Below are positions 1-32,000 of a stretch of DNA of 32,000 nt, piece by piece (positions within the stretch are counted from its first letter, which is position 1; the number at the start of each line of letters is the position of its first letter). Made by a program: the position numbers and the translations under genes. This stretch comes from Methanobacteriaceae archaeon (lineage in GTDB: Archaea > Methanobacteriota > Methanobacteria > Methanobacteriales > Methanobacteriaceae). A model generated the notes under the pieces. The model was not told where the DNA came from and did no database searches. It saw nothing but the letters and a program-made list of their open reading frames with translations. Location of the stretch: the NCBI GenBank assembly GCA_030016715.1, contig JASEJD010000012.1:12917-44916 (forward strand). Reading direction: 5' to 3'.

Positions 1-793
1 CTCCAGTCATTCTTGCAACCATTTTTGAGGTTTCATATAATAATTTTATATTTACATCGGTTTTTTCATCATAAAGGGAGTATAATGAAACCACAACTTC
101 TTCTAGTGAAGCATTTCCTGCTCTTTCTCCAATACCATTTACAGTAACATGGGCTTGTGTCGCACCAGCCCTTAAACCAGATAGAGTATTAGCAACTGCC
201 AATCCAAAATCATTATGGCAGTGAACACTTAAAGGAACTCCAAGATTACTTAATGGACCATAGAATTTAGTTGCTGTTTCTGGAGTTAGCATTCCCACTG
301 TATCACAGGCACATATTCTTTGTGCACCTGCATCAATTCCTTCCTTAAAAACATCAGTTAAATATTTCACGTCACTTCTAGTTGAATCTTCAGCAGATAA
401 TTCAACTAGTAATCCATGATCCACTGCATATTCTGTACAATCAACAGCAAATTGTTTAACTTGTTCCCGAGTTTTATTTAATTTATGTTCAAGATGTAGG
501 TCAGATGTGGGAACTACTAGATGTATACTATCAACTCCACATTCTAAAGCGGCGTCAATATCAACCTTAACTGCTCTGGTAAAACTACAGATCTCAGCAT
601 TTAATCCTTCATTTACAATCTTCTTAATTCCTTCCCTTTCACCTTCAGAAGTAATTGCAGAACCTGCCTCAATAACATTTACACCTAATTCATCCAATTT
701 TATGGCTATCCTTAGCTTTTCATCAGGGGTGAGTGAAACCCCTGGAGTTTGTTCTCCATCTCTTAGTGTTGTGTCAAAAATTTTTACTGCCAC
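1..793 (-). CDS. LeuA/CimA/AksA-family synthase (2-isopropylmalate / (R)-citramalate / homocitrate synthase type), 3'-truncated by the window edge
   Basis: Minus-strand ORF that runs off position 1, so it is absent from the track. It starts at GTG 793, with GGAGAGGGG 6 nt upstream. Translation: (M)[57 protein letters not shown]...[46 protein letters not shown]. These are the HMGL-like/DRE-TIM catalytic motifs. From memory it is closest to archaeal CimA, but I cannot separate the paralogues by eye. Confidence 0.85.
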
Positions 794-942
794 AAAATTC
801 CCCTCTCCAAATTTTTAAAAAGCATCTAATTTATGCATAATTATTAGTGTATACACATTATATCAAGTTATTTAATTCCCAATAATAAACAATTAATCCC
901 TAAAATTTATAGATTAAAAAATTATTAAATAAATAATTCAAG

Positions 943-1974
943 TTAATTTAAATTTTCTAAAACCGTTATTATACGAGTTAAACTTTTATGCATCCTTATT
1001 TCATGTTTTTCCTTTATTATAAATTTAGTGTCTCTTATTAATTGGTTAACATCCACATAATGAGGAGTAGCCAGACAAAGATGACCATTAGTTTTAAGTA
1101 GATTCTGCATGTTAAAAATCGCATCCCTGTACAGTTTAATACTCTCTTCACCTGCAGTTGATGCCGAAATTCCATAAGGAGGATCAGTTACAATAGAATC
1201 CACTAAACCATCAAGTTCTATGTATCGGGCATCGCCTTGGACAATATTATAATTGGTTATTTTACATTTTCTGAGATTCTTTATAGTTCCATTAACCATC
1301 TTCTCATCAATATCCACTCCTAAAACCCGGGCCCCAATTATCCCTGCTTCAATTAAAATTCCACCTGTTCCACAAAAAGGATCGAGGATAATATCTCCTT
1401 CATTGATTCTAGAAAGGTTTACCATGCAACGGGCCAATTTAGGGCTCATGGATCCAGGATAAAAAAAAGGCCTTTTATGTGGTTTAATATTAAAGAAATG
1501 TTTTTTATCAATTTTAATTTTTCTTATTCCTATTAATATTTTCTCATCAGTGAATGTTACCCTGATATATGTTTCCGGGTTTTTCAGATTTACCCTTGCA
1601 TCATCTAGATTAACACCAACTAATCTTCCCAAGTCTCTTTCATTCTTTTGAGAATCAATATCGCCAGAAAAGTTAATCTTTTTAACTCTAATAGCATAAT
1701 CATTTTTTATATAATCCTTCCATTTGAATTTTTCAAATGCAGAGTAAAGATTTTTAATATCAGTTTCAAATAACAATTCAACTATTTCATGAACATATCC
1801 CAACCTTTTTCCAAGAATTTCAATATAACTTTCATTATCTGGAATTTCAATAATTAAAATTCCATTCAAATCTTTTTCTATTTGATATGGTATTTTTTCT
1901 GATTCAAGTACAGCTTTAACTTCTGATTTAGGTAATGTGATATTTTCACGGGACAAAACTATGTAGATTTCCAT
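943..1974 (-). CDS. tRNA (guanine-N2)-methyltransferase, THUMP + class I SAM-MTase (archaeal Trm-G10/Trm11 type)
   Basis: 343 aa. The N-terminal half is THUMP-like. It is followed by motif I ILDPFCGTGGILIEAG and the N-methyltransferase motif IV VTDPPYG. There is a 16-nt overlap with the upstream gene. Confidence 0.8.
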   Translation of the reverse strand: MEIYIVLSRENITLPKSEVKAVLESEKIPYQIEKDLNGILIIEIPDNESYIEILGKRLGYVHEIVELLFETDIKNLYSAFEKFKWKDYIKNDYAIRVKKINFSGDIDSQKNERDLGRLVGVNLDDARVNLKNPETYIRVTFTDEKILIGIRKIKIDKKHFFNIKPHKRPFFYPGSMSPKLARCMVNLSRINEGDIILDPFCGTGGILIEAGIIGARVLGVDIDEKMVNGTIKNLRKCKITNYNIVQGDARYIELDGLVDSIVTDPPYGISASTAGEESIKLYRDAIFNMQNLLKTNGHLCLATPHYVDVNQLIRDTKFIIKEKHEIRMHKSLTRIITVLENLN

Positions 1975-3158
1975 AAATTAGTTATCCTCCTAAAAAATAT
2001 TTTAGGAAGAACTGAAAATATTATACCACTTTTAATCATCTCTTTAATAAGCGGAGATTGGCTGTCCATATCCCCACATTCAGAAATTATTTGTTCAGCA
2101 CCTTCCTTTTTAAGTTTAAGAAACATTGAATCAAGTTCTCTGTCTTGCATTAATTCAAAGGTCTTTTGTATTTGAAGTTGTACATTAAGCTCTGATTTAA
2201 ATTTCTTATTAAATATTCTTTGATAATCTGTTAATATTTCTATATCATCATTAGCCAAAGCTTTTTCAACCACATCTGCTGCGATTTTAGCACATTCAAA
2301 TCCTATGAGTAAACCTCCACCCGTAGTAGGTTTTACCTGGGAAGCAGCGTCCCCTAAAAGAATAGTTCTATCTTTGACCAGCTTTTTTTTAGGATCATAT
2401 TGGGGTATGTACCCATGATATTTTTTCAATATCTTTGATTTTTCGAAAGCCTCATTTTTTTCAACAAAATCAGACAATATATTATCCATCTTGATATAAT
2501 CCAATCTTGAGAACATACCTATCCTGGCCATTGAATCATTTAAAGGAATTACCCATATAAAGCCGGGTGATATTTTTGAATTTACATGAAGATGGACATT
2601 TTCAGAGTCTAAAATGGTTTGATCCGTTTTAACCATGTATTGAATTGCTTCAAATGTTTTGGGTTGGGGATTGAATTGACGAGACACGATAGATGAATGT
2701 CCACCTGCATCAATTATAACTTTTGATTTTAATTTTTTTATTTGGTTTTTATATTTAACCTTCACTTCTCCTTTTTTTAAGTCAGCATCAAAAACTTTGT
2801 GGCCTAATAATAGTTCAGAACCTTGATCTACTGCTTTTTGCGAAAGAAATTGATCATAGGCTACTCTATCCAATAGATATGCTGCAGCTTCCTTTTTTGA
2901 AACATGGAGAGTGTGATTTGAAGGAGAATGTAAAAAAGCCCCATTAACCTTATTTATTATTATATGGGAGGGTAATATGTTTAATTCTTTAACTTTAGTG
3001 CCTAATAACCCTGCGCATTGTAGTGGAACTCCTATCTTAGTCTTTTTATCTAAGATAACCACTTTATAATTTTTCTCTGCCATATATCTGGCAAATGTGG
3101 AGCCTATTGGACCTCCTCCTACAACTATAACGTCGTAATCAAATTTATCATGTGTCAT
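1959..3158 (-). CDS. FAD-dependent geranylgeranyl reductase family protein (archaeal lipid/isoprenoid saturation)
   Basis: 399 aa. Has the N-terminal dinucleotide fold DVIVVGGGPIGSTFARYMAEKNYKVVILDKK and, later, the LLGDAASQVKPTTGGG motif typical of the family. Confidence 0.8.
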   Translation of the reverse strand: MTHDKFDYDVIVVGGGPIGSTFARYMAEKNYKVVILDKKTKIGVPLQCAGLLGTKVKELNILPSHIIINKVNGAFLHSPSNHTLHVSKKEAAAYLLDRVAYDQFLSQKAVDQGSELLLGHKVFDADLKKGEVKVKYKNQIKKLKSKVIIDAGGHSSIVSRQFNPQPKTFEAIQYMVKTDQTILDSENVHLHVNSKISPGFIWVIPLNDSMARIGMFSRLDYIKMDNILSDFVEKNEAFEKSKILKKYHGYIPQYDPKKKLVKDRTILLGDAASQVKPTTGGGLLIGFECAKIAADVVEKALANDDIEILTDYQRIFNKKFKSELNVQLQIQKTFELMQDRELDSMFLKLKKEGAEQIISECGDMDSQSPLIKEMIKSGIIFSVLPKIFFRRITNLWKST

Positions 3159-3287
3159 GATATCTAAGCCTATTCCTATTTACATTAAATTGATTTAACG
3201 GAATATTATATCACTTAATAAATCATTTTAATTATTAATTAATTTAAAATTAGAATAATTGGAATTTTTTAACAGTTCCCTAAATGT

Positions 3288-3911
3288 TTATCGCTTAAAT
3301 TTTTTAGAATGCCTTTCCATGATTGGTCTTTTTGATTGGGGTTTTGATTTTATCATTCGGGATTCTTCATCTTCAAAGCCATAATAATCTCCTTCAATAA
3401 GATCATTTATCATATTTTCGACCTTGTCCGGGTTTGGAACATTTTCCATGATTATTCGGGTATTTTCATGTCCTCCAAATATTAAAATATCCCCACTAGA
3501 AAATATTTTCTCCATTATAGTTTGAGTTATATTAATGTCTTGAATCTTTTCGTAATGAATAAATGCCTTACTTTTTCTAATTAAACCTTTCTTAACAATT
3601 ACACGGTAGTTAGTTAATTTATAGATTGTACTGTTCCATGCTAGGAGATTCCATATAACCCATATAACTAGTAAAAATATTATTAGGTATAGAATAATAG
3701 TTATCCACTGTACCAAAGGAATCTGTATCATATTAATTATATTGTTTTGAAGTCTAACTGCAAGTTGAATAATTGTTCCAGAAAAATATAATATTAAAAT
3801 TATTATTATAACCTTTATTAGAGCTGATTTGGTTCCTATAAAGAAATTTGGTTTTGTTTCAAAGAGGACTTTTTCTCTGGTGTGATATTCAGTTCTATCT
3901 TTGCCTATCAT
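3288..3911 (-). CDS. membrane protein with bacterial-type PH (bPH_2/YdbS-YdbT-like, DUF304) domain
   Basis: 207 aa. Two adjacent TM helices (about residues 30-95) are followed by YKLTNYRVIVKKGLIRKSKAFIHYEKIQDINITQ..., which matches the bPH pattern. Function is unknown. Confidence 0.55.
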   Translation of the reverse strand: MIGKDRTEYHTREKVLFETKPNFFIGTKSALIKVIIIILILYFSGTIIQLAVRLQNNIINMIQIPLVQWITIILYLIIFLLVIWVIWNLLAWNSTIYKLTNYRVIVKKGLIRKSKAFIHYEKIQDINITQTIMEKIFSSGDILIFGGHENTRIIMENVPNPDKVENMINDLIEGDYYGFEDEESRMIKSKPQSKRPIMERHSKKFKR

Positions 3912-4059
3912 ATTGAATCACTGATAAATTTTCTTTTTTATATCAAAATTATATTTATATAAATCCAATAGATAAAATTTACATTATTATTTTACCTATC
4001 TAAATATTTTTTCTCAAATATATTCAATTATTTAAATATTATTATGTAGAAGCAACTAA

Positions 4060-4797
4060 ATGAATATAATGATTTATAGGAAGATAAAAATCAATGAAAC
4101 AAATATTCAGTTGAAAACTGATATTGAACCTCATGGTCTAACTGATTACATTGTAAAACTTAGAACATTAATCAAAAATTTTATTATAAGAAATCCGGAT
4201 TTTCTTACTAGTTTAGAACCATTGAAAATATATGAAGGCCCTTTAATAGTAAAGAAGATGTTAAGATCTGGTGTTATTGCAAATACCGGTCCAATGGCAG
4301 CTGTGGCTGGAACAATTGCTCAATTTTCAATGAATTATCTTCTAAATAAAGATTCAAAATATGTTATAGTGGATAATGGTGGAGATATTTCTCTAAAAAC
4401 CGATAAAGATGTTGTTATAGGACTATTTGCAGGTTTATCATCCCTTTCTGGAAAAATTGGGTTTAAAATTAAATCAAAGAAAACCCCTATGGGAATATGT
4501 ACATCTTCAGGTACTATAGGACATTCTATCAGTTTCGGAAGAGCCGATTCAGTTACTGTTTTTGCAGATGAGGCCAGCATCGCTGATGCCCTGGCCACTT
4601 CAATAGCTAACGAAGCAAATGGTGAATCTGATCAAGATACTGTTGAAAACTGCATATATTATGCTGAAAATTTTCGAGAATATATGAACGGAGCAGTGGT
4701 AATAGTTGGGGAATATGCAGGAACCATTGGAAAAATACCTAAAATGATACAGACTGATAAAAAAGTTGTTCTAGGGGATTTTTTTGATTTAATATAA
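4060..4797 (+). CDS. UPF0280 / ApbE-like family protein
   Basis: 245 aa. [21 protein letters not shown] and [25 protein letters not shown] resemble the ApbE-like UPF0280 proteins conserved in methanogens. The start could instead be the ATG at 4069. Confidence 0.6.
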
Positions 4798-4892
4798 AAA
4801 AAGGATTTAATGAAAAATTTTTAAATAGCCTCAGATCGCCCATCATTCATCACAAATCAGAGCTCATAGGGTTCATCATAGGCTTTAATTTT

Positions 4893-4928
4893 AAAAAAAA
4901 AGTATTTTGTGGCATTAATTTGCCACAA
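4893..4928 (-). terminator. hairpin + oligo-T terminator downstream of pan
   Basis: Perfect 8-bp stem TTGTGGCA (4907-4914) / TGCCACAA (4921-4928) with a 6-nt loop. On the minus strand it is followed by AATAC and a T9 run (A9 on plus, 4893-4901). It lies about 30 nt past the pan stop, between convergent genes. Confidence 0.55.
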
Positions 4929-4958
4929 TAAATTCCGGTATTTGATATAAGAGTTTAA

Positions 4959-6191
4959 TTATCCAAACATTACACCAGATTCTTTTTTAAATTCTTCTTC
5001 GCTTTCCATACCAACTATCTTATCAACAGCATCCATGAAATCATTCATAGTTACTATTTCTCTTTCTTCTCTTATAGCAAACATACCTGCTTCAGTACAT
5101 ATAGCTTTAACATCTGCCCCCGAGGCACCTTCTGTGATGGATGCAATTAGTTCCTTATCTACATCATCATCTAGAGACATTGTTTTGGTATGGATCTTTA
5201 GAATTTCCAATCTACCTTCTTCATTGGGTATTGGAACTTCTATGAAACGGTCAAATCTACCTGGCCGCAGTAATGCAGGGTCAAGTATATCTGGTCGGTT
5301 GGTTGCTGCTACAATACCAACATTTCCTCTCGCTTCAAATCCGTCCATTTCAGCTAATAATTGCATTAAAGTCCTTTGAACTTCCCTATCACCGCTTGTT
5401 GAACTTTTAAGTCGCTTAGCTGCAATAGCATCTATTTCATCAATGAATATTATGCTGGGTGCTTTTTCTTTAGCTAATTCAAATACTCCACGAACTAACC
5501 TTGCCCCTTCACCAATGTATTTTTTAACAAATTCTGATGCCACTATTTTTATAAATGTAGCATTAGTTTCATGGGCCACTGCTTTTCCTAGTAGTGTTTT
5601 ACCTGTTCCTGGAGGCCCATATAAAAGTACACCTTTTGGAGGTTCAATTCCAATATTTTCGAATAATTCTGGTTTCTTTAAAGGTAGTTCAACAGTTTCT
5701 TTAACTTCCAAAACCTGTTCAGTTAATCCACCGATCTTTTCGTATGAAACATCAGGTTTTTCGTCAACCTCCATGCCAGTAACAATAGGATCCTTCTCAG
5801 ATGGTAAAACATCTACTATACTAAAAGTTTGCTGGTTCAAAGCCACCCTTGCACCAGGTTCTAACAAGTCTTCATCTAAGAACCTTGAATATCCTATAAC
5901 AAAATGAGGGCCAGTACTGCTCTTCACAGCAATTCTTCCGTCTTCTAAAACCTCAGTAATCGTAGCAATTACCAGTGGCGGGGATCGAAATCTTTCTACT
6001 TCACCACGTAACGATTTAACTTCCCTATCTAATCTAATTTTTTCATTTTCAATCAAAACTTTATCTTTCTCAAGTTTTCTTAATTTCCACATGAGATTAC
6101 GCTTAGTCTTAGTGTTTTCCTCTTTAAGAATCCTAATTTCTTTTTTTAAATCTTCTATTTTTTTTAATGCAGTATTGGAGGAATTTTCCAT
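4959..6191 (-). CDS. pan: proteasome-activating nucleotidase (AAA+ ATPase PAN)
   Basis: 410 aa. Has an N-terminal coiled coil ([18 protein letters not shown]...), an OB segment, Walker [16 protein letters not shown], Walker [10 protein letters not shown] and a second region of homology. A strong SD, AGGAGTGATC, lies upstream of the ATG. Confidence 0.93.
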
Positions 6192-6298
6192 GATCCTAGA
6201 TCACTCCTATTTAAATTTTATCGTTACTATCTTGTCTTTGATAATATTTAAATATTGAGGTATAGATTATTATAATGAGAAATTTTTAAGGGATAGTC

Positions 6299-6757
6299 AT
6301 GAGATGCGAGATATGTGGAAAAAATATTATTGGAAAACCAATGCGCACTAAAATTGAAGGATCAGTGATGTACGCTTGCAATGAATGTGCAAAATTAGGT
6401 AAAATTCAAAGAGAACCAGTAAAACCCAGAAAACAAAGAGTTGCTTCAAGACCACCTATGAGAAAAGAACCTAGCTACGAGGTTCATGAAGAGTATAATA
6501 AACTTGTAAGAGATGCCCGTGAAAAAAGGGGATGGTCAAGAGAAGATTTAGCAGAGAAAATATATGAAAAGGTTTCAGTAATCAACCGAATAGAATCAGG
6601 AAAAATGATTCCCGATGTAAAACTGGCTAAAAAATTAGAAAATATTCTGAAAATTTCCATTGTAGAGAAAATTGAAGATAACCAAAGCCAAGAATTTAAA
6701 GCCTCCAATATCCGAGGATCAACTATAGGTGATATTGCCCGGATAAAGAAAAGTTGA
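6299..6757 (+). CDS. mbf1: archaeal MBF1-type transcription factor (zinc ribbon + Cro/C1 HTH)
   Basis: 152 aa. N-terminal C4 ribbon CEICG...CNECAK, and a C-terminal HTH WSREDLAEKIYEKVSVINRIESGK. Confidence 0.8.
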   Translation: MRCEICGKNIIGKPMRTKIEGSVMYACNECAKLGKIQREPVKPRKQRVASRPPMRKEPSYEVHEEYNKLVRDAREKRGWSREDLAEKIYEKVSVINRIESGKMIPDVKLAKKLENILKISIVEKIEDNQSQEFKASNIRGSTIGDIARIKKS

Positions 6758-6894
6758 AATCTCTAGAAAAATAGTTATAAACATTAAATTTATTCAAAAG
6801 GGGGATACTTATATCTAATAATTCTTCTGGAAAATGGACAGTTCTAATTATTGGTATTATTACAGCAGTTGTTTTTGTTATTGATTCTTCTATA

Positions 6895-8331
6895 ATGTCT
6901 GTTTCAATCTCTAATTTAGTGGTTGATCTTAAAACCACAACCAGCGGAATTCAATTCGCAATAGCACTGTATACCATGATTATGGGGAGTTTACTGCTTT
7001 TAGGTGGAAAAATTCAGGATATTATAGGTAGGAAAAAAACTTTCGTGGTTGGAACTGCTTTATTCGCAGTGGGGGCTTTTATTACAGTAATAAGTTTTAA
7101 TCTACCCATGGTAGTTTTAGGTTGGTCGGTTATTGAGGGTATAGGGGCTGCTCTAATGCTACCCGCAATAATTGCCTTTATCAGTAAAACCTATATCGGA
7201 AAAGAACGAATAAAAGCTTTAGGTATTTTTGGAGCAGCAACTGCTGTTGCAGCTGCATCAGGCCCTTTAGTGGGTGGTTTTTTAGCCACTTACTTCTCAT
7301 GGAGAGTGGCTTTTAGTGTAATGGTGATAATTGCAGTCATTTTATGGTTTTATTCAAGAAGACTTGAAGAAACAGAAATAACAGCTACCTGGAGAGATTT
7401 AGACATTCCTGGAGCATTAACCTCATTTACTGGATTGTTACTACTTCTGATTGGTATTATGCTTATCGAAGACATTCAAAATATCCTGATGGCCGTCTTA
7501 ACTATCCTAGTGGCTATCACCTTATTATCTGCATTCTTTTTCCTAGAAAAAAGAAGAATAAATAATTCTCTTCAGCCTTTAGTAGATATAAGACTTTTTA
7601 AAAACAAAAATTTCACCTTAGGAAACATTACCCGCCTTATAACAAACATAGTTTTGACTGGAGGATTAATTTTTATTTTTCCCATATTTGTTCAGCAGGT
7701 AATGGGATTTGATGCATTTATGACCGGTGTTACTCTTTTACCAGCTACTCTAGGTACATTGTCTTTTGCTTTATTGGTAACCAAGTTTACAGATTATTTA
7801 AATCCTCGACGGTTAGTAACTGTCGGATTAATTATTCAACTTGTGGGGATAATACTTTTATTAGGCACCTTCTCCCTTAAAACAACCATTTGGGATCTAT
7901 TACCCGGTATATTTTTATTAGGTGCTGGTTATGGTTTTACAACTACATTATTACCAAATAATATACTAGTGTCTGCACCAAAAGATAGACAAAACGATGC
8001 TTCTTCTATTATGGAAACTGGGAGTAGATTAGGCCAATCAATTGGAACTGCATTAATAGGCACTATACTACTTTTTAGCATTTTCATGAGTATTAATCCT
8101 GCACTAGATGAATCAGGGCTTTCTCAGATGGGAGTGACTGAAAAAGATGCTATATACTTTATAGAAAAAATGCAAACAAAACCAATAAAATTACCTCCTG
8201 AACTAGAAGAAAAAGCAGTTAGAGCTATGGATATAACTATAAGTGAATCAATGAATACCACCCTGCTTGCTGCAGCATTTTTTAATGTTATCTCAATTGT
8301 TTTAAGTCTTTTGATAAAAGAAACTGGATAA
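6895..8331 (+). CDS. MFS transporter, DHA2 (EmrB/QacA-like, 14-TM) type; true start probably upstream (see findings)
   Basis: 478 aa from the first ATG. Multi-TM, with MFS motif A LLLGGKIQDIIGRKKTF. The in-frame upstream sequence (6811-6894) encodes the missing TM1 but has no ATG/GTG/TTG. Confidence 0.85.
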   Translation: MSVSISNLVVDLKTTTSGIQFAIALYTMIMGSLLLLGGKIQDIIGRKKTFVVGTALFAVGAFITVISFNLPMVVLGWSVIEGIGAALMLPAIIAFISKTYIGKERIKALGIFGAATAVAAASGPLVGGFLATYFSWRVAFSVMVIIAVILWFYSRRLEETEITATWRDLDIPGALTSFTGLLLLLIGIMLIEDIQNILMAVLTILVAITLLSAFFFLEKRRINNSLQPLVDIRLFKNKNFTLGNITRLITNIVLTGGLIFIFPIFVQQVMGFDAFMTGVTLLPATLGTLSFALLVTKFTDYLNPRRLVTVGLIIQLVGIILLLGTFSLKTTIWDLLPGIFLLGAGYGFTTTLLPNNILVSAPKDRQNDASSIMETGSRLGQSIGTALIGTILLFSIFMSINPALDESGLSQMGVTEKDAIYFIEKMQTKPIKLPPELEEKAVRAMDITISESMNTTLLAAAFFNVISIVLSLLIKETG

Positions 8332-8469
8332 AATTTTAAAAATAATTATTAAAATTATTAATGTTTAATAATAAACAATATTACTAACTTTTTATTTACT
8401 TATAATAGATTACCATTATTATTCATCCAATATAAATAATCGAAAAATATTTATATGATTTAATTCATA

Positions 8470-8498
8470 TTATATAATTGATGTTTATACAACATCAA
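8470..8498 (+). promoter_or_regulatory. candidate hsp20 promoter TATA box plus abutting inverted-repeat operator
   Basis: TTATATAA at 8470-8477. It is directly followed by a perfect inverted repeat TTGATGTT (8478-8485) - TATAC - AACATCAA (8491-8498). The ATG is at 8535 and the SD AGGAGGT at 8521-8527. Confidence 0.4.
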
Positions 8499-8534
8499 CC
8501 ATTGATAGTTCAAAACTACTAGGAGGTAGATAAA

Positions 8535-9065
8535 ATGGTTTCTAAAAAGAAACAAACTGTTGAATCTCCTTCAAGTGGAAAAAAATCTTTAGTACAACAA
8601 CCAACTGGAGATTACGAACTAGCAAGTGGATTTGATTCTATATTTGAGGACTTTAGAAGATCTTTAGATAATTTAATGGCGCCTTTTTTACCCATGAAAA
8701 CATATTTTCCAAAAACTTTAAGCAGTCTTCCAACCCGAGCGCCATTGGTTGATTTAATAGAAGAATCAGACCAATACATTGTTAAAGCTGAATTACCGGG
8801 ATATGATAAAGAAGATCTTAACATAGAATTAAATAAAGACTTATTAATAATTAACGCAGAAAAAAAGGAAGAAAAAGAAGAAGAATCAGAGAACTATTTA
8901 CATCGAGAAAGAGCCTATGCATCATGCCAAAGAACAATTAATTTCCCTAAAGAAGTTGATCCATTGGAAGTTGAAGGGAGCATGAAAAATGGGGTTCTTG
9001 AGCTGAAAATTCCTCTGAAAGAGCCTAAACCTGAAGAGAAAATGGTTAAAGTTGAAATTAAATAA
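8535..9065 (+). CDS. small heat-shock protein, Hsp20/alpha-crystallin family
   Basis: 176 aa. Alpha-crystallin domain PLVDLIEESDQYIVKAELPGYDKEDLNIELNKDLLIINAEKK...MKNGVLELKIP. Strong SD AGGAGGT 7 nt upstream. Confidence 0.92.
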   Translation: MVSKKKQTVESPSSGKKSLVQQPTGDYELASGFDSIFEDFRRSLDNLMAPFLPMKTYFPKTLSSLPTRAPLVDLIEESDQYIVKAELPGYDKEDLNIELNKDLLIINAEKKEEKEEESENYLHRERAYASCQRTINFPKEVDPLEVEGSMKNGVLELKIPLKEPKPEEKMVKVEIK

Positions 9066-9068
9066 ATA

Positions 9069-9088
9069 TTTTATTCTTTTTTCTTTAT
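9069..9088 (+). terminator. oligo-T tract downstream of hsp20
   Basis: TTTTATTCTTTTTTCTTTAT begins 4 nt after the stop codon. Archaeal termination typically uses T-runs, and no hairpin is needed. Confidence 0.35.
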
Positions 9089-9174
9089 TATCTCTAAAAA
9101 AATGGATAAACAAACTCCATAAAAATCATGTTTTTTACTTTCATCAGTTAAATAAACTAGAATTCATACCATAT

Positions 9175-9546
9175 TTAGTTACTTTTTCTATAATTATTAG
9201 TTTTAGGAGAATAATAACCATCTAATTGCGCTAAATTCTCATATAATTCAGTTATATGATTATAATCATCATATTCTTCGCTTATTACTGTTATGTGGGC
9301 AGGAGGATGTATTTTTTTAATTTGCATGATGGTTTTTGTAGTTTCTGCTTTAACATTTATAATAGCAGAAATTCTAGATTCTGTTCTTAATTTTTGTTTT
9401 AAAATTTTTTCTGCAATTTTATCAGCTTTTTCGGATGAAATTAATTTAGGTTTTCCTATCAATTTCAAATTAGCATACCTCTCAACATCAGAAATAGAAT
9501 TTAAGAGCTTTGATTTATTCAAAGCTCTTATAAGAATTAATGACAT
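9175..9546 (-). CDS. hypothetical soluble protein, third gene of the envelope trio
   Basis: 123 aa with no TM segment. A GAGGT SD overlaps the TAG stop of the upstream gene 6 nt before the ATG, with a 10-nt intergenic gap. I recognise no family. Confidence 0.6.
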   Translation of the reverse strand: MSLILIRALNKSKLLNSISDVERYANLKLIGKPKLISSEKADKIAEKILKQKLRTESRISAIINVKAETTKTIMQIKKIHPPAHITVISEEYDDYNHITELYENLAQLDGYYSPKTNNYRKSN

Positions 9547-9556
9547 TTTTAAACCT

Positions 9557-10801
9557 CTATTTCAAGAATGAAGTAATTAAAGTGCTTCTAAATAATACTA
9601 GAAGAACTAAAACAAATCCTATTGCAGTTTGCATATTTCCGACTATGTCTATTATGTTCGAACTTATAGGTAGATTCCATGGTGGAGATGTTCTTCCATC
9701 CGGTAGTGGGTCAAAATAAACACCAACAGCACGGGAACTCTCTTTTACATTGATATCTTTAGGTTCAACATAATTCACACCAACTAAAAGACCATTATCT
9801 ATACCTCGATTAATATCTTTGGCTATCTCATTTACATTGTAACCATCTTTTTTAACCGATGCTTTTACAATTTCCGTGGTGGTTTGAACTACTCCAGATT
9901 CATCAGTTCCATAAACAGAAACCAAAACACTTTCTGGAGTTACTGTGATGGCATCACCCAAAGCTTCATATGCATAAACTGTTTTTAGTGGAGTTCCATC
10001 TATGGGACAAGTCATGTAATTATCTGCTGAAGGAAAACCAATACCCCATCCATCTTCAGGACAAACCTTACGATATTCTTGGTTCATTGGAAATCCTGTC
10101 TCATTAACCTTCTGAGGAGTAAACATATCTCCCGTACTTACACTGGAAACCAAGTTAACTGCACCACCACCATATTTTTCACCAGCTTCTATGGATACCT
10201 TACCAAATACTTCACTCATAATTTCAGTGGCTGGATATCCATCCCGGATCATTTTTCCGATCATTATGGCAGTTTCTCGACGAACCCGTGTTGCAGTACC
10301 ATATTGCGGATTTCCATGGGTGTTTCTAAGATGTATTATAGCCCCTTTAGTACCTGGGGGTAAAACAGCTAGCCCACCTGAACGTGGAGTTACAGTTATA
10401 ACTCCATCGTTTGATACTTCAACTACATAAACATCGAATGATCCACCTACTGCAGCTCCTCCAGTAGGAGATCCAGTCATTATACGAATTCCTGGAAAAG
10501 AACTTGCAGCGCTTGCTGCTTCAGGGATTGTTGAACCAGATTCTAACCTTCTTAAAGTCTCAACGATAGCCTTAAGACGTGGAGTGGTATTTCCTTCCCC
10601 CCCAGATAGAACTGCGAAATGGTTTTCTTTGGACTCTAAAAAAGTTACTGAAAACATGTTTGGTGCAAAAGACATGCTACCTGCTGCAGCACCATTAGGA
10701 TCCTTTCCAGTTGGATCGGTAATGATTACACAATTCATTGTCGCAGCAGATGTGTTCATAAACATTATAAGGGTGACTATTAATACTAAAATCTTCTTCA
10801 A
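9557..10801 (-). CDS. hypothetical exported protein with signal peptide and C-terminal TM anchor
   Basis: 414 aa with a TTG start embedded in TATTGAAG, a 4-nt overlap with the upstream stop. A GGGGGGAGG SD lies just upstream. Signal-like N-terminus (M)KKILVLIVTLIMFMNTSAA. The ectodomain is rich in Gly/Ala/Thr/Pro. C-terminal helix AIGFVLVLLVLFRSTLITSFLK. I recognise no family. Confidence 0.7.
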   Translation of the reverse strand: MKKILVLIVTLIMFMNTSAATMNCVIITDPTGKDPNGAAAGSMSFAPNMFSVTFLESKENHFAVLSGGEGNTTPRLKAIVETLRRLESGSTIPEAASAASSFPGIRIMTGSPTGGAAVGGSFDVYVVEVSNDGVITVTPRSGGLAVLPPGTKGAIIHLRNTHGNPQYGTATRVRRETAIMIGKMIRDGYPATEIMSEVFGKVSIEAGEKYGGGAVNLVSSVSTGDMFTPQKVNETGFPMNQEYRKVCPEDGWGIGFPSADNYMTCPIDGTPLKTVYAYEALGDAITVTPESVLVSVYGTDESGVVQTTTEIVKASVKKDGYNVNEIAKDINRGIDNGLLVGVNYVEPKDINVKESSRAVGVYFDPLPDGRTSPPWNLPISSNIIDIVGNMQTAIGFVLVLLVLFRSTLITSFLK

Positions 10802-11232
10802 TAGCCTCCCCCCTTAATATCGGCTGTAGCGAAATCCTCAATAACATTAATGGTTACTATGCCTGTTTTAGTATCAACTTTAACATCGGCTGCGGCAATT
10901 GGAGCTATACGGGTACCTGATATGGTTGTTCGCATTGCAAATTGTTCTGCAGTTGCAATAGCTTCATTTAATGGCAAACTACGTTTGGAGGTCACCAATG
11001 TATCGCCATCAATATAACTTCCAGGTCTGAATCCAGCTGCCGCCACATTGGCCCTGATAGAATCTGTAGGAACTACATCATTACCTTTAATTATAACTCC
11101 TGCAATAGGAATACCTTCTGGTGTTTCAGTAGATGACGCATAAGCTATATAAGTCATGAGTCTACCGGAAACAATTAACATAAATGCTAATATAAGAATA
11201 ATTAGCGTATCTCTTCTTACTTTAATGAACAT
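10798..11232 (-). CDS. hypothetical bitopic membrane protein (N-terminal anchor, about 110-aa external domain)
   Basis: 144 aa. ATG with GGTG 6 nt upstream. TM helix at about residues 9-31 (TLIILILAFMLIVSGRLMTYIAYA). It is translationally coupled to the next gene. Confidence 0.65.
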   Translation of the reverse strand: MFIKVRRDTLIILILAFMLIVSGRLMTYIAYASSTETPEGIPIAGVIIKGNDVVPTDSIRANVAAAGFRPGSYIDGDTLVTSKRSLPLNEAIATAEQFAMRTTISGTRIAPIAAADVKVDTKTGIVTINVIEDFATADIKGGGY

Positions 11233-11344
11233 TTTTTACACCGTTTTAATGTAAATTTATCTTAACACCTATAAAAACTTAATTTCATGTATAAATAAAC
11301 TATATGTGGTAATGAGCATCTAAATAGTAATATATTATTAAATG

Positions 11345-12895
11345 TTAATTTTGGTCCAAGTAGGATTTTATATGATCTTTAGATTTAAATGCAGCTTCAC
11401 CAAGACATACCACAACATCAGCATCAGTTTCAAATGATTTTTTCAATCCTTCTAATACTTGTTCAGGTGTAGCTCCTAAAAGCCCTTTTCTAAATTCTGT
11501 GGGAATATGGTCTGTGAATATAATCTTAGAACTTGAATCATACTCCAAAGCAACTTTTCTACTGTGAAAAGAAGCAGGGATTACATATTCAACTAGATTA
11601 ATAGCTCTTTCTAAAATCTCGAAATCTCCACTAATTCCTGATTCTGAAGCAATGGTGATTACTGCCGCAATTTTTTTATCATTATATATCTTTTTTAATT
11701 CATTTAGTACTGTCTGAACCCCGTAAGGATTATGGCCATAATCAATAATTATATCTTTTCCCTGGAAATTCTGAATATATTCTAAACGTCCAGGCACTCC
11801 TTCAAATGATTTTACTGCATCTACTATATCATCATCTGAAATTTTAAAAAATTCCATAGCAGCAATTATAGAACCAACTGCATTGTATACATTGTGCAAA
11901 CCCAATATATTTAACTGGATATTAAGAGTTTTTTCAGGAGTTTGTAGGTTGAAACTTTTTTCATCAATATTAGTTGCTATATACATAGGTTTAGGTCTTT
12001 TAAGGCCGCATTCACATTCGTAGTAGCCAACTCCTGCGATCGTTTCGTTTAATAAAATATTGCGACCACACCAACATTTTTTAAGGTTTTCTTGAGTATG
12101 TTCATAGTCAACACCAAAAGTTATTAATTGACCATGATAATTAAAAGATTCAACCATACCCCATAGTGTGGGATCATCAGAATTGATTATTAACTGTTTG
12201 CCTTGGAGGTGTTTAATTAATTCACCTTTAACTCGAGCATAATCTAAAAATTCTCGAACACCATCTAAGTGATCTGGGGTTATATTGGTAATAATACCAG
12301 ATAATGGTTGACATCGATCAATAATGAACTGTAAATCACCTTCATTACCCATAATACCCGTTTCAAGAACAGCCACATCACCCCTTAGACGGGCTTGTAA
12401 GGGAGGTATATACTCAGCATTTCCCTGTAAATTCTTAAAACCGTGTTCTACTGGTTTTAAACCTGCATATCTACATATATGTTTTAATAAGGTAACTGTA
12501 GTGGTTTTTCCATTGGTTCCAGTAACAAAAAAAACAGGTTTTTGTGGTTGAAACATTTCTAAGATGTCTTCCACACTGATAATTTTTGTTTTATGATAAT
12601 TTTTAGAATTTTCTATATTTTTTTGAATATCTCTAAATAGTTTAGATGATTTTGATAAACTTATAGGCGGTATTAAATAATCCAAGGAATCAAAGAAAGT
12701 TTTAGGATGATCTTTAAAGTATAATTCAACATCATAGTCATTTAAAGTGTAAATATAATCACAGTCTTTTCGGGATTTTATGTCGGTTCCTTTTACTTTA
12801 TAACCATTATCCATTATGACACGAGCTGCTAGGTTACCTGTGGCACCACATATCCCTATAATACCAAACCATTCATTCATTTTTGGCACATCCAT
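11345..12895 (-). CDS. Mur-ligase-family protein (MurC/MurT-like), putative pseudomurein peptide ligase
   Basis: 516 aa. MurC/D-like Rossmann N-terminus FGIIGICGATGNLAARVIMDNGYKVKGTD, P-loop FFVTGTNGKTTT, central-domain ITNITPDHLD and C-terminal DYGHNPYG. Carries an inserted CWCG...CECG cluster. The alternative start at ATG 12880 (MNEWFG...) has the better SD (GGATGTG + 6 nt). Confidence 0.85.
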   Translation of the reverse strand: MDVPKMNEWFGIIGICGATGNLAARVIMDNGYKVKGTDIKSRKDCDYIYTLNDYDVELYFKDHPKTFFDSLDYLIPPISLSKSSKLFRDIQKNIENSKNYHKTKIISVEDILEMFQPQKPVFFVTGTNGKTTTVTLLKHICRYAGLKPVEHGFKNLQGNAEYIPPLQARLRGDVAVLETGIMGNEGDLQFIIDRCQPLSGIITNITPDHLDGVREFLDYARVKGELIKHLQGKQLIINSDDPTLWGMVESFNYHGQLITFGVDYEHTQENLKKCWCGRNILLNETIAGVGYYECECGLKRPKPMYIATNIDEKSFNLQTPEKTLNIQLNILGLHNVYNAVGSIIAAMEFFKISDDDIVDAVKSFEGVPGRLEYIQNFQGKDIIIDYGHNPYGVQTVLNELKKIYNDKKIAAVITIASESGISGDFEILERAINLVEYVIPASFHSRKVALEYDSSSKIIFTDHIPTEFRKGLLGATPEQVLEGLKKSFETDADVVVCLGEAAFKSKDHIKSYLDQN

Positions 12896-14291
12896 CCTTT
12901 ATTCCATTGATCATTGACTGTTTCACTTGATGGTAAGCACTAATTGCACCAGGGCCCACATGCAGAATTATATCTCCGGGAACAGAATATTTAACAGACA
13001 ATTCTGCTGCAGTTTTCATATCCTTTACTGCAACTTTTACTGCATCTGAATTTTTAGCCCCTTTTATAACTTCTTCTGCTGCACTCATATCTAATTTTTT
13101 GATACTTTCATTGAATCCACTGACTATAATGGCTTTACTATAATCTCCTAGAATTTTACCTATAGCTATTTTATCCCTAACAGTTATTCCATCAGGATTA
13201 TCAATAACTATAACCAATGGTTTTCCCTTAAAAAATTCAAGGCTGGTTTGAAGAACTTCTGGTAAATGGGCTGCATCTAAATATACTTCACGGTCACAGA
13301 AATTACCAAGATATTCCATGCGTCCTGGAACACCATTAAATTTGCTTAATGCATTGATGATGCTTTTTTTATCTATTCCATATTTTAATGCTGCTGTAGC
13401 TGCTCCAACTGCATTTTCAATGTAGTATAGAAATAATTTAAAATTAGTTTCAAATTCTCCTTTGATATCAGAAAAATCATATTTAATTTTGAGTTTAGAA
13501 TCTATTAATTCACCATTCACGTTGCAAGGATTCTTTATTTTAGAATCATTGGTACAGTACCATATAATATTATTATAACACTCCAATTTATCCATATATT
13601 CTTGGCATTGGGTATTTACTATTAAATTCTCACACATGTCCAGTATTAGACTTTTACGTTCCACATATTTTTCCATAGACCATTCAAATTCAGTTAAATG
13701 CTCAGGATAGATATTAGTAATTATACCCAGCTTAACTTCTAGTTTAGATAACAATCTTAATGTTCCATGAGGTAGTTCAAGAATAGCAATATCATTTTTC
13801 AGATGATGTCCTTGAATTATTCCATCAATTATGACTTCACTTAAAAGGTCGGCCATTTGTGATGAGCATGTCCATACTTTATAACCCGCCTGTTTAAAAA
13901 TTTCAGAAATAGTTAATGTAGTACTGGTTTTTCCAACAGATCCAGTTATCCCAATAACATCAATGTTTATCTCATTGTTAATTAATTCTCCAATGTAATG
14001 ATCTTTGACAATTTTAACATTATTTTTAGTTAATTCTTTTCTTATGGGAGAATTGAGGGGGACTGTGGGAGATATATACGCTAAATCAAAATCATTATAA
14101 TCTTCTACTGAATCAGGACCTAATTTAAGTGTTATACCACTTGATTCCATTTCTAGAAGGATATTCCTAACAAAATCTGGAAAATTATCAATGGATTTTT
14201 GATCGGTGACTACCACATCTATGCCGGTGTAATTTAATATCTTTGCTGCAGGACGTCCTGCATTTCCAGCGCCGATTACTAAACATTTCAT
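12873..14291 (-). CDS. Mur-ligase-family protein (MurD-like), putative pseudomurein peptide ligase
   Basis: 472 aa. MurD-like N-terminus MKCLVIGAGNAGRPAAKILNYTGIDVVVTD, P-loop VIGITGSVGKTSTT and ITNIYPEHL. Overlaps the next ligase gene. Confidence 0.85.
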   Translation of the reverse strand: MKCLVIGAGNAGRPAAKILNYTGIDVVVTDQKSIDNFPDFVRNILLEMESSGITLKLGPDSVEDYNDFDLAYISPTVPLNSPIRKELTKNNVKIVKDHYIGELINNEINIDVIGITGSVGKTSTTLTISEIFKQAGYKVWTCSSQMADLLSEVIIDGIIQGHHLKNDIAILELPHGTLRLLSKLEVKLGIITNIYPEHLTEFEWSMEKYVERKSLILDMCENLIVNTQCQEYMDKLECYNNIIWYCTNDSKIKNPCNVNGELIDSKLKIKYDFSDIKGEFETNFKLFLYYIENAVGAATAALKYGIDKKSIINALSKFNGVPGRMEYLGNFCDREVYLDAAHLPEVLQTSLEFFKGKPLVIVIDNPDGITVRDKIAIGKILGDYSKAIIVSGFNESIKKLDMSAAEEVIKGAKNSDAVKVAVKDMKTAAELSVKYSVPGDIILHVGPGAISAYHQVKQSMINGIKDGCAKNE

Positions 14292-14434
14292 TCATTGGCC
14301 TCATTTAATCTATAAAAATTATATTTGTTGGATATTATGATTTAGTATGCTGTCTTTTACAATAAATTTAATTCTAATTTCATTGGGAAAAAATATAGTA
14401 AATTTGATAGATTTTTATTAAGATTTTAATGAAC

Positions 14435-15595
14435 TTAATCATATAAAACTTTTTCACATTCAGTCACATTATTTATAATCTTTGTAAGATTATCAAAAGT
14501 CTCCATCCAAGAATTCATGATAAACTCATCATTTATACCTTCTGCATCTTTAGAAGCTAGATCTATTCTTATAGTTGGTGAACATCCAGGCATTCCTAAT
14601 GCGGCTATCGTTACAATTTTGAAATCCCTTAAAAGAAGCATGGCAAAAATACATGCCACATCTTGGTTTGATAAATTCGTTTTAATATTTCTTTTATGTA
14701 ATTCATCCATTAAACCTTCCGCAGTAAGCATAATTCCCGTAGGAGTTTCGGTTATGTTGTTAAATTCTTTTTTTAATGCTTGATAAATATCTTTCTTCTT
14801 TTCAAAGCCTTGAAGCATTTTTTCTGGCGTAAAATCCTCCAAAGCCCTGACCATACCTGCGATAATAGGAGGTTGAGCTTCTAATCCGAATTCATAAGCC
14901 TTTGATTTTATCTTCTGAATTAATTCCTTACTACCTGCCATAATGCCCCCACGGGGACCATTCATTAGTTTATATGTACTGGTTATTACGATATCTGCAC
15001 CCATATCTAAGGCACGTGGCTGCTTATAAATAATTGTACGCAGTCTAGCACCAGATGCATCATCCACAAAAACTGGAATACCTCTAGATTTAGCTATTTC
15101 AACTACTTTAACAAAATCTTCCTTTTCAATGATATCATGGTCCATGGTTGAACCAGTGATCATAACCAGCGAAGTCTTTTCTGATATATGGAATTCATCA
15201 ATATTATCAAATTCCTTATAAGTTCCACCAACCAGTTTTATACTCCGGGGAGTGGCTGGGTGTGAAGGAGACTTTTGAAGATAATGTACTACTTCATCAC
15301 CTTTTTTCACCAGAGCCAGTATAGTTGCCAGTATCCCTGCTGTAGTTCGATTAAAAGCTAATATTTTCTCTCCACCTAGGTGTATTTTTCCTAACTCTTC
15401 CAAACGTTCTTTGAATATGGCTGGTCCCACATATGTTTCTAAAATTTCCATATCCTCTTTTTTTATAGGAAATCCGCCTCCCAGACCAGTTAGGTCATAA
15501 AGACTATTTCTCCCATTTTTTGAAATTTCTGATCTTATTATTCTAAGACCGGCCTCTCTTTTTTTTACCTCGTCTTCAGATGATAAAAGAAGCAT
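14435..15595 (-). CDS. fold-type-I PLP enzyme, SelA-like (MJ0158/UPF0425-type)
   Basis: GADIVITSTYKLMNGPRGGIMAGSKELIQKI parallels the SelA block [28 protein letters not shown], with the Lys of STYK as the predicted PLP lysine, and VDDASGA lies upstream of it. I prefer the ATG at 15595 (MLLLSSEDEVKKRE...) because GGAGGAGTGG sits just upstream. The track start at 15622 has no SD. Confidence 0.7.
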   Translation of the reverse strand: MLLLSSEDEVKKREAGLRIIRSEISKNGRNSLYDLTGLGGGFPIKKEDMEILETYVGPAIFKERLEELGKIHLGGEKILAFNRTTAGILATILALVKKGDEVVHYLQKSPSHPATPRSIKLVGGTYKEFDNIDEFHISEKTSLVMITGSTMDHDIIEKEDFVKVVEIAKSRGIPVFVDDASGARLRTIIYKQPRALDMGADIVITSTYKLMNGPRGGIMAGSKELIQKIKSKAYEFGLEAQPPIIAGMVRALEDFTPEKMLQGFEKKKDIYQALKKEFNNITETPTGIMLTAEGLMDELHKRNIKTNLSNQDVACIFAMLLLRDFKIVTIAALGMPGCSPTIRIDLASKDAEGINDEFIMNSWMETFDNLTKIINNVTECEKVLYD

Positions 15596-16160
15596 TTTTC
15601 CACTCCTCCATATTAAAGCCATTATTTTTAATTGTTTCAGATAAAATTGAATTCATTTTATCATAAAAATAACCATTTAGAAAGTTAAAATCTTTTTTAA
15701 GAGGATAAATGATCTCTTGTTTTGATTTTGAGTTTAAACCTATTTTTTTCATTTTATTTTTCCCTTGAACTTTTTAGAAGGTAATAAATCTTTCAGGATA
15801 AATAATCTGTTCATAATTCCATTCAGAGATAATAAATAATTCAAAGACTTTATTTAATTCATTGATTTACACTTTATTATTTAATAATAAATACTTAAAA
15901 TTAAAGAAGCTATTAAATTCAATTATTTTTGAAAATATTTAATAAATCCTAAATACTAGAGATTTACAGAAGATTTAATAATAAATAGATAAGCTTCTTC
16001 AATTAACTAATGATCCTAGATTTTCTTCTCTTCATATAATGTAATATTATAATATTTTAATGTTTGTATGTTTAAGTTATGTAGAGTTTAAGATACATTT
16101 TTTCTTCTAATTATTAATTAACATTTAGTTATTATGGTATATAAGTTATAATAAATATTT

Positions 16161-17597
16161 TTATAGTTCTAACTCCTTTAAGACAGATTTAACTACTTCT
16201 TGTGCAGGATCCATACCCTGGGCTCCAATTAATAAAATAGTATCATTTTTATGTGCCGATGATAGTGCAAATTTGATGGCATCATATAATTTATTCCTAA
16301 ATAAAAAATTTATATTCTCTTTTTTTAATTCTTCAAGATAAGATTCTTTTTCATCTTCAGTTACTGTGTTGGCCTGATCCACCACATCAATACTGCTGGT
16401 AATGACCAGTTTAAAATCATGACTTCTTAGTATATTAGTTTTTAATCCTTTAATAAGGGCTTTTGCATTTAATTGATTAATTTCCCTACCCCTAGAACCT
16501 CTAATGGCAGAAACTATGATTATTGTGGAATTTGATTTTAAGGGAATATTTTTTATGGTGGCCATTATACCATCTGGATTGTGGGCAAAATCATCAATAA
16601 TCAAGGGATTTTGATTTAGAATAGAAAATCGACGATCCAAAGCTTGGTAGGAAACAATTCCCTTCTTTATACTTTTATTATCAATACCTAAAGCTATTGC
16701 CGCACCCACTGCTGCCATTATGTTACAGATGAAATGCTGGCTTTTAAAAGGTAAATCATTTTCTTTGATTAACAATTTATCATCATAGTAAATTCCTTCA
16801 CCTTGAAAGTATAAGTCACCCTTTCCAAAAAGTATGTATTCATTATTTGTAAGATAATCCTTCATTTTAAAAACAAGAGAATCAAGAGCATTTAGCACTG
16901 CAACTCCTTTATTTAATGCCTTTATAGAACCAGATGTTTCTTTAAACATCTCATCAATTGATTTCACCAAATTTACATGATCTAAAGCAATATTTGTTAC
17001 AACAACAACATCCGGACTTACTGCTTCTGTCATCATATAAGCATGGTTTTCCATCAGCCTATCCGGTAATCCTTGCACTTCAGATACCTCAATAACTAAA
17101 TATTCGATATTTTGACCATACTGGGCAATTTGTTTAGATACCATTGGATCAATTAATGTGTTAAATTCTGATTGAGCATCAGTATTACAATAAGTCGAAA
17201 AACCAGCCTCATTAAGGATATTATAAAGTAAATGGGCTGTTGTAGACTTTCCATTAGTACCAGTTACAACCACTCGTTTTGAGTTATTAGCAAAACTTTC
17301 AACTGCCCATTTAAGGGCAAATGCATTGGCAATTTCAATTCTTTTCACAGTGATTAAAGAAACACCCATTTCTTCGGCAACATCAATAGCATGCCCCCGA
17401 GGATCTTCAGTTATAATGCATGAAACATTCTTTTCTGCAGCAATTTTTACACCAATTTCATCAATCCAATACCTAATTACTGCATCACCAGGAGATGCAC
17501 TATTTAAAAAATTGAATATGCCCTTTATACTGTGATCTGGACCATATAAATTTCCATTGATCATCTGTGCGAGTAATGATGTTTTTAATTTGGTCAT
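16161..17597 (-). CDS. Mur-ligase-family protein (MurE/MurF-like), putative pseudomurein peptide ligase
   Basis: 478 aa. MurF/E-like N-terminal domain, P-loop VVVTGTNGKSTTAHLL, VTNIALDHV and C-terminal DDFAHNPDG. The gap after the MraY-like gene is 8 nt, with GTGATC as the SD. Confidence 0.85.
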   Translation of the reverse strand: MTKLKTSLLAQMINGNLYGPDHSIKGIFNFLNSASPGDAVIRYWIDEIGVKIAAEKNVSCIITEDPRGHAIDVAEEMGVSLITVKRIEIANAFALKWAVESFANNSKRVVVTGTNGKSTTAHLLYNILNEAGFSTYCNTDAQSEFNTLIDPMVSKQIAQYGQNIEYLVIEVSEVQGLPDRLMENHAYMMTEAVSPDVVVVTNIALDHVNLVKSIDEMFKETSGSIKALNKGVAVLNALDSLVFKMKDYLTNNEYILFGKGDLYFQGEGIYYDDKLLIKENDLPFKSQHFICNIMAAVGAAIALGIDNKSIKKGIVSYQALDRRFSILNQNPLIIDDFAHNPDGIMATIKNIPLKSNSTIIIVSAIRGSRGREINQLNAKALIKGLKTNILRSHDFKLVITSSIDVVDQANTVTEDEKESYLEELKKENINFLFRNKLYDAIKFALSSAHKNDTILLIGAQGMDPAQEVVKSVLKELEL

Positions 17598-17605
17598 TTA
17601 GATCA

Positions 17606-18679
17606 CTAGAGAAATCTGTAAAAGTAAATTAAGGCTGAACATATTATGAAGGTTGAAATCCAATATAAAGCAATAATCCTTTTTTCAGAAAAGCCTTTAT
17701 AGTGTAGTGTATGATGTAATGGTTCAACCGGTAATTTTATAACTTTTGATCGGTGCAAAAGACTAATAATAACTGATATTATTGGTACAGCAAGAGCAAT
17801 TACAGCAAAATATATTATATCACCTAAAATAGCAGCGGTGGCATAACCTGCACCTAAAGCAAAAGAACCAGTATCTCCCATGAATATTGTGGCTGGATAT
17901 CTATTGAATACTAGGAAACCACAACATATTCCAGATATTGCTATGAAAGGTACTGCAAAGGCTATGTTTCCATTTAATAGCAATGCAACTGCACATGATG
18001 CAGATGCAATTGCCATAATTCCGGCAGCAAGGCCATCCATACCATCGATGAGATTAACAGCATTAATGGCCCCGATAATACCTAATATAACTATGGGTAT
18101 AACAAAAATTCCCCAGTTAACACCGCCTAAAGTAGAACTCACCGTTCCTGTTACTATTAAAAATAAGGCAATCAAAAACTGGGCGAAAATTTTTTCTTTT
18201 TCTTCTACTTCATTTTTTATAGGGGCTTTTCCTATTATCTCTACTTTTTTCTCATTTAAAAACTTTTTTAGTTCTTCTTTTGCCTTTTCAGTAGCAACAC
18301 GGGCTTCTTCACCAGTTTTTAATGTAAGTTTTCCAATTTTGATAGGGGCTTGGTGGATGTTACGGATAATGTCTTGAACCTCCTTGGTTTTTAGTCCAAT
18401 TAAATCATCCATCATTCCAATTATACCAGCAGTTAACATCATCATACAAGTTATTATTAGGTTTTTATTTCCAAAATAGATGCAAGAAATAATTAACATA
18501 CTCAATAATATGGCCATTCCACCCATGGTAGGTGTACCTGCTTTGTGTTGATGTTCAGTTACAATGGGATTATCAGTTATTCCTGCATTTTTTAGTACCT
18601 TTCTTACGAAAGCTGTAAAAAATATTGAAGCTAAAAATGTTAAAATAAATATATAAATACCCGTATTGTAAATGTTCAA
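17606..18679 (-). CDS. MraY/WecA-family polyprenyl-phosphate sugar-phosphate transferase (GT4), MraY-like
   Basis: 357 aa with a TTG start after AGGTGAT. Polytopic. Motifs GTPTMGG, MMDDLIGLK (DD motif), NAVNLIDGMDGLA and FMGDTGS. It contains a Lys/Glu-rich insert of about 50 aa after the DD motif. Confidence 0.85.
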   Translation of the reverse strand: MNIYNTGIYIFILTFLASIFFTAFVRKVLKNAGITDNPIVTEHQHKAGTPTMGGMAILLSMLIISCIYFGNKNLIITCMMMLTAGIIGMMDDLIGLKTKEVQDIIRNIHQAPIKIGKLTLKTGEEARVATEKAKEELKKFLNEKKVEIIGKAPIKNEVEEKEKIFAQFLIALFLIVTGTVSSTLGGVNWGIFVIPIVILGIIGAINAVNLIDGMDGLAAGIMAIASASCAVALLLNGNIAFAVPFIAISGICCGFLVFNRYPATIFMGDTGSFALGAGYATAAILGDIIYFAVIALAVPIISVIISLLHRSKVIKLPVEPLHHTLHYKGFSEKRIIALYWISTFIICSALIYFYRFL

Positions 18680-18720
18680 TTTATCACCTTTACCATATTA
18701 ATTGAATCTTTAATGTCATA

Positions 18721-19860
18721 TTATGATTTATAATCTATTCCTAGTTTTTTTATGGTTTCAAATGCTTTATTTGCATTTTCATCTCTTATAGTTATTCTCT
18801 TAAATGCAGGAGGGCCATGTATAATCCAAGAATTATTACTTGAAAATTCCCTTTTAGTCATAAAATCGTTATATCTGCCCTCTAATTTATTATAATTTAG
18901 AATAGGAATTTCCATTGAATAATAACTTTTCATACGTTTTTTAATGTTTATTATATTCCATTGCCCTGATGCCATGTCCACTAATTCATGCATTGGATTA
19001 ATATCAGAACATGCGGTGGTTATATAACGAGTTCCGCTTGGTCTAGTGTTCATCTCTAGAACATAAATATTTTTAGTTTCTGGATCGAATATCATATCCA
19101 CGTCATTATTACCCTCAGAACCTAAAAGATTAGTGATCTTCAAAGCCATATCTCTAATATAATCATTATCCAAACCATCTATAGTAGTCGGAGCAGTTTT
19201 TATTTTATCTAATGGATGTAAACCTTCCAAAGTAGTTCTACCTTTATTTACTGGGATAAGAGGTATGGCCTTATTCCTCCATCTAAGTACTTCAACAGAT
19301 ATTTCTATTCCCTCAATGAACTCCTCTGCAATTGCTGTTCTATTATTTTTTAAATAATGTAAAAATTCGCTTTTAGATTGAACTATTTTTTGTCCGCTTC
19401 CACCTTGCCCCTCTAAAGGTTTTAAAACTATTGGAAAATTTATATTTTGATCTAATGTAATATCTTTATCATTATCGGATATTTTTTGATAGGATGGAGT
19501 CTTTATTTTATTATTCATTAGAAATTTTTTTGTATCAAGCTTATTTACAGCGATTTTTGCGGCTTTTACTGGGGAGGCAACCACAGGAAGTTGGTGGTTT
19601 TTTTCCAAATATTCTTTCATTCTTCCTACTTCAACTAAGGGTCTATCTACACCTATTAGAGGAACCACAGCATCAACATCCTCTTTTAAAGCAATCTCAA
19701 TTGGTTCTTTCATACCTCTTGAGACTTGATAAAAAATATCTGCGAGTTTTATATTTGGTGCAGAATTATTAGATTCAGTTAAAATAGTGGTAATGCCTTT
19801 TTTTGATGCGTATGAAGCCACATCATCAAATAGTCTGGCACCTATAAATAATATTTTCAT
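18721..19860 (-). CDS. ATP-grasp ligase (CarB/Ddl-like), first gene of the Mur-like operon
   Basis: 379 aa. ATP-grasp features: FPIVLKPLEGQGGSGQKIV (Gly-rich loop), AEEFIEGIEISVEV and the Mg/ATP site VLEMNTRPSG. SD GTGATC lies 4 nt upstream. Confidence 0.75.
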   Translation of the reverse strand: MKILFIGARLFDDVASYASKKGITTILTESNNSAPNIKLADIFYQVSRGMKEPIEIALKEDVDAVVPLIGVDRPLVEVGRMKEYLEKNHQLPVVASPVKAAKIAVNKLDTKKFLMNNKIKTPSYQKISDNDKDITLDQNINFPIVLKPLEGQGGSGQKIVQSKSEFLHYLKNNRTAIAEEFIEGIEISVEVLRWRNKAIPLIPVNKGRTTLEGLHPLDKIKTAPTTIDGLDNDYIRDMALKITNLLGSEGNNDVDMIFDPETKNIYVLEMNTRPSGTRYITTACSDINPMHELVDMASGQWNIINIKKRMKSYYSMEIPILNYNKLEGRYNDFMTKREFSSNNSWIIHGPPAFKRITIRDENANKAFETIKKLGIDYKS

Positions 19861-19901
19861 TTTAGATCACTGGACATGATTAAATTAAACAAGGAATTTT
19901 T

Positions 19902-19909
19902 TATTTAAA
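19902..19909 (-). promoter_or_regulatory. candidate TATA box for the ATP-grasp/MraY-like/ligase operon
   Basis: The minus strand reads TTTAAATA about 45 nt upstream of the ATG at 19860. That would give a leader of about 20 nt containing the SD. This rests on position alone. Confidence 0.25.
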
Positions 19910-19964
19910 CAAATTAACAACTAAAATTAATTATAATGTATAATCGAAACTTTATTTAAATATT

Positions 19965-19999
19965 AAAAAATAAGATTGAAAGGATTTAATCCTTTCAAT
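19965..19999 (-). terminator. strong hairpin + T6 terminator downstream of lonB
   Basis: Perfect 11-bp stem ATTGAAAGGAT (19975-19985) / ATCCTTTCAAT (19989-19999) with a 3-nt loop. On the minus strand it is followed by CTTATTTTTT (A6 on plus, 19965-19970). It starts 10 nt after the lon stop. Confidence 0.6.
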
Positions 20000-20009
20000 A
20001 TTTCCATCT

Positions 20010-21905
20010 TTAATGGGTGGTAGGATTTTGAAGAATACCTTTAGGTACAATTTCACCTATTTTTTGCATTTTTTCTAGCAATCCTTTCTTACCTTTACCA
20101 ATTAGAGCGTGTTTTAAGACATCACTTAATGTTTCAACTGGTATTATCTCAATTTTCTCTTCGTATCTTTTTTCTATTAATACATCGTGTATGTTTGATT
20201 TGGGTATGAGAACTTTTTTAATGCCTGCTTCAGCAGCAGCTTCAATTTTACCGGTAACTCCACCTACCGGAAGAACGTCTCCTCGAATACTTAATGAACC
20301 CGTGAGAGCAACTGATTGATCAATCGGTATCTCTTCCAAGGCAGATACTACAGCAGTAGCTACAGAAACACTAGCACTATCTCCTTCTACCCCTTCATAG
20401 GCTTGGAGAAATTGAATGTGAATATCATAATTGGAAATATCTGTTCCAGTATGTTTCTTGATAAGGGCGCTGACATTTTGAACTGCTTCTTTAGCAATTT
20501 CTCCTAATTTACCAGTAGCTATTATTCTCCCTTCCTCCTTACTTTGAGCCGGGGCCGCTTCAGCAACTATGGGGAGTATAATACCACTTCGATCACCAAT
20601 TATCGCCAGGCCGTTTACACGTCCAATCTCTGTTCCTTCTGATTTGAATACCCTATACTTTTTTTTCTGTACAATGTAGCGATCAGCAATCTGTTGTTCA
20701 AGAGTTCTTGCAAGTTTTTTAGCATTAATAACATGTTTGAGTTCAACAAATTCAGTACCTTCTCCTTTAGCAATGTCACCCGCAGCACGGACTAAACCAC
20801 CTAAATCTCTTAAACGAAGAGTTAAAGAATCTTTTTTACCTGCTCTTCTTTGAGCTTCTCTTATTATCTCTTCTACAGCTTCTTTGCTGAAGTGAGGAAT
20901 TCTACCATCTTTTACTACCTCCTGGGCAACAAATTGAACCAGTTTATGCCGATTCTCAGGAGTGTCTTTCATGCTGTCTTTCATGAATACTTCATAACCG
21001 TAACCCCTAATTCTTGAACGAAGAGCAATATGCATTCCTTCCAGTACTTGAATGTTTCCAGATGCAACCAATACAAAATCACAAGGAACAACTTGTGAAC
21101 GCACCATTGCCCCACTGCTAGTTTCACTCTGACCAGTGATAGAATACTTTTTCTCTTGCATGGCAGTGAGAAGTTCTTGCTGTGTTCTCATCTTCATAGT
21201 ACCAATTTCGTCTATGTATAAAACCCCATTGTGGGCACGATGAATCATTCCAGCTTCAACACGCTCATGAGCAGGAGTTCCCAGGCCTCCAGATTGGTAG
21301 GGGTCATGTCTAACATCTCCAAGAAGTGCTCCAGCATGTGCACCAGTAGCATCAACAAAAGGAGCTATCTTATTTTTTTCATTAGATACCAGAAGTTTTG
21401 GTATCATAACTGAGGTTTTAGGTCTCATTTGTTGAAGAGCTAAGAATACAATACCAGCGGCTATAATAGCAGCAAGGAATTGCTGTAAAATGAATCCAAT
21501 AACCAGTATTAGGGAGATGATAATCATCATAAACATGTTTTTCTTATCATCTTGAGCCTTGGCCTTGGTTTTATGATCCATTACTATAGATTTTCCTTCT
21601 CCAGCAGGAACAGCTCCTATTAATGGATTGTTTGAATCCTCCATATTTGGATAAACCAATATGTCTTGTAGCTGTTCCGGAGGTAATAATTCTGCCATAG
21701 CCATGGCTAACATGGATTTCCCAATACCTGGTTCACCAATTAATAGAACGTTCCTTCTTTGCTTTGCTGCCTTCTTTATGGTTTCTACAGCTTCTTCTTG
21801 ACCGATTATTTGGTCAATAAGCCTATCAGGAACTTTAATATCTTTAGATGTTTCGTAAGTATTCAGATTTAATGAATTATTGGAGTTTTTGGTTAAATTT
21901 GTCAT
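20010..21905 (-). CDS. lonB: archaeal membrane-bound Lon protease (LonB)
   Basis: 631 aa. Walker A GEPGIGKSMLA. A TM hairpin is inserted in the AAA+ module (MFMMIIISLILVIGFILQQFLAAIIAAGIVFLAL). The C-terminal Lon proteolytic domain carries EGDSASVSVA (catalytic Ser) and the downstream Lys region. Confidence 0.93.
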   Translation of the reverse strand: MTNLTKNSNNSLNLNTYETSKDIKVPDRLIDQIIGQEEAVETIKKAAKQRRNVLLIGEPGIGKSMLAMAMAELLPPEQLQDILVYPNMEDSNNPLIGAVPAGEGKSIVMDHKTKAKAQDDKKNMFMMIIISLILVIGFILQQFLAAIIAAGIVFLALQQMRPKTSVMIPKLLVSNEKNKIAPFVDATGAHAGALLGDVRHDPYQSGGLGTPAHERVEAGMIHRAHNGVLYIDEIGTMKMRTQQELLTAMQEKKYSITGQSETSSGAMVRSQVVPCDFVLVASGNIQVLEGMHIALRSRIRGYGYEVFMKDSMKDTPENRHKLVQFVAQEVVKDGRIPHFSKEAVEEIIREAQRRAGKKDSLTLRLRDLGGLVRAAGDIAKGEGTEFVELKHVINAKKLARTLEQQIADRYIVQKKKYRVFKSEGTEIGRVNGLAIIGDRSGIILPIVAEAAPAQSKEEGRIIATGKLGEIAKEAVQNVSALIKKHTGTDISNYDIHIQFLQAYEGVEGDSASVSVATAVVSALEEIPIDQSVALTGSLSIRGDVLPVGGVTGKIEAAAEAGIKKVLIPKSNIHDVLIEKRYEEKIEIIPVETLSDVLKHALIGKGKKGLLEKMQKIGEIVPKGILQNPTTH

Positions 21906-22252
21906 TTTTTATGAAGACCTCCAAAAGTGGATTGATTTTCTGTTTAAACAACTTTAACTTTTTTTTAAATTAAATTATGTTATAAAAACAATTTCATAGT
22001 ACTTTAATAATTTATAACTATGCATAATCTGTTATCACACATAGTATATATAAATATCGATTAAAGTTACAAAAGGTAAAATAATTAACCATTATATAAA
22101 TGTCTTATATAATAATTGAAAAATTAGCTATTTATATTTTGTTATCAATCATTAATTATTCAAAAAAAATGAAATAACCCCCAATACCAATTATAAAATT
22201 TAAATTTACATAGAAAGTATAATGATGACCTATAATTCATTGGAGGCCCTAA

Positions 22253-23779
22253 ATGGTTCTAAATAAAAAAACAACATGTATAATGGTTCAAGGGACATCA
22301 TCAAATGCAGGTAAAAGTGTGGTTGTGGCTGCTCTCTGCAGAATCTTCTCTAAAAGAGGATATGCCGTGGCACCTTTTAAATCACAGAACATGTCACTTA
22401 ACTCTTTTACAACTAAAGAAAATGCGGAAATTGCCATGGCTCAAGTTCTCCAAGCAGAAGCAGCAGGAGTGGATCCATCATACAATATGAATCCCATTCT
22501 TCTAAAACCAAAGGAAGATTTCATTTCACAAGTAATAGTACATGGAAAACCAGTAAATGATATGAATTTCTATGATTACCAGAATTCATTTAGAGGAAAT
22601 GCAATAAAGGCGATCAACGCATCCTTAGAAAAATTAAAACATGAATATGATATAATTGTCATGGAGGGCGCGGGTTCTCCTGCAGAGATAAATATGATGG
22701 ACCGTGACCTGGCCAACATGAAAATAGCTGCTATGGCTGATGCTGACGTAATATTAGTCGCAGATATTGATCGGGGAGGAGTATTTGCCTCTATAGCAGG
22801 AACCTTCTCCCTTTTAGATGAAGAAGATAGAAACCGAATAAAAGGCATTATAATTAACAAGTTTCGAGGTAATCTAGATATTCTGATTCCAGGTATACGT
22901 AAAATTGAAGAAATTGTAGGAGTACCAGTACTAGGAGTATTACCCTATGATGAAAGCCTTAAACTTCCTGAAGAAGATTCCGCATCCTTATCTGAACGAA
23001 ATTATAAGAAAAATGAGAAATTAACTATAGGTGTATTAAGATTACCAAGAATTTCTAATTTTACTGATATAGATCCTCTAGAATATGAACCCGACATAGG
23101 TATTAAATTAATAGAAATGAATTCAAATCTTGGGAAAATTGATGCCCTTATACTGCCTGGTACACGTAATACCATCGGTGATCTGATAACCCTTAAAGAA
23201 TATGGTTTTGATGATGAAATCAGAGAAATGGTTGGTGAAATACCCATATTTGGTATATGCGGCGGATATCAAATACTTGGTAAAAAGATATTTGATGAAT
23301 CTTTAAAAGAATCTAAGTACGGTTCAGTGGAAGGAATGGGTATTCTTGATATAAAAACTAGATTTGATAAGATGGATAAAATTATAGCCCAAAGTCAAGG
23401 GATAGTATTAGGTAATGGGTTATTCTCCACTTTAAAAGGAGAATTAGTTAAAGGATATGAGCTCCATGAAGGTGTTTCAGTTTTGGGAGAAAGCAAACCC
23501 TTGTTTAAAGTAGTTAAAGGATGTGGTAATAATCCTAAATCAGGTTTTGATGGTGCGACCAATGGTCTAACCTATGGAACCTACTTCCACGGAATATTTC
23601 ATAATTTCCGATTTAGAAGAGTTTTCACAGACTACTTGAGGGAAAAAAATGGTTTGGATACATTGGAATTTCAATATGACAATTTTGAGGATTTAAAAAC
23701 TTTTTCCATAAATCGCCTGGCAGATATAGTGGAAGATAATATAGATATGAGTGCTATAGATAATCTCATAAAATCTTAA
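22253..23779 (+). CDS. cobQ: cobyric acid synthase
   Basis: 508 aa. N-terminal CobQ/CobB ATPase-like domain (VQGTSSNAGKS) and a C-terminal GATase domain with the nucleophile motif FGICGGYQILG and the HEG/FHG histidine region. SD GGAGG 6 nt upstream. Confidence 0.9.
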   Translation: MVLNKKTTCIMVQGTSSNAGKSVVVAALCRIFSKRGYAVAPFKSQNMSLNSFTTKENAEIAMAQVLQAEAAGVDPSYNMNPILLKPKEDFISQVIVHGKPVNDMNFYDYQNSFRGNAIKAINASLEKLKHEYDIIVMEGAGSPAEINMMDRDLANMKIAAMADADVILVADIDRGGVFASIAGTFSLLDEEDRNRIKGIIINKFRGNLDILIPGIRKIEEIVGVPVLGVLPYDESLKLPEEDSASLSERNYKKNEKLTIGVLRLPRISNFTDIDPLEYEPDIGIKLIEMNSNLGKIDALILPGTRNTIGDLITLKEYGFDDEIREMVGEIPIFGICGGYQILGKKIFDESLKESKYGSVEGMGILDIKTRFDKMDKIIAQSQGIVLGNGLFSTLKGELVKGYELHEGVSVLGESKPLFKVVKGCGNNPKSGFDGATNGLTYGTYFHGIFHNFRFRRVFTDYLREKNGLDTLEFQYDNFEDLKTFSINRLADIVEDNIDMSAIDNLIKS

Positions 23780-23819
23780 AAAATTCTATGCTAATTGAAA
23801 AAAGAGTATTAGTATTTTT

Positions 23820-25142
23820 TTAGATTCCAGCTAATACCGGGCGTGCAATAGTAAATACTATAATCAAAGTCATTATTAAACCAATTATAACCAGCGGAAC
23901 TCCTGCTTTTAAAATTTCTTTAACAGATACATAGCCTGTTCCATGAGCCATAGCTACGGTAGGATCTGCCATAGGGAACATGAATGACATGGAACAAGAT
24001 ATTGCCACTGGTACAGCGTAAGTTCCTGTTGGAAGGCCAGTTGCACTTTCGAATGTTACGGATAACGGAATAAGAATTGCCGATAACGCAATATTGGACA
24101 TTACTTGAGTTAAAACTACAGCAATACCCATTAGAATAAGAGTCATTATTAAGGTAGATGGATCATTACCAACCAAAGAAACTAAATCCTTAATTAACCA
24201 ACTAGCAGCGCCAGTATTAAGTAAAGCCGCCCCTAAAGATAATGCACCGCCGAAAAATACTATTAAACCCCAATCTACATTTTTTTGTGCATCTTTCCAA
24301 TCGATGATGCCGAAAATGAAGAATAGTGTAGCTCCAATAAGTGCAATAGAATAACTATTAAGTCCAGTAAATTGAGTTGTCACCCACAAAAATATTGTGA
24401 AAGACAATATAGCTAATGAAAATTTCTCATTTCGGGTCATTGGACCCATTTTATCAATAGTAGAATTTATTACTTCCTTACCTCCTTTAATTTCCTTGAC
24501 TTCAGAGGGGAATATTATTCCTAAAACTTTCCAAATAATAAGCATTAATATTATGGCTAGTGGAAAACCAAATATCATCCAGTCTAAGAATGGTATTTTG
24601 GTGTATGCAGCGGCCATTAGGTTTGGTGCCGTTCCAATTTCTGTACCAAAACCACCAGCTAATGATCCATAGGATGCCCCTAAAATCATGGCCTTGGCAA
24701 AATTACTTTTTCCCCATTTAGCGTCTTTAACTCCCATCAATGATATAACTTCTTTAATTACCGGTAAAAGCATGGCAAAAGCCACTACATTTTCAATCCA
24801 AGCCGACATCAAACCTGTTGAAAAAATTGCTGCGAAAAGAGTCATATTAGATGTTGTTCCTAGTCTGGAAAGCATATAATAAGTTATTCGTTTAGCAAGG
24901 CCACTTTTTCTAATGGCCTCAGCAATTATAAATCCTCCTATCATCAAAAAGAGTATGGGATTTGCAAAACCTATCACAGCATTATCAAAACTTGTAATGC
25001 CCATTATTGGCTGTATAAACAATATTATTAAGGAAGTAACTGCTAAAGGAACTGTTTCTGTTCCCCACATTATTACTGCAAAAACAAGTAAAGCAAGAGA
25101 TGCATGTCCCGCGAAACTTAAACCATCTAAAGGTATTATCAT
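23820..25142 (-). CDS. anion/dicarboxylate permease of the SLC13/DASS (ArsB/NhaD superfamily) type; 5' end uncertain (see findings)
   Basis: 440 aa from the first in-frame ATG and polytopic throughout. The internal twofold character and the N-terminal block [35 protein letters not shown] are typical of DASS permeases. An in-frame upstream helix has no canonical start. Confidence 0.7.
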
Positions 25143-25794
25143 TACAATTAAAGCAGCAAAAATTGCTAAAGGAAGGCCTATTTTCTTTAAATTCGTGATT
25201 CATACCCCCAAAATACTAAAGTCTATTATTGAAATTTAAGGATATTAATTTATTGTATAATAGTTTATTTATAAGTATAGTCTATTAATTGTAAAACATA
25301 AATTGTAGTTTTAATTTCATTATAAACATTTGATTAAAGATCAAATAAACAATATATAAAAATTACACTAATTAAACTATTTTAAATTATTATAAACTAT
25401 AATTTTTTAAGTTAAAGGAAAATTAATAGATTTTGAAATATATAATATTAATATAATTTGTTTAATTTCGCTCTTTAGCCAAAAAAGATATTGATTTAAA
25501 TTGTTCTTAATATTGTTTTTACAAAATCAGGAAAAACACATAAATTTCACTATTTAGGAAAATTAAAACAAATAAACAGTTTTTTTAATAAATCTAATGT
25601 ATCAAAATATAATTTCTTGAAAGATTAATCATTAAAGCATTTCAGGTTTAAGAGTCATTATATAAGTTATAGTTAATATTATTCAATGATTATTCTCTTA
25701 TTATCAAAATATGGAAATCTAGTTAAATCATGTTTACCTAGATAATTAAAAGATAAACACCAAATTTAATCAATAAACAAGTCCAACCTAAAAC

Positions 25795-25802
25795 TTTATA
25801 TA
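25795..25802 (+). promoter_or_regulatory. TATA box for the tRNA-Gly pair
   Basis: TTTATATA is centred about 27 nt upstream of the mature 5' end of the first tRNA (25826) and is preceded by an A-rich BRE-like AAAAC. Confidence 0.5.
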
Positions 25803-25825
25803 GAATGAATCTAAAATCATGGTAT

Positions 25826-25899
25826 GCGGCGTTAGTCCAGTCTGGTTAAGACTCTGGCCTGCCACGCCAGTGACCCGGGTTCAAATCCCGGACGCCGCA
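25826..25899 (+). tRNA. tRNA-Gly (anticodon GCC)
   Basis: 74 nt. Acceptor GCGGCGT/ACGCCGC, anticodon stem CTGGC/GCCAG with loop CTGCCAC, T arm CCGGG-TTCAAAT-CCCGG and discriminator A. No CCA is encoded. Confidence 0.93.
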
Positions 25900-25901
25900 T
25901 C

Positions 25902-25975
<74 letters not shown>

Positions 25976-26187
25976 TTGAATTATTAATTGTTATTTTTAA
26001 CCACTTAAAAGGGAATTAAAATTATAATTTTAAAGCATTCATATCCACTTGATATCAATTTTTTGTAAATTATCAAAAAACAGTAAAAAAAGATTTCATA
26101 TCATTAAATTGTAATATTTAATTTTTAGATAAAATCTATTCTCAGATGGGTTTATAAATTAGTAAAGACTGAATAATATCTTATTAT

Positions 26188-26589
26188 TTAAACTGCCACT
26201 AAAATTTCAGCAGCAACCAGGCGACATATATCTGTTTTAGTTATAACCCCAACTGCTTTATCACCCTCTAAAACCAGTAAACCTGATATATCAGCCCTTA
26301 ACATTAAATTTGCAGCATCTTCAATACCATCATCTGCAGATATTGTAATTATATCAGTAGCCATAATATCCGTTACTTGAATTACTTCCACTTCTTTAGG
26401 CCCTGGTTTTATACTACCTAACACACCAATAAGATCTGAATAGGATACCACCCCAATTGGATTATCATCATCATCTAAAACAAATAGTCTTCTAACACCG
26501 TGTTTATACATCCTTTCAAAGGCTTCTAAAGGTCTAGTGTATGGACTAATTTTTATTACGTCAGGATTCATAGCCTCTTTTACTTTCAT
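26188..26589 (-). CDS. CBS-domain pair protein
   Basis: 133 aa with two tandem CBS repeats (MNPDVIKISPYT...RRLFVLDDDDNPIGVVSYSDL and IMATDIITISADD...ISGLLVLEGDKAVGVITKTDI). Confidence 0.85.
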   Translation of the reverse strand: MKVKEAMNPDVIKISPYTRPLEAFERMYKHGVRRLFVLDDDDNPIGVVSYSDLIGVLGSIKPGPKEVEVIQVTDIMATDIITISADDGIEDAANLMLRADISGLLVLEGDKAVGVITKTDICRLVAAEILVAV

Positions 26590-26845
26590 TTTATATCACT
26601 CCCGAAATTGCCTAAAATCATTATTTCCTAATCTCCCATAATTTTTAAAATGTCATGTTAGATACATATTACTATAAATTTTTCAGAGCATAACTTTTTT
26701 TATATTTTTCGGAACTTTTTTATGGTTAAAATAAAAAATGTATTGAAATAACAATATTGTTTGGATTAACAAAAATTTAAATAGTATGAAAAAGTATTAT
26801 TATAATAACAAATTTATGAACTAATATCCAATTTGGGGGTATATT

Positions 26846-27265
26846 ATGATGAGAATAAGCATGTCATTACCAAAAAAATTGCTAAATGAATTTGATGAAG
26901 TTCTAAGGGACCGAGGCTATCAATCCCGTTCAAAAGGAATAAGAGACGCTTTAAAAGATTATATTGTTCGTTATCAATGGATGAATGAGATGGAAGGAGA
27001 TAGAATTGGTATTATTGCCGTAATCTACGACCATCACTTCACGGATGTTATGGAAGATCTAACAGATATCCAACACGACTACCGTGACTATATAAACGCG
27101 GTTATGCATGTCCACATGACAGAAAAGTATTGCCTTGAAATTATTGTTGTAAAAGGGGACGTTAAATATATCCGAGAATTGACAGAAAAGATTATGAGAT
27201 TAAAAGGTGTGGAACATGTTAGATTAACCAGTACCTCTGCAGGAGAAGGAATTGATCACGAATAA
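26846..27265 (+). CDS. nikR: nickel-responsive transcriptional regulator NikR
   Basis: 139 aa. Ribbon-helix-helix N-terminus MRISMSLPKKLLNEFDEVL. The C-terminal ACT-like domain carries the His/Cys nickel-site pattern (VIYDHHFTD, HVHM, YC). The layout is GGGGG, 6 nt, then ATG. Confidence 0.88.
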   Translation: MMRISMSLPKKLLNEFDEVLRDRGYQSRSKGIRDALKDYIVRYQWMNEMEGDRIGIIAVIYDHHFTDVMEDLTDIQHDYRDYINAVMHVHMTEKYCLEIIVVKGDVKYIRELTEKIMRLKGVEHVRLTSTSAGEGIDHE

Positions 27266-27337
27266 TAATAGTAATAAAATTAAGTAATAAAAAATTACTC
27301 AACACCTTATTTTTTTAAATTAATAATAATTTGTTTT

Positions 27338-28117
27338 ATGAAACTCTTAGTTACACCCTATCATTATAACCTCATTTCCGATTATGAGAGATTATCCGCA
27401 TTTTTTGAAGCTATAAAGGAAAATTCGAAAGGCATAGTTTATGATATTGGTACCGGAAGTGGGATACTAGCTATTTTCGCATCAATCAATGCAGAAAAAG
27501 TGTATTCTGTAGAAGTAGACCATAATACAACTTTATGTGCCCTTAAAAATTTTGAATCATACCCCAACATTCACTTGATAAGTGGAGATGCTAAAAATAT
27601 TGATTTTCCAGAAAAAGCAGACATAATAATATGTGAAATGTTGGATACAGCTTTAATTGACGAAGAACAGATACCTGTGCTTAAAATTATATCTCGTTAT
27701 TTAAAGAAAAATGGTAAAATTATTCCTTACAAAATATTAACAGGAATAGAACCCATAAGTTTAAAAGCTGAACATATTTGTTATGAGAATGATGAATTGC
27801 CTGATCAAAAGCAATTAGGTGATCTTCAAATATATCATGAAATAGATTTTTTAGGAAAAATAGATGAGAATGTCAACACAACTGTGGAAACTATAATAAC
27901 TAAAAAAGGCACATTTTCAGGGGTTAAACTAACCAGTTTTACCCTTTTAACACCTAATATTATCTGTGGACCAACCCCTATGATGAATCCTCCAATGTTA
28001 ATTCCAATATCAAAAATTGATGTTAAACCACAAGATAAACTAAAGATATATTTAAAATACAAAATGGGTGGTGGATTAAATAGTATTAGAATCAAAGCTG
28101 AAAAAATTTCTGGTTAA
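27338..28117 (+). CDS. class I SAM-dependent methyltransferase (PRMT-like core)
   Basis: 259 aa. Motif I VYDIGTGSGILAIFA, post-I YSVEV and IICEMLDTALIDE, which resembles the PRMT double-E/THW region. The substrate is unknown. Confidence 0.65.
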   Translation: MKLLVTPYHYNLISDYERLSAFFEAIKENSKGIVYDIGTGSGILAIFASINAEKVYSVEVDHNTTLCALKNFESYPNIHLISGDAKNIDFPEKADIIICEMLDTALIDEEQIPVLKIISRYLKKNGKIIPYKILTGIEPISLKAEHICYENDELPDQKQLGDLQIYHEIDFLGKIDENVNTTVETIITKKGTFSGVKLTSFTLLTPNIICGPTPMMNPPMLIPISKIDVKPQDKLKIYLKYKMGGGLNSIRIKAEKISG

Positions 28118-28127
28118 TCTTAACAAA

Positions 28128-28580
28128 TTGGTTATACTGGGAATTGGGAATGATATGAGAGGCGATGATGGTTTAGGACCAGAAATCATCCTTAGATTAT
28201 CTGAAACATTAATGGATGATGATATTACATTAATTAATGGCGGTAATGTTCCTGAAAATTTCACTGGATCTATTAAGGAGGTTAAACCATCCCATATAAT
28301 TCTGATTGACGCAGTAGATTTTAAAAAAAAGCCAGGATATATTAAATTAGTGAAAAAAGAGAAAATATCTAATTACAATATATCAACCCATGCCATGCCA
28401 ATATCATTTCTTATAAATTATCTTGAACACAGTACCAATGCGAATATTGTACTAATCGGTATCCAACCAAAAAATATGGATTTAAATAGTAAAATGTCCA
28501 TAGAGGTTGAAGAAAGTCTGCTATATTTAACAGACCTATTGGAAAGATTATTAAAAAAATCGATGAAAAAAGAAGAATAA
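28128..28580 (+). CDS. [NiFe]-hydrogenase maturation endopeptidase (HycI/FrhD/HybD family)
   Basis: 150 aa with a TTG start 10 nt after the preceding stop. N-terminal signature VILGIGNDMRGDDGLG, plus the later DAVD and STH metal-ligand positions. Confidence 0.85.
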   Translation: MVILGIGNDMRGDDGLGPEIILRLSETLMDDDITLINGGNVPENFTGSIKEVKPSHIILIDAVDFKKKPGYIKLVKKEKISNYNISTHAMPISFLINYLEHSTNANIVLIGIQPKNMDLNSKMSIEVEESLLYLTDLLERLLKKSMKKEE

Positions 28581-28606
28581 TTAAGGTTTAATTAAAACTT
28601 ATACCA

Positions 28607-28625
28607 AAGATTTAATTTAAATCTT
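28607..28625. terminator. AT-rich hairpin between convergent genes (protease operon / prs)
   Basis: AAGATTTA-ATT-TAAATCTT, a perfect 8-bp stem. T6/T7 runs follow on the plus strand at 28636-28650. The stem is all A/T apart from two pairs, so it is weak. Confidence 0.3.
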
Positions 28626-28641
28626 AAAATTTAAATATTTT

Positions 28642-29511
28642 TTATTTTTTTAGTGCATCTGCAATTAAAGGTGCCAGTGAAACCACACTTACATCAGATC
28701 GAAGAGTGTCCGTGGCAATTACATCATCAACACCACTGGCAAATATTTTAATAAGCGCATCATCTACCATTACTGGATGAACACATGCCACAATTATCTT
28801 TTCAGCCCCTAGATTTTTCAGAATCTTGGAAGCATTAACAATGGTCCCCCCAGTGCTTATAATATCATCAATGATAACCGTGCTTTTACCATGAATATTT
28901 ATATTTTTAGGTTTGGTTTCTACTACTTCAGGAGATATGCGAATTTTTTCAAGATAATCAAAATCACAATTCATTAAATTTGCAAGTTCTTGAGCATGGT
29001 CCAAGGCACCTTTATCTGGAGCTATTATTATAGGATCCTCAAGAGTTCCTTCGAGATACTGGGCTATAAAAGGTATTGCAGAAATTTCATGAACCGGAAT
29101 ATTAAAAAAATTAGTCATATTGTTTTCATGAAGATTTACACAGAATAACTGATTAGTACCTGCCAATTCAAGTAGATTAGCTATAATTTGAGCAGAAATC
29201 GCTTCTCCAGATTTAAAACGTTTTTCTTGTCTTCCATATCCAAAATAGGGTATAACTGTTTTAATGGTTTTTACACCTAAGCTTTTCAAGGTTTTGATAA
29301 TTAAGAAAAGTTCTATTAAATTTTCATCTTGAGGGAAACCAGTAGACTGAATAACTACTGCTTCTTCTTCAATTTCTCCACGAATACGAAGATATCTCTC
29401 ACCATCCGGAAATTTAAAAGTTTCTATAGGACATAAATTTTCATTTAATTCTGCTGCAACCTTTGCAGCTAATTTTTGGGATGCAGAACCTCCAATTATC
29501 AAAAAAATCAC
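28642..29511 (-). CDS. prs: ribose-phosphate pyrophosphokinase (PRPP synthetase)
   Basis: 289 aa with a GTG start. N-terminal IIGGSASQKLAAKVA, PYFGYGRQEKR and the PRPP-binding loop VIIDDIISTGGT. Confidence 0.9.
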   Translation of the reverse strand: MIFLIIGGSASQKLAAKVAAELNENLCPIETFKFPDGERYLRIRGEIEEEAVVIQSTGFPQDENLIELFLIIKTLKSLGVKTIKTVIPYFGYGRQEKRFKSGEAISAQIIANLLELAGTNQLFCVNLHENNMTNFFNIPVHEISAIPFIAQYLEGTLEDPIIIAPDKGALDHAQELANLMNCDFDYLEKIRISPEVVETKPKNINIHGKSTVIIDDIISTGGTIVNASKILKNLGAEKIIVACVHPVMVDDALIKIFASGVDDVIATDTLRSDVSVVSLAPLIADALKK

Positions 29512-29591
29512 CTTTTAGGATATAGATAATATAAATATAATTGCAATATTATTTTTAATTTATAGTAATCATTTATTTAACTTCGAGTATC

Positions 29592-29617
29592 TATAGTATT
29601 AATTTATAGTATTAATT
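29592..29617. repeat. perfect tandem duplication TATAGTATTAATT x2 in the prs-hypA divergent intergenic region
   Basis: 29592-29604 and 29605-29617 are identical. A related AATTTATAGTAAT copy lies at about 29557-29569. Confidence 0.8.
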
Positions 29618-29894
29618 ATTAATCAGATTTAAAGAATTACTTTTGAAAATATTCTATTGTTAACTTATATAAGTAAGATATTAGTAAGAATCTTATTGAT
29701 ATTAAAATATCTGGTTTATATTTATAATTGGGATATTGATAAATAGAAGTTAAAATGATTGTTTAACTATAAATAAATGAAATTTTAACTAATTATAATT
29801 TATTCTATTTCAATATTAAAATCAAGGCATGATTAATGTTTATCTAAATATATTAAGATATCTTAAAGATTTAAATTAATAATGAGGTGTGAAG

Positions 29895-30284
29895 ATGCAT
29901 GAACTTTCCATGGCCGATGCAATGATAAAAACTGTTATTGAGGTGGCAGAGAAAAATGATGCTCAAGAAATTACCGAAGTTTCCATAGAATTAGGAGAAA
30001 TGACACTATTAAATCCTGAACAACTTAAATTTATGATAGAAGTTTTAAGTGAAGACACCTTACTAGAAGGTGCGGAAATAATTATAGAAACCATACCCCT
30101 AGAAATTAAGTGTCAGAGTTGTGGATATTCTGGTAAAACATCATCTGATGAATTAGATCATTATGCACCAATAATAAATTGTCCAGAATGTGAATCAATG
30201 GAACTTGAAATAATAACTGGAAGAGAATGTAACGTTAAAAGTATTAAAATTGAAAAAAGTGATGAAAATGCACAAGATAGCTGA
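29895..30284 (+). CDS. hypA: hydrogenase nickel-insertion protein HypA
   Basis: Start moved to the ATG at 29895 (MHELSMADAMI..., the canonical HypA MHE N-terminus), with GAGGTG 5 nt upstream. Zinc site CQSCG...CPECES. Confidence 0.9.
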   Translation: MHELSMADAMIKTVIEVAEKNDAQEITEVSIELGEMTLLNPEQLKFMIEVLSEDTLLEGAEIIIETIPLEIKCQSCGYSGKTSSDELDHYAPIINCPECESMELEIITGRECNVKSIKIEKSDENAQDS

Positions 30285-30930
30285 AGTAGAAATTCAACAT
30301 GATATTATGCTAGCTAATAAAAGATTAGCTAAAAAGAATCAGAAAATTCTAAACAAAGAAAAAGTTTTTGCAATAGATGTTTTAGGAGCAATAGGCTCTG
30401 GTAAAACATCTCTTATAGAAAATTTAATCAATGAGATGGACCACCAAATCGGAGTTATTGCGGGTGATGTTATTAGTAAATTCGACGCAGGAAGATTTAA
30501 ACAACATAACGTGCCTGTTGTTGGTTTAAACACCGGTAAAGAATGTCATCTTGATGCTCATCTGGTGGAACATGCCTTTAGTGATTTACCTCTAGATGAA
30601 ATAGACATACTGTTTATAGAAAATGTTGGAAACTTAATATGTCCCGTTGACTTTGATTTAGGTTCCCATATTAGAATGGTGGTAATTAGTGTAAGTGAAG
30701 GTGACGACACTGTAGAGAAGCATCCTCTGATTTTCAAAGATGCAGATCTGGTGGTAATTAACAAGGTAGATATTGCAGAAGCAGTTGGTGCTGATCAAGA
30801 AAAGATGGTTTCAGATGTTCACTCTCTCAACCCCGAAGTTAAAGTTATTAAAACCAGCCTTAAAACTGGCCAGGGTTTGCAAGACATCATTGCAAGTATT
30901 GAAAGTTTTATTAAAGAAGAACAGATATGA
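30268..30930 (+). CDS. hypB: hydrogenase maturation GTPase HypB (G3E family)
   Basis: P-loop GAIGSGKTSLIE, ENVGNLICPVDFDLG, NKVD and CHLDAH. The start at ATG 30268 (MHKIAEVEIQ...) was chosen from my recollection of archaeal HypB N-termini; 30262 and 30250 are alternatives. Overlaps the hypA 3' end. Confidence 0.88.
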   Translation: MHKIAEVEIQHDIMLANKRLAKKNQKILNKEKVFAIDVLGAIGSGKTSLIENLINEMDHQIGVIAGDVISKFDAGRFKQHNVPVVGLNTGKECHLDAHLVEHAFSDLPLDEIDILFIENVGNLICPVDFDLGSHIRMVVISVSEGDDTVEKHPLIFKDADLVVINKVDIAEAVGADQEKMVSDVHSLNPEVKVIKTSLKTGQGLQDIIASIESFIKEEQI

Positions 30931-30980
30931 TTATGGATAAATAATTAAAAATTATATTATAGAATATCTCCGGTGATTTT

Positions 30981-32000
30981 GTGAAAGTATGGATCGATAT
31001 AACTAATTCTCCTCATATACGTTTTTTTAAGAGCATTATAGATTATTTTCAGGACAAGGGAGAAGAAGTTTTAATCACCACCAGAAAATTTGGAGATATT
31101 CACCGATTATTAGATCTATTTGAAATGGAATACATCTCAGTGGGAAAGCATGGGGTGAGTCTTGCCCAAAAACTTAATGAGAGTACTAAAAGATCCTATG
31201 AACTAGCAAAGATCATTGAAAAAGAAAAACCAGATGTAGGGTTGGCTAAACATTCAATTGAACTGCCCAGAGTTACTTTTGGACTTGGTATTCCCAATGT
31301 TTATGTTCTTGACAATGAACAGATGATTGCTGCAAATAAACTTACCTTACCCCTTTGTAACAAAATTATTGCTCCGAAAGCAATTGATATGTGGAAAATT
31401 CTTGAATTTGGGGCAGATCCAAATAATATTATTCGATACAACGGTACCAGCGAAATAACTCACTTTAAAAATTTCCATTATAACGCAAATATTTTTGAAG
31501 ATCTCCAATTAAAACTTAAAAAATCTAAAACCATTCTTATGCGCCCGGAACCTTCACTAGCATCTTATCTGGAAGCAAATTGCCGAGAATCTGTTTTAAC
31601 CCCTATTGTTGAAGTTCTGGAGAATTATGCCAACATCCTAATAATCCCCAGATTTAAAGAACAAGCCGAGATATTTGAAAATAATAAGAATGTGACAATA
31701 ATTAAGCCTCCAGTTGATACTTTTAGCTTGATGAAACGTTGCGATCTGGTGATTGGTGCTGGAGGTACCATGAACCGAGAGGCTGCTCTTTTAGGAACAC
31801 CAGTAATATCTTGCTATCCGGGTCAGCTACTTGCTGTGGATAAACATTACATTGATATGGGGATGATAAAAAGATCAACCAATCCCCATGAAATTGTAAA
31901 CATTGCCTTAAAACTTTTAGTTAATAAAAAAGAAAACAGAAAAGTAAAAACAGATGATCTCTTTAAGATTATCGTGGAAAATGTTTATAAATCTGTATAA
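30981..32000 (+). CDS. DUF354-family protein (GT-B-fold, putative glycosyltransferase/epimerase-like)
   Basis: 339 aa with a GTG start, ending exactly at the TAA at the window end. The N-terminus (M)KVWIDITNSPHIRFFKSII and the C-terminal GAGGTMNREAALLGTPVIS match the archaeal DUF354 pattern as I remember it. Confidence 0.6.
   Translation: MKVWIDITNSPHIRFFKSIIDYFQDKGEEVLITTRKFGDIHRLLDLFEMEYISVGKHGVSLAQKLNESTKRSYELAKIIEKEKPDVGLAKHSIELPRVTFGLGIPNVYVLDNEQMIAANKLTLPLCNKIIAPKAIDMWKILEFGADPNNIIRYNGTSEITHFKNFHYNANIFEDLQLKLKKSKTILMRPEPSLASYLEANCRESVLTPIVEVLENYANILIIPRFKEQAEIFENNKNVTIIKPPVDTFSLMKRCDLVIGAGGTMNREAALLGTPVISCYPGQLLAVDKHYIDMGMIKRSTNPHEIVNIALKLLVNKKENRKVKTDDLFKIIVENVYKSV

Follow-up and report, generated by a model that had tools for sequence, protein, structure and literature searches.

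The three minus-strand genes at positions 9,175 to 11,232 of the window (the whole stretch of 32,000 nucleotides of Methanobacteriaceae DNA that was analyzed) are the conserved 3' end of the pseudomurein biosynthesis cluster of Methanobacteria, and the first two of them, genes 1 and 2, encode the most conserved proteins of that cluster. Based on predicted structures, we tentatively propose that gene 2 encodes an exported Thr-nucleophile amidase/transpeptidase that would act on the pseudomurein stem peptide and be held by a POTRA scaffold encoded by gene 1. How pseudomurein is polymerized and cross-linked outside the cell is a question that dates from the pathway sketch of around 1990. As a sequence-only reading of this DNA had remarked, the literature still assigns no enzyme to the extracytoplasmic steps. 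The same reading put forward the exported gene pair as a candidate for these steps, a reasonable idea that proved to be already published; synteny, a narrow family and the predicted amide-bond fold of gene 2 favor it, as a candidacy and not a demonstrated function. Added here are the predicted-structure readings, namely a putative Ntn-hydrolase fold for gene 2 and a POTRA-like domain for gene 1. Neither these fold assignments nor the constant DUF356 neighbor described below was found in the literature searched on these proteins.

Gene organization and translational coupling

By direct reading of the window, three ORFs were found on the minus strand behind the ligase gene pMurC (11345-12895). 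Their coordinates and sizes, the 112-nt gap and the overlap and Shine-Dalgarno signals agreed in every detail with the sequence-only reading. The features are as follows.

11233..11344, minus strand: intergenic spacer between pMurC and gene 1, 112 nt, AT-rich, with TATA-like runs
10798..11232, minus strand: gene 1, 144 aa, ATG start; Mfer763 family, single-pass (bitopic) membrane protein
10805..10813, minus strand: gene 2 ribosome-binding site GGGGGGAGG, inside the K-G-G-G-Y codons that are the last of gene 1; read directly
9557..10801, minus strand: gene 2, 414 aa, TTG start; Mfer764 family
9553..9557, minus strand: gene 3 ribosome-binding site GAGGT, overlapping the gene 2 TAG stop (9557-9559); read directly
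9175..9546, minus strand: gene 3, 123 aa, ATG start; soluble DUF356 protein

The three genes are translationally coupled: the gene 1 TGA stop (10798-10800) overlaps the gene 2 TTG start (10799-10801), and only 6 nt lie between GAGGT and the gene 3 ATG at 9546. A GGTG was also read directly within the 11233..11344 spacer, 10 nt ahead of the gene 1 ATG. Since each gene belongs to a set with hundreds of homologues (best E-values of 1e-263 for gene 2, 4e-81 for gene 1 and 8e-70 for gene 3), the three genes are real.

Hydropathy analysis (Kyte-Doolittle, 19-residue windows) reproduced the transmembrane layout first reported, with one N-terminal segment in gene 1, N- and C-terminal segments in gene 2 and none in gene 3. 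The description of the trio as an envelope module thus held for genes 1 and 2, which are membrane or exported proteins, but not for gene 3, a soluble DUF356 protein. The compositional bias noticed by eye was likewise borne out, as Gly, Ala, Thr, Pro and Val make up 42-43% of the products of genes 1 and 2 compared to 27-28% for the three pMur ligases and no more than 38% of any other gene product of the window, and the GC content of the two genes is 0.39 compared to 0.32 for the window. This excess is confined to codon positions 1 and 2, with a GC3 of 0.22-0.23 that equals that of the neighbors. Thus, the higher GC of genes 1 and 2 reflects amino-acid content and not foreign origin, and horizontal transfer was ruled out as its source.

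Family membership, distribution and synteny

The ORFs had been thought to fall in no family; by profile search, all three were found to match curated ones. Gene 1 matched NCBIfam NF053641 (Mfer763 family) with 236.2 bits over residues 1-136 (curated cut-off 170), gene 2 matched NCBIfam NF053642 (Mfer764 family) with 698.1 bits over residues 20-412 (curated cut-off 560), and gene 3 matched Pfam PF04009 (DUF356) with 123.1 bits and an E-value of 7.2e-36 over 105 of the 106 profile positions (gathering threshold 29.9).

Homologues were retrieved for gene 1 (n = 344) and gene 2 (n = 689), and their setting is strictly conserved. In 80/80 genome loci, plus the divergent locus L081, gene 1 and gene 2 are direct neighbors in the same orientation, immediately behind a pMur ligase, which in the genome loci is pMurE or pMurC wherever upstream DNA was available. 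The linkage of the exported pair to the pseudomurein ligase/MraY cluster, drawn at first from this one stretch, therefore holds across genomes. Locus L081 extends the invariant gene order behind the ligases to a GC-rich lineage of about 50% identity. Median identity across 79 loci was 68.6% for gene 1 and 67.2% for gene 2, compared to 51-54% for the ligases and 63% for MraY.

The distribution of the pair is narrow, in keeping with the earlier expectation. A profile search of 1.84 billion protein representatives returned only 65 matches, essentially two full-length 50%-identity clusters and fragments, that is, one narrow family. All named sources of gene 1 and gene 2 homologues are Methanobacteria-type save one metagenome-assembled genome labeled Methanomicrobiales (locus L001). 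This label was not accepted as a homologue outside pseudomurein archaea, the contig having the whole pMur cluster at 65-91% identity. A 633-aa protein (P0332) with an E-value of 8e-6 in the representative search is a repetitive, Thr/Val-rich surface protein and was taken as a compositional artefact.

The cluster corresponds to cluster 2 of Subedi et al. 2021 and cluster A of Lupo et al. 2025, and both studies describe Mfer763- and Mfer764-type proteins as conserved proteins without an assigned function that occur specifically in pseudomurein archaea and are encoded downstream of the ligases. Orthologous groups OG0001472 (Mfer763) and OG0001162 (Mfer764) were reported to be exclusive to Methanobacteriales and Methanopyrales (Lupo et al. 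2025). The pair analyzed here shares with Mfer763/Mfer764 of Methanothermus fervidus its order, strand and place at the end of a Ddl-like/MraY/pMur ligase cluster, as well as the restriction to pseudomurein archaea and the lack of an assigned function. Unlike that of Methanothermus fervidus, the cluster here contains an insertion of pMurD1, pMurC and a PLP-dependent enzyme, such that the pair follows pMurC and not pMurE.

Predicted fold and N-terminal threonine of gene 2

The following features were delineated in gene 2.

10742..10801, minus strand: signal peptide, residues 1-20, ending S-A-A; Kyte-Doolittle 19-residue value 2.05 (hydrophobic segment 3-23)
10739..10741, minus strand: Thr21 codon (ACA), predicted mature residue 1 and proposed N-terminal nucleophile
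10157..10741, minus strand: Ntn-hydrolase-like domain, residues 21-215; AF2 pLDDT mostly 80-96
9998..10063, minus strand: zinc-ribbon-like knuckle pair, C-x2-[C/D] ... C-x2-[C/D], here C-P-E-D and C-P-I-D
9677..9976, minus strand: C-terminal alpha/beta domain, residues 276-375, from AF2 secondary structure; pLDDT 72-89
9560..9655, minus strand: C-terminal hydrophobic helix, residues 383-414; Kyte-Doolittle 19-residue value 2.20; AF2 helix 381-413 at low pLDDT

The signal peptide is poorly conserved, with a mean column conservation of 0.48 compared to 0.80 in the mature part, and Sec/SPI or Tat/SPI was assigned by SignalP to 5/5 gene 2 orthologues (Lupo et al. 2025 supplement). Where it ends, the motif [S/A/V/I]-x-A|T-x-N was found in 119/120 gene 2 homologues, with Ala at position -1 in each of the 119, and locus L081 has ASA|TFN at the same site. 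A signal peptidase cut at A-x-A|T is predicted from this motif to expose the invariant Thr21 as residue 1. In the AF2 model Thr21 opens the first strand (E20-27), and an invariant Asn and Asp-Pro come after it.

The gene 2 model (mean pLDDT 78), a single AF2 model built on a shallow alignment with an Neff of about 1.8, suggests a four-layer alpha-beta-beta-alpha Ntn-hydrolase core, a fold of amide-bond enzymes, with the order four strands, two helices, four strands, two helices and one strand. Its top Foldseek matches in the PDB were taspase-1, DUF1028, Anbu, aspartylglucosaminidase, proteasome beta, EgtC and GlmS; the best E-value of 6.5e-4 is marginal, at a probability of 1.00 and a TM score of 0.52 normalized to 2imh_B (DUF1028). 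Weak Ntn-type matches (Anbu-like, GlmS) in a viral structure library were consistent with this fold and pointed to nothing more specific. Sequence comparison gave no Ntn family match in Pfam for gene 2 and 35 family members at E-values up to 1, no match of the family profile to any PDB sequence, and nothing meaningful by hhalign against E. coli HslV (probability 0.15%).

Gene 2 thus resembles the Thr-type Ntn hydrolases (proteasome beta/HslV/Anbu, taspase-1, aspartylglucosaminidase, gamma-glutamyltranspeptidase and DUF1028) in its predicted fold and strand/helix order and in having a Thr that is predicted to open both the mature chain and the first strand. By contrast to these enzymes, it lacks detectable sequence similarity to the group, would be extracytoplasmic and membrane-tethered, and carries an extra zinc-ribbon-like element and a C-terminal domain. 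Its nucleophile is moreover predicted to be exposed by signal peptidase instead of self-cleavage, because a typical signal peptide ends immediately ahead of the Thr and no propeptide is present. In some Ntn enzymes the nucleophile is freed when Met or a signal peptide is removed, so the missing autoproteolysis does not exclude an Ntn fold for gene 2.

In the remainder of the protein, C247 and C265 of the knuckle pair are invariant, with C-x2-C and C-x2-D variants across the family, and residues 276-375 gave no database match. The C-terminal helix, in which 9 of 30 positions are invariant, is probably, if not certainly, a membrane anchor; the tool used by Lupo et al. 2025 counted 0 transmembrane segments for gene 2 orthologues. 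An invariant L-P precedes the helix, and a sortase-type sorting signal was considered and judged unlikely, the helix being too conserved for a discarded signal.

Proposed activity of gene 2

Thr-Ntn enzymes act by an acyl-enzyme route and can transpeptidate, as seen for gamma-glutamyltranspeptidase and proteasome peptide splicing. Outside the cell, the energy for a new cross-link has to come from cleavage of an amide bond that is already present, and the predicted amide-bond fold of gene 2 fits a role on the stem peptide. We infer a sequence of steps, from signal-peptide cleavage to substrate, catalysis and partnership with gene 1, in which gene 2 would be exported by its Sec-type signal peptide, cleaved at A-x-A|T to leave the invariant Thr as residue 1 of the Ntn-fold domain, and kept at the outer face of the membrane by the conserved C-terminal helix. 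The Thr would then attack an amide bond of the pseudomurein stem peptide to form an acyl-enzyme ester, and transfer of the acyl group to the amine of a neighboring stem would accomplish cross-linking by transpeptidation. Gene 1, with its POTRA-like domain facing outward, may serve as membrane scaffold or partner, as FtsQ does for bacterial wall synthases.

The present evidence fits synthesis and hydrolysis alike. Gene 2 may instead cut pseudomurein as a peptidase or amidase, either to trim the stem peptide (e.g., of its terminal Ala) or to open the wall for growth or cell separation, with gene 1 controlling where and when it acts. This hydrolytic role draws on the same fold evidence as transpeptidation, most Ntn enzymes are hydrolases, and the conserved membrane helices would suit a tethered, tightly partnered hydrolase in need of strict control. 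However, wall hydrolases tend to be redundant, to evolve fast and to lie dispersed over the genome, whereas gene 2 is a single conserved gene in the same place in every locus found and among the most conserved members of the cluster, and we consider the hydrolytic role rather unlikely.

Transpeptidation by gene 2 would parallel that of the penicillin-binding proteins and the L,D-transpeptidases (YkuD), which form wall-peptide cross-links outside the membrane through an acyl-enzyme, but with another fold and with a Thr bearing a free alpha-amine in place of their Ser or Cys nucleophile. According to the literature, these archaea lack orthologues of both enzyme groups. In Pfam and NCBIfam, genes 1, 2 and 3 gave no penicillin-binding protein transpeptidase, YkuD or transglutaminase match, even at E-values up to 1. 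The prediction of an N-terminal Thr nucleophile is directly testable: a T-to-A variant should be inactive, and the enzyme should be labeled by proteasome-type warheads.

Predicted fold of gene 1

Gene 1 was divided into two parts by hydropathy and the AF2 model.

11137..11214, minus strand: transmembrane helix, residues 7-32; Kyte-Doolittle 19-residue maximum 2.24; AF2 helix 7-35
10834..11106, minus strand: extracytoplasmic POTRA-like domain, residues 43-133, beta-alpha-(hairpin)-alpha-beta-beta

The model and hydropathy agree on a single-pass topology with the POTRA-like domain right after the transmembrane helix. The predicted elements E45-49, H56-65, H88-100, E112-119 and E125-132, with a hairpin inserted, fit the beta-alpha-alpha-beta-beta POTRA fold. 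Nearly all top Foldseek matches in the PDB were POTRA domains of BamA, TamA or CdiB (best E-value 9.7e-3, probability 0.98), and the family profile matched POTRA2 of BamA (6j09_A) with an E-value of 1.3e-4. The match to Pfam POTRA was weak (14.8 bits, E-value 0.049), below the gathering score of 21.3, and was seen in only 5 of 30 family members. Conservation of the transmembrane helix is high, and 12 of the first 35 residues of gene 1 are invariant; like the C-terminal helix of gene 2 it is unusually conserved for a membrane segment, which suggests that both make specific contacts within the membrane.

In layout, gene 1 is similar to FtsQ/DivIB, which also have a short cytoplasmic N-terminus, one transmembrane helix and then an outside POTRA domain, and whose gene likewise adjoins mur ligase and ddl genes. 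Unlike FtsQ, gene 1 is only 144 aa long, ends about 10 residues past the POTRA-like domain and lacks the C-terminal beta-domain that binds FtsB/FtsL, and its best sequence and fold matches are Omp85-type and not FtsQ-type POTRA. By hhalign against E. coli FtsQ (sequence verified as identical to 8hhf_Q), the register was kept from the end of the transmembrane helix into POTRA strand 1 at a probability of 1.3% and an E-value of 0.041, which is not significant, and gene 1 was not filed as an FtsQ homologue.

This FtsQ-like layout and ftsQ-like place relative to mur and ddl genes, together with the role of POTRA domains in protein contacts and the want of a sequence-level catalytic signature in gene 2, would also suit a non-catalytic membrane scaffold that positions the synthesis or division machinery, the Ntn-like domain being a pseudo-enzyme or binding module. 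Such a scaffold leaves an invariant Thr at the predicted cleavage site, followed by an invariant Asn and Asp-Pro, hard to explain, as positions right after signal-peptide sites normally vary freely; we regard it as improbable, to about the degree of the hydrolytic role.

Taken in its most specific form, the transpeptidase proposal is that Mfer764-family proteins are the missing cross-linking enzyme of pseudomurein, with an Ntn fold and a Thr unmasked by signal peptidase, working with an archaeal POTRA protein that is maybe a remnant of a bacterial ftsQ acquired with the mur genes. We advance this form with a little less assurance than the general proposal, itself tentative. If true, gene 2 would represent a new class of wall transpeptidase and a third independent solution to wall transpeptidation, after the Ser-dependent penicillin-binding proteins and the Cys-dependent L,D-transpeptidases, and methanogens of rumen and gut could be inhibited through a specific target exposed at the cell surface. 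Should it prove wrong, the gene 1/gene 2 pair, with its highly conserved products confined to organisms that have pseudomurein, would still be the best placed among the unassigned genes of the pathway.

Exported transglutaminases and other extracytoplasmic steps

Published opinion favors exported transglutaminases for the Glu-Lys cross-link of pseudomurein, and the exported group OG0000044 was named the best cross-linking candidate (Lupo et al. 2025). According to the literature, these archaea have MurT/GatD homologues, which could provide transglutaminases with the Gln donor they require. The exported transglutaminase-like proteins of Methanobacteria (Leahy 2010; OG0000044 of Lupo et al. 2025) and gene 2 are thus candidates for the same step. 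By contrast to gene 2, which has no transglutaminase similarity, these proteins are unlinked to the biosynthetic clusters and multi-copy, and many are adhesin-like.

Were transglutaminases to form the cross-link, genes 1 and 2 might act at another extracytoplasmic step, such as glycan polymerization, detachment from the undecaprenyl carrier or an export step tied to MraY or the flippase. The literature identifies no pseudomurein transglycosylase or polymerase, and MraY is encoded in the same cluster. Neither model, however, has anything in common with glycosyltransferases, SEDS proteins or phosphatases, and the Ntn fold predicted for gene 2 is one of amide-bond chemistry, such that a role at another step appears distinctly unlikely.

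Gene 3, a DUF356 protein

DUF356, the family of gene 3, is also reported outside pseudomurein archaea, in Borg elements. Even granting this, and a tie to pseudomurein that rests on gene context and distribution, it is very improbable that the module is unrelated to pseudomurein, as an envelope or protein-processing system of this lineage whose genes happen to lie in the ligase operon, since the gene order behind the ligases is invariant in all loci, including the GC-rich lineage of about 50% identity, and the distribution coincides with that of pseudomurein.

A search of PDB sequences with gene 3 found no relative. The protein has no hydrophobic segment in Kyte-Doolittle 19-residue windows, and we propose it as a cytoplasmic companion of the pair. 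Of the genome loci, 79/80 carry DUF356 downstream of gene 2 in the same orientation; the reciprocal test found gene 2 just upstream of DUF356 in 75/75 metagenome loci. Gene 3 carries an invariant K-I-H-P-P-A-H motif.

Gene organization and family membership

The three ORFs that lie 3' of the Mur-type ligase gene pMurC in the pseudomurein cluster were found on the strand and at the coordinates claimed in the sequence-only reading of this DNA.

10798-11232, minus strand, gene 1 (144 aa)
9557-10801, minus strand, gene 2 (414 aa, TTG start)
9175-9546, minus strand, gene 3 (123 aa, ATG start)

Direct reading of the DNA also bore out the junctions that had been described, including the 112-nt spacer between the upstream ligase and gene 1, a 4-nt overlap (TTGA) of the gene 1 stop with the gene 2 start, a GGGGGGAGG site for gene 2 formed by the final codons of gene 1, and a GAGGT site that overlaps the gene 2 stop, with the ATG of gene 3 located 6 nt further on. 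Hydropathy analysis likewise placed a single hydrophobic segment at the N-terminus of gene 1 and one at each end of gene 2; gene 3 had no such segment. The GC content of genes 1 and 2, noted by eye as elevated, was 0.39 compared to 0.32 for the window. This excess was confined to codon positions 1 and 2 and was absent from the third position (GC3 of 0.22-0.23, the level of the neighbours), and is thus attributed to the Gly/Ala/Thr/Pro/Val-rich proteins encoded; foreign DNA was ruled out as its source by the same GC3 values.

The description of these genes as unassignable to any family proved wrong. Against NCBIfam NF053641 ('Mfer763 family'; cut-off 170), gene 1 reached 236 bits; gene 2 reached 698 bits against NF053642 ('Mfer764 family'; cut-off 560), and gene 3 matched Pfam DUF356 (E 7e-36). 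Curated families already cover the gene 1-gene 2 pair, with no function assigned to either. Mfer763 and Mfer764 were reported as two highly conserved proteins with transmembrane (TM) domains (Subedi et al. 2021, PMC10117817), and the pair corresponds to OG0001472 (one TM) and OG0001162 (signal peptide) of Lupo et al. 2025 (PMC11915815); these groups contain no recognised domain and occur in Methanobacteriales and Methanopyrales alone. The proposal that the exported pair is a candidate for extracytoplasmic pseudomurein assembly is reasonable but was already in the literature. Neither these two studies nor a 2022 preprint and a 2026 ligase enzymology paper give a fold or function for the pair, and a literature search by its locus tags and accessions returned nothing further. 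New here are the hypothesis of an Ntn domain with a signal-peptidase-unmasked Thr and a POTRA partner, the quantitative synteny and conservation, and DUF356 as a constant neighbour.

Distribution and conservation of genes 1 and 2

A search of 1.84 billion representative proteins with a gene 2 profile (E <= 1e-3) yielded only 65 matches, which reduce in essence to a pair of full-length clusters, the rest being fragments and chimeric gene calls. In a species-level genome collection, 220 loci encoded a relative, and 80 of these, picked by gene 2 similarity, were analyzed. Taxon labels were of Methanobacteria type for all but one, a 'Methanomicrobiales archaeon' MAG (JBNGDB010000017.1). The label or binning of this MAG is probably wrong, as it holds a complete pseudomurein (pMur) cluster with 65-91% protein identity to the window. 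No homologues were found in archaea that lack pseudomurein, either in the protein search or among the 80 loci, and the module did not match any unrelated characterised family with confidence. The linkage to Mur-type ligases suspected from sequence was conserved: genes 1 and 2 were adjacent on the same strand in 80/80 loci, preceded by pMurE or pMurC wherever upstream DNA exists. A GC-rich metagenomic lineage (~50% identical) retained the order ATP-grasp, MraY, ligase, gene 1, gene 2. Among the same loci, chosen by gene 2 similarity, no proteins of the cluster were better conserved than those of genes 1 and 2, with median identities of 68.6% and 67.2%, respectively; the ligases reached 51-54% and MraY 63%.

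Predicted structure of gene 2

An AF2 model of gene 2, built from a shallow alignment (mean pLDDT 78, pTM 0.68), was composed of the following elements.

N-terminal, helical signal peptide
Residues 21-215 (pLDDT mostly 80-96), domain of four strands, two helices, four strands, two helices and one strand
Residues 247-268 (window 9998-10063), short two-knuckle, zinc-ribbon-like element
C-terminal, alpha/beta domain
C-terminal, long helix

The strand and helix order of the 21-215 domain is canonical for proteasome-type subunits of the Ntn class (amide-bond hydrolases). By Foldseek against the PDB, the top matches were almost all Ntn hydrolases, drawn from several families and including taspase-1 (E 6.5e-4), DUF1028, Anbu, aspartylglucosaminidase, the mycobacterial proteasome beta subunit, EgtC and the GlmS glutaminase domain, with a best target-normalised TM-score of 0.52; none of the sequence-level methods linked gene 2 to any Ntn family. 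Weak matches in a viral structure library were again of Ntn type. As a side observation, MSTV1-like viruses of Methanobrevibacter smithii carry a gene annotated as an Ntn hydrolase (PMC11375127).

The signal peptide was unconserved (mean column conservation 0.48). By contrast, a signal-peptidase site of [S/A/V/I]-x-A followed by Thr-x-Asn was present in 119 of 120 homologues, all 119 with Ala at -1. The start of the homologue in the GC-rich lineage (4378-5848 of that locus) was mis-called, and its corrected N-terminus is a signal peptide ending in ASA|TFN. SignalP calls were SPI-type for 5/5 reference orthologues (Lupo et al. 2025, PMC11915815). Together, the conserved A-x-A|T site and these calls predict a cleavage after which the invariant Thr21 would open the mature chain and, according to the model, begin its first strand, the position at which Ntn enzymes bear their nucleophile.

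The two knuckles follow C-x2-[C/D], with Cys and Asp varying across the family and C-x2-D in both here; they may represent either a Cys2Asp2 metal site or, in this exported protein, a zinc site that has decayed. An invariant W-N-L-P precedes the C-terminal hydrophobic helix and an Arg by a few residues (residues 375-414, window 9560-9679). This arrangement superficially resembles a sortase sorting signal, and Lupo et al. 2025 (PMC11915815) count a sortase-E-like gene among those specific to pseudomurein archaea, but such a role is unlikely, since the helix (9 of 30 positions invariant) is too conserved to be discarded.

Predicted structure of gene 1

In the AF2 model of gene 1 (pLDDT 78.6), residues 7-35 form a long TM helix, after which the chain continues as beta-alpha-(hairpin)-alpha-beta-beta. 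Foldseek matches were nearly all POTRA domains of BamA, TamA, CdiB or Omp85 (best E 9.7e-3, probability 0.98), and the family profile matched Haemophilus BamA POTRA2 (E 1.3e-4) through the typical 'I-x-x-I-x-I-x-G-N' start; the match to Pfam POTRA was weak and below threshold. The presence of 12 invariant residues within the first 35 argues that the N-terminal helix is retained and functional rather than a cleaved signal. A short N-terminus, one TM helix and a POTRA domain are also the layout of FtsQ/DivIB, whose gene in bacteria lies beside murC and ddl, much as gene 1 lies in a ligase/Ddl-like cluster. By analogy, gene 1 is proposed to work like an FtsQ-type scaffold. It was not assigned as FtsQ itself: hhalign with the verified E. 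coli FtsQ sequence placed the TM end and first POTRA elements in register at a probability of only 1.3%, and the FtsQ beta-domain is missing.

Possible role in pseudomurein cross-linking

Since ATP is unavailable outside the membrane, the energy for an extracytoplasmic cross-link has to come from a bond already present. Thr-Ntn enzymes act through an acyl-enzyme and can transpeptidate. Based on the models, we tentatively suggest that gene 2, once its signal peptide is removed, would be a Thr-Ntn enzyme held outside at the membrane, with gene 1 as its POTRA scaffold. It would attack an amide bond in the pseudomurein stem peptide, become an acyl-enzyme and move the acyl group to an amine on a neighbouring stem, thereby cross-linking the two. 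Classical pathway proposals include a terminal Ala lost at maturation.

The same chemistry could instead be hydrolytic, which we regard as rather unlikely, and a purely non-catalytic scaffold formed by both proteins is rated equally. Exported transglutaminases, unlinked to the cluster, are favoured for cross-linking by Lupo et al. 2025 (PMC11915815) and are a serious competitor, as MurT/GatD homologues in these archaea could make the Gln donor; that they form the cross-link while the pair serves another extracytoplasmic step is judged distinctly improbable. A pair unconnected to pseudomurein is very hard to credit beside its conserved ligase linkage. As found, the pair is of moderate interest, which would become high if the transpeptidase reading of gene 2 were true.

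DUF356 as a neighbour of the pair

Gene 3 is soluble and Lys-rich with an invariant K-I-H-P-P-A-H motif, and a protein of identical sequence (100%) occurs in a Methanobacteriaceae MAG; no solved relative was found among PDB sequences. Within the DUF356 alignment, I-H-P-P-A-H (residues 79-84, window 9295-9312), Asp20, Arg23 and Glu91 were invariant and look like a putative metal or catalytic site in a family without known function. In 79 of the 80 loci (of 220), DUF356 followed gene 2 in the same orientation, occasionally 2-6 kb away. Reciprocally, when metagenome contigs were examined from DUF356, gene 2 was just upstream in 75/75 loci with upstream DNA (median gap 52 nt). The published accounts of the cluster that were consulted make no mention of this constant neighbour. 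DUF356 is also reported from Borg elements of Methanoperedens, and in the GC-rich lineage the gene after gene 2 encodes instead a polytopic membrane protein, which matches OG0000796 of Lupo et al. in Methanopyrus. Because of this occurrence and replacement, DUF356 is tied to pseudomurein by synteny only.

Cluster and surroundings

On the same strand 5' of gene 1 are, in transcription order, a Ddl-like ATP-grasp (NF053643), archaeal MraY (NF053644), pMurE, an MJ0158-family PLP enzyme, pMurD1 and pMurC; each pseudomurein gene of the window exceeds its curated NCBIfam cut-off. The remainder is ordinary Methanobacteria housekeeping (PAN, LonB, CobQ, aMBF1, NikR, HypB and two tRNA-Gly genes).

14435-15622, minus strand, PLP-dependent enzyme (TIGR03576/MJ0158 family) between pMurE and pMurD1
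15623-16160, non-coding spacer of 540 nt between pMurE and the PLP gene, very AT-rich (GC 0.22)
25825-25975, plus strand, two tandem, directly abutting tRNA-Gly genes (GCC and UCC anticodons)

Among the 80 related loci, the PLP enzyme was at this position only in the closest relative, the 'Methanomicrobiales' MAG. It may have been inserted in this lineage alone, or may provide an amino-acid substrate. The spacer, with no ORF >58 aa and no Rfam match, splits the pseudomurein cluster and probably separates transcription units. The pMurD1 and pMurC genes overlap by 23 nt (12873-12895), which indicates translational coupling of both ligases.

Follow-up and report, generated by a model that had tools for sequence, protein, structure and literature searches.

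Background

POTRA domains are docking and chaperone modules of the envelope machines of bacteria and organelles, and in ordinary scaffolds of this kind the sequence shows little conservation. In FtsQ/DivIB, a beta domain (FtsQ_DivIB_C, PF03799) binds FtsB and FtsL. In archaea with a pseudomurein wall, two genes described as 'highly conserved transmembrane' are always located downstream of pMurE and lack homology to annotated proteins, and PSI-BLAST searches retrieved no FtsL, FtsI, FtsW or FtsQ orthologues in these organisms (Subedi et al. 2021, PMC10117817). One of the two, Mfer763 (NCBIfam NF053641), appears in that study as 'Con Pro' in Gene Cluster 2. Lupo et al. (2025, PMC11915815) placed it in orthologous group OG0001162 (cluster A), to which they assigned a Sec signal peptide, no membrane segment and no domain; the group of Mfer764 (OG0001472) was assigned one membrane segment. 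According to the latter authors, no polymerase is known for the extramembrane steps of pseudomurein assembly, and the cross-linking enzyme is merely guessed. Among the genes of the core cluster, Mfer763 and Mfer764 are the two that lack an assigned domain. Neither Subedi et al. (2021) nor Lupo et al. (2025) mentions a POTRA or FtsQ-like fold, and a literature search (pseudomurein with POTRA or AlphaFold; FtsQ with Methanobacteriales) returned no report of a POTRA-like reading in the searchable library. The predicted POTRA-like fold and the argument for a membrane anchor of Mfer763, presented here for an archaeal stretch of DNA of 32,000 nucleotides (the window), are additions to both papers.

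The Mfer763 gene and its genomic context

The gene of interest encodes a protein of 144 amino acids on the minus strand (Table 1), and the peptides that an earlier note on this DNA had quoted from it were retrieved letter for letter. Its product is a member of the Mfer763 family of the pseudomurein gene cluster, as positions 1-136 of the 137 positions of the family model were aligned and the score exceeded the curated equivalog cut-off of 170 bits. A Pfam scan of the protein at the default threshold gave no match. A ribosome-binding motif (GGTG, 11242-11239) precedes the start codon by 6 nt. The gene lies directly downstream of Mur-type ligase genes, as the earlier note had claimed. Indeed, a gap of 112 nt separates it from the end of pMurC, which lies upstream in the same orientation and is preceded by the genes coding for pMurD1, a PLP enzyme (TIGR03576), pMurE, an archaeal MraY-type transferase and an ATP-grasp protein ('Ddl_archaea'), all of which exceeded their own NCBIfam cut-offs. 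On the other side, the stop codon of the Mfer763 gene and the TTG start codon of the Mfer764 gene share four nucleotides (TTGA), and this start is preceded by a G-rich Shine-Dalgarno run (GGGGGGAGG, 10813-10805) with a GGAGG motif. A look-up of RNA runs covering 9500-11400 listed none. The locus agrees with what is known of the family, namely a full-length match in the same slot between a pMur ligase gene and the Mfer764 gene, confined to pseudomurein methanogens.

Table 1. Features of the Mfer763 locus, with positions numbered along the window.
Feature	Position	Strand	Description and evidence
Mfer764-family gene	9557..10801	minus	414 aa, TTG start; NF053642 698 bits, above cut-off
Mfer763-family gene	10798..11232	minus	144 aa; ATG 11232-11230, TGA 10800-10798; NF053641 236.2 bits
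POTRA-like domain, residues 43-133 (predicted)	10834..11106	minus	AlphaFold2 model, Foldseek, PDB profile matches
Family-specific beta-hairpin insertion, residues 67-87 (predicted)	10972..11034	minus	Mean column identity 0.78
N-terminal hydrophobic helix, residues 7-33, read as retained membrane anchor	11134..11214	minus	AlphaFold2
pMurC, pseudomurein peptide ligase	11345..12895	minus	NF053645 723.7 bits; Mur_ligase_M and Mur_ligase_C

The archaeal setting named in the earlier note was confirmed. A match to Mfer763, nearly always in a single copy, was present in 293 of 301 genomes from the phylum, among them 222 of the 223 of high quality, and in all 30 genera, but in none of the 14 control genomes. 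A word-index search retrieved 344 homologues, and all named ones belonged to Methanobacteriales-type archaea (approximately 65-95% identity). Similarly, scanning 1.84 billion representative proteins with the family profile yielded 29 matches, all of them members of the Mfer763 family or fragments thereof, and no bacterial protein. In each of the 12 other genomes compared, the Mfer764 gene follows directly on the same strand; upstream, 11 of them carry a pMur ligase gene. A Methanopyrus-type homologue (P0130, record CP019436.1) is 42% identical to the Mfer763 protein, the gene order of that record being Mur ligase, ATP-grasp, MraY-like, Mur ligase, 763, 764 and a protein of 369 amino acids. This order agrees with the one given for Methanopyrus sp. 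KOL6 (Lupo et al. 2025, PMC11915815). Across the compared loci, 763 and 764 were 70-77% and 61-74% identical, respectively, and pMurE and pMurC 38-56% and 54-57%; judged by these identities and within these loci, the pair outranks its two neighbours in conservation.

Predicted membrane topology of Mfer763

A hydrophobic helix close to the N-terminus was predicted by AlphaFold2 (Table 1), with a best Kyte-Doolittle window of 19 residues reaching 2.24 and a net charge of +2 ahead of the helix and -2 behind it. Together, these features fit a bitopic protein with its N-terminus inside and its C-terminus outside; the earlier note had likewise described the protein as bitopic.

Whether such a helix would be retained or removed can be approached through its conservation. 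The mean column identity amounted to 0.85 for the N-terminal tail, 0.79 for the helix and 0.78 for the core of the folded domain, whereas the Mfer764 signal peptide of these organisms had a value of 0.32. Eight residues of this N-terminal region (R6, R7, D8, T9, L10, S22, G23 and Y28) are invariant, and the motif RR-(D/N)-x-L...G-R...Y-x-A-x-A is retained in the Methanopyrus-type homologue mentioned above. Such constancy is not expected of a cleaved leader. Since the tail and the helix are conserved like the domain core and unlike the signal peptide of Mfer764, we infer that the helix is a retained, interacting membrane anchor and not a cleaved signal peptide.

Alternatively, Mfer763 may be a secreted soluble protein, the Sec signal peptide of which would be cut after an (A/S)-x-A motif near residue 32, leaving a free POTRA-like domain that acts between the membrane and the sacculus. 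This motif is conserved at residues 30-32 and compatible with signal peptidase, with small residues kept at positions 30 and 32 and an invariant A32, and the SignalP-based prediction for OG0001162 (Lupo et al. 2025, PMC11915815) is in line with it, so that cleavage is possible. Nevertheless, a hydrophobic core and an N-terminal tail that match the folded domain in conservation, the eight invariant residues and the survival of the motif at 42% identity argue against a soluble product, which is unlikely. Export by the Tat system, prompted by the invariant RR pair, was put aside: TatC was not found in this genome, which is 92% complete, so that a Tat signal is an unlikely reading of the pair.

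Predicted structure of the ectodomain

The AlphaFold2 model of residues 36-144 had a pLDDT of 90.4 and a pTM of 0.83, and that of the full-length protein a pLDDT of 81. In the domain model, a strand (45-49) is followed by a helix (56-65), a hairpin sheet (72-75, 78-80 and 85-87), a second helix (88-100) and two strands (112-119 and 125-132). As modelled, this is the strand-helix-helix-strand-strand order of a POTRA domain with a hairpin added between the helices, and it agrees with the order that the earlier note had named for its structural check. Of the two sequence motifs on which that note had relied, the opening one (h-h-x-G-N-x-x-h-x-x-x-x-I) fits I47-I59 exactly, but the closing one (G-h-h-h-x-V-x-E) is off by one position, the actual residues G124-E132 being G-I-V-T-I-N-V-I-E.

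With both models, Foldseek matches in the PDB consisted almost only of POTRA domains. For the domain model, approximately 45 of the best 50 matches were of this kind, encompassing BamA, TamA, FtsQ, Toc75, cyanobacterial Omp85 and CdiB. The tandem POTRA domains of Escherichia coli YaeT (BamA; 2v9h) came first (probability 0.99, TM-score 0.49), and FtsQ of the FtsQ-FtsB complex (6h9o_A) came second (probability 0.98, rmsd 3.3). The query-normalised TM-scores of the matches ranged from 0.4 to 0.52, and all E-values were at least 0.019. As no match to the PDB reached an E-value of 0.001, these results are consistent evidence at the level of the fold and stop short of proving homology. Those feature neighbours in the ESM Atlas that carry a name were all POTRA families (with a score of 0.84, rated 'a lead only'), and a family member's Atlas model had FtsQ/DivIB (TM-score 0.61) and POTRA_1 proteins among its structural neighbours. 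One Atlas cluster of the family carries the label 'putative SecD', which found no other support and was discarded. Taken together, the ectodomain of Mfer763 very probably has a POTRA-like fold.

The sequence-level support for POTRA kinship is marginal. A profile of the Mfer763 family, searched against the PDB sequences, matched POTRA1-4 of Haemophilus influenzae BamA (E-value 6.6e-5). With the membrane helix removed from the profile, all six matches with an E-value of at most 10 concerned BamA POTRA2 (best E-value 6.4e-5), and the alignment with BamA of Acinetobacter baumannii covered the whole Mfer763 domain. In contrast, the Pfam POTRA model (PF07244) scored 14.8 bits on Mfer763 (E-value 0.05), below its cut-off of 21.3, and gave any match in just 7 of 68 family members. 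This Pfam match was set aside as noise, since the same model scored 19.1 bits on an unrelated isoaspartyl methyltransferase of the same genome (contig C27).

The family alignment was furthermore compared, using hhalign, with reference alignments built from 21 BamA-type and 13 FtsQ-type domains of Pseudomonadota and with a null of 150 column shuffles. Against BamA-type POTRA, a score of 20.7 was obtained (P 0.0024, probability 12%), which none of the 150 shuffles reached (mean 10.4, standard deviation 2.0). Against FtsQ-type POTRA_1, the score was 12.2, a value attained by 24 of the 150 shuffles, and the comparison with the single FtsQ of E. coli gave a probability of 1%. As a positive control, FtsQ-type and BamA-type POTRA aligned with each other with an E-value of 6e-6, a probability of 85% and a score of 30.6. 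Judging from these scores, the control included, the Mfer763 domain appears to be farther from each of the two canonical families than these are from each other, and the weak signal that is left favours POTRA of the Omp85/BamA type over that of the FtsQ type. The POTRA pattern noticed by eye in the earlier note appears to exceed chance, given the six BamA POTRA2 matches and the shuffles; the profile comparisons gave matches to BamA POTRA2 but neither a Pfam POTRA score above the cut-off nor any FtsQ-type signal.

Conservation within the domain is high. The domain is approximately 70% identical across the phylum, with N51, D52, R69, S72, T81, R84, T107 and E132 as invariant polar residues, and the inserted hairpin is nearly invariant (G67, R69, G71, S72, G76, L79, T81 and R84). 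Set against the poorly conserved sequences of ordinary POTRA scaffolds, this level of identity, chiefly that of the hairpin, suggests a job more specific than docking or a generic scaffold.

The same observations may be read in another way, namely that the resemblance to POTRA is convergent and that the domain serves this family as a module for ligand binding or catalysis, binding for instance a pseudomurein precursor. The invariant hairpin, together with the GND and PGT loops, would then make up the active surface. Conservation that is very high for a scaffold domain, the many invariant polar residues, the marginal sequence signal and the lack of relatives outside the family among the 1.84 billion representative proteins are in favour of it. 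However, all six PDB profile matches fell on one and the same BamA domain, the best structural matches were overwhelmingly POTRA, and a strand-helix-helix-strand-strand domain of 100 residues without a cofactor motif is improbable as an enzyme on its own. Convergence is therefore rather unlikely.

Mfer764 and the proposed function of the pair

Mfer764 consists of a variable signal peptide, an ectodomain of approximately 360 amino acids without known relatives and a conserved C-terminal membrane anchor (mean column identity 0.71). No PDB profile match to Mfer764 had an E-value under 0.57, and no Atlas neighbour scored over 0.55. The idea of a functional N-terminal cysteine in Mfer764 was abandoned, as C24 is replaced by V, I or M in most homologues. 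The TTGA overlap, the invariable adjacency of the two genes, their similar degree of conservation and a C-terminal anchor of Mfer764 that is conserved just as well suggest that Mfer763 and Mfer764 form a stoichiometric pair.

Complex prediction was judged against an ipSAE mark of 0.32. The full-length model of the two proteins had a median ipSAE of 0.11 (controls 0.00) with mainly helix-helix contacts, and the models of the ectodomains only had values of 0.42, 0.30 and 0.14 (median 0.30). Both predictions thus stayed below the mark, the verdict of the tool being 'no support, and no evidence against'. In both of them, a patch of Mfer763 comprising D52-P55, the I-P-G-T loop (104-111) and the residues from E132 onward sits on segments 48-60 and 76-87 of Mfer764, and these surfaces are conserved on both sides. 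Coming from models below the mark, this putative contact surface may be used as a hypothesis for mutagenesis only.

The best explanation of the data, about as likely as not, is that Mfer763 is a membrane-anchored POTRA-like docking subunit, paired with Mfer764, that takes part in late extracytoplasmic pseudomurein assembly. Mfer763 would expose a short, positively charged N-terminus to the cytoplasm, cross the membrane with its one highly conserved helix and present the POTRA-like domain of approximately 90 residues on the outside. Remaining anchored in the membrane, it would serve as a docking subunit for the exported and C-terminally anchored Mfer764, and the two proteins would form an outward-facing membrane complex. 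This complex may act in the polymerisation, the cross-linking or the insertion of the lipid-linked precursor. Taken separately, the role of Mfer763 as extracytoplasmic partner of Mfer764 in wall assembly is a tentative assignment, somewhat less secure than an even prospect.

Given the known use of POTRA domains for docking and as chaperones, the POTRA-like fold provides a first structural handle on the 763-764 pair and predicts an anchored complex with a defined contact surface. Being wall-specific and restricted to archaea, these surface proteins would be candidate targets for the inhibition of rumen and gut methanogens. A further-reaching possibility, which is improbable, is that Mfer763 descends, with much divergence, from a bacterial POTRA protein of either the FtsQ or the Omp85 lineage and makes up, together with Mfer764, the long-sought outer machine that polymerises or cross-links pseudomurein, maybe at the division site. 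If so, the shared ancestry of murein and pseudomurein synthesis would not end with MraY and the cytoplasmic ligases but would include an assembly factor outside the membrane.

Comparison with FtsQ/DivIB and Omp85 proteins

Several features of Mfer763 recall FtsQ/DivIB, and the earlier note had indeed likened the two. Mfer763 shares the predicted bitopic topology with the N-terminus inside, a POTRA-like domain that faces outward straight after the anchor, and a gene position at the distal end of a mur/ddl-like cluster, where it follows murC-like and ddl-like genes as ftsQ does in the order murC-ddlB-ftsQ of E. coli. Structurally, 6h9o_A as the second-best match and the FtsQ/DivIB cluster among the neighbours of the Atlas model go in the same direction. 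These likenesses could be taken to mean that Mfer763 is a true but shortened FtsQ/DivIB orthologue that stems, like the mur genes, from a dcw-like cluster. As a scaffold of the divisome, it would link FtsZ/SepF-driven division to septal pseudomurein synthesis.

However, the differences are substantial. With 144 amino acids, Mfer763 has half the size of E. coli FtsQ (276 amino acids) and does not belong to the same size class, contrary to the earlier note. It stops approximately ten residues past the POTRA-like fold and does not possess the FtsQ_DivIB_C beta domain. Moreover, it gave no sequence signal to POTRA_1 (PF08478) beyond what shuffled columns attain, and hhalign comparisons with the POTRA plus beta domain of FtsQ yielded P values of 0.26-0.44. 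A fission of an FtsQ gene, with the POTRA domain in Mfer763 and the beta domain in Mfer764, was rejected on sequence grounds, as Mfer764 showed no similarity to the C-terminal part of FtsQ (P 0.66). Furthermore, ftsZ is unlinked, being located on another contig (C12) than the window (C14), no division genes were found within the window, and the PSI-BLAST searches of Subedi et al. (2021, PMC10117817) had not retrieved FtsL, FtsI, FtsW or FtsQ orthologues; FtsL/FtsB partners are not known from these archaea. In view of the half length, the missing beta domain and the unlinked ftsZ, Mfer763 is not regarded as an FtsQ orthologue, a status that is quite improbable, and the parallel with murC-ddlB-ftsQ is a likeness in gene order that does not speak for orthology. 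The interpretation given in the earlier note is thus partly supported, namely for the POTRA-like fold and not for the equivalence with FtsQ/DivIB.

With regard to BamA POTRA2 (PF07244), the domain of Mfer763 shares the strand-helix-helix-strand-strand core and a first strand of the type I-x-I-x-G-N that leads into the first helix. Its profile matches in the PDB were solely with this domain, and YaeT/BamA provided its best structural matches. Nevertheless, its score against BamA POTRA (20.7) was lower than that of FtsQ POTRA (30.6), and it remained below the Pfam cut-off. Unlike the proteins of the Omp85/TpsB type, with their POTRA repeats and 16-stranded beta-barrel, Mfer763 is an archaeal protein with a single domain carried by an N-terminal membrane helix at the cytoplasmic membrane, and it is distinguished by the nearly invariant hairpin of 21 residues between the two helices.

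Mfer764-family protein

Conservation in the Mfer764-family protein, encoded directly downstream of the gene for the Mfer763-family protein, differed along its length. The signal peptide was variable; the C-terminal anchor motif (G-N-x-Q-T-A-I-G ... L-F-R-S-T-L) was nearly invariant, and C247 and C265 were at least 90% conserved. Near the predicted mature N-terminus, most of the 39 homologues carried V, I or M at the position of C24, and this lack of conservation argues against an N-terminal cysteine nucleophile. A search for relatives in the PDB and the Atlas retrieved none.

Database matches of the Mfer763 family

The noise level of the Pfam POTRA model in the source genome is shown by its top match there, of 19.1 bits (contig C27:2781-2909). 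This match lay inside a protein-L-isoaspartate O-methyltransferase-like open reading frame (L160 727-1386, - strand) and was rejected as a false positive. In some database entries (P0132, P0133 and P0127), the C-terminal half of the Mfer763 family was fused to unrelated N-terminal sequence (methyltransferase-like at the start of P0133), and these entries are probably assembly or gene-calling chimeras. The 85%-identical homologue P0003 carried the label 'Methanomicrobiales archaeon', its source probably being a mislabelled or misbinned MAG. The name 'putative preprotein translocase subunit SecD' of one Atlas cluster of this family (rank 2) was auto-assigned, had no other support and was discarded.

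Gene neighbourhood

Features around the Mfer763-family gene (window positions)
Feature	Position	Strand	Location
DUF356 (PF04009) gene	9175-9546	-	next after the Mfer764-family gene
Mfer764-family gene	9557-10801	-	
TATA-like AT-rich stretch	11290-11299	-	~58 nt upstream of the Mfer763-family start codon

The 112-nt spacer between the gene of the pseudomurein peptide ligase pMurC and the Mfer763-family gene contained the TATA-like stretch TTTATTTATA, a possible internal promoter for the Mfer763-Mfer764 pair. In three other genomes (loci L002, L004 and L005, about 1917-2740 in each), the aligned end of the first gene and the aligned start of the second were separated by ~430-800 nt, and longer open frames (165-182 aa) were found; this wider gap could reflect an extended C-terminus or the insertion of a small gene. 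Among 12 other genomes, covered with limited flanking sequence, at least five showed the same succession of Mfer764-family and DUF356 genes, and the Methanopyrus-type record (CP019436.1) encoded a 369-aa protein in place of the latter.
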